Under the pieces are notes generated by a model that had not been told where the DNA came from, searched no databases, and was given only the letters and a program-made list of their open reading frames with translations. 64,000 nt of DNA. It comes from Oopsacas minuta (lineage: Eukaryota > Animalia > Porifera). The DNA lies in assembly GCA_024704765.1 (NCBI GenBank), contig JAKMXF010000288.1:186001-250000 (forward strand). Direction: 5' to 3'. Below, one piece after another: positions 1 to 64,000 of this stretch. The number at the start of each line of letters is the position of its first letter. Position 1 is the stretch's first letter. Made by a program: the position numbers and the translations under genes.

Positions 1-1125
1 CCCTAGTAGTCCGTCTGTGGAGGTCACACTGTTTATGTATAATGTATTCATTGGAAAGCATTGTAAAAGCCTCATTTTCATAGCTAAAACATTGAATAAG
101 GGAATAAGAGAATTATACCTGTAACTGTACGATATGATCACTGACAGAGATAGCTAATAGAGAGAGATAGGGATGCCAAGCAATACAACGAATAGGACCT
201 GTTTGACATATGCTAGAGAATATGTCCAGCTGTTGTGTAACAGACAAACCGAACCCCAGCTGAGGAGAAATAAACCTGTACAGAGATTCGAATAGTGAAA
301 TACACAGGGATATACTGTATGCTGCTTTGCTGGCTATTTTATCTCTCTGTGTATTTCTGGTCTGAAGAGATGTAGAGAGTTTGTTTAGGAGAGAAGGGAT
401 ATCTCTACCCGATCGGAATGATAGCCAGGCTCGTTTCCAGGGATTCTCGTCCCTCTCCACGAATGGAGAAGGTTCTGTTATACCTGAGAGTAAATACATG
501 TATAAGTAAAGGATAAATTTAAGGTTTTGACAAGCCCCTTCCTCTCTAAAACTTGGCACGAAGAATGTGGTTTGCCTCGACTTCACGAATTACGGCCAAA
601 TATCCAGAAATATTGCAAATTAACACCAAATTTTCCTGGATTTTTCAAATGAGGTGATCGTATGCATATTATGGAAAAAGGACTACTATTAGAGTAATTA
701 CAGTAAACTCTGCTTAATAGGGCCACATCGTGGTCAGTTTATCTGTACACTACTTGTATGGTTCTGTTTCCGGCTACTTGACCTGATTAACCGGTGTTCT
801 ATAAAGCGGAGTCTACTGTATTACAATATCTCTAACCTGATAAAGATAGACTAGTATTTGTACCTACATCCTGGAGAGAAGATGAACTACTCTGAGTATG
901 AGTTAGCACTGAAGCAACCGGGACTATAAAATCAGGAATATTAGCATTAGAACTAGCAGCTAGTTTCTGTGCATTAATGAATGACAGTGTATCCGTTATA
1001 TCGTGAGAGGATAATCCATCTGGTGAGCAATTCGGAAGAGGGAGAGAGACTAACCGACAGTCTTTCTCTAAGATTGTAACGTGTCCTACCTCTGGGAGAT
1101 GTAGTGTATTAGATAGGATACTCAT
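1..1125 (-). CDS. AAAS: Aladin (WD40 nucleoporin), 5' part; gene runs off the left edge
   Basis: Exons ~1125-836, 483-119 and 29-1 with GT/AG borders. LPEVGHVTILEKDCRLV, FVERDENPWKRAW and IRCIAWHPYLSLLAISVSDHIVQL parallel the aladin N-terminus ([52 protein letters not shown]) as I recall it. Confidence 0.8.
701..818. mobile_element. Tc1/mariner (pogo-like) MITE in AAAS intron 1
   Basis: TA|CAGTAAACTCTGCTTAATAG ... CTATAAAGCGGAGTCTACTG|TA: ~20-bp imperfect TIRs with TA flanks. Confidence 0.8.
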
Positions 1126-1772
1126 TGGAGTATGTGAGTGATGATAAATTTGAGTATTTGGTGATTTAGCTAATTTGATTTCTGTAATTTATTCAATTAA
1201 TATTCATAAAAGATGGCAAAAGTTAAAGAAGAATCACACAAATACACAATTTATTGTTTACGACCAATTTTGAGGTAAATGTTGGTGATTTTGTTGTAGT
1301 AATTTCTGGTATCTTAGCCATTTAGATTACTATTTGAAGTTTGCTAATTTGATTGAAATTGTAGTAGTGTAGCCTCACCACACGGGATGCCAGAGACACC
1401 GAAAAATGCTGCCCCTGTTTGTGGAAGTTCGCCTGTACGGGATTAGGAATTTATTTTTCACTCCGTTTCCAGAAATTCCCTGATTTCACCCATTTATGGA
1501 GGTTAAACTGTATTTGATTGAACTTAAACCAAATAATGTCAATATAAAACAGCTCAATACTGTAATGCCCACATAAAAAATTTGGTATAAATGCTCAGAT
1601 ACCTGCAAGACTAGACTGTTTATTGTTTGGAAAGGTGTAGCTGTTAAAAAAGCATTATACCATCCCTGCGCCATTCATATTAACCCCCTAACATAACTGC
1701 ATATCATAATATAATATAATTTGAATAAATAACAAACTTCTACATATACAACAGCAGCAGCACTAAATACAA

Positions 1773-2855
1773 TTACACAATATTCAACCAATGTAAATGC
1801 AATACTTTAAGTCTCTCAACAGCACTACTAGATATATTCAGTCTAACATCAACAGGCTTAACACCTGGATATCCTAATAATGACAGACCAGATATAGCCA
1901 TATATGAGTGTAGGGGATCTGTGCTATGATCTGGCCACTTAGAAAATCCGCCGGTTATACTATTCTCTGTGCTGAATAGGTATTCTATCAAATCATGTTG
2001 TGACGTCAAATTATTCGCATCTAATAATTTCAATGCGCCGCCTATCCAGAATGAATAGCATGTGTCCACGCGTTTATTGGGCCGACCGTGGAACCCTGTC
2101 ACTTGTCTAAACACACACCATTTCTTGATTCGTTCCTTGACCTTACCCCCGATACACTGATCTAATTCCCCCATTAATGCCAAGCTTGCTAGACCACAGA
2201 AAGTAGAACCACCGTGACCTTCTAAACACGGTCCCTGCCCAATCCCAAAATCAAAAGAAACACTTTGTCGAATAAAATCAGTTATCCTTTTCTTATCAAC
2301 AAACCTCCAATCATTGAGTATATAACACACACAACATGCACAATATATATATCTCATATCACATTCCCCGCCCTCTAAACAGGACAGGAAACTCCCCTCA
2401 GCTGTTTGGAGGTTCCCTATGGTCTTAGCGATACATTCTCTATCAATGCGAGACAAATCATCCCCTAGAATCAATAGTGAAGCGATGGCTGTATATGTCA
2501 TTGCAAGATGACCAGTATCAAACAGACAATATTCAAGGCAACCAGTGGGAGAGAACTCACTGCCGATGTTAAATCCGCGGAAACCGGTTTTTAAAGCTTT
2601 TGAGTCGGTTAACATAGTGCTGTATATCCAGTCAATAATCTTATCTTTCCCCTGACACCTGTCTAAGGTATTTAACAGATCCATTCCTGATAGAGAGAAG
2701 AACAAAATAGACATTCTTATAGAGTCATATTCCTCTAACATACTAGGGAGACACCCTGACATCATCTCGAAGTATTTTGCGTGTCTAGGGAATGAGAATT
2801 CAGAGGGGAGTTCATTTGGTGGGGAAGAGGAATTATTATCACTTTCATCTGTCAT
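1773..2855 (-). CDS. PGGT1B: Geranylgeranyl transferase type-1 subunit beta, single exon
   Basis: 360-aa ORF with prenyltransferase repeats: ECDMRYIYCA, EGHGGSTFCGLASL, GFHGRPNKRVDTCYSFW, GGFSKWPDHSTDPLHSY. Confidence 0.95.
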   Translation of the reverse strand: MTDESDNNSSSPPNELPSEFSFPRHAKYFEMMSGCLPSMLEEYDSIRMSILFFSLSGMDLLNTLDRCQGKDKIIDWIYSTMLTDSKALKTGFRGFNIGSEFSPTGCLEYCLFDTGHLAMTYTAIASLLILGDDLSRIDRECIAKTIGNLQTAEGSFLSCLEGGECDMRYIYCACCVCYILNDWRFVDKKRITDFIRQSVSFDFGIGQGPCLEGHGGSTFCGLASLALMGELDQCIGGKVKERIKKWCVFRQVTGFHGRPNKRVDTCYSFWIGGALKLLDANNLTSQHDLIEYLFSTENSITGGFSKWPDHSTDPLHSYMAISGLSLLGYPGVKPVDVRLNISSSAVERLKVLHLHWLNIV

Positions 2856-3364
2856 TATACAATCTAATATATATTATAGCCAGCTACATTGATAACTACA
2901 GTAAACTCCTTGTTATATCGAAGCTCAAGGAAACGCTATAAATACTTCGGTATGACCGATCAAATTTATGTTACTTTGACGGTTTGGGATCATATTAGCA
3001 CAATTTTTAGACTTCGATATATCCGTGTTAGATATAGCGGGAGGTTGTCTGTATATGTAGAAACAATTTGGAAGTAAGACATCTTGTTCCACGACATTTA
3101 ATTCCATATATTTTATCATAAATAATCTGGAAAAAATTGATAATATTTGTGCTACGAAATATCGTCACACAGGTCAAGTTCTCCTAGTTCTGGGGTCCAC
3201 AATCGTTCTCACCCGCAGACCCGCTATACCACTGTCAAATCAATAAATATTCTCCATAAAATTGAAATCTCGTGCAAATAATAATAAGTATTGATTCGTG
3301 TGTTGAATAAATCAAATAAAATCCGCATAATATTTTCTCATAACAGCGCGAATAAACTCACCTC

Positions 3365-6214
3365 TCATTTATCTATATATTTACCATAATCTGGTATAAT
3401 TTCTCTGACTTGTTCTCTCAATTTCTCCTTTCTAATCTCACGTTCCCTCTCTTCTATCATAGTTGGGATAAAATTCTTAAAACCCAGAAAACCCCATCTC
3501 AATAACATTTTATCGTAGAACTTATCTGCTTCAAAATTATGACGTAAGGTTAACAAGACATCGTTTCGTGTTGAGTCTTTCCAAGCGGCTAGACATCTTT
3601 TAAGAGCATTCCTATCAGCAAATTCTGTTGCCATGGTATCTAACTCGTTATAATGTTGTACATATAATCGCCAATTACGCCAAATTCTACTTTTTCTCAA
3701 CTTATGAAGAAGCTTATCAGCTCTATCACATTTCAACTTTTCTCTAATTATAAGAGCATCTTTCCAGATTGGAAAGAATTCTCTTTGAACTGATTTCTTA
3801 TATAAATTGTCTGCTTTTATACATTTCTTAACTTGAATAGTTCTGTACTTTACTAATCCACCCAAGCAGTATCGTTTCAATAAATATTTCTCGTAATGTG
3901 ATATAGCAATTCTATTCTGTTTAGCTGTCTTTTCGCGTGCGAGTTCTTTCTCAATTTCGCGTGCCTTTGCCGCACGTTTCTCCTCTTGTCGCCGGGCAAT
4001 CTCAGCCCGTTTCATCTCATCTTCCTCTCTAATACGATTAGTTTCTAATTCCAACTCCCTCGCGGCTTTTTCCTCTTCCAACAATTTCCTTTTCTCTTCT
4101 CTCTCTCTCTTACGTCTGAGGATTAGCGCATTCCTTTCTTCCATCTGTGTGAGTGGGATAGGAGTAGTGAACTTCTTGGGGTGTAAGAGGGGTGCAGGGG
4201 GATCTGGGGGTACATACAGGGGTGCAACTGGCTCTCCTGCGGTCAGAACTGGACCTTCTACTGGAATTACATCTGGTATAGTTATAGAAATAGATTTCGG
4301 AATACTCATAGTTGTAACCTCGTTATCCATGGTTACAATTGCACTCTGTGGTCTTGATATCTTTTTCTCAGTATTTTTAACAGATTTAGAATTCAATTTC
4401 TCTCTTACAGATTTCATAGTGATTAGATCAATTTTAGTGTCATATAAATCTCCAACATTTATTGGTATATCGAGTGGATGAGATTGAGATTTGCGAATTT
4501 GACGCGCGGGTTTGTTTTCCTGGGAAATTTTACCCTTTTCAGCTGCTTCTAAGAAAATCGCCATTTTAATTCTCTTCTCCCGTATCTTGTCAGCATGCCT
4601 TTTCAACTCTCCAGTGTTACGTGCCCAAATCTTCCACGAAACAAAACAGTTCCTCATTAACTTACAGCTAAAAAACTCTAGCGCCAGAGTATCCGCTTGT
4701 CTTTCCTTCACCATCTTCTCAGCTAATTTTTCCCTATCTTTTTCCTGTTTAGCTTTAGACACGACTGCTTTCCAAGCTGAGAATACTCTACAAAGGTTTT
4801 TCCAATCATCCATGGTACGTGCGTTATCTAATCGTATTCTATTCTGTGCTGCTAGAGAATGCCAGCTACTAAACACACGATGTGTTAGCTTCAAGTTATG
4901 TTTAGCTTCTAAGTTTGTAGCTTCTTCTAATTGTGCTATTAGTATACGACGAGTATGTGAAAGTTTTGCAGCTGATTTTTTAGCTGATATCAGCTGTTCT
5001 GCACATGTTAACGGAGAACCTATAAATAGGGAAAAGTTCATCAATCAAATGGAGTTAAGTTAATAATTCAATAGCATTTACGTATGCAGCCAAATCCAGT
5101 TATACCGAAGCACAAGGAACCGAGAAATATATGTACTTTGACGATTTGTGACCATATTTGATATACTCGGGTATTTTGATATATCCTTGTTTGATATAAC
5201 AGGAGTTGACAGTACCAATCAACATACCATTAACATCATGATGTGATCTCTCATTCACAATACTCTGTGCTTCTCTAATACTATCTTTAACAGGAATAAT
5301 ATTAGCCTGGGGTTTGGCTGTAGACTTTATCTTAGCTGTATAATAGCTGGTTAGTTCTTCTCGTCTGTTAATAGCTTCTCTCCTAACTTCATCTCTGAAT
5401 GAGTTAACCTGGTGATGTAGCACTGCTTCTGCTATTCTACGTTTATGGTACTCTGCTTTACTAGATTCTTTCTTAGTGATAGTACCAGCGTCATGTAATA
5501 CCTTAAATATTAAATTATTAAATGTGTTTGACGTACACAAGGGAAGCAATGAATTTGTACTCGTTATCCTTCACAAACGGGGCCTCTGGAAATGGGGAAC
5601 TCCTGAAATTGAGTGAAAAATTAATATAGCGAATTCCTAGTCCCATACAAACGGGAAACAAGGAAGCATTTTCGGCGTCCCTGCCACTCCGTTTGTTGAT
5701 GTTTCACTATAGTAAGGTGTTGGCTCGGGTAACCGGTCTCTACAGTATTATAAGTTATATTAGAACCTCGTTAATACGTATACAGCGGACGAAAATTCTA
5801 CTTCTTATCTGAAGTACGTATTTTTAATCGTGTTCATAACAGTGGACTCACATGAGATTCCCTCTCCCTATACTCCTGTTTAATCCTCTCTTCTTCTCTC
5901 ACTCTCCTTTTCTCTTTAAGCTCTCTCTGTCTCTTCTCTATACCAATACGAGGATCTCTATTCTTAGCCAACCAATACTTCTCTACATCTGACAGGACCT
6001 GTTCCTCTATAGGGAGATCTCTCAGACCGTTAAGTATACCTTCCACTGCACCAGCCACGTTACCATGGTTAGCTTGATGGAATGCTGACGTTATGACGTC
6101 ATCCATTACAGAAGTGACAGGGTTACTGACAGGTGAATGTTTCTTGGATTTATCTCTCTTGTACCAGGAATATACTATCGATTCTGCTTCTGAGAGGACT
6201 TTATCCTTACTCAT
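3365..6214 (-). CDS. CCDC191: Coiled-coil domain-containing protein 191 (KIAA1407-like), ~3 exons
   Basis: ORFs 5834-6214, 5100-5549 and 3365-5044 join into one coiled-coil protein. Motifs EAESIVYSW, RDPRIGIEKRQRELKE, FSSWHSLAAQNRIRLDNARTMDDWK and C-terminal LREQVREIIPDY match CCDC191 as recalled. Confidence 0.8.
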
Positions 6215-6831
6215 TACTAGTTGTAAGAAAGTAAATCAGAGGTTCCCAACCTGGAGCCCAAGGTCGACGGAGGACAGTAGGGGATCCACGGGATCTATTG
6301 CAGCCTATGGGAGGGGTCTACACGTGATAAAGGTTGGGAACTGCTGAAGTAAATTGATAGAAATGCCGACATTATGAAGAGCGATATGTTAGGGCTCTCA
6401 ATCCGACACTCTCAACATTGTCATTCGTGAAAAATCTCACGATTCTACAATTAGAAATACGACTAAGATTAAGTAGTGTGTCCTCTCAAATTGGCACAAT
6501 GGAGTTCGAAGCCTGGACAATAAATGGATTCGAAGTGAATAACGATTACGAGATTTATGCGTAAGAACGCGTGGACAATTAGAGAGGACACGCTGCATTG
6601 ATTTACAATGAGAAGACCAAGGACACTGTAGTAAGTGTAGACCTGAAATAGTATTCACAATACTTTTGTGTATATATATTCACAAATGTGTGATTCAGAG
6701 ATCAATTAATCTCACAAACAAATAAACAAACAGATACAAAATATCCTAATTTTATGAACTCAATATGGTATAACATAATACACAATAACAATAACAATAA
6801 TACATATAAAAAACAATACATGTATATCTCT

Positions 6832-8530
6832 TCAATCATCCTGTGCATAGCTATTAACGTATTCAGTAACCTTCCTCACGAAGTCATCCTAAATACAATA
6901 AAGTAAATACAGGCAACTCCGGTTATATCGAAGCAATTATCACGGTCCCTTGAGCTTTAATATAACAGGAGTTGGCTGTACATATGCCGGTATATGGGTA
7001 ATAATTTCCTGATATATTTATGCCGGTTATAAGAACATGTATTACTACTCTCAAGGGAGTTCTTATAAGCAGCATCACTGTATTAGCATTCGAGGAAAAG
7101 CGGATACTCACAGGATCTAAAGCGAAGTGTTCTGCTGCCTGCACATTGAGAGGATCATCAAAGTTAAGCAGATCAGTGAATAGAGAGCTTAGACCAATTA
7201 CTACATCCTATTAAGATAACAGGTAATATATGTAATTATTGAATAATTATGAATTAGAGATATAAAGACTCTAACCTTTAATGTTCTTACGGGAGACCAG
7301 CCTAATGAAGCATCTAGTGAGTTCTCTCTCAGTACACTGATAGAGAAGTAAGGTTGAAATTAAGTGAATATAGAGGAACCTGAACAAACCGATACTCATT
7401 TGGGACATTAAATTTGCCGATATATACAGGTGTCAATTTATGCAGGTTCCACTGTATTACATAGCTAATACAATTGGCTACAGTGATATCTCTACAAACG
7501 GGGACTTATGGAAACTGAGTGAAAAGAAAATGAACGAATTCCTAGTCCCATACAAATGAACCTCTACAAACGGGGTAACATGGTAGTATTTTCAGCGGGC
7601 TAACAATTAAGTATACCTGAGACATATCTTTCCATCCTCGGTGATGTTAGGATGCCACAGTTTAGTTAAGCAGGAGCATAAAGGAGGTTTCATATTGTAT
7701 TCTGATGGAATCTTTATGTCAAATACGAACTTCCCTCCTTTCCAGTAACCCTCAGCTATAAAAGTACAAACAAACATATTGAATAAATCCTGGGCCCGAG
7801 ACTTGAAATAAAAAATTCGTCCCTTACCTGGTCTTACGATAAGTTTAAAGTTTCTGAGATCATTAGCATCATCATGTTCTATCTCACAAGATCCTAAACA
7901 GAAAATAAAAATAATAATATTTGTGTGATTAGTTATCGGTATAAAATATTACCTGGCAAACTCCCGTCTAGCTCTGGGTACTCTGTAGAGAGAATATTTA
8001 TTAGTAGTATGTTTTGACGAAAATAGTCCCAGGTTCTGAATTTCTCAGTTTTCTTGAAACGTATAAAACCGCTACGAAGTTGATATTTGGACAACAGCGA
8101 AACCTCCGGAAAGGGGGTGCCAAGGGTGCAGAAAAATGCTACCGCGTTTCCTCGCTTTGGAAAATTCCACATTTATGGAGGTTCATTTGTATTGGACTAG
8201 GAATTCGCTCAATTTATTTTCCACTCCGTTTCCACGGGCCCGTTTGTGGAGACTACATTGTATCAACTATGTGAAACTCAGAAAATATTTTCCAAAGTCT
8301 TATTCTAAATTCCAAAATATCAAAGATTTATAGGCTATATTGGTAAAAAATATTCAAAGATTCTCATGTCAAATCTTTTTGTCCGTTCCGTGAAATACGA
8401 CAGAGCTAATGAACTCACCTTTCGTGAGTCGAGTACTTCTAACAGACATCATTTTAGAAAACGTAGGCTTGGCAGCGGACTCTTCACGTTTGGTAGCTTC
8501 TTCTTTGACTTTTTGTTGTAGTTTAAACAT
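6832..8530 (-). CDS. UBE2F: NEDD8-conjugating E2 enzyme, ~7 short exons not captured by the ORF track
   Basis: Hand-spliced: [11 protein letters not shown]...|[10 protein letters not shown]|[22 protein letters not shown]|[25 protein letters not shown]...[14 protein letters not shown]|[21 protein letters not shown]|[27 protein letters not shown]|[21 protein letters not shown] fold with the HPNI...C motif. Confidence 0.9.
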
Positions 8531-9527
8531 TTTAATTTCCCTAACAACTGTTAATGAGCTTTTATGTAAGAGAACTGTTCTATTTTGGAATTATACGTTC
8601 TTTCTCAGCCAAATTATTGCAAATGTATATATTAGTACAGCTACATTGCATTTTATTATCTTAGATACGAAATGTTGAGCTGGAATGTTGTGTATCAAAT
8701 AGATTAATGCAATTATAAACTGAGGTGGTATAGCAATAGAAAAATACCTATGAGTATGTTTGGTTGTTATGAGCTGTGCAACTATTCTAGAAGGGTTTTG
8801 GATATGACCACAAAATTGATAATGGAGAATCAGCATAATAGGTCATGGTCAGATATTTTGCTCGTTTAGTCGTTATGATTAGGAGAGATATGAATTAGTG
8901 AAACTGCAAAATTATTATTTGAATTGTGTCTTTGGCAGAGATGTAGGGACCCAATGTGTAGCTAGCAAGGCCGATAATACAGAGATTGCTAGCAACCCCA
9001 GGAATCAAAGAAGAAACTAATTAAGTTTTGATGTCCAATTGTAAACTATCTGTCTACCGAAGACCAGGATATGTGGAATAGTTGCATGTTGGCTACTTAA
9101 GAGGATAACAGCATCTGGGCATTTCATTACCCAGCTCATACTCATCAACCTCTCATAATAGAAATTTCTGGGATTTCCAAGTTTTCATCCATAAATAACA
9201 TTTCAGTCTTTTATCTTGGAAAAACTGTACCTAAATTCACAAATCCATTCCTGGGTTTCTTACTTGTAAAATTCCGGGAGAATTTGCAAGTATGCCGGTT
9301 TATCCCCTGCCCGTAGACCTGAATAGTATAAAACCATAAGAATCAAATAAGGAAAAGATGTGATATGACGTACGTACATCTTTTGCTGTCAAAAGAAAGG
9401 AAATTCATCTGATACACAACAGTTAACATTAAGTTCTAGCTAGCTATAACTGTTACAACAACAACACAATACAAACAAGCAATGGGCAACAATTGTGTAA
9501 TGTACGCATGCAGTATAATTACATCAT

Positions 9528-10142
9528 CTAGATCTCAGCTGGGATTGGGGGCTTGTCAGCTGTTTGTTCATCAGAAGAACTGTCAGTTTTTGATTTTTTA
9601 GGGACGTCCTCTCCTTCTGCAGGGGTAGGTGCGGTTCGTTTCGGGGCTTTAGTGGGAGTTTGTGCTTTTTGCGTTTGAGAGCGAGTTTTACCGAAATTCT
9701 CTTCGCCGAGGAGGGCGGCTCCCTCTTGGGCAGTTTGGGACATTGTGGTGGTTCGTTGTAAAGGAGTTTTGTCGTTTTCTTGCGAGCTACTAGCACTTAC
9801 TCGCTCTTCACGCGTCTGTTTTCGCGTTTTTTCACGGACTTCATCTCCTAGGATATCTTTAGCAGCTTCGGTTGTCGCTTGGATTGTAGTAGCACGAGCG
9901 AGTGAAGGTTTATCGGAACCATTCGCGTCGGTGTCTTTATCGTTATCAGTTTCGCTCTGTTTGATCGCGTCTTGTAGCGTAGCAGTTGCCCCTCTTGTCT
10001 TCTCAAGGGACTGTCCTTCAAGGAACTCTTTGCCCTCCTCAGCGGTCACTTGCATCGTCCCTGCTCGTCCTAATTTAGGTTTATCTGCTCCGTTTGTATC
10101 TGTCTCGGTCTGAGGAATTGTTGGTGTCTTTTCGGTTGCCAT
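9528..10142 (-). CDS. Uncharacterised 204-aa hydrophilic protein with three internal ~40-aa repeats
   Basis: ATG-initiated single-exon ORF; repeat DKxxLxRxxTxxxTxxExxxxLxxxxxxKTRxxT occurs three times; T/K/E/D-rich. Confidence 0.75.
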   Translation of the reverse strand: MATEKTPTIPQTETDTNGADKPKLGRAGTMQVTAEEGKEFLEGQSLEKTRGATATLQDAIKQSETDNDKDTDANGSDKPSLARATTIQATTEAAKDILGDEVREKTRKQTREERVSASSSQENDKTPLQRTTTMSQTAQEGAALLGEENFGKTRSQTQKAQTPTKAPKRTAPTPAEGEDVPKKSKTDSSSDEQTADKPPIPAEI

Positions 10143-11242
10143 AATTAATAGAAAATGTTGTGAATATAATTCTAAGTTGAATGAAATTTCTAGTTACAAA
10201 AGAACGAAATTTCTACTATTTATAGGGAAGAGGCAACCAAGGCCTACTATAAAGGAAAATCAACAGGGCAGAAATGGAATTCCAAAGTGGATAATACTGG
10301 TTGCTAACGTGCAAATGTGACAAATAGATGTATGACATAAACATTCCATTTGATGGATAATAAGTAATCATGATGTTGTATTGGTGCATAGCTTTGTATT
10401 AGTAACAGATATACAGCATTGTTATGCAATAGATATGGATGAAGTATGTGTCATGTGTCATGTTGGTTAATGGGAATATTATAGAAAGTGTGAAAATATG
10501 AATATGACACACGAATGATTCAAAATTAATTTGTCTGGACACAATTCAGAAATTCGGATATTATCTACATCTCAATGAAGACGAAAAAGATTTATGTGAC
10601 AGCAGAAAGAGCTGTGATAAATTGTTCAAAAAGCGAGAATTTTGCGGATTCCGTATTAAGTAACGTTTGAACAGCCTCTAAGAGTGTGCTTAATAATCCT
10701 AGACACAAAGAATATTCTCCTTTTTGATTAAAATAGAAATTTTGATGCACTAGTAAACAAGAAATATGAGAATTGCAGAAAATGCTGGGTTCAGTGCATT
10801 TCGTAATTATATTCTAATACCTAGAGTCATAGACTTAGACTCTGAGGGGCGGTGAACTTCTAACAACTTGAATGATCCATGGAGGAAGAGGGCTCACACA
10901 TATACTTTGTGTTAGCTCTATGGGGATGTAACCAAGTCAGAGGCGAGCTCAAGCCTCCTTGCCCCCCGGGTTGTGCGGCTATGGACACTCTAGCCGGATA
11001 CAGAAAAGCTGGTTGGATACGATGAACTTTAGATGGCTCAAAATTAATGACCTATTTTATATGATAAACACTATCTTACTCACTTTGCATAACACAAACA
11101 CAAAAATATGAAAAGATACAAAATGATAATCAATAAATATGAAATCAGAAAATAAACAAACACCTTGTATAAATAAATATATTTACAATATGTATAATCG
11201 ATATGATACACCTTTTCACACGTAGCTAACCACACTCCCTTA

Positions 11243-14200
11243 CTAACTATCTCCCCATTCATCATCATCAACACCTTCCATTAAGTCCTGTTTCAACGGT
11301 TTATGTTCTAACACCTGCATTCTTTGTATCATACCATCTACTAATTCCTTCTCATGGTCAGCAGCTGATCGATAATCCTGAAAGGTTGATTTTGCCAATT
11401 TATTGGTGGAGGTTTTTGCCGGGGCTTTGCTGAGTGGGGTCATTCCGTCCGGTTGTAATGATACCGTACGGAGCTCCGGCTTTTTGCCGGATAACCATTC
11501 CTCCGCGGTTAAGACTGGTTCCCAAGTCGGCTGGGTGGGCGGGAACAAATCATCCTGGAAGAACTCGTTACGCACACGCGGCACTTTAAACCCGAATAGT
11601 TCCAAAGAAGATTGCGTGAGTCTAACCCCTCTAACAACCTCGCTATCTCTCACCTGACAAGCTACTTTAGGGAAGAAATATAATTCCTGACTCTGTGACG
11701 GTAACGAAAGAGCTGACAGAGCAAAGAAGTAAGGATGATCACTTGGGAGGTATTCATACACAAAAACAGATGATTCACCACGTGTTGTGAAGAATAATAG
11801 ATTTGTATCAGAATCGAAATGAGGAATAAGTAGAGATGGTGATGAAACATTTGTAATGGAAATTACACTGAGTATTGCGTCAGAACCTGTTTTTAAGGTG
11901 TCAAAAAGATGGAAAACTTTCGTACCAGTTTTCTCGAAGCCACTTATCAAAATTCGTGTTTGAGACAGCCAAATGACACGACCCGCTTTCCCACTAGAAG
12001 GTCCGGTCGCTTGCCAAACAGGATCAGGCCCTTGTAATGGGGAATATACACATACGATAGAATCTTTATTGAACACAGCTAACTGACAACCATCTGGACT
12101 CCAGGATAAACTAATGATCGGGGCAGCAGACGAATTTAACGTAATTTTAACCTCACAGGATATTAAATCCCAGATCAACAGCTGAGGGTAATAATCAGCT
12201 GACGCGATTAGCGATGAAGCTAGCGGATGAAATGTTAGACTAGAAATCCTATCTTTATGTTTTTCAAATCTTGTATGAGAGAATTCCCCAGATTCCATGT
12301 TATCAGGTGTTACATTCCAGATCCTAACTCTACAGTCTTCGCTAGCAACTATTAATCTACTCGGATCAAACCTATCCCATACAATATCTGATATGTTACT
12401 AGTGTTTTCTAGAGTGACAGCATTTAATAGCCTACCTGAGTTCTGGATCGGGATCAGAGCTATCTGACCTCCTGCTCCTTGAAGGGGTACTGCTGCTATT
12501 CCTGTTAATACCTCTTTGTTACTGTCTAGTGATAAGCTTGGAGGAGATAGAGCTACCTGTAAGAGTAAGCACAGTAAACTCTAGGTATAATGAAGTGCTT
12601 GGGACGCCGGTTTCATTTCGTTGTGAGTAAAAGCAAAGAGTTTCAAGCTATTAGGGCACTCCGTTATAACAGGAGTTTACTGTTATTATTAAACTGAAAA
12701 TTTGCCAATTTACACATCAACGATGTGTGTAATTCATATTATTACTTGCATTCCCAATGTGCTTTTTGTTGCTATGAAGCTTTGAGCTCCCATTGGCAGA
12801 ATTTTCGAAGGAATTCTCGCCGTAAAATACAGTAATAGGATCACTAAGGGACCAGACAATACAGAGTTTAGACCTGTTGGAATTTCCTTACGTATCTTAT
12901 CCCTATAAGAATTAGTTAACAAACCTGTATCATATGTCCATCAATAGGAATACTCTTACATAGAGTAGGAATACCAAATATGAATGTATTCTTATGAGCT
13001 AGTTTTCCTTCTAAATGCTTAAACGGAGTATTCCGTATTCCTGGTATAACTTTAACCGGTTTCACAGGTATCACTTCCTCAATTGGTTCTGGTACTGGTT
13101 CGGTATCTGGTTTATTCAGTTCCGATTCTAATTTCGCAGCTGCTCGCGCGATTTTCTGCGGGTCGAGTGTAGTTAGTTTCGGGCGTCGGTTAAAACCGTT
13201 AATCCATTCTTCCGCGGTCATACCGGGATCACTTCCAAATGTGTCCGGATATAAATCAGCATGGAAGTCCATATATGATTTACGTGTAACACTAATTGAG
13301 ATAGGAATGACGTCACGCTTTGTTAGTTGCAGTATTCGATCTATTTCACATTTCATAACATCTACGGCTCTTTTGGGTATCAAACAAATAGATTTCGTCT
13401 CTGTTTTACCGTGATAACTGGTGCCGGGTATCAGGTAAGGGGAGGCGTCAATGAACTCGAGACAGTGGATGAAAACCTCACCTCTTTGTCCGAGGAATAA
13501 TAAATTAGTGTCTGTGTCGAATAGCATCGAAATTGTCCGGTTTGAAACGCCAAACGTCATACTATTGAGCTTCTTGCATGCACGTAAGTCCCATATGGAT
13601 ATTTCTCTGTCTCTTGATTGGTTGAGTGAGGATACGACTAGCTTTTCTGATGGTAAACATTGGATCTGAAAAGTATAAATAGAAAAAATTATTTATTTAC
13701 GAATTATTAATGGCCAAAATTTGAACTTTTCAAGCAATTAAACAATGGAAAATATCCAAAATAACTTTCTTAAAATAATAAGCAAATTAATATTTAATAT
13801 AGTTTTAATAAAATGAAACTTTTCTTCATATTTATAGCTGAGAAAGTTTGGATACAGTGAGTGCCTAACATAGAATTTTGCCGATTTTAGCTAGAAAACA
13901 CACAAATGACTCATAGGATAATAGTGTAGTTAACCACTTAATAGCAAATTGTGTGAGTAGATTAAATATAAATATGTTATGCAAGATGTAATCAAATTTT
14001 TAAGAAATATAGCTATAACTAGAAATACAGGTGCATATAATGTGCTATATTAATCTTGATGTGATTGTGTAACTGCCCACAGCTACCACATATTTATCCA
14101 GAGACATACAGATGTAATTATTGTGCATTAGGTTGGTTAATTCAGTAAAGAACCTCAATGAAATATAAATATTCTTTGCAAGTAGTTGTAAGGTAGAATG

Positions 14201-15357
14201 TTACATAGAACCAACATTATACTGGCTAATATACGAGTACAGTAGACACTAATATAATCACACTATTTGTAGCTCTGGACAGTATGCAACTATGTATACA
14301 TTATAAATAGGAATCACACGCACCACTCCAGGTATTGCACATCACATGAGATATTGAGAAATGACGTATGCATCCACAGTATAGAAATAACATGCAAACA
14401 GGATTCCGAAAATACTTCAAAAAGTGAAACAAAATTCTAATTCTACAAATTATAAACTCAATTACCTGGAATTCTTTTCCAACAGGGTAAGTAGCTACAT
14501 CTACAACAGATCCCTCTTTAGCTCTAGGATCCACACACCTGACTACTCTATCCTTACCAACAATACCAAGAGTCCGTCCTTCTACTTCCCAACTCATAGA
14601 CTGTATCAGATCACCGCTAACATCTTCAGAGAATAAGCTCTGTAGAGTTGTGACGTCATAAATATTCAGCTGTTTACTATTGCATGATGCTATTATGTTA
14701 TCTGCTAACGGATTGAAACTAACAGCTTCAATACGGGATGGACAGGATAGAGTAGACTGGAGAGTAGCTGATCCTCCTGATCCAATTCTCCATAACTTTA
14801 TCTATAGTGAAATTGGGTGGTTAAATATGGTGTCATTTATGAAATAAAATAGACAACTTGGAAAGCGGATAGCTGAGAAACCAATTCACCAATCGACTAG
14901 CTCAAAAAAGCATGTACAGTCAATCCCGCTTTATATCGAATCTCAAGGGATTACGACAATTCCTTCGATATTAGCAGGCATTTCGATGTTTCCCTAGTTC
15001 GATATAACTGGAGTTGACTATAATTACCACATCCTCAAATACCTGTTTATCCTCTCCAGCGGTTGCTAAGATATCCTCAAAGAATGGAGAGAATTCCATA
15101 TCAGTGATATTAGCAGAATGAGCATGTAGTAGAGGATAAGGAGGCTGTAGTCTCCCTACAGTACTCAGAGGGTACAGTGCTATAGTACCAGGGGACTCCC
15201 AACAGAATGTCATGTGACTGATACTAGCTGCTATCCCACGTCCTAGAGAATTGAAATCGTTTGGAGCTAGAATGTCCTGCAGCCAAAATTCTCGCTTCGG
15301 AGCCTGCCCGAAAGCATTTTTGTATATCGATTGGTTCTTGAAACGACTGGCTGCCAT
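11243..15357 (-). CDS. CORO7: Coronin-7 (tandem coronin), multi-exon
   Basis: N-terminus MAASRFKNQSIYKNAF..HSANITDMEFSPF. Two coronin C-terminal motifs (VTRKSYMDFHADLYPDT; VPRVRNEFFQDDLFPPT). Acidic end EGVDDDEW. Confidence 0.93.
14917..15020. mobile_element. CAGT-type MITE (internal motif family 'cccttgagcttcgatataac') in a CORO7 intron
   Basis: TA|CAGTCAATCCC ... GGAGTTGACTA|TA. Confidence 0.65.
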
Positions 15358-15872
15358 TCTTGATATTATCTAAGTTATGAGGCTGATAGATGGACTTTGC
15401 GTATGAGCAAGGAACTCGCAAAATAAAAGGCGAACTCCACTGTAGCAGTATCAAATACTTGAAAAAATATTGGAAAAATACTTACTTACCAATCCAATTT
15501 TCCCAGCATTTAGATTACAAAATCCCGGATATCATGTTATCACCCCCAATTACAACCGAAAATATCCAGAAATATAGAAAAAAATTCCAAATTTCCCCTG
15601 AATAGTCGATATTAAATGAAAACCCCGGGATAACCAGGAATCTCGGGAGGATACCTACATACATACAATAGTAGATCTTGTTATACTAACACAACTGGAC
15701 CGTATAAAGTTGTGAGTTTGAGAGTGTACAAGAATTTAATCTCATTAAGACAATCAGTGAACCTGATATCCTACCAGACAAATATCTATACAGATACAGA
15801 CACCATAAATACAATAAAACACATTCAGTAAGCCTATAATACAATCCAATAGGAGAACAAACAACGAGCAAA

Positions 15873-17441
15873 ATGGCAGAATTAAACGGATTCGAGATAG
15901 GACTAATCCTATTGTTGTTATTCATAACAACCTATAATTGTATTATTCTACCTCCGAAGCATACAGGGACAAATCAAGCACTGATATTCATACAAGGAGC
16001 AAATCTACCAGCTGATAAATACACTGATCTATTAAAGGAAGTACAGAGTAGGGCTACATCCGCGTTATGGATCGCGATACCTGAATTTACGTTAAATATG
16101 CCCAATCCTTTAGAAATACAAGAGAAAATAGAAAATATGAAAGAGGAGATAGCAAAACATGTGAAAGTAGAGAAATACTTCTACGCAGGACATAGTTTGG
16201 GCGGGTATATGCTCTCCGAGTTTGTGAGGAAAAATTCTAAAGACTTATCAGCTATTATTCTAATGGGATCGTTCCTAACAAGGGATGTGACGAGGTTAAG
16301 CTGGCCTGATGGTGAGTATATTATCGATTACCCTGTCAATGTTTTGACTGTTGGAGGGGAACTTGATGGTATGTGTCGTGTAACACGAATGGCAGAAGCA
16401 TATTACAAACAGCAAGTTAATGTCAAAATGGCAAAACAGAAGGACAAATTCCCTCTGGTAATTATTGGGGGAATAAATCATGCGCAATACTTCTCTGGGG
16501 AACCGAATTCTTTCATACAAAAGAATGATTTGAAATCAGAGATAACTAAATTAGATGGCTTTAATATTATTTCACAGGTGATAGTGGAATACATTGAGAA
16601 CTACGAGGATCTGGATAGTTCACAAATACTTAAGACATTACGTGAATGGACAGAAGAATTTATAGCCCCGTTAATCACAGCATTTCATATGGAAGGTTAT
16701 TACCAATTCAAACCTGCATGCTATAACAAATCACTTGAAAACGCGAATATTAACACATGTGGTCATGGGTCTCCTTGGTCCAATAGGGGGCAGATTATAA
16801 TGGGCGGGCTGAATGCCACAAAATTGCGGAATGTATCACTTCAAAATGATGATAATTTCCATCGCGTGTACACAGTAACACCCGTTCACCTGCCTATAGT
16901 TAACAACACATGTTCTGGAGATATACCGTGTATTCTACATAGCATAACTGTATCAGAAAATTACTATGAGAGATTTGATAATGTATTAGACACGGGTTTC
17001 TATGCTGAATCAGCTCTTGAAATAAAATGCAAAATGTCCTCTCGGCAGAGAATTTGGGAGAAAGCTGGGTTGAAAGATGTGAATTTCAATAAAACAGATT
17101 TGGGGGATATTTGTAAAGCTATTAATCAAGTTTCACTCGATTACAGCAAGAGTATTACTGCAAAACGGACACTGGCCCGATATAATATCAAAGGGGTACC
17201 ATTCGTTATGGGGCCAGATTTAGGCCCTTATAACGAGGGACCATTATGGATATGGCATTATATGAACTATAAAGCTGTTAATAGGGACGGTAAGAATGAA
17301 ATATTTGTACAATCTCCTATGATGAGGACATCTACTGATTATCCGATAGCATCAGCTAGAGGATTCCATTACTGCAAGCTATTGAGTCCTGCTAGAGTAT
17401 TGGAGCATATCTATATTGATAGTTTAAGAACTGAGGACTAG
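15873..17441 (+). CDS. Secreted or membrane-anchored alpha/beta-hydrolase (Abhydrolase_5-like) with Cys-containing C-terminal extension, single exon
   Basis: 522-aa ORF with a hydrophobic N-terminus (IGLILLLLFITTYNCII), nucleophile elbow AGHSLGG, acid GGELDG and His motif IIGGINHAQY. Confidence 0.85.
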   Translation: MAELNGFEIGLILLLLFITTYNCIILPPKHTGTNQALIFIQGANLPADKYTDLLKEVQSRATSALWIAIPEFTLNMPNPLEIQEKIENMKEEIAKHVKVEKYFYAGHSLGGYMLSEFVRKNSKDLSAIILMGSFLTRDVTRLSWPDGEYIIDYPVNVLTVGGELDGMCRVTRMAEAYYKQQVNVKMAKQKDKFPLVIIGGINHAQYFSGEPNSFIQKNDLKSEITKLDGFNIISQVIVEYIENYEDLDSSQILKTLREWTEEFIAPLITAFHMEGYYQFKPACYNKSLENANINTCGHGSPWSNRGQIIMGGLNATKLRNVSLQNDDNFHRVYTVTPVHLPIVNNTCSGDIPCILHSITVSENYYERFDNVLDTGFYAESALEIKCKMSSRQRIWEKAGLKDVNFNKTDLGDICKAINQVSLDYSKSITAKRTLARYNIKGVPFVMGPDLGPYNEGPLWIWHYMNYKAVNRDGKNEIFVQSPMMRTSTDYPIASARGFHYCKLLSPARVLEHIYIDSLRTED

Positions 17442-17950
17442 CAGTTCTATACTTCTATGCTGTACATATCATTTAGTTAGGGAATTATATCGTTCGTTAA
17501 TTATTGGAGAGTTGATTATTTTTCATATTTACTATGATTCGCGAAAAATGACATAGAATTAGAAAATATACGTTAGAACCTCGTTAATACGTACGCCAAG
17601 GGACCGTCGAGATTTGTACTCCTTAACCGGAGTAAAAACAATTGAATATCCATTGTACGGACTAAAATTGTGTTCGTATTAACGAGGTTTCACTGTATTC
17701 ACCATTCAAAAATGCTGAAAAGTGACAAACCAGTCTTGAGACCCGGCCCCATGAGACCGGAAATATCCCCCAGGAAATCCATCAGACTATATTCACAATA
17801 ATAACATAATTGTACATCAATCTCTCAAACAAAAACAGGTCCCTATCCAATCCAACAAAAGCCATAATCTACAAACTTCGCAATAAACTAAAACCTACGA
17901 AATATATATAAGAAAGGCTAAATCTTTTTAGAACAAACAAGAGTAGCTAA

Positions 17951-20649
<2,699 letters not shown>

Positions 20650-20696
20650 TCTAAGCAGTATATAAACTTAAATAAAAATAATATAACTACGCAATA

Positions 20697-20856
20697 TAGT
20701 GTAACCTCCACACACGCAAACGGGGAACTTCTGAAAACGGAGTGAAAAAAATAGAGCGCTTCTAATCCCATATAAATGGACTTCCACTAACGGGGGTAAC
20801 GAGGTGACGTTTTCGGCGTCGCTGGACCTGTCACCCCGATTGTTGAAATTCCACTG
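20697..20856. mobile_element. CAGT-type MITE, second family (internal 'ggaattcgctctatttttttcactc')
   Basis: TA|TAGTGTAACCTCCAC ... GAAATTCCACTG|TA. Related copies or fragments near 1410-1480, 5560-5710, 7490-7600, 8110-8260, 18800-18950, 25470-25620, 29340-29410, 42540-42595 and 55310-55370. Confidence 0.7.
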
Positions 20857-21307
20857 TATCTAGCTTGTAGATTATTATTACGAATTGAAAATTGAAACTA
20901 AAAAAAACGGAGGCGGGGCTGCTGTCCTTTGTAGAGAAGTTTAGCGCTTTTCTGAGCATCATAGATATTTTATAGTATAGTAGGCATGTGTATATGTATA
21001 TTATGGATACTGGAGAATAGTCCTATATCGAATTTCCCTTATAATCAATCTTGAATAACCAATTAGCCGTGTTTATGAAGTACTGGAATTGTATTATCCA
21101 GGATTATGGCATACTGGGCCGTCCCTAGGAGGAACAAGGGCAGGTACCAATAGTATAATACTGTAACTACCCAGATGTAATAAAATAACAACAGAACAAT
21201 CAAATGATAGAATAACAACAGAATTACACATTCGAAACAATCAAGGAATAGTCTCGAATTATTGTGTGTGAAAATTGAGATTAATCATATACAAATATTT
21301 TAAAGTG

Positions 21308-23979
21308 TTAAACCAATATATCACCATCCTCATCAGTAACTACACGTGATAATTGTGAAGAATTTACCAAAGATTCGATTTCAGATCGATCCAACTTGGG
21401 AGTATCTAAATCAGTGGCTGAGTATATGTATGTATCGATGAGACCCTGAAATACACTGAGGTTTCCTTGGAAACAAGGGGAATTTGAATTTGGTTCAAAT
21501 ATTAGCGGACAAAGCAAGCGCGTACCGTCACGGGATGACCGCCGTTCCGTGGCCTTGGCCCCCAAACGGGTCGAACCTTTCTTCTTAACTTTGTGGCTGG
21601 GCGGGGAAATATGTACGAAATTTTTAGTTTTTGATTTATCGAGTTTATGCTGCGCGCAGTGAGGGCCTATAACTTTCATAAACTCTTCCTTGACAACCGA
21701 TCTCAAATGAGCTTTGCTCTTCGGAATGTTAAGTATTTCAGCTAACGTACTTCCCGTGAAACTATCTTCTAGCATCATAAAAGCCCCGTTAATCCCAGAT
21801 CTCTTAAACTCATCCATACCTCGCATCCTAAGGGTCAGAGCTATCCATTCGCCTACATGAGGACACGACCAGTATAAACAGTTATCTTGGAGCTCACGAC
21901 TGTCTAGGTAGTTTGGGGAAAATGATGTTAAACGTAACGCTTTTATAGCTGATTTCAAACTCAATTGGTAGAACGGTTCTTCTACCTTGAGGAGAAGTAA
22001 ATCATCAAACGTAAGCATGTATAGCATACGACCGTCAACACGTGCTTGTTCGAAAATAGGACATATCTCTGTTAACCCATTCATTTCTAGCCAATTAAGG
22101 ACCCATTTATAGTTGAGGTCGGTGAGGACTGTTGTTCCGTATTTTAAGGTCTCTTCTAAGGCTAGTTCTAACTTCTTTTTGTGGAGAGGATGAGAGAGGG
22201 AGAGAACTTTCTCTAATTTACCTAGATTGAATTAAGAATAAATAAACAAATGGATGAATGGATAAATGCAAAAGAAGAAACAAACAAACAAACAAACAAA
22301 CAAACAAACAAATACTCACCATCAATAACTAACTTCAACAGAGTACAGCTATTAATTCTTTCATTCAAGATCTTCTGACAATATTCTTCTAATCCCAGAG
22401 CTACAAACCATTCCTGTAGTGCTATTATATCTTTAGATAAGAACTCTCTTCTATGAGTTTGATCCATAACTAATAAAGGAGGAGTAGAACCGAGAATAAC
22501 TACCTTCTCTCCTTGTTGCCCTTTCTTTAATTTAGTTCCTATCGCTTTTGTGAATTTCCGCAAACTCCCTCTCCTCTTAAAAATGGGGGGTTGGTCTTCA
22601 AGAGATAGCCATGGTTCTGGGGTACATGCTTTGTGCCTGTGTTGTCTATCGTCTGTGTGAAAATCACGAGTACTCTCATGTGACAATAGCCCCATAGATT
22701 CTACACGCATAAACGCTTCTCTTGATATAGGAATACTATGCTTATAATGGTTAGAATCTTCTAAGTCTGACAGGTATCCAGGAGTTGTATTTCCTGCTGG
22801 AGTAGTAGAAGCCCTGTCTCTGGAGTAACGAGGTAGTGTAGTACTGAGGTATGAACTACTAGGTAGAGATTTGGTCCTTGCTTGAGGAGTATATTCATTA
22901 ATAGCAGATGCTGAGGTTGTGGTAGAAGGGTAGTCTGAATCTGTTTGTGGTATATGAGGTACACTTGTAGATAACTAAAGGGGAAGCTCGTGAATACGGA
23001 AAACAGAGGACAATCGATATTCCGTCCTTCTTATCATGGATTAATCGTATAAAAGAGATGGAAGTTCGATATAACTGGAATTGACAGTATCTAACAACTT
23101 ACAGTAGATTCCCGTTTATTAGATACAGGTATTAGACCTGTCTCACTTGTAGTCTGACTGATGTGTCCTGAAGCAGAGAGGTGTGTCCTGGGTGTAGAGA
23201 GAGGAGAGAGAGGTGTACCTGTGATCAATTCACACTGTTTGTCTTCTGGAATAAATTTAAGTAACCATTGGACTAACATACGAGCTGTGTCTTCTGGGAT
23301 CTAAAAGAGATAGAGATAGCCGTTATAAGACATACAGGATATAAGCACCATCCTCTGGAAATTGTTTCTCATGTATTTCCTGGTATTTTATGGTGGTTAT
23401 AAGAACATAAGAGCAGACTGTTAACATCTGTTAGCTGTTCAGATAACGGAGTAATGCCAATTGAATAACAATGGTAGGGACCTGATTTGTGTAAATATTC
23501 GTTCGTCTTATTCGTATTAACGTGGTTCCACTATATACTATACATTCCTCTGTTGTCAGGGAGAATTTTCGTTGCTATCGAGTGAATTCCTTCAGTTTAT
23601 GATACAGAAATTCCTCAATTCTACTATAACTCACATTAGTATCGCTAGAGCTTTCATGTTCATTATCTGATAGAAGAACAGATAACTCCTGACATAGCGA
23701 TCTAATCTGATCTCCTCTCTCATACACTTCAGGGAGATCATTGATTATGAGTGAATCTTCGAATTCTTGAATTTCCGGTGGTAACACCAGTCCATTGCGA
23801 TTCCTCTCAAAAGCTAATAATTGAGAGACTTGACTTATTGCTAATTCTATATTATCTAAGGTGACAAAATCTTCTATATTCTCTACAGAGTCTATACCAT
23901 CTAATGAGTTTAGTGACGTATCACTGTTATCTGATGCTAGTCCGTTATATAATCTCTCTTCTGATGGTGAATCTGTCAT
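21308..23979 (-). CDS. PPFIBP1: Liprin-beta-like protein (triple SAM domain), multi-exon; 5' end tentative
   Basis: SAM motifs LQEWFVALGLEEY, RVDGRMLYMLTFDDLLLLKV, WSCPHVGEW and SGINGAFMMLEDSFTGSTLAEILNIPKSKAHLR (liprin-beta: GSGVHGGLMVLEPRFNVETMAQLLNIPPNKTLLR). A kazrin-type assignment cannot be excluded. Confidence 0.7.
22278..22312 (-). repeat. (TTTG)n microsatellite directly after a GTGAGT donor
   Basis: About 8 AAAC units on the + strand abutting tactcacc (reverse complement ggtgagta). Confidence 0.9.
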
Positions 23980-25019
23980 TTCTAACAAATTTATTATATC
24001 TACCTATTTTAAGCTTTGTTGTATTGTTAGATTGTTTGTCTGTTCGTTTGTTATTCGTACAGCCAACCTCCGTTATATTGAAGTCTAAAATTGTACAAAT
24101 ATGGCCACAACTCCAAACCAAAAGCTTCGATATACTGGGAGTTCTTGTTTCTTCTATAAATTCTAGAGTTCTGACTTTTGTTAGCAAAGATACAAGGCAT
24201 AGAGTTATATAAATGAATGAATGGGGTTAGTTTAGGTCTGTCTATGCATTTGTGGCAAAGATATAAGTTGTCCAGAAATTCCACAAATAGTTAGGCCAGG
24301 TCAAACATAAGTGGTAAGCCCTATGAAAATACTTTCTTCACAAAAATATATATACATACTTTGGAATGTTCTCATAAGGGCGAAATGATATATGATCATT
24401 CGAAATATTAAGTCTCCTGTATAGAGTATTTATGGTTGGACGAATTGTCTCGAGACACAACTTTTCGGGAAGAGGACACTCTAACCTCCATTTTTGCGAT
24501 TTTCGACCACATTAAACAGACCTATAGTCCCCGAGATATGGCTATACAAAGTGACTGAGCCACAAGCAACTTTGGCAAATTACGGGAATATACGAACAAC
24601 ATGAGCACTTTTTGAATAGAATAGATTTAGTCCTTTGATTGAGCAATAAATATGTAAGTAATATAGAATATAATTAAGAAACGGAAAATTCTAATAATTA
24701 CTTAATAATCATATTTGTTACCTATCTGAGCCACAAATTACACGCTTAATAAACTACGGAATTGATTTAATATATTTATACGGGCGAATATAGGCTGACA
24801 GTTTAATTTTAGTTTGAATGGAAGTTTGTCACATTTAATTGTGAAGACGGACTGTATGTGATTGTATATTAACGAATACATAAATTGGTAAACTTGGCTA
24901 CTGGAAATATATGGAATATTCTGTTTGGTGGGTTAATTACTAGAATTACTGGTTTATTATTATTAGATGGATTTCTATAGAGGAAGAAGAAATTTGTTGG
25001 TACTGTAGTTAATGAATGG

Positions 25020-25355
25020 CGGACACTTTGTCGCCGGACATTTAGTCGGGATATTAATCGATAATAAGTGTATTAAAATTGACGGTTGTGTGCTATCCCT
25101 CTTAAATAGGAGAGAGTTTCTCTATTGTCATAATTTGCTACTAGACTTAAAATTCAGCTTCTCCACCTTGAATAAAGCGACGCTAGATAATCCTGTCAAA
25201 ATCCATTTTCTAGCATCTTCTAAGTCAGTTCTAAATACTCAAGCCAACTCACAGCCTTCAGATCCTTCCACAATCACATCAAAAATCTTCACTGCTATCC
25301 ACTTAGTCTACTCAAGTGCTCAGCTTCTCCACCTTGCCCGGCGACGAAATGTCCG
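25020..25355. repeat. Inverted-repeat-bounded element (possible MITE)
   Basis: CGGACACTTTGTCGCCGG (25020-25037) and CCGGCGACGAAATGTCCG (25338-25355) are near-perfect inverted repeats. Internal direct repeat CAGCTTCTCCACCTTG near 25156 and 25321. Confidence 0.5.
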
Positions 25356-25723
25356 ATTACCGTATTTAATATATTGTCTCGAATCGGACTGAGGAAGGTA
25401 TTTGACACTCTTCAACAACCTCACCCGGGTGTTCAGAGGTCAAACACTTATAATGTTATATAGTAAAACATCCACAAACAGGGCCTGTGGAAATGGGGAA
25501 CTTCTAGAAATGAGTAAAAATAAATAGAGCGAATTCCTAGTCCAATGTTAATGCACGTCTACAAACGGAAAACGGGAAGCATTTTTCGCTTCCTACTCCC
25601 GTATGTGGAGGCTATACTGACCTGTGGAAAGTTTCTTATCAAATTCCATCAAATAAAACGAAGCCATTGAAATCGAAATAACAAACTACACAACATTAAG
25701 AATTACATTATAATAGACAAAAG

Positions 25724-26107
25724 TCAATCAAGTGAAGGTTGTGGCTTTTGTTCCAACTGTTGACATAATTCTTCTATCTTAAGTTTGATATCATCTCTGG
25801 ATAGAAAGGATATATGAATTAAATGAGATTCTCCTGATTCCATCTCAATATTGATATTAGATTTCTTACGATCCTCTACCAATACATTTATCTTGTTGTC
25901 AGGGTTACTGAATTTAAGCTGTGGAATGCATTCTATTAGGAAGAATTTAGCGCCAGGATGTTTGTGTGCTGGTGTGTCGCTAGAAGCTAAAAATAGCTTT
26001 ATTACTTTGACCTTTTTTGGAAGTTTCACTGGCCATTTACTAAGATATTCGTATGTCCGATTTTGCTTTGAAATAGATTTCAAAACCTGTGTACCAAGAT
26101 TAGCCAT
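25724..26107 (-). CDS. MRPS25: Mitochondrial ribosomal protein S25 (L51/S25/CI-B8 domain)
   Basis: RTYEYLSK..VKVIKL..GAKFFLIECIPQLKFSNP..ESGESHLI parallels MRPS25 RTLQYLSQ..VKVMTV..GARKFVFFNIPQIQYKNP..DSGEQVLV. Confidence 0.8.
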   Translation of the reverse strand: MANLGTQVLKSISKQNRTYEYLSKWPVKLPKKVKVIKLFLASSDTPAHKHPGAKFFLIECIPQLKFSNPDNKINVLVEDRKKSNINIEMESGESHLIHISFLSRDDIKLKIEELCQQLEQKPQPSLD

Positions 26108-26707
26108 TACACTTACAGGGTAAATAGTAAATAGCTATGGAGAATAGTACCAAAACGGAGAATGTAACAAAGCAAAACGATAGGAATTATGTCAAATTCA
26201 CTTCCCTTTGCACAGCCCTGAGGAAGACGAGTGAATCTTTAAATACAGTAAAATAATAACCAGGACAGTGGACAAATTGTCTCCTTTACCCCTTCGATAC
26301 TTTATCCAATGAATATTAATTCGATCATTACGTACACCAGATAACACCTACAGTTCCCATACGTAAGTAATAACAAGCGTATCGTACACAGTATCTGACG
26401 AATTGAGTCACTGGACAAGAAACAAAACGATACAAATACAGTATTTCATGTTTCCTCAAGGGGTAAGTAATATCAGAGGTCTACTGTAGTTCAGTACTTG
26501 GTATTTGTAGCAAAAATAGATTAGATAGCCTGAATATCCCCTTATACACACTTCTTAACATATACACTTCAACAATGTGTAATTATTGAACAAAAATCAA
26601 GCATATTCCTCAAAAAACAATCCAAATATTTGTGCTTAAGTAAGAAATACAGTAATTTATGAGATAAAAATATGCATCCATTAGTTGTGGCTAAATCAGC
26701 TGGTTCA

Positions 26708-27817
26708 TCATATGGCCTCTTCCTGGTCCCTAAATCTGTCTCTACAGCTACAGCATAGCCCTTTCTTACACAAGTAGATTGGCATTATGAGGTAGAAGAA
26801 TAGGTACATGAGGGGGACGGCTAGGATAACGAATATTATATATATTAAAGGGCCTAGGATAACCATAAGTGTAACTACTATTGGAATAATCGTGTATTTT
26901 ACGATACGAAATTCCCATACAAGTTTACTGGTTAGTAGATAGCCGACGAGGATTGGTAGGCCGATTAGAATCGCGAAAAACGCGAAAAGTGTCACTAACA
27001 CAACGATGAGTGGGGCGGTTAGAAGTATGCAGAGTTGGCAGTAGTTCGTGTGTCGTCTGTTCCAACGGTTGTATCCAAAGTACGTACATCCGGACGGACT
27101 CCAGAAGTGAATCTCGGAAGCTTCCTTCCCGCATAGCCAGCAGAATTTCTTTTGACAGATCTGACAGCTGATTAAGTTACAACTACCGTCGTCTAACTTC
27201 TCAATACAAGTACCACAGTTAGGACAACTTTTAATATTTGGTGGGAGATTATCTAGATTTTGTGTTCGTTTGCATTTTTGGTTTTGATGCCAATCTTTCT
27301 GACATATGCCACAAAATAGTGTCAGACAACGTGGACACAGTAATTTCGGACACTTTTTACAATCAGGAATAATCGCGACATATGGACAATCTGGATGCGG
27401 ACAGAATTTAGCCTCTGGATCACGTTTTAAGTATTGTTCTACAAGCCTTGAATCGTATTTGTGAAAATCTTGTAATTCATGATTTTGCTCCATTATATTC
27501 TTCAAAAGATTATAATTTATATCATGCTCACACATGGGGCAAGATATGATACGATAGTCCATGAGTGCAGTCTTAAAATATCTCAAGAGACAGGTGGAAC
27601 AAGGGGGTAGGACATGCGGAGAGGTAGCGGAGCAAATCGGTTCATTGGGATGGTTATCAGATGAAAAGTCTTCAAAGCAAATAGGACAGTTTTCTATCTG
27701 AACTATGTTATCGTTTTCAGTCGCGAAGTATGCAGCTGTATCTATAGGAGATTGACATAAGGGTGTTGCTTCTGTGACGTCATTGCATATTACCGCATCT
27801 GACATTCGTAATACCAT
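26708..27817 (-). CDS. RNF19A: RBR E3 ubiquitin ligase, RNF19 type, with C-terminal TM helices; single exon
   Basis: RING1 (CPIC..CSTC..CPMC), IBR (CPHPDC..CPRC..FCGIC..WH..C), RING2 (CPNC..DGSCNLISCQIC..FCWLC..HFWSPSGC), then two hydrophobic segments. RNF19A versus RNF19B cannot be resolved. Confidence 0.85.
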   Translation of the reverse strand: MVLRMSDAVICNDVTEATPLCQSPIDTAAYFATENDNIVQIENCPICFEDFSSDNHPNEPICSATSPHVLPPCSTCLLRYFKTALMDYRIISCPMCEHDINYNLLKNIMEQNHELQDFHKYDSRLVEQYLKRDPEAKFCPHPDCPYVAIIPDCKKCPKLLCPRCLTLFCGICQKDWHQNQKCKRTQNLDNLPPNIKSCPNCGTCIEKLDDGSCNLISCQICQKKFCWLCGKEASEIHFWSPSGCTYFGYNRWNRRHTNYCQLCILLTAPLIVVLVTLFAFFAILIGLPILVGYLLTSKLVWEFRIVKYTIIPIVVTLMVILGPLIYIIFVILAVPLMYLFFYLIMPIYLCKKGLCCSCRDRFRDQEEAI

Positions 27818-28038
27818 GTGGCTAGTGTTCTATATACGAGTAAAATAATTATGAAAAGTTGGGAATAAATAATTTTCGGCGATTGTGAATGGATATTACA
27901 GTGGAAAAACGACAAAAACAAATCAGTAGTAAATGAAGTAAACAAGTTTACCAAACAATGCAGTGGTGTATAATATAACAATAATCCAGATATATAAACA
28001 AACAAACAAACAAATAGTGATTGCCATCATGCTATACA

Positions 28039-29879
28039 TTAAACAATAGACCCTCTCGGACTACAACACAACAGTGCTGAAAATTCAGATTCTCCATGGA
28101 GAGTTACTTTCATGTTATACGTTCTACAGAAATTACGTAAAAACGTAAAATCTCCATATGTATCTATACCAGCTCTCTTCAATAGGTGTGGATTAATGAT
28201 AGATTCATATTGAGAATAATCAGAGAAGTGTGAGAACAGCTGATTATTGATCTCACGGAAGTATTGTATGCAGGTTAAGTTTAACTGTTCTCTGTCTAGC
28301 AGGGCTCCTCTGCACTCACATCTTTTCATTAAGGTACGGTAACTACAGACAAATATATCAAAAACTATGAAATACAAAAGCATATGAATATAGTCCATGG
28401 TAGTGGAGCTTACTTTTGGTGACCCTCATACCCCACAAAGATATTAAGAAAGTTAAGCGATGATAAACATCAGCTGTTCCCAACTGGAGTACATGGACCC
28501 TGGGGTCCACAGAATTTGCTAAAATTGGTGAGGAACAGCTGATATAAATAAATATCCAGAAATTTTCCGTATTTTTACCGGTTAATGTCTGTATTGTTTA
28601 TGAATAGAATCGGTTTAATCATAACACCAGGACAATTAATCTTCGCTCCAGTAACCTCACCCTCCGACGACGTCAGAGGTATAAATACATCATAACAAGC
28701 ACGCTTAATCTGTAATATCTGCTCTGTCGTGCATGCAATGAAATTATTTTCTTCCTTAAGAATGTCTAAATCGGCTACACTCACATAGAAATGAGGATTC
28801 GGATTTATTTTCGCGTAATCGCTTTGCGTTAAAAGACACGAGAAATATACCCAATTACAGCAAGGCCCAATCGGAGGCTTTGAGAAGAATATAACACGAG
28901 ATTGAATGAGTAGATATTTCCAAAGAACAAACACAGATGGACCAAGGATTTGTATGAAGCGAGCAAAATCATGTCCGCCTGTAGTTGATGATAGAATTGA
29001 TAAATTTAAGTTTGAAATATGTTGGTTAGTTTGCTGGGAGTTTGTAGTAGGATTGTATGCGAAGGAGTTGTAATAGTCGATTAGAAATGAGAAATCGTTG
29101 GGGGCGTCTAATAGGTTCTGGATTGTGGTAGATAGGAATGTCAAATGGGGTGGGAGGTGGTCAGGGGAGAGACATAAGATCCCCAGGGCCATCATTCTAG
29201 CCCCCCTCTGGTCTGGGTCTTCTTGTGAAGATATGGCACGCTTAGCAAAACAAGAGAGGCCGAACAACCCTAAATGAATAAAGTAATTGTTAATGCAAAC
29301 ACACAAATGAAATATTGAGATCAGAATTTAGCATAACTTCCATTAACGGGCCTGTGGAAACTGGAAATCCTAGTCCCATACAAATAAACCTCCGTAAACG
29401 GACGTAGAAAAATGCTACCCTCATTTTAATTAAAAGGAAAATTAGTACATTTTAACAATAGTTTCGTATCAACCATAGGCATTTAAAAAATTCCAATTCC
29501 TCATGGCCTCACCTGCTTTTCTGAAATAAATAAAATCTCTCTCTACAGTATGCATTCCACTAGGTACAGCCTTCAGCTCTACACCATCCAAGTTAAGCTC
29601 CTCAGGAAGCGACCAGATAATCTCATGACCCCTCGTGACATGAAACAACACCACAAACATACAAACTATGCTATTAGGACCTTCATCTACTGAGTGATTA
29701 TTCATGGCGATTGGAATGTCATCTGAAATTATTTCTATCTCGGTATAGGGGTTCTCTAGCACTACATCCGGTCCTGTTGGTATAAGTGGGAGTGTTGGTG
29801 TTGTGTAGTCTTGGTTAGAAGGGAGTAGAGGATTTGTATCGGAGAGGTCGATAAGGTGTTGATGAATTGACTGGGACAT
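28039..29879 (-). CDS. DENND11: DENN domain-containing protein 11 (LCHN), ~3 exons
   Basis: LDGVELKAVPSGMHTVERDFIYFRK|GLFGLSCFA..RGARMMALGIL..LWKYLLIQSRVIFFSKPPIG..FYVSVADLDIL..IACTTEQI. Confidence 0.9.
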
Positions 29880-30112
29880 ATTTTCTAGAATTAAACTAAC
29901 ACAGACTCTATTATATAGCCTGAAAATACCAATTGACGTCAATGGTTGTTAGGGTAATTATTCTCAGTAAATCATCATATTTAGGTATGTGCCGTAATTA
30001 ATTAGATTCAGTTTTACTATCATATCACCTAGAATCAAATTGAAATATTTGCAAAAAAGGTGTGAAAATATGATTAATCGCCAAAAAGGTGTAAAATATT
30101 CACTTTAGTCAC

Positions 30113-30350
30113 TTATAAACATATATTATTATCACTTGATATAAAAAATATAAATCCTGTTTGGGAAATACAAATACCAGATGGATGGATAAATTCCCCT
30201 CTCTCATGTCCTTCCCACCCTATGAAAAGGATTGTTTCTCCTAAGGGAGAGAGGATTTTGATATTGTGAAGGGAAGAATCAGTAAAGAGAACATTCCCGC
30301 CTGGATCCAAAAAGAAAAGCCAGGGAGTCCAAACCCAACAATGTGGTCTT
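30113..30350 (-). pseudogene. Orphan C-terminal fragment of an NHL-repeat gene
   Basis: FFLDPGGNVLFTDSSLHNIKILSPLGETILFIGWEGHERGEFIHPSGICISQTGFIFFISSDNNICL matches the last NHL blades of the genes at 51645 and 60815; no upstream body is visible. Confidence 0.7.
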
Positions 30351-30499
30351 GGAGTGCTATATATAGAAATTAGGTGCCCACTTCTCGAGTAGAAAGTGGA
30401 CAAAATTTGAACTGTTGGAAATATCATAAGATATAGCTATGTGAAAAGGAAACTGCAATTTCCTTATACGAGGTTCTTTTGGCTGTGGTTTTCCAAATA

Positions 30500-30789
30500 C
30501 AGTAGAACCTCCGAGATCCGGCCAGTGTGGGACCGGAGGGTGCCCGGATCTCGGAAATATCATTAACTCTATGGTAGTTACAACCTATAATGTACATATG
30601 AGTTCCCTTAGGTATTCGAATTCTGTTATTAAGTTTACATACTGTATGCAAACGTAATCCCATATGAAATATAGTAACTGAAGTCAACGTTAGTCTGAGG
30701 AGAATTATATGAAATGGTAAAATTCTTGTTGACTGATATAAAAGAAGGGTGCCCGTATCTTGGAGGTCCGGATCTAGGAGGTTCGACTG
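30500..30789. mobile_element. CAGT-type MITE
   Basis: TA|CAGTAGAACCTCC ... GGAGGTTCGACTG|TA. Confidence 0.7.
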
Positions 30790-31046
30790 TACACATATTC
30801 ACAGACCCACTGTAATACAGTATAACAATAAAATACAATACAGTAGACTCTGCTTAATATTGTCACATAAGGAGCAGGCCATTTTGACGCGATTAACCGT
30901 AGTCTACTGTACTTGTTATAAATGCAAGGGAAATATATAAGTTTAGTTTTAAATGCAGAAAAATAACACAAATATTTACATCAAAAGTTAAATAAGAGAT
31001 GTTTCAAAATATATAAGAATCTCAACAATTGCTAAAAGCACATTCC

Positions 31047-34000
31047 TTAAAAAGTAGTCCCGTAAAAGCCTCCAGTTTGTACCGATGAATCGGAATAGAA
31101 GACAAGAGATATGACCCCGGTTACACTATATACAGGATCAGGTACTTCATTGCCACACCATCTTGCTAGAGGTTGGTTATAAGTATTAGAATTGTAAGTC
31201 GTGTCTCGGAGTATGACGTAATCTCTTTCACAATCTGGACTCGATTCGACGTTGAAATAATAGAATCTTAGTCCCATACGTCTATCGCGGAGTCCTGTTA
31301 TTAGTATAGAACATTGACTGTCGGGGCTGTAAGGTTGAGGGAAATTGGGAGAACTGAAGTTACTACCAAGAGAAATTGTCTGCTGACATTCCGATGAACC
31401 GAATACGTTGTCTAGGTAGATATGAAATAAGAATAATTAGTAAACATATACACAGAGTTTAAACAATAGCGGAGTCTACTGTATTTGATAATTACTTACC
31501 CTCAATAGCATAATAGAAGAATTGGTAGTAGAATTTGAAATCCCTCTCTGCATGTATCTTAATCAACAATTCATTGCCTGCAGAAGCTGTGTATTCTTCA
31601 TAAGCTCCATAACACTGATCCCTTAGAAGACTATAGCTTGGAGCTCTAGGGTCCCACACTTCTATCCCCCAATCATCACAATTGAATGGCAATCCAAGGC
31701 TTAGATAGTAAATGCGGAATAAAGCGAGTTGTCCCTGTGGAGCAGTAATTTTCCACTCGCACTGTAAGGGGAAAGGACCAGTAATTATTGGGAGGGTACT
31801 TCCGGTTGTGCTCGTGAATAGAGAGCCTCCACATCCAGGAGGATTTTCTAGAAATATACACAGAATACATAAAGTAATTGAAATTTGTTTTCGTAATTTT
31901 GTCGAAAGTTTTAAACTTGTTCATTAACGTTTTGTTAAAGGTTATTGCAGGAACCAAGAAGGTAATTGCTATACAGCCAACTACTTTGTGTCGTTGCCCA
32001 AGGGACAGCGATAATTACTTCGATATAACCGATGAAAAACGCATGTATATGTTACTTCGACGATTTGGGACCATAATTGTATAATTTCAGATTTTCGATC
32101 TAACGGGAGTTGATTGTAGCTAGTTAGTTACCTCTACAAGTCTTTCCATCAGTATCAACCCATAACCCTTCAGGACAAGTACATATATAAGATCCTTCTG
32201 TGTTCTCACAGGTATGAGAACATCCAGATAAATGAGGGTAAGCACATTCATCGATATCTAAGAAAACAATTTCAAAATAAGGAATATATATAATCTCACC
32301 CACGGCGTGTTCAGAGGTCAAATCCATAAGTATGGTGGATGAATCCTATCCTCATACCAACAAAGTTCTTGAACTTTTGACTAATGGCATGAACATTACA
32401 AGAACCATGAACTATTTGCATAAACTTTGCATGAACATCACGAGTTGTGGTAAGAATATGGCAGAAACTTTGAAGTTAGTGGACACATAATCTGGCAACA
32501 CTGCTAATATCCCACGGCCGGGGGAAGGTTCTTGTCGCCGTGTGGAGGAAACATAAATAATAATTCACCTGCACAATTATATCCACTAGTTCTAGGAGCA
32601 AATCCTTCTTTACATCCACAAGTACGTCTACTATTGTCACAGTAATGATCACAATAATCGTAAGCATAATAGCAGAAGGAAGCTAAAGCAATAGAATCAT
32701 GATAATCAGGATACGCCTGCGGTTAACAACCTATTTCACCAGTGGACCCCCTGCTGTCATCCGTGGACCACCAAGAGGGCCAGCCATGGACCCGCTGGAA
32801 ATAATCATACGCAATCTATCAACCTTTTAAAAACCCCTAATTATTGATTACATAACTCACCGTAACAAGAAGTTCTATCATAACCTAGCCTGTATCCAGT
32901 ACGGCAGCTGCATTCTCCTCTTCCTTCAATCTCATTACAAAAATCTTGACATCCTCCATTCAGATAACAAGGTGGATGCACTAATAAACGAGTAATAAGG
33001 TTATAGGTTAAAGTGATTCAGCCCTCTGGCTTAGAATGTAATTCTTACCTATACATGATTTAGCATCCGTATCAAGATAGTATCCATCCCAACAGCTACA
33101 TTCTACTCCAGGATTAGTTTCTTCACAACTTTGCTCACAGCCTCCATTTAATTCAGTACATGACACAATTTCTAAATAATATATAGAGTAGGCAATAGCA
33201 TTACGATCACCAAGGGACTGTTGAATTTCTTACTTCCTATCCGAATTCCTATTAACCAAATGGTTGTTATTGAAAAGGCATTGAAGGGAACTGAAATTTG
33301 TCTTATTCGGAATTTCTATTTACAGCGGGGCCTCTGATTTAAGAGGCCCCCAGTAGTTTCATTTTGTATAAGCGGATGAAAAACAATTACTTTCAAGTGT
33401 AAGGAGTAAAGAATCACTTCGTTATAACTCGAAGTTTACTGTTGTGTGTATTTATATCGACCCTTCTTGTTCAATAAATCATTATTAATAAATATCACAA
33501 GGTACTTGCATAAAAACAGGCACAATGATGTATAATATTATATGAATAATCATGACTACACAATTGAGCTTTTTAATACTGAGTGCCTTAATGTCTAGCA
33601 TTAATTGGGTAGCCAAGTAACTTACCTATACATGTTTGTCCATTCCACGATATTTCTAAGCCTTCAGGGCAGCCACATTCATGAGAACCTGGTGTGTTTA
33701 CACAGCTATGTGAACACCCACCGTTATTTTGACTGCATTCATCAATATCTATAGACAAAACATAGCAAATAGTAGTAATATATGTTGTGAGGATGCAAAA
33801 AAGTTCTTACAACACCCATGGAAAGGTAGAATGTATGCCAAATGCCTGTGTGTACTATTTGTCTATTACATAACATACCCTGACAGAATATATTAGCATT
33901 TCCTATCTCATAGCCTTCATTACAAATACAATCTGAACCGCTAACTACACAGCCACAACCTGCATCACCAAGAGAACAATCAGATTCTAAACAACAATTA

Positions 34001-37000
34001 AATAAATAAACATACAAACAAACAAATAAATAAATACACCATTAGAAGTATCAAATACAGAGTAACTTCGTTAACACAAACTCTGGATAAGGCGAACACA
34101 TTTTGACCGTCGTTAGTGTTTGTATTAACGAGGTTCTATTGTGTAAGATAAATGGATTTAAGAAAAGTGAAAACTCACTAGAACAAGATCTATAATTCCT
34201 GTATAATAGGAATCCTTCATCACAAGTACACTGATAAGAACCTTCAGTGTTGTGACATGTGTGATCACACAAGTTATATTCACACTCATCAACATCTAAA
34301 CACATAAACAAATAAACAAAACACACTAACAAACTAACAAACTAACAAACAAACAAACAAACAAACAAACAAACTCACCAAGACAAGATCCATCAGGAAG
34401 AGTTGTAAATCCAGATCTGCAGTAACATAAATGTGATCCTTGTATGTTAAGACAAATTTGTTTATCATTACAAGTGTTAGAATTGGGAGAAGCACACTCA
34501 TCAATATCTATAAATACAGAGGAATAATTAAACATATTTCTCTTAATCAGATGAAGTCATCAACAATTAACCCGGTGAATTGTATTACCTGTACATCCGT
34601 AGAAAGAGCTAGAGTAATACCCCCCACTACAATCACATGTGTAACTCCCATCTGAGTTAACACATATTTGTTCGCAAGAATGAGACCCCTTTATACACTC
34701 ATCAATATCTACAAGCAAATACAAGATAAATATAGTAGACTCGAAAAATATGGACTTTTAAGGAAGGATTAAATACACTCAACTCCCGTCATATCAAACA
34801 CGAATATATCAAAGTCTGAGATTGTACAAATATGGTTATAAACCGTCAAAGTATCATATATTTATCGGTATATCAAGGTCATTATCACGGTCCCTTGAGC
34901 TTCGCCAAAACGAATGTCTCCTTTAGCTTGGTTTCAATATGAACTATGGATAAGCTTAAATATATAAATACCTTCGCATATGTCAGTCTGTACATTCTTC
35001 CTGTATTCAGGTTCACAGTCACATACGTAAGATCCCTCTGTATTCCTGCAATACTGATTGTTCTGTGTGCATTCTATGGCTAAGCACTCATTGATATCTA
35101 CAGTAAATATATAGAAATAACTAGCGTTAGAATACCTGCTAATATCCTATCCGAAATAGGTGAATTCTGCGTACATTGGTGTTGGCTATTAGCACATGTA
35201 TTGCTCTATTGGGATAGTTTTTCAGGGGCGTTTGGGGTTCATGTAAACTGTAAATATCCTCCTTAACATTAGCAAAATTGGAGAAGAACTACATATTAAA
35301 TACAACACGTATTGCGGCTTGGTTCTAGAAACAATATACTGTTCATATACCTCTGCATTGATAGAAGTTGTACAACTCATAACCAGCATTGCATTCACAC
35401 TCATAAGTACCGGAGAGATTAATACAATTCTGTTCACAAGTATTTGTATCAGAGCACTCGTTAATATCTACAAAATTATACAAATAATATCAATTCGTTC
35501 GTATTTATGTATAATTTTTGAATATTAAAGACAGGCAAATCTCATATTTGCCAACCAGCAGGGAAATATTGGATATTTAGGGAAGAGGGAAAATTCCTTT
35601 TATTTGCATACAAAATTAGAAATCCAGAGAAAGAAAGCATGAAATGATTGAAATGTACAAGTACATACCTTCACATTGAGACGTTTGTGTGTTCTTGAAA
35701 TATCCAGGACTACATTCACAAGAATAAGATCCAAAATAATTAACACAGGATTGATCTGAATCACACTCATAAGTTCGAAGAGCACATTCATCCACATCTA
35801 TATTAAAATATCATAAGGTATGTTTATAGCAGAATTAGGACCCTATAAATCCCTAACCCGAAATAACTTACCAGTACAAGTGTACTCTCCATCAAGCTGA
35901 TAACCGTCAAGACAAGCACATTGATAGCCTCCGTCCGTATTCACACACACCTGTTGACAGTTGTTGTTGTTGCCTGTACTACATTCATCTTCATCTAACA
36001 ACACAATGCAGTAGAACCTCGCAAATACGAATTTCGGGGAAGATGATTTACTGGATATTATCCTTACCTATACAAATGTTGTCTGATGACAGAACTGTCC
36101 CTACTGGACACGAACAGACGTAGGAGCCGATGGTATTCTCACATCCGTAAATACAGTCTCCCTCATTAACAGAGCATTCATCTACATCTGAGAGAAGAGA
36201 GAGATATTTGAATACATACAGATTAACTGGAATTGATGCTTAAACGCGAGAGTAGAAATAATATTCAAATACAGTAGACATATTCTATCTCCAACACATC
36301 GAAAATTTCCCATTGACAGTTTGAGTTATAGTGGAAATCCCAAAGTGAGAGAGCTTAAAAATATACTAAATAATCTAGGACAAATCTCATTAGAATGTAC
36401 GAAAATACTCGTTAACCGAATGTCAGAATTGGGGCATTTCCCAAAGTGCAGAGTCCTGCAAATGCTGGACAGGGCACGTCACTCTGGGAGGTTCTACTCT
36501 AGCTGATATCACCTATATATTACAATCATAGACGTACCTTGACAGAAAACACCTCCAGCCCCAATCTCATACCCCTCAATACACAAACAATCTCCTACTG
36601 TAGGTATACATCTACAGCCATCTCCTCCAGGTTCACAATTATATTTGTAACAAGATCTAGCTTGATACAAGTTGTATCCCGCTCTACAACTGCACTGATA
36701 GCTTCCTTGCTTGTTAGTACATATGTGATCACATACATTTAGTAAACACTCATTTACATCTAGAAATGATAAAATTTATTGATAGAACTGATACTATAAT
36801 AATAAAACTGAAATTTGATTATTAAAGGATGGCTCTTAAGCGGAGTCTGCTGTATTATTATTCTAGGAATTCGCATTACTTGATATACTTACCAATACAG
36901 CTGTCACCCTCCTGATCATACCCAGCTGAACAAGAACAAGTATATGAACCTGGAGTGTTAGTACAGCTGAGATCTCCGGGACACAGATCCCGCAAACATT

Positions 37001-40000
37001 CATCTGCATCTAATATAAAAAGTAGAAAATATTAAAATTGGAGCCAAAGAGTTGTAACTTTAACAGAATGGATTTTTATAAGAATTCATTGGTGAGAATA
37101 TATTAAGCTTTTCCTTGTAATTTTTAGAGTCTTCAACAATACTTTTGAATAATTAAGAAGCCAATAATACTAATTCTTACCAAAACATCTCTTATTGTCT
37201 GTGTACAGGTCATACCCTACGTAACAGGAGCAGTAGTAGTTATTTCCAGATGTGATGCAGATATGCTCACAGCCTCCGTTATTGAGGAGACACGGATCTT
37301 CCGCTAGAATATAGTTACACAAAGTTATTGGGAGTACACATAAACTTGTAGATAATTAACTGCTCGTATTGTCGCTATACCCATCTATTCAATCAGAGTT
37401 TATTTCGAATCAGAGCTGCAAATGGGTCACACAAAGTGACCCATGACCCACATGACCCATCGAAGACGTGACCCATGACCCATCGATTATCTCGTGACCC
37501 ATCTTGACCCATCAACTTTTGAAACACAATTCAGTTTCACACTCAGAGATTCCTGTTCCTTGGGTTAGAATAACTAGAAGTGTTGAAATCAATTGCAATC
37601 CAATTTCCTGCATTATTATATTCTTGACAATAATATTTCCGTGACAAAACATGATTGGTGATAATCCTAGTACCTCTTAGACATTAATGTGTAGCAAATC
37701 GCATATAACTTCGTTGTATTTTTCCAAATACACAAAATGCATATAAGTACTGGTGGGTCAATGACCCATTTGTAGCTCTGTTTCGAATAAAGCGAGTGTT
37801 CAAATTTTGTTATTTCAAAATCTGAAATTCAGTATGATAATAGAAATTATAATTTTACTTGTGGAATAGCAAGATCTCTCATCTACAGCAAGATTATAAC
37901 CGGCGCCACATTCACAGTAGTAAGAACCACCTGTATTGACACATTTCTGCTGACAACCTCCGTTACTATCAGCACACTCATTAACATCTACAAATAACAT
38001 AATGTAATAAAGTGTGGATAGCTTGTCAATAGGAAAGGGGAAAAATCCGTAGAATCGGTAGATGTAGCCCTGGGATAAGCTTTTCAATGATAATATTTAT
38101 CGTATAATTTTAGAAATATTTTACTATTATTATAATACAAATACTCAAATACAACTACTAATAAATAGTTCACATTGTAAACATAAATTTATGAAAGTAA
38201 ATATGTAAACAAACAAACAAACAACATTCTACATATTCAAATATTGTAAGTCATCAACTGTAATATCTCTACCCGAAATAACAGTGCTAAACTTTCCAGA
38301 ATTTTCGTCAGTAAACTTCAGTAATTGCTCATAGGAAAAATGATCGTTTTCGAGGGAATTGGAAATATAAGGATACCAGATTTCATTATTTTCCCTGCCG
38401 ATTTGCTGTTTATACTGTTCGTTATTCAAAACAAGAGTTACATCATCGATTAATTCGGATGTTCCAATCTCATCTGGGGCGAGCAGACTAAAAATATACC
38501 CATTTAAGTTAAGTTTGGTTAAATTCGAAGCACGGATCTCTGCAAATGCTTTCGCTGCAACAACAGCCCCCATATCTTTGCCCCCAAGGTACAAGTCACT
38601 TCCGGTTAAGCTAGGATACAGGTGACAAAATTCTGAAATCAAAATTTGGAAGTCAAAATCATTTGAGGTGGGACGCGCGTATCCAGCAGCGAAATCTAGA
38701 TAGACAATATTTGCATTTTCATTCCAAGATTCAGGATTCGTATTAAACTCAATCCGCATCTGTTCATCTACAGGGTTAGATTCGTACTCCATGTCTAGAG
38801 AGAGGTGTTTTGGACCTGGACGGGGCTTTTCAGACGGACCGGATGAAGACCTGGTAGAGGACGTCGGGATTCCAGCGTGAGTGATCGTAAACACAGGTAC
38901 TGTTGTAGTGTTAGTACAAGGACAGCAATGATGATGGTGGTGGTGGTGGTGTTTGTGGTGATGATATATAATAATATCCTCATTGTTTATTGATGAGTCT
39001 ACGGCAGCTGTGTTGGTACTTGATGAAGTAGCAGGGGAGGAAGTTGGAGCAGAAGGATTTATTGGGGAATTCGTCGGGATTGGTGGTGTGGGTTTGGGAC
39101 AAGGAGGACAGTGTGGAGGATGTGGGTGGTGGTGGTGGTGGTGGTGACCGTGGCGATCGACATCGTCAGGGTGAGTCGGTGCAGTTGGACAAGGCGGACA
39201 ATTGCATTTACAACAAGGGGAAGAGGTTGGATGATGACGAGAAATATTATCGTCACTAGCAAAGCTCAATTCATAAGGACCGCCAGTTCGGAATACGTCG
39301 ACAAGTGCACTCGTTTTTCCATCTCCAAACCAAACCAATAGTGGTTTCTGTTTGGCGTCTTTGGAATTTGAAGGGAAATACCAAAGATTAAATTGGTTGT
39401 CATGTATTGTGATTAAATGGTTATGCGGTTCAATATTTCCGGCGGTTTCATCAGAAATCGGACGGCAATTGGCCAGGGTAGCAACCAAACAAGCAAGAAA
39501 TATGTGGAATATTTGCATGAGTGAAAAATGGCAAATTAGTTCAAAATAAAATTGTACAAACGATTATGTATTTATACTTGAGAAAGTTAAAAGAGATTCG
39601 ATTAGAAATAATCGTACTTAGAACTTCTTTACAAATCTTACATAGAACTGGCTTCTGACAATTTGAACACTAATAGACCAACTTGACAAAAGAAGTTTAC
39701 CATATTTAGCCAGTGAGATAAAAAAAGCAAAATCGTCATAGTTTATTTACTCAAAAGGTGTTAGATAGTAAACAATAAATAGAAAGTACAAGATGTGGTT
39801 ATTAGACGACTACATAAGGAGAATTATATAATTCTGGTCGCTCTCCGGCTTTATAGAACTAGCATAGGACATAGCCGATGAGCCAAATACGGATTGGGGA
39901 TACGGTGGGGCGCTCCCACCTCCCAGAAGGGGATTCGGGAAAATTCCCAGAAATTAGAAAAAATAAATCGAAGTACCCAATTTCACTCAAAGTTCTACTG

Positions 40001-43000
40001 GACATTAAATCGTCGCCCCAGCTTACAAATAACAGAATTTATATCACACTAGAAACTTACCAAAACAAGTTCTATTATTTCTAGATACATAATACCCGTC
40101 ATTACAGAGACAAGTGAAACCTCCAGGTAAATTCAAACATCCATTCTGACACAAAGTTCCGTATAAGCGACAATCATCAATATCTAAATGAATCCATACA
40201 ATTTAAATCTACAGTCAACTCCTGCTATATCGAATGGGCCCCGATAATTACTTTATCACGAGCAGAGATTTATATAACCGAATGTTACTTTGACGGTTTG
40301 GGACTATATTTGACAATTTTCAGATTTTGATATAATAGAGTTGACTGCTTGTGAATTGATTGAGGAACTTTTAAGACCTCTCTCCTTTCGATACATGAAT
40401 CTATTCACCAACTCCCTAACATGCTTCTGTAACGCAATATAAGTTATGTCCCAGTTTCCATAGTTACCTCGTTGGTATTTGGCTACACCCCTCAGCGAGG
40501 GAGACTACTATTAACAAACTTACCATTAGCAACAAACTCAGCAGTAAACTGAGCACCAGCTGATCTATCGGATACATGCATCTTGACTAGCATGTAATTA
40601 TGGGTAGCAAGGAAAGTGTAATCACTGAAGTCACCACAATAGTTCCCATGAGAATACCCAAATATTTGGTGACCATCTACTACTTCCAATCCATTAATAC
40701 AATTTCTGTAGCTAAAATAAGACAGTCAATATATCAAAATGTTTAATGTTCGCTAAATATACAAATTCCCTGTAGTTAGCAACATTTTCATTGATCGACA
40801 ATCAATTAGGTTACGATAAATTGTACGTACTAATCCTTGTTTGCCGAAAGGGTATGTCTTATCCGAGTTCTACTGTATTTGTAACAAACAACAAACCTTC
40901 CAGGTATATTCATATCCACAACTAGACGTATATTATAACCGAGAGGTCCATGTATCAACCATTGACACTCATTACTGCGGTGAGTATCCACTGAATAACT
41001 GAATGCACCCGTGTAACCACTTATTAAACCCCCACATGATGTAGAGAATTCATTCTCTGGTGTAGGTGTAGTGTCGATAGGGAGAGCTGATGGTCTTTCA
41101 GGATAACCTAGTCAAAACATAGTATAAAATACTTACAGCAAAAGTTCCGCTTAAGCGTGACAGCAGCAGAACCATGCAAATATAGTCGAAATCGTGTTTT
41201 TCTTCTCGAAAATGCACAAGAGAGAATCTACTGTTTATGGAGAAACAAGCACATGCAATGGGGCAGAAATACACGATCTCGGCTGTAGTGTAAAAAGCGT
41301 AGTCTACTGTATTTGTTATTTGAGAAATCTGATAATTTATCGTAAATAACAACATAGTTATAACTACTGTGTTTGAGAAAGAAACCTAAGAAAATTATTT
41401 TTTTGATTTTGTATGAGGCTTTTTTGGTAGTAAAGGATTGCGTATTTTTGTATTCTTTTTCGCGAGTTTTTTGAACTTCTTGTGCTGTTGTTGTCGCTGT
41501 GTAGGGTTTATTATTTGTGAGGATTTCTTGGGTTTAGAACGGCTATCATGTGACATAATCTCCTTCACTTGTTTATATTTTTGTTTCTGTTTGTCTGCAT
41601 TTTTCTCAATTTTCACACCTTTTGCATTTTTCCGATTATAAGCATTTTTCGGAGTTTTGTGAACAAATCTTTTCTTTGAGGAATCAATATTCTTGTGTTT
41701 CGCATTTGCCTTCCTAACAACCAAATTCCTACCTTGGAATTCCTCTCCATGCTTCTTGAGAGCTAAAATTAAATCAGATTTTCCTTTGAAAGTTACAAAA
41801 CCGAATTTTTTACTCTCTCCTGTAACTCTATCAGTCACAATGTGCGCTTTTACCACGTTACCACAGTCAGCGAAAAATTCCCATAATTTTTCCTCATCAA
41901 CTTCTGAGTGTAGATTAGAAACAAAAACAGTTGTTTTGAAGTCTTTTTTCTCGTTTTTACCACACAAATCAACATTTATATGTCTTCCTGCAACTAATTG
42001 CCCGTTCAACTTAGTAACGGCCTTTTCAGTATGTTTAATTTTTGTAAATACAACGTATCCGTATAGAGATTTTACTGATGGCATTTTATGTTTTAAGACC
42101 ATATGTGCTGGGATTTTAGCTTTTGAAGTTGAAACCGCTCGGATTCTCGCACTTTGAACTTCGCCGATTTCTTTGAAAAGTTTTGTAAGTTTTTTAACAT
42201 TATAAGTGGTAGGTAAATTTCCAACGTAAATAGTATATTTGTCTTGTTCAGATCTATCAACCATATTCCCTGATTCGTCCTCACTTTCATCTGATTCAAT
42301 AGATTCTTCACTTATTTGTTTGTTTGAAGATGGTTTTTCATGTTTACTTTTTTGTTGTTTTGGGAGCGAAAAAGACTCAAAAGTTGGAGGATCATTTGTT
42401 GATTTTTTGAAATGTTTGGCTAGCTCAGACATGACACTTTGTTGGGTATTAATGAAGATATATTAATTTGTATGGGAGAATAATTATAAACAGGATGGTT
42501 GTGCAACAAATACCAAAGGTGATACAGGGTGCCAGTGATATCGAAAATTCTCGTTTGTGGAGGTTCATTTGTGTAGAGGACTTGGAATTCGCTCTACAGT
42601 GGAACCTCGTTGATACGAACACCAACGGATGGTCAAAATTAGTTCGCATTATCCGGAGTTTGCGTATTAACCGGGGTAACATCAATTGAATAATCATTGT
42701 ATGGACCTGATTTTGTGGATTTTTTTCAGATTCACCGTGTCCGTATTAACGAGAGTCTACTATATATATTTTTAAGAGGTTCACCACTTACACAGGGCCC
42801 GTTTGTTGAGGCTAGACTGTAGTACCTCGAAAAGCAACCGGGGAGTTCATCAATTTTTAGCACCCATTAGCGAGGGGGCCATGGCTCACACTGACCTTAA
42901 GACATATTCATATCTCGGTACCCCACAGTATAAATTATAATGTATAACTTACTACTACAGCTGTACATGAGATTAGCTTGTAGAGCATCTAGTTGAGACA

Positions 43001-46000
43001 GTCCATACTCTGGACCGATAGGAATGCCAGGTTCTAGAGCTTCTATAGTATCTTTACCGTTAATACTGAATGCTTTCCCTGTGTAGTGCATAACGGAATT
43101 ATAGTCATATGTGACACCTCTTGAATCGATATGGTAGTAAGGGAGTTTTCCGAAATTGTGTTGAAGATATGTAGGAATATTCTCAAAGTTTACTTGAATA
43201 TACTCGTCTCTATTGAGGGATAATTAAGTATAATTACACCATAGGGTGTATACAGGAAAATATTCGTATTGAATATATAGAATTATACGAAGCAAGACTG
43301 GTTAATACAGGTGAATCTTGTTAATACAAACTCTGGAATAAGAGAACACATTTTGACCGTACGCTCTTGTTCGTACTAACGAAGTTCCGCTGTAGTAACC
43401 GAAAGTACGTTCTACGCACTATAATTGATAAAAGACATGGACTAACAAGGTTGAAGTCTAAAATTGGGGAAATTGGCAATTACGAAAGATCCAAGAATTC
43501 CTACCATAGTAAAAGTGAAAAATTATCGGTTTGATTAAGAGAATTCATCTCAATTTGGAGGTGACAATGATTAGCAAATCTTGAAACTATTATCCTCGGA
43601 TAGGAATCAAGTTTAGAGGTATAAGAGTCTTTCATGGAAAATATGGAAAGTTTAATTAACACTAGCATCCAAATGTTCAACAAGTAAGTGAATCACAATT
43701 TGAATAGAATACGAAGCAAACTGGACAATTTCAAGCTAGATACGAAAATACACTCTTAGAATTCGAGTCCAAAACAAAAGAATTCCATAAAATGGACTTA
43801 TCACAGTCTTGATGCCTTTGTCCACAAGCTTTGTTATTGTACAAAAGTATATCTAACACCTATTTATCATATATGGACCTTCACAAAGAATGTGGCAATG
43901 TCTGTTCTATTTTTAACGAATATACGCGAAACTGTATTTGGAATACGTATTCCAAAACATTGATTACTATTTGAATAGAGATTTGTTACACTTACAACTA
44001 CAATTTGATTTGGTAATTGAACCGACAATTGTTTGGATATGAAATTTATTTCTTTTGAATATTTTAATTGTTAATTAACGCTTTTTCAGAAAAGACAGCT
44101 GTTTAGTGGTTAATTTCCCACTAATGCAATGTGTGACACGTGGAGTACGTGGACCTGAGCCCTTAGGGGACTTATGGGAGCGTCAACAGGTGTGTACATA
44201 GGTGACTGTCGAGGAACATTGATCAAATACATTAGCTCTGTAAATGACACTTAATCTAGCAAACAAAATGAAAATTTCTGTATATAGAAATTCGTGGTTA
44301 TTAAATCAGCTTAATATGACAGAGATTCCATAGGGAACCACCGCTGGCTTATCATATACCGCAGGAAAATATGGAGACATTCTAAACCTCTGAAGCAATA
44401 TCCGACGGAAGTTGTAAATTCTCCTAACTTCATTGATTAGTCACTAAAATTAATAACCATATTGCCATATGGATAATGATTAATAAATCAAATCATTACT
44501 AGATATCTAGACCAGAAAGTGAAAGTTCTCTCATTGAATAATATGTATAACAGTCAGTGGTGCTTATCACGAGCTCTGACGGAAATTTTCAGATATTATT
44601 ATCATCAGTGATAGTTTGCTGGGATGGGGAGGGGGGGCAGGCGGGAATCCTGCATCGAGTGTATGGCCAGCACTCCCCTGTAGTTTGGAGGGAAGATATG
44701 TCCTTACCTGTCTGGTCTGTTCATTTCATGCCAGAAACCAACTGAGTGACCAATCTCGTGTGTAATAGAAGAGAAGTAGTTACAGTATTGCCCAATTGAA
44801 ATATACTGTCTGCCTAGATTTAAACGACCAATGAAAGAGCAGCATCTATAGACAGATATAAGGTAAAATAAATTTTCTCTCATCAGATCTGATAGTTTCA
44901 AATATTTGTCACCTATCTCAGATAGTTTTTGAGATTTCGCTTAGATATCAAAATGACAAAATTACCAAATTTCAAATTTGTAGCTCTTACCAGTTTCTCA
45001 ATAATTTCCGGAGAAAAAAGCAAACATGGTTGAGTTTTACATTCGTATAAGATATACATACCCAGCTCCTTTGAAGAATTCAATGTAATTATATTCAGTT
45101 GTCCTAGCAGTGAATCTGATACATGTCAGCTCTTCCCAGTGCTTCATTGCGTATATAATATTACCACGAACACTATCTATATGAGTAATAAGGTTACTAC
45201 AGTGTAACATCCGTTAATAAGGTACAGAAACGAATGCTATCCTGTTACCTCGATGGTGGAGGTTCATTAGGATGGGGCTAGGAATTTGCTCTATTAAAAT
45301 TTCACCCCATTTCCACAGCCCCGTTAATTGTACAAATAAGGTCATAAACCGCCAAAGTAACATATAATTCATCGGTTGAATTGAAGTAATTATCACGGTC
45401 CCTTGAGTATCGATATTTTTGGAGTTGACTGTAACTATGACGTAATAATAACCTGCAATAGAACTATGAAATGCATAGGGAACAAGTGCATTTGGCCATA
45501 GCTTGTTCGGATTAGCTGTTGCTCCTCTCCTGTCTCTCCCTCCAGGGGTACCCTGAGAAGGGAGTAGAATGTAGCTTGTATTCGTAATTGGGTTAACCAT
45601 AATACCCAGTCCAATGTCTCCTTCATAAGTAGCTACAAACATATGTTAGTAAATAATTTCAAAAACTTTAAGTTCCGATTTGGTCAAATTTATGATCGGA
45701 AATGTCTGTAATTTTTAGAGAAACTATTCGAGGAACTTGAATGCTAAGTAATTACTAATGATAGGAGTTCAGAAAGAAGCTTAAGATCGTGTGTACAGCA
45801 TTCCATTGGCAGTTGCTGGCTACCATGAACGTCAAATTAAATACAGTGGGGGGAAGCAGACAATCACATAATTCGAAGTGAATAACGATTACGAGATCTA
45901 CGTATGTACAAGTGAACAATTAAAGAGGACCCACTATATGTGCATTACGCCAATATATTAATTCCCTTGAAATTATATGATTCATTATAGCTAGTTAGTT

Positions 46001-46210
46001 ACCTGCTGAACTACATGGATCTCCAGCGAAATCATACGGTCCCTGTACATACTCATCCTCCGGTATATACACATACTTCATATCACCTGTGGATTCAGTG
46101 ACCTCAGGTGGTGGAGTAGTAGAGGTGTCGGATATTTGAGCGGGGAATACATAGCAGATATACAATAGTATGATTAGAATAGAGATTGTGGAGTGACCAA
46201 TCAAATGCAT
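31047..46210 (-). CDS. Tolloid/BMP1-related astacin metalloprotease: signal - propeptide - astacin - CUB - ~20 EGF-like modules - CUB - CUB
   Basis: Signal exon at 46210; RDRR furin-like site then [16 protein letters not shown]; zinc motif [18 protein letters not shown] (~44760); Met-turn YDYNSVMHY (~43095); CUB exons 41107-40519; phase-1 EGF exons from 40186 to ~32130 (DIDEC/DVNEC...); two terminal CUB exons ending GGFYGTTF* at 31047. The exon phases I checked are compatible. Confidence 0.8.
34328..34373 (-). repeat. (TTTG)n microsatellite directly after a GTGAGT donor
   Basis: AAAC/CTAACAAA units abutting ctcacc at 34374-34379. Confidence 0.9.
37411..37780. mobile_element. hAT-type MITE with perfect 8-bp target-site duplication
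   Basis: TTTCGAAT|CAGAGCTGCAAATGGGTCA ... TGACCCATTTGTAGCTCTG|TTTCGAAT; clustered subterminal TGACCCA(T) motifs. Confidence 0.9.
38229..39518 (-). CDS. Secreted, inactive serine carboxypeptidase (S10)-like protein with a large His/Cys/Pro/Thr-rich insert; nested in an intron of the astacin gene
   Basis: 429-aa single-exon ORF with signal peptide. S10 motifs LWYFPS..KPLLVW..GGPY and [15 protein letters not shown]. The GESYAG position reads GKDMGA. Two poly-His tracts. Confidence 0.85.
   Translation of the reverse strand: MQIFHIFLACLVATLANCRPISDETAGNIEPHNHLITIHDNQFNLWYFPSNSKDAKQKPLLVWFGDGKTSALVDVFRTGGPYELSFASDDNISRHHPTSSPCCKCNCPPCPTAPTHPDDVDRHGHHHHHHHPHPPHCPPCPKPTPPIPTNSPINPSAPTSSPATSSSTNTAAVDSSINNEDIIIYHHHKHHHHHHHHCCPCTNTTTVPVFTITHAGIPTSSTRSSSGPSEKPRPGPKHLSLDMEYESNPVDEQMRIEFNTNPESWNENANIVYLDFAAGYARPTSNDFDFQILISEFCHLYPSLTGSDLYLGGKDMGAVVAAKAFAEIRASNLTKLNLNGYIFSLLAPDEIGTSELIDDVTLVLNNEQYKQQIGRENNEIWYPYISNSLENDHFSYEQLLKFTDENSGKFSTVISGRDITVDDLQYLNM
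40212..40347. mobile_element. CAGT-type MITE in an astacin-gene intron
   Basis: TA|CAGTCAACTCC ... GAGTTGACTG. Confidence 0.65.
41395..42432 (-). CDS. RBM34: RNA-binding protein 34 (Nop12 homolog, 2 RRM), single exon; nested in an intron of the astacin gene
   Basis: [22 protein letters not shown]; [34 protein letters not shown]; Lys-rich nucleolar-type tail. Confidence 0.88.
   Translation of the reverse strand: MSELAKHFKKSTNDPPTFESFSLPKQQKSKHEKPSSNKQISEESIESDESEDESGNMVDRSEQDKYTIYVGNLPTTYNVKKLTKLFKEIGEVQSARIRAVSTSKAKIPAHMVLKHKMPSVKSLYGYVVFTKIKHTEKAVTKLNGQLVAGRHINVDLCGKNEKKDFKTTVFVSNLHSEVDEEKLWEFFADCGNVVKAHIVTDRVTGESKKFGFVTFKGKSDLILALKKHGEEFQGRNLVVRKANAKHKNIDSSKKRFVHKTPKNAYNRKNAKGVKIEKNADKQKQKYKQVKEIMSHDSRSKPKKSSQIINPTQRQQQHKKFKKLAKKNTKIRNPLLPKKPHTKSKK
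42597..42762. mobile_element. CAGT-type MITE, third family ('aacctcgttaatacg')
   Basis: TA|CAGTGGAACCTCGTTGATACG ... CGTATTAACGAGAGTCTACTA|TA. Relatives near 5760, 17575-17697, 34070-34140, 43320-43395 and 53020. Confidence 0.65.
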
Positions 46211-47155
46211 TGCTTAGTTGCTAGAGATGATACAGTAGTATAAATAGAAATCTGAATAATTATTAGAATATAAGCAAACAGATTAGCAAAACCTCAAAAT
46301 TTACATAAATACTTGCAAAGGGTGTTGATCTTACAAAATAATTCAATAATATATATGACATATACGTATATTTGTGAATTACATTGTTCTAAATATATCT
46401 ATACTATAATACTCAAAGGGGCCGTCAATTTGGAGGATAATGGATACCTCGAGGTTGCTGCGCCGAGTCCATCGCGAAGCGACGAGCCAAATGCACGTTA
46501 TACAGTGGATGCCTGTTATAAGAATGCCCCTTGGGAGTAGCAATATATGTTCCTATAACCGGATAAATATACAGGAATATATAAGAACCGTTCTTCCAGA
46601 GTATGTGCTTATATCCGGCATGTTCTCATATCCGGTATCCTTATAAGCGGACATACACAGACATCACATACACAGCTTGGAATAGTCAAATCTTATCAGC
46701 AATCGATAACTGAATTTTGAAATAATCATTTGTAGTAAGAGACTATAAGATAATTGTAACAATTGGTCAGATAGTTATACGTAACTTGAGAACAAAGTCT
46801 TGGTAGACTTCACTGTATCTTGAATTTCACCAAATCAGGGTCACATATATATTAGGTTACTGATGAAAGTGTACCGGATAATAGAGGGTAAATATGATCA
46901 TGTGTTAACGGAGCGGAGGAGACAGTAATAAGTATCGAACAGGTTGTTTGAATTACAAATATATTCATTGAGAGTTGTAAGAGAATGGTAGGTGCATGCT
47001 TACAAATATTGGACACTATAAAAGGAAAGTTTCATAATGACTTATAAATTTCAAATATTCGGAGGAGCTGATATATACAGTAAGAACCAAGGATATCACA
47101 GGTAAATATATTCATTCACAAAGGAAACAAACTGCATTAATGAATTAATGTACAT

Positions 47156-47408
47156 CAGGCTTGGACCGGGTCATGATTTCCTGACCCGGTGACTCGGTTT
47201 TTTAGAACTTTAATTTTCTATATTCATGCGATTTGATAATGATTAGATTTTACTAAGTTTGAAAATCCAGGGAAATTTGTAGAAGGGGTTGATAAGTCTG
47301 AAAAGGGTACATTTAATTATCTATAAGGATATAAACCGGGTCAAGTCAAAATCAGTGACCCGGTTCAGACCCAAAATTTATTGAAAATAGTGACCCGGTC
47401 CAAGCCTG
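47156..47408. mobile_element. hAT-type MITE with perfect 18-bp TIRs
   Basis: CAGGCTTGGACCGGGTCA ... TGACCCGGTCCAAGCCTG; flanks ATGTACAT / GTGTACAC (6 of 8 identical); subterminal TGACCCGG repeats. Confidence 0.85.
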
Positions 47409-47558
47409 GTGTACACATATTGCTTAATTTTTCATATCAATATTTGTAAATTTTGAGTCTTTTCGTGAAGATTTTTAGAAAATATTCTTGCAAAAATTCT
47501 CATAAAAATAATATTCGAAGTGAATTAATAATATTTCTCAATTCTAGAATTTACATAA

Positions 47559-48014
47559 ATGGACCCACAGATCTCGCCAGGAATAATTATCCCAATTTGT
47601 ACTTGGGCAGCAATAGTACTCTTCATAACACCTTTCATTCTAAGCTGCTGTATAAAATACTGCAAAACACATCCTCAATCGAAAATTACAAAATGCATTA
47701 ATGCACCATTATTTCTCACCAAAACGTGTATAAATGCAACTTTCAAACACAAGAAATATGTCATGAATGAAGGCACGATACATGTGAACACACACACACA
47801 ACAAGATGTCGAAACTGGCAACATAACAACAAGGACAATTGCAGAAACATCAACTACAACAAACCCCGAGACAATAGAGAATATTTCAAACACCCCAACG
47901 CTTGAAACTGATAAATATTTGCAAGATATCCCAGAAATTCCTGAAACTCCTGTTGATATTGTAATTGAGAATTTTGAGAGTAACACTGAACAGGGTTATG
48001 AATCTAAACTATAA
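47559..48014 (+). CDS. Small single-pass membrane protein (N-terminal TM, juxtamembrane Cys, acidic T/E-rich tail)
   Basis: 151-aa ATG ORF: IIIPICTWAAIVLFITPFILSCCIKYC followed by a long hydrophilic tail. Confidence 0.6.
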   Translation: MDPQISPGIIIPICTWAAIVLFITPFILSCCIKYCKTHPQSKITKCINAPLFLTKTCINATFKHKKYVMNEGTIHVNTHTQQDVETGNITTRTIAETSTTTNPETIENISNTPTLETDKYLQDIPEIPETPVDIVIENFESNTEQGYESKL

Positions 48015-48283
48015 TTTGTTTCTAATTCTTTACAAAATAAATACAAACACCTTTGTAGTTTCATTTGAATGCTACATTTTCTGCTTAACAGAACCACCGG
48101 TTAATCGGGTCAAATTTCCTAAAGTCTACTGTATTGTTGTTTCAATAGAAATATTTTCAATAACGAATCTGCTAATAATGCATTCTTACAAATTTGTTTA
48201 CAATCAACACTTCTTTGTTAGAATTCCACGGCCAAATATAAATATACATAAATTGAAAAGATACACAAATTTGGTTGTCACAG

Positions 48284-48571
48284 ATGTTGACTGATCAAAT
48301 AGTATTTTCATTGATAATTTCGCTATTGTGTGTGACTGGGAGTTTAGTCGGTACAATAGCTACAATATTTTTGATTGTATTAAAATGGTGTATGCATTCC
48401 TGTGTTGACGAGTTCGTTGTTCACCCGCTTGCAGACGAGGTGAGGGCAAGACAAGAGACAGCTATGACAACGAATATTGATGCAGTCCCTCCTTCATATT
48501 CACAGTCTAGAATAGAAGATAATCCACCACCAAAATATCCTGACGTTATCAACGTGAAAATGGAGTGCTGA
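48284..48571 (+). CDS. Small single-pass membrane protein with two PPxY motifs
   Basis: First ATG at 48284 (the ORF track starts at TTG). TM IVFSLIISLLCVTGSLVGTIATIFLIVL, then KWCMHSC, then PPSY and PPPKY. Confidence 0.65.
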   Translation: MLTDQIVFSLIISLLCVTGSLVGTIATIFLIVLKWCMHSCVDEFVVHPLADEVRARQETAMTTNIDAVPPSYSQSRIEDNPPPKYPDVINVKMEC

Positions 48572-49285
48572 TGGTGCAATAAATATACCCAATATCTATT
48601 TTTAAACATTATGCAGACTGAGGCTACGTTTACTGTAATTGATATTCCAAGAAAAATATATTAAATTTCCGATAAACAACTTACTATTTCTTGATTTCTA
48701 ATTAAAAACACGCGTCGCGGTCATCAAAAATTTACTTTTGCAAGTGTAGACTGTTTTTATAGGAAAACAAACCACTCTATTATGGATACAATTACAATAA
48801 AATGGATGTGTATTGAATTATGATTGTAGGCGAATGCCGGCCACAAAGATCACCCAATTCAAACGTCATATGCGTAGATATATCTTACAGAGGAATATAA
48901 TTCTAATGATTAATGTCCAGTGTGTTTTGTTCTCCTTTTATAGAAGTGTGGTAGTGTTTGTGTGGGGGGGTATTATCATGAAAGTTGGAGAAAGTCATTT
49001 GATTAAATCATTCAAAACGGTAGATAATTGCATTGAATAAGTAGGAAGCTTGCTTATTCATTATAATGAGATTACATATAAAACTATGCAAGAGCGAATT
49101 TATGTTATTAAAGTCTGGAATGATTAGTATAATCTATGAGCAAAAAGGACAAACCATTCTCCTAACAGACCTTCATATAATGTATTACTACATGATGGAC
49201 AACTTCCAAAATTCGACAACTTCTGAAGATCCGGCACAAGCGGTCCCAAAAGTGACGCATTTCCGAGGTTTACCTAAATTAATTA

Positions 49286-49386
49286 CAGTAGACTCCGTTT
49301 AATAGAGCCACTGGTTAATCGGGCCAATACCCTTATTCCACCTAATGGGGTCCAAATAGTGTGACCCTATGAAGTTGAGTCTACTG
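49286..49386. mobile_element. CAGT-type MITE
   Basis: TA|CAGTAGACTC ... GAGTCTACTG|TA: perfect 10-bp TIR. Confidence 0.75.
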
Positions 49387-49999
49387 TAATTCCGTATATT
49401 ACATTGCATTTTGGGATATAATTTTTGCTTAGAACTGTTATACGTATAATAATTCTACTCCATGAATTACAATATGTGTAATAGATAATAATTACATTAG
49501 AGATAACTTACTCGCAGTAGTGTAATGTGTGTCTTGGAATGCTCATTTGTATCTGTAATCCGACCTACTTAAAATTAAACAGCTGATAAGTGATAAATAA
49601 ATATTCACACTTCGATAATGAATAAAAATTCAGGAATTCCGAGATCCCGGGGAGGATTAGCAAGCATTAACTACTGTTCTATTGTTGTGACAGCCTATTC
49701 GGGATTCTTTTAGCCAATTATACACAATTTACAACGGATACCGACATTTCGTACACGACTTATGTTGAATACATTTTAGGCACTGAACGACATCAGGGCT
49801 CAACTGGACCTCAAAATTTGTATTGCACCAATGAGAAGGAGTCCACAGAATGTGTTACAAGTGGGATCGGGGTCCACTATGGAAAGAAATGTCGGTGTTC
49901 CAATTTCTATTCCAGGGGATCATTTGTGTGCAATATTGACAGCACTCAATTACTATTTAAATAAACAGATTATTCATAATAATACAGTGCATTACTGAG

Positions 50000-51031
50000 C
50001 TAATATTTGCGACTATCATACCCAAATTCTTTGCTTGCACCGCTCGATCTTTTCCCGAATTTGTACGGAGGACTTTCATTGCCTGTTCTGTTCTGTTGTG
50101 AGCGATATTGTTCAAAATCTTTAAACGTTTTAGCTAGCTCATCTTCCGGTGGAACTGCGGAATAATCAACCATTTTAGCGCCAGTTTGTTTGGGTTTATT
50201 CGTGTTTGTGGCTTGCGAGACGCCGAGACATTTCTTCAAATCTTCGAATATCATATCACTAACATCCTCATATGTGTAGCCACCATATTCGCCGGGTATT
50301 TCCCAACGTGTCTTACACGGCTCATAAAAAATAACCGGCGGATCATCGTGTCCAGGTTCTTCCTCCCTTACCGACAGGAAGTCAACAATGGAATGCACAG
50401 CATGCTTGATCTGTCCAGGTTTGCCAATGATAGAAACAGCACGTTCATTTGAATGGGGCAGACAATCACGATATATTGTAATATTAACATGAGCTTCACG
50501 ACGTATCGACTTAACCCGGTCACCTCTCGAACCGATTATGCAACCGATAAAAGCCTGAGGCACCAAAATCTGGAGCTCCTTCTCTTCGTAACTCGACTCA
50601 TGAAACGATACGAAAGGCAATAAAACTTCAAGAATTCCTTCAAAATCATCTTGCCTTGCTTTCAACCATAATATCCTTTCACTATCAAATACAGAACCAT
50701 CAGATAGCTTAGCGTCACAATGAAATTGCTTTCTAATCTCTAAAATAGAATTTATCCTATGAACAGTCTCACAACTATCTCCTGTTAACTTAGCTGCATC
50801 ACTCCCCTTCAATAAAATACGTACAGACAGTAAACCTTTGTATCGCTCATAGCGGATTAGTTTTCTATGTCTACGTGCGTAATCCTTGGGAAGAAACAGA
50901 TAATCATAAATAGTCTCGGGTTCTGGAAGGTTGAACACGTCTCTTTCTATTTTACTATCTTCTAACTGTCGGTCAAGTTTGCGCTTTTTGGCAGCTTCAT
51001 CGGGGACTTCTGTAAATCTTCGTATTGACAT
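50000..51031 (-). CDS. hnRNP K-like KH-domain protein (degenerate KH1, intact KH2, no KH3 seen), single exon
   Basis: ELQILVPQAFIGCIIGSRGDRVKSIRREAHVNITIYRDCLPHSNERAVSIIGKP resembles hnRNP K KH2. The upstream VRILL...SERILWL segment resembles KH1. Confidence 0.75.
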   Translation of the reverse strand: MSIRRFTEVPDEAAKKRKLDRQLEDSKIERDVFNLPEPETIYDYLFLPKDYARRHRKLIRYERYKGLLSVRILLKGSDAAKLTGDSCETVHRINSILEIRKQFHCDAKLSDGSVFDSERILWLKARQDDFEGILEVLLPFVSFHESSYEEKELQILVPQAFIGCIIGSRGDRVKSIRREAHVNITIYRDCLPHSNERAVSIIGKPGQIKHAVHSIVDFLSVREEEPGHDDPPVIFYEPCKTRWEIPGEYGGYTYEDVSDMIFEDLKKCLGVSQATNTNKPKQTGAKMVDYSAVPPEDELAKTFKDFEQYRSQQNRTGNESPPYKFGKRSSGASKEFGYDSRKY

Positions 51032-51644
51032 GTTTATTGCTTAATTGGGGTATTAATACAGTACTGTTTAGCCAATTACAATGATCTCCGAATCAATACA
51101 ATACTCCTCTATATAATTCCGCATACAGATTTAATGATCTCTGAGTGTAAGAATTTTACAAGGACATAGCATGTGCGGTATTGGCCGCATGTGCTACATC
51201 CTGGTTACACTCTCTCGAACCTCCGTGATACGCCTAGGTACTATTTTTCCAGAAGGATAGAAATTCAACTATTTCAGTAAAGTAGCTGCCTCTACTTGTA
51301 TTTAATATTTGCATGTTTCTTTGTAACTAATAACAGTGATAATATTCTAAATTACTAAGTCTAAATACATATCGATACTTATCCGATATACAATAATAGA
51401 ATCTCCCATAGAGTTAATGTTATTTCTCACATCCGGGCAAATTCTGACTTCCGGGCACTCTCTCGTCCGGCACTTACCTGGATAAAGAAGGTCGAGTGCA
51501 TTATTAAACGAACTTGTATGTAACAGCGAATAATATAAGAAATATGAGTTTTGATATAATAATTACATATAAATTTGTAAATGGCTAAGAATTCAAATGA
51601 TTAAGAAAATATTTACTTGTAAGAGTAAATATATATAGAAATGT

Positions 51645-52883
51645 TCAAAATATCTGGAGGGGATAGTCCATATTATTTGATAGTACAATAATGTTATAGC
51701 CAGACGTTACAAATACACCATTGGGCTTAATAATAGCCTTGTCATGTTCTCCGGGAAACGAATAGAGAAATTGTCCGGCTGGAGAATATATTTGTATCAC
51801 GTTATGATCTCCGATATAATTTGCCACTATTACATTTCCATCTTTGTCGATAGAAAATGAAGCTGGGTGATCAAGGTATAGGCCATTCCCCATAGGTAAA
51901 AGTGATCGGGATTTTTCGTATTTGGGTTTAGACATAATGTGTAAGCAAGGATTGCCACAGTCTAGTATATATATCTCCTCCCTAGTAACGAATATACTCT
52001 GTGGGAAGGTGCAGTATCCCATGAGTTGTATTTTGTCACGAGGGGCAAGATTTCTATTAAAAATATTAATACAATGTCCTGTTGAGGAAAGTGCATAAAT
52101 TAGGTCAGAATACTTATCGTAAATAACTGAGACAATAAATTCAAATTTCTCTTTAGTTTTTGAAAGTATTTTAAGATCGGGTTCCCCGAATGGGTTGAAT
52201 AGTATTCGAATAACTCGTGCGGTCTGTAGATCAGATAGAACTATTTCCTGGTGATTGATAAGCTCAATCGCACAAATACATGGACAAGATTCTATGGTAA
52301 AATAACTCAGTCCTTCTCCTTCAAGGGAGAAATACATGATTTGATTTTCACTAGAATTATTCACTACAATTAAACCTAGTTCTTCGTTCACAGATAATCT
52401 CCCAAATCGCCCCTTATTAGCCGCAATTGGTATAACAGACTGTGCATGTTTCTTGGTAATATACTGCTTCGGAGTTTTCTCTATCGCTCCTAAATTAGCC
52501 AGACCTCTTCTCAACTCTCTAGCTTCAAATACAAACTGATAATCAACATCTGCATTACTAGCATCTATCTGTAATAGTGAAATTTTCTTGTTCAAATCCG
52601 CAATAGTTTTATCTTTCGAATCGTAGATTCGATTTTCAGTCATAACATTTTCAATAGCAATCTTTATATTTTCAATTTGGTTTATAGATTTCAGAATTTC
52701 GGATTTGATATTTCTAATATCTCTCATTTGAGCTAATACCACATTTCTCCTATCGTTAACTTCAGCAATAATCTTGTCGAAAGATGTATTAATTACTACT
52801 TCTGTCTCTAACCAAAATTCTTCAGAATACCCGAAAGGAGTCGCCATTCTATAATTATTATCAAAATATGGTAAAACGCTCAT
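51645..52883 (-). CDS. Coiled-coil + NHL-repeat beta-propeller protein (TRIM-NHL-like, no RING or B-box), single exon
   Basis: Helical N-terminus, then NHL-like blades ending SFSIDKDGNVIVANY..IQIYSPAGQFLYSF..PNGVFVT. Confidence 0.8.
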   Translation of the reverse strand: MSVLPYFDNNYRMATPFGYSEEFWLETEVVINTSFDKIIAEVNDRRNVVLAQMRDIRNIKSEILKSINQIENIKIAIENVMTENRIYDSKDKTIADLNKKISLLQIDASNADVDYQFVFEARELRRGLANLGAIEKTPKQYITKKHAQSVIPIAANKGRFGRLSVNEELGLIVVNNSSENQIMYFSLEGEGLSYFTIESCPCICAIELINHQEIVLSDLQTARVIRILFNPFGEPDLKILSKTKEKFEFIVSVIYDKYSDLIYALSSTGHCINIFNRNLAPRDKIQLMGYCTFPQSIFVTREEIYILDCGNPCLHIMSKPKYEKSRSLLPMGNGLYLDHPASFSIDKDGNVIVANYIGDHNVIQIYSPAGQFLYSFPGEHDKAIIKPNGVFVTSGYNIIVLSNNMDYPLQIF

Positions 52884-53330
52884 GCCCTAAGTCATATCGA
52901 TATGCGAATAGCAAGCACCCAATTTTACATAGCATTACTCCCATTATATCAACACAGAAATATAGAAATATCAGCTTATATAAAGTCTTAAACCGTCAAA
53001 GTAACATTCAATGGAAGCTTGTTAATACGAACACCAACGAACGATCAAAATTTGTTCGCTCTATCAGGAGTTCTGTAGGTGCTGTAGGGACTTGATTGTG
53101 TGTGTGTGATTATTTGTACGTCTTATCCATAAATTCATGTTTTTAACCGTGTTCAGTCATATCAAAGTAATTATCATAGTCCCTTGAGCTTCGATATAAC
53201 AGGAGTTAAGTGTATACAAACATATAATCAAGATCTCACTCTATATATATGCAATAAGAAAACAAACAACAACAAAATTATCATATCCAGTATTCTCATA
53301 TCCAAACATCAACAAATAAACAAACCTCCA

Positions 53331-54416
53331 CTAGTTATAAGGATCGATATTATACTGTGAGTAATCGCCATGTTTTGTCACATACAATGCCCAGCTAGTA
53401 CAATTATACTTCTTATTATTTGGGTTATAGAAACTCTCCGATAGCATTATACGTATGTCACTGTCATCTAGTATAGCGACAAGGTCACCCTCACGGTCAC
53501 GAAAATTCAATACCACGTCCGTGACTCTAAGTTTTCCACGGACTTTCGTGATTAGATCTTGATAAGAGGGAGATTGAACTTTGGACGGATCGATCTCTAT
53601 TTGTCTTGGTACCCCCTTGTAGAATACTGTAAAGAAGGTCTCTTCGTCCTCATCGTCCCATTCATCTGAGAAATCAAATTCGTCCATGCCCTTGTCGAGC
53701 GGCTCGATTATACGTACATAATTAGCGGGGAATATTCCCTGCTTCCCGAGGTATTTACCCTCAAGCCATAGTGAATCTACATGGCGGATTAGCTCAATAG
53801 TTTTACCAACCATTAGGGTAAGTTCCTCTTGATTAGTCGCGAAATATTCAAACAGGACTAAAGCCCTGGGACCGGTCTTAGGTGCAGACATCGCAGGGTT
53901 AGACCTTGCTATATTGATCTTCGGAGTTAACGCTTTAACAATTTCGCTAGAACCTTTTCGCGATTGAACAGGTGATTTTAAAATCGGGTTTTGGAATTCG
54001 TACGGCTTTCCGTCGTCAATTGATTGCATCAGGAAATCACGCACACACCCCTTTCTGAGGAGATCCGGTTTTGAAATTAGACGATTGAGGAAATCATTTA
54101 ACAAAGGCATTCGTTCAGTAGCAACTTCCCGAACAGCTGATCGACCAAAATAAATTTTCGGAGGCAATAATGGTATACTTTTAGCTTGCTCGCTCGTACA
54201 TGAATCCGTTAAGTTTTGATGCATTTCAAAGAATTGTGCATAACGTCGGTAAACATTGTATTTTAGATTTCCCTGTGTAGTAACTTCTATAATATAAACG
54301 TAGTACTTAGAAATACCTCTTCGTTTCTCTACATCTGTTATTACTGCGGCACACGGCGTGTAGTGCGCATCCGGATCTATTGTCTTCCCACTACGTACTG
54401 TTAGAAGATCTGTCAT
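53331..54416 (-). CDS. NCF4: p40phox (PX-SH3-PB1), NADPH oxidase cytosolic adaptor; single exon
   Basis: PX YRRYAQF..LPPKIYFG..ERMPLLNDF; SH3 ALVLFEY..EELTL..WLEG..GIFPANYV; PB1 OPCA motif LNFRDREGDLVAILDDSD. Confidence 0.88.
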   Translation of the reverse strand: MTDLLTVRSGKTIDPDAHYTPCAAVITDVEKRRGISKYYVYIIEVTTQGNLKYNVYRRYAQFFEMHQNLTDSCTSEQAKSIPLLPPKIYFGRSAVREVATERMPLLNDFLNRLISKPDLLRKGCVRDFLMQSIDDGKPYEFQNPILKSPVQSRKGSSEIVKALTPKINIARSNPAMSAPKTGPRALVLFEYFATNQEELTLMVGKTIELIRHVDSLWLEGKYLGKQGIFPANYVRIIEPLDKGMDEFDFSDEWDDEDEETFFTVFYKGVPRQIEIDPSKVQSPSYQDLITKVRGKLRVTDVVLNFRDREGDLVAILDDSDIRIMLSESFYNPNNKKYNCTSWALYVTKHGDYSQYNIDPYN

Positions 54417-54654
54417 TATTGTAATGATAAGCTAAACTGGGAAAGGGAAAGGTTATGACTCTGTGTTATCGCTAGTTCAGAGTTTCTCAACATGTGATCA
54501 AATCTAGCAACGCTTCGGCAACAGAGATAATTACGGTATTTTAGGTCAAATTGATCTTCCATGACCAAAACCATGACGTGTGGTCCTAATAATAATTGTG
54601 ATAATTTTCATAAATGAGTATAATAATAAAGTGATCGTTTTGCCAGAGAATTAC

Positions 54655-57266
54655 TCATTTTTTTTTCTTTTTACCACCTTTCTTCTTACCGCCTCCTTTC
54701 TTAGTTTTCTTGGGACGGAACGGTCCTAACAAGTTTCGCTGCATTGTCCCTCTCCACCAGGCTTGTATTCGTACTGTCGCATAAGCCTCTAGCTTTTCTC
54801 TCTCTTCAGTTAACCGTATCTGTTCCTTCTCAATACGATCATCCTCTACTACTTTACTGTATTCTCTGTACTTCTTAGATTGTTCCTGCATCTTCCCGAG
54901 ACATTCTGCTAACCTAATAGGAAATTATTGATTGAAAAAATTACAGAATTTGTTTTACTTGGAAGGTTTGGGACCATATTTGTACAATTCAAGACTTCGA
55001 TATGAGCGGGCATTTCTATATATCCGTGTTCGATATAACAGGAGTTGTTTGTATAATATAGACTAACTTTTCTTCAGCTTCTCTCAACTCATTTGCTTTC
55101 TCTTCACTTTCGTTCTCGAACTTATTCATCCAATGCTCAAGTTTATCCTGTAAAGCATCAGTAGACTCCTTCAAGAACTTCTCTATATCCTGGTGTATTC
55201 TCTGCTCCTTACTATCACTGGTAGTATTCTTTTCAATCATAGAGGTTAATCTCTCTTCCTAATAGAGTTAATGACATAATCAACTTTTGATAATATGTTG
55301 AAGCCTCTACGAACGGAGTGCCAAAAAATTCTACCTCGTTTCCCCGTTTCCACAGGCCAGTTTGGAGGCTGTAATTACAGAATATTACTGCAGTGAAAGT
55401 ACTGATTACAAGTTTCGTATGTCCATCAAAATGACAATATTACCTCAGCTTTCGCAGCTTTACTCTCAATAGCTGTTTCTAACAGACATGACTTTTTGAT
55501 ATACTTCAAATCACGAGCTGATAGATTCTTAATCTCCTGTATCTGATCCTTACTATGTGCTATTCCCTCTTGACATAGCTCTAGCTCCTCCTTACGTTGC
55601 TCATTAATATTCAGCAGAGTAGCTTGTAGCTTCTTTAGTTCAAATCTGCTCTCTTGTTCTAAAAGATAAATAGTGTAATTTGTCTATGAGTTAGAGCGAC
55701 AGTGTTCACTCTAAGGAATCCGGGAATTTTCGCTGAAAATGTCCATCCACAGGATATTTGGTCTATTATATCAAATTTTTGCCAGTACCACCCGGAATTT
55801 TAACAACACCCCCGTCAGATGAGGGAACATTGCAGAGGGGGTTGACAGTGGCAGTTATAAACAGGTTTAGCGGCATTAAGGTGTCAAAATGGTGTCCGTT
55901 GGCTGGATTGAGCAATTGGCTAGTATAAAAGTCATTATACAATCAACTGCCGTTACATCGAACACTAATATATCAAAATACCCGCGTATATAGTCCGAAA
56001 TTGAATTGAGTAATTATCGCTACCTCTTGAGCTTAGATATAACGGGAGATGAATGTAATGGGAAATCAGATGGGACTGCTTTTCGGTGGCCGCTATGTAT
56101 AAGTAACCGTTAAGTAAGTTTGACTGTACATAAAGTTATATAGTGAAGGTCAATGGTTACTACCTTTCTGCACAACTTCTCTTATCTTACTCTTCTCATC
56201 GTTAGCTCGTTTCACACACTCAATCAAACTAGGATAATGTCCATCATCACTAATTTCTAACTGAACCTTTTCTAGTGTATCTAATAACCACTGACAATCT
56301 TCAATCAATTTCTTTTGGTTCTCAGCTGTTAGAGAGGCAGTCATGCTCAAGCTCTGATCTGGATAGGAGCGTCTTGATCCCATTTGTGAGAATAGGCCTT
56401 GTAGTGCTGAACTGTCATAAACAATATGTGATTAAATAACAAACAAACAAATAGCATACTTGTCAACCCACTCATGAATCTCCGTAAATTGTTTTAGCTA
56501 TATTTGTGAATATTCTCGGGTAGAATAGAGGGAATAACCTGAATCGGGAAATTATTGAAAGGGGGTTGGGTCAGTATGAAATAACTAAGAATTCTTAGTA
56601 ACAAGTAAACAAAATTGAATATAGTAGTTCCTTACAAAGATCTCCTCCCTCGCTGAGGGGTGTAGACAAATACCAACGAGGTAACTATGGAAACTGGGAC
56701 ATAACACGTCACAGAGGCACGTTAGGGAGTTGGTGAATATATTAATGTATAGAATGCTATGATTCATGGTATGTAGTATGTGATTATATGTTATGTCCCT
56801 GTACAAGGGTGTTAAAATATGAATAATCACACTGGTCACTATTCGAATGTTTACGGTAAACTTACTTCCCACTAGTTGGCCGTTTCTCCTTCGCTTCTAC
56901 CAGTTTATCATACTCAGATTCTAACCTCTCCTGTACAGACAATATTTCCGCTAACTGAGAGCCAAATACCTTCTCTACTATTGATGGTATAGCTACTGTC
57001 TTATTATCAGGACCAGAGGGTCGTGGAAGAATGTGGTTTAGGAGAGCAACTTGGTGGATACATTCTGATAAAAGTGTCGCGGCTAGAGACCCCTCGAGAG
57101 GTGTCAAGTGGTCTGAATGGTAGAAAGATTGTGTGCCACTTATAAATGAAGGTTGATTGGTGAGGAGAGATTTACTGGATGATACGAGACGGGTCATTGA
57201 TCCTCTGCCTTGTAGGGCATGCAAAGGAGGGTTAGGCATTCGGGCGCCAGGGATATTGAGGGACAT
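54655..57266 (-). CDS. IQCG: Dynein regulatory complex subunit 9 (IQ domain-containing G), ~5 exons
   Basis: LLSECIHQVALLNHILP near the N-terminus; coiled-coil exons; terminal IQ motif IQAWWRGTMQRNLLGPF followed by a Lys-rich tail. Confidence 0.88.
55700..55832. mobile_element. hAT (Charlie-like) MITE in an IQCG intron; truncated relative at 60484-60605
   Basis: CAGTGTTCACTC ... GAGGGAACATTG TIRs. The interior (taaggaatc..ccacccg(g)aatttt(a/g)aca) is shared with 60484-60605. Confidence 0.6.
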
Positions 57267-57808
57267 TTAACTAACAAACACCGTAAAACATAATATAATT
57301 GGTAAATGATGGCAGTCGAATTCGTTTTCTTTGTCTAATCGTGTATAGCTATTCTATGTGGAATAAACTATAGCGTAATGTAAATGTTCTCTTCAATTTT
57401 TGATTGAAGGGCTTCTATATACTTTTAAACAAGGCAATAAGCATACTTGGAGAAATTTGGTATTTACAAACAGGGGGCAATCCCAGGATTTGGAATGCCC
57501 AGGGGCCGGGCTAGGCCAATATTTTCAAATCCGGGCAAATTCCATAAATGCACACGGATGTGTTTATTTCAATATTATATTGTCAACAAATTGTATAAGA
57601 ATCTATCACACAAGACCATCACCAAATTAACCCATCATATTATCCGCAGGTTGAGGATACCATGAACAATAAATATCAGGAAGCTAACTATATTCCCTTG
57701 GCATTGCTATTGATGCTCATATTAAAGATGGCTACCTATTGTGTGTTTGTGACTATTGACATTACATCTCTGTGTATTTAATGGAGGGTATTCTTTGAAA
57801 ACTGTGTA

Positions 57809-60109
57809 ATGGCATCAACTTGTACGTTTTTTATACATTATGTAAATTCACATGATCTGCAAGATGGTAAAATACCTACAGTACTTGTTCTTAACTTAAT
57901 TGTTTGGATATTTCTGATTTCGATTTTCCTTTTGCTACGTTTCACAATTTGGGAATACGCGAAGTCTGCGATTATTTTCTCAACCAAAAATGCTTCGCGG
58001 AAAAACTTAACCTCAAGTTTGACAGAAAGTAATATTTATTCCGAACGATTGAAGAGACAGTATGATCTATTGAGGGAACGACATGCTTTTGAATGGATTT
58101 ATAACTTTATGAGATTGAGTGTCAGAGATATAAAGGCAACTTCAGGGTTAGACGCTTACCTCTACTTAAAATTTGAAGTTTATCTAATATTCCTAATGTT
58201 GGTGTACACTATAATTTCGTGTAGTTTCATTTTGCCTGTTAACTATATAGAGGGCAAGGGAATTTCGCGGATTTTCGAGCGTACAACCATCACGAGCTTA
58301 ACACAGTCTGAACACGGGAATGAGAAACTTTGGCTCCATTCGTTCGTAACGCATATTTATGTCGTTTTCGCGTTCATGTTAATGTTCTCATACTCGCGGC
58401 ATTTAGCAAGATACAGACAATTTGGTAAAAAGTCTTCACACGCTATTATGATACAACATACATCAAAATCTGCTCGCGAAAATGACTTTAGAAAACATTT
58501 CACTGAAACTGACACAGACTGTGATATTGAGGATGTTACATTAGCATACAATACAGCTAAACTACACAATTGTATAGAGAAACGTGATGAAGCTAATATA
58601 CAGTTGAAACTGTATCAAGATATCCTAGAAGAGACCAATGATAGAGAATGGATATTAATCAGTTGGAAGAGGTATTTATGTATTTGCGCTAAAGGTGTGG
58701 ACGCGATTGATTATTACACGAAACAGAGTTTGCAGTTATCGAATTTTGTCGTGGTTGCACAAGAAGACGCTCGTTTAAGTCCGCTGGGAATTACGTTTGT
58801 TACTTTTTCGCGTGTTGCTCCTATCGAAGATATATTAGGTCAATATCAACGTGTATTTTGCCAACGTCCAACTTCAAGTGTTTCCAATCAAATCAATGTA
58901 AAGCAATGGAAAGTTACGTTAGCTCCGCATCCGACCGATATTCAATGGGAAAACCTTGGCCTAAATCAAATAGTATGGTGGATACGTTGGCTAATACTGA
59001 ACTTAATCGTACTCGTTATTACTATATTTTTCACGACTCCGGTTGCAGGTATCTCAATTGTAAATACTCTCTTAACAGTCAATAATCATCCTTACAGTCT
59101 CAATGAAGCGATAACTGATATGTTTAATCTGATGAATAGCACTGCGACTGAACCTTTTCGCGAATTAACTACGACCTACACAACTCCGCTCCTACAGATA
59201 CTTTTCGCACAGTTTATCCCTCTTCTAGTGTCAAAATCTTGCAACTTAGAACTGCATTGGACTAAATCTGGTTACCAAAAAAGCGCGATAATCAAAACTT
59301 TCATTTTTCTTCAAATAATGTTGTTGATATTTCCTTCCCTCTCTCTCACAAGTTTTGACCTTCTCATAAAATCTATCTATACTTCTGTCAATAATTCTAC
59401 GAACAAGACTTTCACTGAGCTTCAAATCAGTAGTTTGTTGAAATGTGCATTTCTGCCTGAAGGAGGAGTATTCTTCGTGAATTATATGATAACTAGCGCC
59501 TTCTTCACTGCTTTCCAACTCCTACAAATACCAAATTTCGTGCAATATCTGTACAGAAAAATGTCCGCGAGAACAATATATGAGGTCAAAACCGCGAAAG
59601 AGAAATTCATCACCCCATTTGATTTCGGGATACAATATGCTTGGGTTTTAGTCAAAATTAGTATAGTGATCGCCTACTCCACCATTTGCCCATTAATCAC
59701 TGTTGGCGGCCTTCTATACATTATAATGAAGTTTTTCGTCGACAAATATAATCTCTATTATGTGCATGGTCATGCCGGTTACCTCGGAGGAGTTGACCTA
59801 CACAAACGAGCTGTGAAATTCTTAATATGGTCACATATACTTTTACAAGTGTATATTTTGATTCTTTCAATAGTCCAAGTGGGTGGAGATCCAACGAATG
59901 GACATGGATCTTTGATTTTATTCAACGGGCTTGTACTGTCGCTAACTGTATGCGTTTGTATTGTTTGCTTAGCAAGTAATTGTGTACAGAAATATCTACT
60001 TGATTGTTGGTGTATACGTGTTTCGCCGGATAATTCTTTCGCAGATATTTCACTTCTAGCTACACCTGACAGGACACAGAACAGATATATTTGTCAGGAA
60101 TTATTCTAA
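57809..60109 (+). CDS. TMEM63: CSC1/OSCA/TMEM63-family mechano- or osmo-sensitive cation channel, single exon
   Basis: 766 aa with ~11 hydrophobic segments; LDAYLYLKF, ILPVNY, LWLH, APHPTDIQWENL, FDFGIQYAW, FVDKYNLYYV. Confidence 0.93.
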   Translation: MASTCTFFIHYVNSHDLQDGKIPTVLVLNLIVWIFLISIFLLLRFTIWEYAKSAIIFSTKNASRKNLTSSLTESNIYSERLKRQYDLLRERHAFEWIYNFMRLSVRDIKATSGLDAYLYLKFEVYLIFLMLVYTIISCSFILPVNYIEGKGISRIFERTTITSLTQSEHGNEKLWLHSFVTHIYVVFAFMLMFSYSRHLARYRQFGKKSSHAIMIQHTSKSARENDFRKHFTETDTDCDIEDVTLAYNTAKLHNCIEKRDEANIQLKLYQDILEETNDREWILISWKRYLCICAKGVDAIDYYTKQSLQLSNFVVVAQEDARLSPLGITFVTFSRVAPIEDILGQYQRVFCQRPTSSVSNQINVKQWKVTLAPHPTDIQWENLGLNQIVWWIRWLILNLIVLVITIFFTTPVAGISIVNTLLTVNNHPYSLNEAITDMFNLMNSTATEPFRELTTTYTTPLLQILFAQFIPLLVSKSCNLELHWTKSGYQKSAIIKTFIFLQIMLLIFPSLSLTSFDLLIKSIYTSVNNSTNKTFTELQISSLLKCAFLPEGGVFFVNYMITSAFFTAFQLLQIPNFVQYLYRKMSARTIYEVKTAKEKFITPFDFGIQYAWVLVKISIVIAYSTICPLITVGGLLYIIMKFFVDKYNLYYVHGHAGYLGGVDLHKRAVKFLIWSHILLQVYILILSIVQVGGDPTNGHGSLILFNGLVLSLTVCVCIVCLASNCVQKYLLDCWCIRVSPDNSFADISLLATPDRTQNRYICQELF

Positions 60110-60814
60110 CTCGAATTTGTATTGCATTTATAGCATGTATTGATACAATATATGTATATTTATGTAAATATTTGTCTACAAAAATATTTGCATATCAATA
60201 TGACATCAACTAGGCTCAGGGGACGGTGATATAATTACATAGATAGAAGCGGAGTATGACTGATGGAATTCATGTTACTTTGAAGGTTTGGGATCATGTT
60301 CGTCCATGCAATCTCAGACTTAGATATAACTTTGTTCACCTAATTAGGAGTTCATATTAACGAGTTTTCGTGGTGTAGCTATTACCCCCAGGGCCCAGAC
60401 ACAAGTGCTCGCAACACTCAAGCTCAACCCCTAAACTTTAACACCTCAATCGAATATATCATCTCATGTGCATATTTTGAAATCAGTGTTCCCTCTAAGG
60501 AATCAGGGGGTATTCTACCAAAATGTTCGATCCCCAGAGATTCGCCCGATTATATCACATTTTTGCCAATACCACCCGAATTTTGACAGCAGCCCCCCCC
60601 CCCCGAAAGTTATAGGCAATAAACTGATTTGAATTGTTAGATAATTTCTCATTAGACGTAACTGTATATCAGATTTTATTGTAATATAATCTGAGCTAAA
60701 TTTATCTATCAAAACTGATAGAATTCCAATAATAATAAATAAGACATACAATACTGTATTAAATGATAATTGTAAAGAATAGACTTTAGTATTAGAGAAA
60801 ATTGGTTTATTGGA

Positions 60815-62077
60815 ATGGCATCAGTTAATCCTGTTAATCCAATCCCAGTGGGTGATAAGCTTGAGAGGAAACTGAATTTATTGAAAAAAGTGATTGATGA
60901 GAATAAATCAGAAGTAATTCGTGTTAGAGAAGAAATGAAACAGCTGATAGACATGAAATCAGAAGAGGTGTTGAGAGAATTGGACAGTATTTGGACAGAA
61001 GTGAATAAGAGAAAGGAGAAGAAAAGGCAAGACATTGAGAAGGATATTGTAGAGATTAACGAGCACAAAAAAGCGATGGAAAAACTTTTCCTAAACTTGA
61101 ATCCTACTGCCATTCCTACAATAGATTTCACTGATACTTTCAAATCAGTTCATAAAGAAATGGACATAGAAATTCCTTACATTAAACTGACATGGAGAGT
61201 GAATGAACTGAGAGATAGCATAAACAAACTGTGTGGCTGTAGCAAACAGATCCTAAAGTTCTCAGAAGATAATCCTATTCAATTCAAGTGGAGTTCTTCT
61301 ACTGGAGGTGACGGGGATAAACAACTTAATTGCCCACGAGGTATAACAATAAATCCTGTGAATAATAACATTTATGTAGCTGATAGGTATCCTGACAGAA
61401 TTCAGATATTCTCTAAAGAAGGGGATTGGATTAGAAGTGTTAAAGATGTAAAAATGGTTAACCCAGAGAATATCCTCTTTATTAAGAATTCTATTTTAAT
61501 ACAATGTATCAGATGTATTCTAAAACTAAACGATTCAACTTTTGAGATAGAAAGCTACAAATCATATGGATATCTGATAGGAGGTATTTGTACGGACAAT
61601 ATCCATATCTATGTTGGTGTATACAGAAATATGAAGCTTATAAGTCTATCTATTGATTTGAAAGAAGAAAATCAAATACCTCTAATCTCTAATTTCCATA
61701 AACAAGGTGAAACTAAAATTAGAGATATCTCATACGTGGAAGGAGAATTCTATGTTTTATTGACTGTTACAGAATATCCTCTCCAAACATTTTCAAGAGA
61801 AGGAATTCTCCTCAGATGTCTCATCAAGAATGATTTATTAAATAAAGCTTGTTTCTTCTGTTTGGATCAACAATTCAACATAATTGTATCTGATGGAGGA
61901 ACTGATGAAGTAAAGATATTCTCTAATGAAGGTAAACTGATATATCAGTTCGGTAAGAAGGGAACAGCTGCAGGAGAGTTTTCTTCTCTCTATGGGGTAG
62001 CAGTAGATAACTTAGGGTCTATTATTACAGTAGATTGGAAAGAGAATCACAGGCTACAAGCATTCTCTCTTTTCTGA
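60815..62077 (+). CDS. Coiled-coil + NHL-repeat protein, single exon
   Basis: Coiled-coil N-terminus; QLNCPRGITINP..IYVAD..RIQIFS; FCLDQQFNIIVSD..EVKIFSNEGKLIYQFGKKG..GEFSSLYGVAVD. Confidence 0.88.
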   Translation: MASVNPVNPIPVGDKLERKLNLLKKVIDENKSEVIRVREEMKQLIDMKSEEVLRELDSIWTEVNKRKEKKRQDIEKDIVEINEHKKAMEKLFLNLNPTAIPTIDFTDTFKSVHKEMDIEIPYIKLTWRVNELRDSINKLCGCSKQILKFSEDNPIQFKWSSSTGGDGDKQLNCPRGITINPVNNNIYVADRYPDRIQIFSKEGDWIRSVKDVKMVNPENILFIKNSILIQCIRCILKLNDSTFEIESYKSYGYLIGGICTDNIHIYVGVYRNMKLISLSIDLKEENQIPLISNFHKQGETKIRDISYVEGEFYVLLTVTEYPLQTFSREGILLRCLIKNDLLNKACFFCLDQQFNIIVSDGGTDEVKIFSNEGKLIYQFGKKGTAAGEFSSLYGVAVDNLGSIITVDWKENHRLQAFSLF

Positions 62078-62665
62078 ACAGAAATTGTATTTTAGTAATC
62101 TAACTGCTCTGTACTATTTCTCTAATATACCTTATTATGCGACATATAGCCCAGCACGTAGATGCAACAGTAGCGGGCTTCGGGGGAACAAACCGAGCTT
62201 TTGGCCTGGATTTCAAATCCTGGCCGCGGTCCGGCCCCAGGTATACCAGGAAGTCCCTGATTTCCCAACCTTTTTCACCTGTGGACCCAATATACCAATT
62301 TTAACACTTTCTGTAGACCCCCTCCTATCAACTGCAATACGACTTAGCTGGTTCTAGTAGGTTAGGCGGGGACATGACAAGACAGTCACCAACTAAGATC
62401 TTGTAATGCTTCATGGGTATGTTAAAGAAAAATTATTTGGGTCAATTCATATTTTGGGGATACACAGCTGGTCTGTCACGAAATTACTCCTTGAAACTTG
62501 GTCGTGGGACCAAAATTATCATCGTAGAACCATTTTCCAGGAATTTCATCCCCCGACAATTTTCATAGAATTTTGAATTTTCCAGTAACAGGTATTTGAC
62601 CCTGAACTAGGCTCATGACTCGGACACTTTTATAGCTCAATTTTAGTTATCATATCTAGAAATTG

Positions 62666-63514
62666 ATGAGTGACATTGAAGATATTAAAAGTATAAGTAA
62701 CCCTCGCTTAACAAATAGAGATGGTAAACCTACTTGGTTGATTTGTGTTATAAAACGAGAATATTCTACATACACATCAACCCGCGTTCTTAATGGTAAC
62801 CATGGAAACGAGGATTCTCCTTCACAGCATCCTGAAGCAAAGTTCTTTGACCTTTGGTGGAAAAATCCTAGAAAAATATTTCCTGATCTTCCTTTCAATG
62901 AGATTGATAAAATACACTTTCATTTGATTTGGTATACATTGACATCACCCTGTAATAATTGTGTACAACTGATCAAAGGAAATCACCACTTATACAACAC
63001 TCTGAATATATTTACAGCCTCTGTTTATAAAAACTTGAAAGACAATTCGATAGAAGCGAGTAATCGCATTTATGAATTGAGACGTAAGGGTGTGGGAGTC
63101 GAGCCGATATCTGAGGGGGAATATCAACATTTTACGACAGGCCGCGTGGGTCATGAACTACCCCAACTTCCGTTCTTCAATCCTGAACAAGACTTCATTG
63201 ATCTTAGAATTTCATTTACCGCAGACACGACTATAACGACTGATAGAAATCCAAATTCCTTTGAGACAAGATTGTCACCAAGATACGATTCTATAAACCA
63301 ACATTTGGTACCGATCACTAATGAGAGAACTGTTTTAATAGAACCGTTTCCATACCAGGGATCTGCCCCTAGTTACCACCCACAGTTACCGAATACCTAC
63401 CCCTCAGAGGAAGATCATGAATCTGTGACTAACTACAAAGTTATTAAACGTGAGAGATCAAAGAGGAAATTGAAAAGGTTGAAAAGGAAAAATATTTTCA
63501 TTGAAGACAATTGA
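62666..63514 (+). CDS. AID/APOBEC-like zinc-dependent cytidine deaminase with low-complexity and basic C-terminal tail
   Basis: First ATG at 62666. HPE (residues 55-57) and WYTLTSPCNNC (Cys96/Cys99); also TWLICVIKR and LNIFTASVY..LRRKGVGV. Confidence 0.85.
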   Translation: MSDIEDIKSISNPRLTNRDGKPTWLICVIKREYSTYTSTRVLNGNHGNEDSPSQHPEAKFFDLWWKNPRKIFPDLPFNEIDKIHFHLIWYTLTSPCNNCVQLIKGNHHLYNTLNIFTASVYKNLKDNSIEASNRIYELRRKGVGVEPISEGEYQHFTTGRVGHELPQLPFFNPEQDFIDLRISFTADTTITTDRNPNSFETRLSPRYDSINQHLVPITNERTVLIEPFPYQGSAPSYHPQLPNTYPSEEDHESVTNYKVIKRERSKRKLKRLKRKNIFIEDN

Positions 63515-63566
63515 GCTTTTATTTTATGCTTTTTTGATTTTATTATTTGAATATTACACATAATGT

Positions 63567-63611
63567 GTTGTTTGTTTGTTGTTTGTTTGTTGTTTGTTGT
63601 TGTTGTTGTTG
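63567..63611 (+). repeat. GT-rich (TTTG/TTG)n tract downstream of the deaminase stop
   Basis: gttgtttgtttgttgtttgtttgttgtttgttgttgttgttg. Confidence 0.85.
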
Positions 63612-63660
63612 ACATTCAATTTGCACAGAGACTTCTATTTCATTATATTAGAGATTATCT

Positions 63661-63697
63661 ATGGCAGAAAGAAATGATAGAAATGATAATATGCCAG
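63661..63697 (+). CDS. Probable first coding exon of a further gene running off the right edge
   Basis: ATG GCA GAA AGA AAT GAT AGA AAT GAT AAT ATG CCA G|GTGAGT strong donor; preceded by ttatattag. Confidence 0.4.
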
Positions 63698-63721
63698 GTG
63701 AGTATTTAATAATCACACCTA

Positions 63722-63870
63722 CAGTCAACTCCCATTATATCTAACACGGTTATATCGAAGTGTGGAATTATACAACTAAGGTCACAAACCGTCAAAGTAA
63801 CACATATTCCATCAGTTATATCGAACTAATTATCACGGTCCCTTGAGCTCCGATTTTACGGAGCTAACTG
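63722..63870. mobile_element. CAGT-type MITE
   Basis: TA|CAGTCAACTCCC ... GGAGCTAACTG|TA with internal attatcacggtcccttgagc. Confidence 0.75.
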
Positions 63871-64000
63871 TATTTTGCTGTTTCTTATCATACACGAATG
63901 TTTTGTCAAGAGTTACTTGATTTATGTACATCAAATATTCCTTGACTTCCCCCATTTCCCCTTATTTAAGATTTCAATAGATTCAAATTTAGAGGATCAT

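Follow-up and report, generated by a model that had tools for sequence, protein, structure and literature searches.

Glassin of the glass sponge Oopsacas minuta as a probable, catalytically dead S10 serine carboxypeptidase descendant carrying a His-rich loop

Glassin of O. minuta is best explained as a secreted, catalytically dead descendant of the S10 serine carboxypeptidases into which a His-rich loop has been inserted, a reading to which we assign a probability of about 85%. Descent from an S10 enzyme, taken by itself, is held with still greater confidence. The gene lies in the window, a stretch of 64,000 nucleotides (contig JAKMXF010000288.1 of assembly GCA_024704765.1, from the O. minuta whole-genome project JAKMXF; positions 186,001 to 250,000), within which all positions below are counted. 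A sequence-only reading of this window had proposed a dead carboxypeptidase scaffold displaying a His/Cys/Pro-rich insert; sequence, profile-profile and selection tests support the dead S10 pseudo-enzyme. The hexactinellid glass skeleton is held to be built by three proteins, glassin among them, and the literature up to 2026 treats glassin as exclusive to its lineage, without a homolog elsewhere and of enigmatic origin.

The glassin gene in the window

38229-39518, minus strand: glassin gene (LOD99_3750 / KAI6653225.1), an intronless ORF (429 codons and a TAG stop)

This ORF, which runs from ATG to TAG and encodes 429 aa (47.8 kDa), is the already published O. minuta glassin, a His-rich skeleton protein. 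The sequence is printed as Om_KAI6653225.1 in Supplementary Fig. 14 of Shimizu 2024, and the start of published KAI6653225.1 is that of the ORF. KAI6653225.1 aligns with Euplectella curvistellata glassin at 44.7% identity over 188 aa (E 5.8e-50; Shimizu 2024, Supplementary Data 7). LOD99_3750 has been described as a single exon nested in an intron of another gene and encoding a protein of ~48 kDa (Francis 2023), a description that fits this locus and thereby supports the identity. The sequence-only suggestion of a possible glassin homolog is thus borne out, and the host, being a glass sponge, has the siliceous skeleton that a mineral role presupposes.

The protein shows the general organization of glassins. 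Its C-terminal domain is orthologous to that of Euplectella glassin, as indicated by the published BLAST result and by alignment with the Euplectella-type fragment P0009 (41-45% identity in the shared C domain); a low-complexity His-, Pro- and Ser/Thr-rich region lies N-terminal to this conserved domain; and the single-exon gene is located inside a conserved host locus. The epitope of the Vazella pourtalesii glassin antibody, PEDAGRSELIEDVT, is found within ortholog L009.

The glassin gene itself is therefore known, but its S10 ancestry is not stated in the literature. Published work calls the origin of glassin enigmatic and describes neither the conserved N flank nor a split-S10 architecture. 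The S10 link was partly anticipated, because a supplementary legend of Shimizu 2024 names a serine carboxypeptidase as the modelling template for 110 residues of glassin.

Homology of the glassin flanks to S10 carboxypeptidases

39465-39518, minus strand: signal peptide (residues 1-18), assigned by homology; the hydrophobic N-terminus is conserved across all orthologs
39255-39440, minus strand: N flank (residues 27-88), homologous to the S10 N-terminal strands plus a degraded oxyanion-loop motif
Residues 44-50: NLWYFPS
Residues 63-71: WFGDGKTSA
Residues 79-83: GGPYE
38484-38762, minus strand: C flank (residues 253-345), S10 core that starts at NPxSW, includes the nucleophile elbow and ends with the next strand
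Residues 261-265: NPESW
38565-38585, minus strand: dead nucleophile elbow GGKDMGA (residues 312-318), replacing GESYAG according to the HMMER alignment to cathepsin A
38232-38483, minus strand: C-terminal tail (residues 346-429), conserved, without the Asp/His part of the catalytic triad

The S10-type and insert motifs listed in the sequence-only reading are all present where it placed them. The signal peptide proposed there is probable, given the hydrophobic N-termini of all orthologs and the Phobius signal region 1-18 in the V. pourtalesii ortholog (Shimizu 2024, Table S1).

The S10 similarity of the flanks was checked by HMMER/Pfam, phmmer and hhalign, and both flanks match independently. 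The Pfam profile PF00450 aligns with residues 255-342 over profile positions 72-175 of 420, scoring 26.6 bits (E 5e-6) against a gathering score of 21.9 bits, and is matched by seven of nine glassin sequences (best E 5.5e-7). In the same Pfam scan of glassin, no match to Peptidase C1, the papain-like silicatein/cathepsin L type, is found. A phmmer search of 1.84 billion representative proteins returns two genuine S10 enzymes (E 1.2e-5 and 1.4e-4), both of which align to the N and C flanks in order and colinearly; alignments of the N flank cover residues 104-165 of P0006 and 49-101 of P0007.

When searched independently, the profiles of the N and C flanks arrive at adjacent positions of the S10 family. 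The top PDB matches are carboxypeptidase Y residues 16-71 for the N flank and human cathepsin A residues 78-168 for the C flank (E 0.0025). In hhalign comparisons with S10, the N flank reaches 95% probability (E 2e-8, score 53), the C flank 97.5% (E 8e-12, score 83) and the joined flanks 99% (E 4e-18, score 128), with scores of at most 24 for the forty column shuffles and the reversed controls. The N flank extends S10 coverage to profile positions ~8-70 (hhalign and phmmer). The tail region (residues 330-429) reaches only 2.6% probability against the S10 profile in hhalign, and the last 85 residues are not assignable to S10 by sequence; no S10 assignment is claimed for the tail, because MAFFT and hhalign give it different S10 partners.

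The His/Cys/Pro-rich insert and its possible function

38763-39254, minus strand: insert (residues 89-252), a disordered His/Cys/Pro/Ser/Thr-rich loop of ~18 kDa with 26 His and 10 Cys
39189-39215, minus strand: Cys motif 1, CCKCNCPPC (residues 102-110)
39099-39152, minus strand: first His run, then Cys motif 2, PPHCPPC (residues 123-140)
Residues 141-170: Pro/Ser/Thr spacer
38916-38963, minus strand: second His run, then Cys motif 3, CCPC (residues 186-201)
Residues 202-214: Thr-rich stretch

The large insertion between S10 motifs seen in the sequence-only reading is confirmed by the phmmer alignments, in which the S10 enzymes hold just 6-7 residues where glassin has ~176. The insert consists of 14.7% His, 16.4% Pro, 22.6% Ser plus Thr and only 5% Asp, and shows pLDDT below 50 in the predicted model; its first His run is encoded by a CAC/CAT-type triplet run. 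It has poly-His runs and lacks HD repeats, the alternating His/Asp domain of which is crucial for Euplectella silica formation (Shimizu 2024).

Ortholog inserts range from 165 to 570 aa. Cys motif 1 is kept as CCxCxCPxC in seven full-length orthologs from other assemblies, and CPCPCPCPPC occupies its place in L004 and the second copy of L004, L005; PPxCPxC (motif 2) and CCPC (motif 3) are present in every full-length ortholog. The 10-Cys module is retained by the glassins of seven other glass-sponge assemblies, and the three-motif Cys/His module is duplicated as a single unit in L002. The basic residues at the insert ends (ISR; KPRPGPK) noted in the sequence-only reading are weak evidence for processing sites because they are not conserved among orthologs, and dibasic processing at the insert ends was rejected on the same ground.

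The insert would be the working part of the protein, matching the His-rich region of Euplectella glassin, whereas the dead scaffold might serve folding, secretion, assembly or docking. By analogy, a silica or metal function may be proposed for O. minuta glassin. Euplectella glassin lies enclosed in silica and stimulates silica polycondensation (Shimizu 2015, as cited in later papers), and the ortholog of A. vastus is upregulated in the growing, mineralising osculum (Francis 2023). In Vazella, attempts to extract glassin from silica failed, the antibody did not tag silica, and no upregulation was recorded at high silicate (Shimizu 2024). Because of these Vazella results, a silica role outside euplectellids is uncertain.

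Alternatively, glassin might chiefly bind or buffer metals (Zn, Cu, Ni) rather than form silica; its poly-His runs, flanked by CC, CxC and CPxC motifs, would then act as chelators of a metallothionein-like or histatin-like kind. The ten Cys in three motifs, each adjoining a His run and conserved in seven full-length orthologs, the duplication of these motifs as one unit in L002 and the weak evidence for a silica role in rossellids (Shimizu 2024) are consistent with this idea. It is nevertheless improbable, as the Euplectella ortholog was isolated from silica, the polycondensation of which it directs, the A. vastus ortholog responds in mineralising tissue, the Cys of a secreted protein are more likely to be disulfide-bonded, and hexactinellid spicules are reported to be low in Fe, Zn and Cu.

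Proteolytic release of the loop is possible, since the Euplectella glassin recovered from silica has a size of 23 kDa, about half that of the precursor (Francis 2023). Two xGG motifs have been proposed as cathepsin cleavage sites in glassin (Francis 2023). In the O. minuta protein these motifs are 25.7 kDa apart and coincide with two S10 core motifs, one being GP(Y/F) and the other the nucleophile elbow. Once an alpha/beta hydrolase has folded, both core motifs have a structural part and are for the most part buried, so that xGG conservation needs no cleavage role. S10 ancestry therefore alters the published xGG processing proposal. Speculatively, the tolloid-like astacin protease of the host gene might cut pro-glassin, an idea prompted by the nesting and by the part that BMP1/tolloid plays in the maturation of vertebrate mineral-matrix proteins.

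Predicted structures and loss of the active site

With S10 sequences in the alignment, AF2 predicts the flanks at pLDDT 86-97. The resulting model, which depends on those S10 sequences, matches S10 structures with Z scores of 19-21 and reaches no more than 13 with other hydrolases, and its residues 24-429 are overlaid on cathepsin A residues 14-449; because of this circularity, the model is not independent evidence for the fold. AF2 run on nine glassins alone yields an unusable model (pLDDT 38.7). The ESM Atlas structure, which is MSA-free, has S10 clusters as nearest neighbours at TM 0.45 with low confidence.

The failure of the glassin-only prediction is consistent with an S10 similarity due to chance or convergence and with conserved ends that form a glass-sponge-specific fold of separate origin, which the enigmatic origin stated in the literature would permit. 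The low identity of single glassin sequences to S10 (~20-25%) and the BLAST and Foldseek searches that found no glassin homolog outside Hexasterophora (Shimizu 2024) point the same way. Such an origin is very unlikely, given that two separate segments match one family at adjacent and colinear positions with the hallmark motifs in order, that hhalign scores lie far above those of shuffled and reversed controls, and that the Pfam match exceeds the curated cut-off.

In the S10-derived core, the catalytic apparatus is lost at each of the three places indicated by the sequence-only reading. The Ser of the GESYAG elbow is replaced in GGKDMGA; the HMMER alignment to cathepsin A and an alignment of nine glassins place Asp315 at this position in O. 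minuta and Asn in the eight other sequences. The oxyanion-loop motif (WLNGGPGCSS) is degraded, with GGPGCSS reading GDGKTSA. The protein stops 118 residues past the elbow and has no catalytic Asp/His C-terminal third, and this stop is kept within ~2 residues in P0009 and in the six orthologous loci whose 3' end is clean. As an Asp lies exactly at the nucleophile position in O. minuta, the scaffold might be imagined to act through Asp315, as in haloalkane dehalogenases and epoxide hydrolases; activity of this kind is most unlikely in view of the Asn in the other glassins, the lack of any alignable His or acid partner and the degraded oxyanion motif.

Conservation, nested locus and transcription

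A whole-protein, word-indexed search retrieved glassin itself only. The orthologs, listed as 120-180-aa fragments by prokaryote-style gene finders, were recovered by exhaustive search together with a C-domain profile, and full ORFs were then read from the contigs. Scanning of JGI metagenome contigs with the flank profiles revealed no relatives. Seven other glass-sponge assemblies and the Euplectella-type fragment share the split-S10 architecture, the inactivated active site and the position of the stop; in the seven assemblies, an open reading frame is kept at eight orthologous loci.

The N flank, core and tail of glassin are under purifying selection. The dN/dS ratio is 0.08-0.22 for the N flank (seven pairs among close relatives), 0.05-0.14 for the C flank (six close pairs with unsaturated dS) and 0.11-0.22 for the tail (close pairs). 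Synteny (astacin, RRM gene, glassin, EGF exons) is preserved at six of the eight orthologous loci. L002 and L006 have RRM or EGF genes beside glassin, and L009 is not long enough to reveal neighbours.

37988-40060, minus strand: host intron of 2073 nt (GT..AG), which encloses the entire glassin gene, co-oriented with the host; its spliced joint is present in RNA
37959-39748, minus strand: transcribed span, one 1790-nt RNA contig (X1 record 3)

The host gene is an astacin-CUB-EGF gene, and the splice joint 37987>40061 is seen in RNA run X1 at a depth of 1173. The same nesting has been reported for A. vastus and O. minuta (Francis 2023). Glassin is transcribed above the intron background: X1 record 3 has a depth of 232, compared with 40-100 over the adjoining intron sequence. 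In a related organism (X5), a 1821-nt contig covers 38037-39665, and the intron bins beyond it (39684-40081) are zero. X1 record 3 is colinear with the genome and gap-free. A misread multi-exon gene was rejected, because of this colinearity and because the ORF is open in all orthologs.

An origin of the ORF as a retrocopy in decay, or as an artefact of annotation inside an intron, as its intronless state, its position inside the intron of another gene and the absence of half of the parent domain might suggest, has a negligible probability and is refuted by dN/dS of 0.05-0.22 with a conserved stop, by open frames in eight loci of seven other assemblies with RRM, astacin or EGF neighbours (L009 excepted), and by transcription above background together with a stand-alone contig in a second organism.

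Proposed architecture and implications

Glassin, as a dead S10 descendant, would retain the front of the alpha/beta-hydrolase core, beginning with the first strands and ending, past the nucleophile elbow, with the strand that follows it. The ~165 disordered residues would extend from the tip of a surface beta-hairpin, between GP(Y/F) and NPxSW. With the catalytic Ser replaced and the oxyanion motif degraded, the cap domain and the Asp/His region would be gone and a short conserved tail would stand in their place.

This ancestry supplies glassin with an ancestor and with an outgroup for rooting its tree, and the split-S10 view offers a structural frame for experiments that separate scaffold from loop. 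After silicatein and hexaxilin, glassin would also be the third silica protein of sponges to descend from a hydrolase fold whose active site has been disabled. More tentatively, glassin might belong to a broader family of secreted, inactive S10 scaffolds in glass sponges, with interchangeable low-complexity cargo on the surface loop (in glassin, the His-rich silica-forming sequence), a doubtful extension at present; a phmmer search with glassin does not return the candidate dead S10 paralogs of this genome at E <= 1e-3. If true, such a family would represent a modular display system of the skeletal matrix derived from a lysosomal carboxypeptidase, would parallel the origin of silicatein from lysosomal cathepsin L, and would hint at a lysosome-related origin of silica-deposition compartments.

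Comparison with known systems

O. minuta glassin shares with that of Euplectella curvistellata its gene family, its C-terminal domain and a species-specific His/Pro/Ser/Thr-rich region preceding this domain, and, as in the glassins of the Shimizu and Francis papers, its single-exon gene lies within the same host gene. Unlike Euplectella glassin, which has HD, P and HT tandem units, the O. minuta protein has a short insert (~165 aa) with poly-His and the 10-Cys module.

Peptidase family S10 (cathepsin A, CPVL and carboxypeptidase Y) and glassin have in common a signal peptide, the region from the first strands to the post-elbow strand and the order of motifs. Glassin differs from these enzymes as a pseudo-peptidase in which the Ser is replaced, GGPGCSS is degraded and the cap and Asp/His region are missing or unrecognisable, and in that its hairpin carries a 165-570-aa loop. 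Cathepsin A is the 'protective protein' of a lysosomal multienzyme complex, in which it has a non-catalytic scaffolding role. This enzyme (PDB 7kdv, among the structure matches) thus illustrates an S10 fold able to act as a docking platform, as might glassin; unlike glassin, it is active and has no low-complexity insert.

Silicatein is a demosponge axial-filament protein derived from cathepsin L. Like glassin, it is a lysosomal-type protease fold recruited into a sponge silica skeleton, but it has a papain-like fold, belongs to another sponge class and keeps the whole domain with a modified active site. In silicatein the domain is the working part, whereas in glassin the inserted disordered loop appears to be so.

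Hexaxilin resembles glassin in having a hydrolase fold (metallo-beta-lactamase) with substituted catalytic metal ligands, and perisilin in joining a folded CAP/GLIPR1-like domain to a flexible His-rich region. In contrast to glassin, both proteins have unrelated folds, and any His-rich part that they carry forms a C-terminal tail and not a loop within the domain (Shimizu et al. 2024).

Identity of the ORF with glassin

The glassin ORF runs uninterrupted from ATG to TAG for 429 codons and encodes a product of 47.8 kDa. Its features include a hydrophobic N-terminus, three Cys motifs adjoining two His runs, a Pro/Ser/Thr spacer, a Thr-rich stretch and GGKDMGA. Each motif listed by a sequence-only reading of this DNA is found at its place, and that observation is confirmed. 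The features discussed here are:

38229-39518, minus strand: glassin ORF
37988-40060, minus strand: 2073-nt host-gene intron enclosing the whole glassin gene, same orientation
41395-42432, minus strand: intron-free gene for a 345-aa protein that has two RRM domains (Pfam RRM_1, E 5e-31)
~36500-46210, minus strand: host gene for an astacin-CUB-EGF metalloprotease (tolloid/BMP1-like), two successive introns of which house glassin and the RRM gene in the host's own orientation
51645-52883, minus strand: coiled-coil and NHL-repeat-like ORF
60815-62077, plus strand: second coiled-coil and NHL-repeat-like ORF
62663-63514, plus strand: further ORF

The same reading suggested a glassin homolog and presupposed a siliceous host. 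An exact match places the protein on JAKMXF010000288.1 (assembly GCA_024704765.1); the whole-genome project JAKMXF000000000 belongs to Oopsacas minuta (Santini et al., 2023, PMC10280926), a hexactinellid glass sponge and therefore siliceous, and the ORF is the published O. minuta glassin (LOD99_3750 / KAI6653225.1). LOD99_3750 was described as a complete, single-exon ortholog of ~48 kDa nested in another gene, and a nested neighbour was reported to be misannotated in O. minuta as a different gene's first exon (Francis et al., 2023, PMC10282587). The gene calls around the ORF, all on one strand, are an astacin gene, a chimeric RRM+CUB+EGF call, glassin and a long EGF/CUB gene; the chimeric call matches that misannotation. 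The protein is printed as Om_KAI6653225.1, with 44.7% identity to Euplectella curvistellata glassin over 188 residues (E 5.8e-50, subject residues 239-426; Shimizu et al., 2024, PMC10772126), and the printed N-terminal sequence is that of the ORF, allowing for machine-reading errors. A Euplectella-type glassin fragment of 294 aa (UniParc UPI0006A661CF) carries HTHATVPHTHAT repeats followed by a C-terminal domain common with O. minuta glassin, and the antibody epitope published for Vazella pourtalesii glassin, PEDAGRSELIEDVT, is present in the ortholog L009. The identity of the ORF as glassin is settled, and the gene itself is already known.

Descent from S10 carboxypeptidases

It is well supported that glassin descends from an S10 serine carboxypeptidase whose domain is split by the insert. 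S10 similarity of the two flanks, anticipated by the sequence-only reading, is recovered by Pfam, phmmer, PDB-profile and profile-profile matches. Pfam Peptidase_S10 matches residues 255-342 to profile positions 72-175 of 420 with 26.6 bits (E 5e-6; gathering score 21.9), and, taken one by one, seven of the nine glassin sequences also hit it (best E 5.5e-7). In a phmmer search against 1.84 billion representatives, O. minuta glassin retrieves two full-length S10 enzymes, P0006 (E 1.2e-5) and P0007 (E 1.4e-4), whose own Pfam scores of 309 and 299 bits mark them as genuine; the remaining matches are glassin fragments and one repeat artefact. Both enzymes are colinear with the two flanks: P0006 residues 104-165 and 173-270 pair with glassin 27-84 and 261-344, and P0007 residues 49-101 and 108-198 with glassin 32-84 and 255-336. 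Opposite the ~176 residues of glassin at this site they carry 6-7, in agreement with the large insert claimed from sequence.

Each flank profile, drawn from four species, was run on its own against PDB sequences. The C-flank profile matches human cathepsin A best (residues 78-168, E 0.0025-0.005) and the N-flank profile carboxypeptidase Y (residues 16-71, E 0.03-0.045); these are adjacent S10 positions. When compared with an alignment of 78 S10 proteins, the N flank scores 53 (probability 95%, E 2e-8), the C part 83 (97.5%, E 8e-12) and the joined flanks without the insert 128 (99%, E 4e-18), the last colinear over template columns 43-317; 40 column shuffles of each alignment and reversed alignments never score >24.

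AlphaFold2 run on glassins alone gives no usable fold (pLDDT 38.7). With S10 sequences added, the flanks are modelled at pLDDT 86-97 and the insert (93-239) at <50; strands 82-88 and 253-260 form a hairpin from whose tip the insert leaves. This model overlays cathepsin A, carboxypeptidase Y and Kex1 with Z 19-21 over 230-239 residues, versus Z <=13 for other alpha/beta hydrolases. It is compatible with homology, not independent proof, because S10 sequences were supplied to it. The MSA-free, low-confidence ESM Atlas model has S10 clusters as its nearest structures (TM 0.45, 236 residues aligned), and 96 of its 100 feature neighbours are S10.

A literature search found no paper whose text links glassin with carboxypeptidases. 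BLAST and Foldseek had retrieved no ancestral gene and the origin of glassin was called "enigmatic" (Shimizu et al., 2024, PMC10772126); papers of 2026 continue to class it as hexactinellid-exclusive. The legend of Supplementary Fig. 15 of the former nevertheless names 'Serine carbopeptidase II' as SWISS-MODEL template for Euplectella glassin residues 227-336, so the software had caught the similarity of a 110-residue piece, which was left uncommented. No earlier description was found of the N flank, the split architecture, the inactivated catalytic site or the selection acting on the scaffold. What the present analysis adds is a well-supported ancestry and architecture for a family of "enigmatic" origin, which a single supplementary modelling template had foreshadowed in part.

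Lost catalysis and retained constraint

The sequence-only reading held that the active site is lost, and the alignments agree. In the cathepsin A alignment the nucleophile elbow GESYAG reads GGKDMGA, with the catalytic Ser replaced by Asp in O. minuta and by Asn in eight other glassin sequences, and the oxyanion motif GGPGCSS reads GDGKTSA. Glassin ends 118 residues past the elbow, early as proposed, versus ~270 in S10 enzymes, and its final 85 residues receive no assignment by sequence against the S10 alignment (probability 2.6%); the cap and the region bearing Asp and His have thus been lost or can no longer be recognised. O. minuta glassin cannot act as a serine carboxypeptidase.

Nei-Gojobori dN/dS for close pairs with unsaturated synonymous sites is 0.08-0.22 in the N flank, 0.05-0.14 in the core and 0.11-0.22 in the tail. 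A decaying gene is rejected, as scaffold values of 0.05-0.22 indicate purifying selection; the dead scaffold therefore has a function. The interpretation as a dead S10 scaffold bearing a His-rich insert is supported.

Transcription and the host gene

Contigs of four public runs were aligned to 36500-42450. Run X1 behaves as RNA, with six joints whose GT..AG ends read on the minus strand; one of them skips 37988-40060. A 1790-nt X1 contig (37959-39748) spans glassin gap-free at depth 232, versus 40-100 in the adjacent intron and ~1000-1250 in host exons, although assembler depth is a poor gauge of expression. The gene is thus transcribed, as the sequence-only reading presupposed, and is its own transcription unit; TATAAATA lies 51 nt upstream of its ATG. 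Runs X3 and X4 have even depth (53-88) except in the repeat-rich ~37300-37900 and 40100-41100, and GT..AG splice joints were not found in them across 36500-42450, so they are DNA. Run X5, from a related organism of a few per cent divergence, has a 1821-nt contig over 38037-39665 with a length change within the insert, and zero depth in the intron bins past it (39684-40081).

The two-RRM gene appears to be nested in the preceding host intron; at 41107 a loose X1 end points to an exon border. In the public annotation the gene is merged with exons for CUB and EGF domains, a mistake that had been noted before (Francis et al., 2023, PMC10282587). In the DNA runs, summed contig depth at ~40280-40880 reaches ~14,000 versus a baseline of ~65, and loose ends are numerous at 40282, 40443, 40503 and 40877. 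This pattern suggests that the introns flanking the CUB exon hold a repeat family of high copy number.

Orthologs and the variable insert

Exhaustive HMMER and profile searches yielded C-terminal fragments from seven ENA assemblies; these had been called by prokaryote-style gene finders and lie on long contigs. Full ORFs read off these contigs gave eight further full-length glassin genes (416-821 aa), L004 and L005 among them being near-identical copies from a single sample. At six of the eight loci glassin lies between an upstream RRM gene and downstream EGF exons; EGF exons are seen at L002, astacin and RRM genes at L006, and no assignable neighbour at L009. Astacin is additionally present at L003, L007 and L008. 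The RRM gene and astacin/EGF exons adjoin glassin in most other sponge assemblies examined.

All eight orthologs have the same order of parts: signal peptide, N flank, 10-Cys module, His-rich sequence (10-22% of the insert), acidic linker and C domain with GGK(N/D)xG. The module consists of CCxCxCPxC (CPCPCPCPPC in L004/L005), PPxCPxC and CCPC, and L002 carries it twice. Stop positions agree within ~2 residues except in L009 (ERZ26869290 ctg313487), the Vazella-type contig, where gene calls are mirrored on both sides and the final 8 residues diverge; its 3' end looks like an inverted-duplication assembly artefact.

Insert length ranges from ~165 to 570 residues, chiefly via HP/HT/GP repeat expansion. 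In X5, 97 differing letters replace 22 within the Pro/Ser/Thr spacer (39039-39062) and the stretch 38834-38967 does not align; loop length therefore differs among close relatives. In long-insert orthologs (L002:3054-5516, L004:3237-5369, L006:3609-5516), His-rich units begin after an acidic stretch then x-PGP (EMPGP, DMPGP, EAPGP, ERPGP), and Euplectella glassin has a similar ELQRPG ahead of its unit. Such positions are candidates for the borders of units or for processing.

Proposed working and processing

Glassin is secreted; its folded portion is a catalytically dead S10 remnant, and a surface hairpin of this remnant carries an inserted loop, the variable and disordered region rich in His, Cys, Pro, Ser and Thr. 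The conserved 10-Cys module may either coordinate metal or be disulfide-bonded. In the Euplectella literature, glassin extracted from silica is 23 kDa, about half of its precursor (PMC10282587), so some processing is likely. Cleavage was proposed at two [V/L]G'G motifs bordering the repeats, yielding 25 kDa (Francis et al., PMC10282587). The O. minuta counterparts, TGG78-80 and LGG311-313, are 25.7 kDa apart and coincide with the S10 GP(Y/F) motif and the nucleophile elbow, respectively. The fold would account for the conservation of these motifs, and in a folded protein the elbow would lie buried, which alters the published cleavage detail. Vertebrate BMP1/tolloid enzymes process mineral-matrix proteins; that the host astacin-CUB-EGF protease might process pro-glassin is pure speculation.

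By analogy with the Euplectella literature, the His-rich region would be the part that reaches silica and promotes polycondensation. A silica role of O. minuta glassin is uncertain: rossellids have yielded negative or weak evidence (Shimizu et al., 2024, PMC10772126), and, unlike Euplectella glassin, the O. minuta protein has no HD repeats. We infer that the scaffold would help the protein to fold, be secreted, self-assemble or dock; cathepsin A offers a precedent for non-catalytic scaffolding by the S10 fold.
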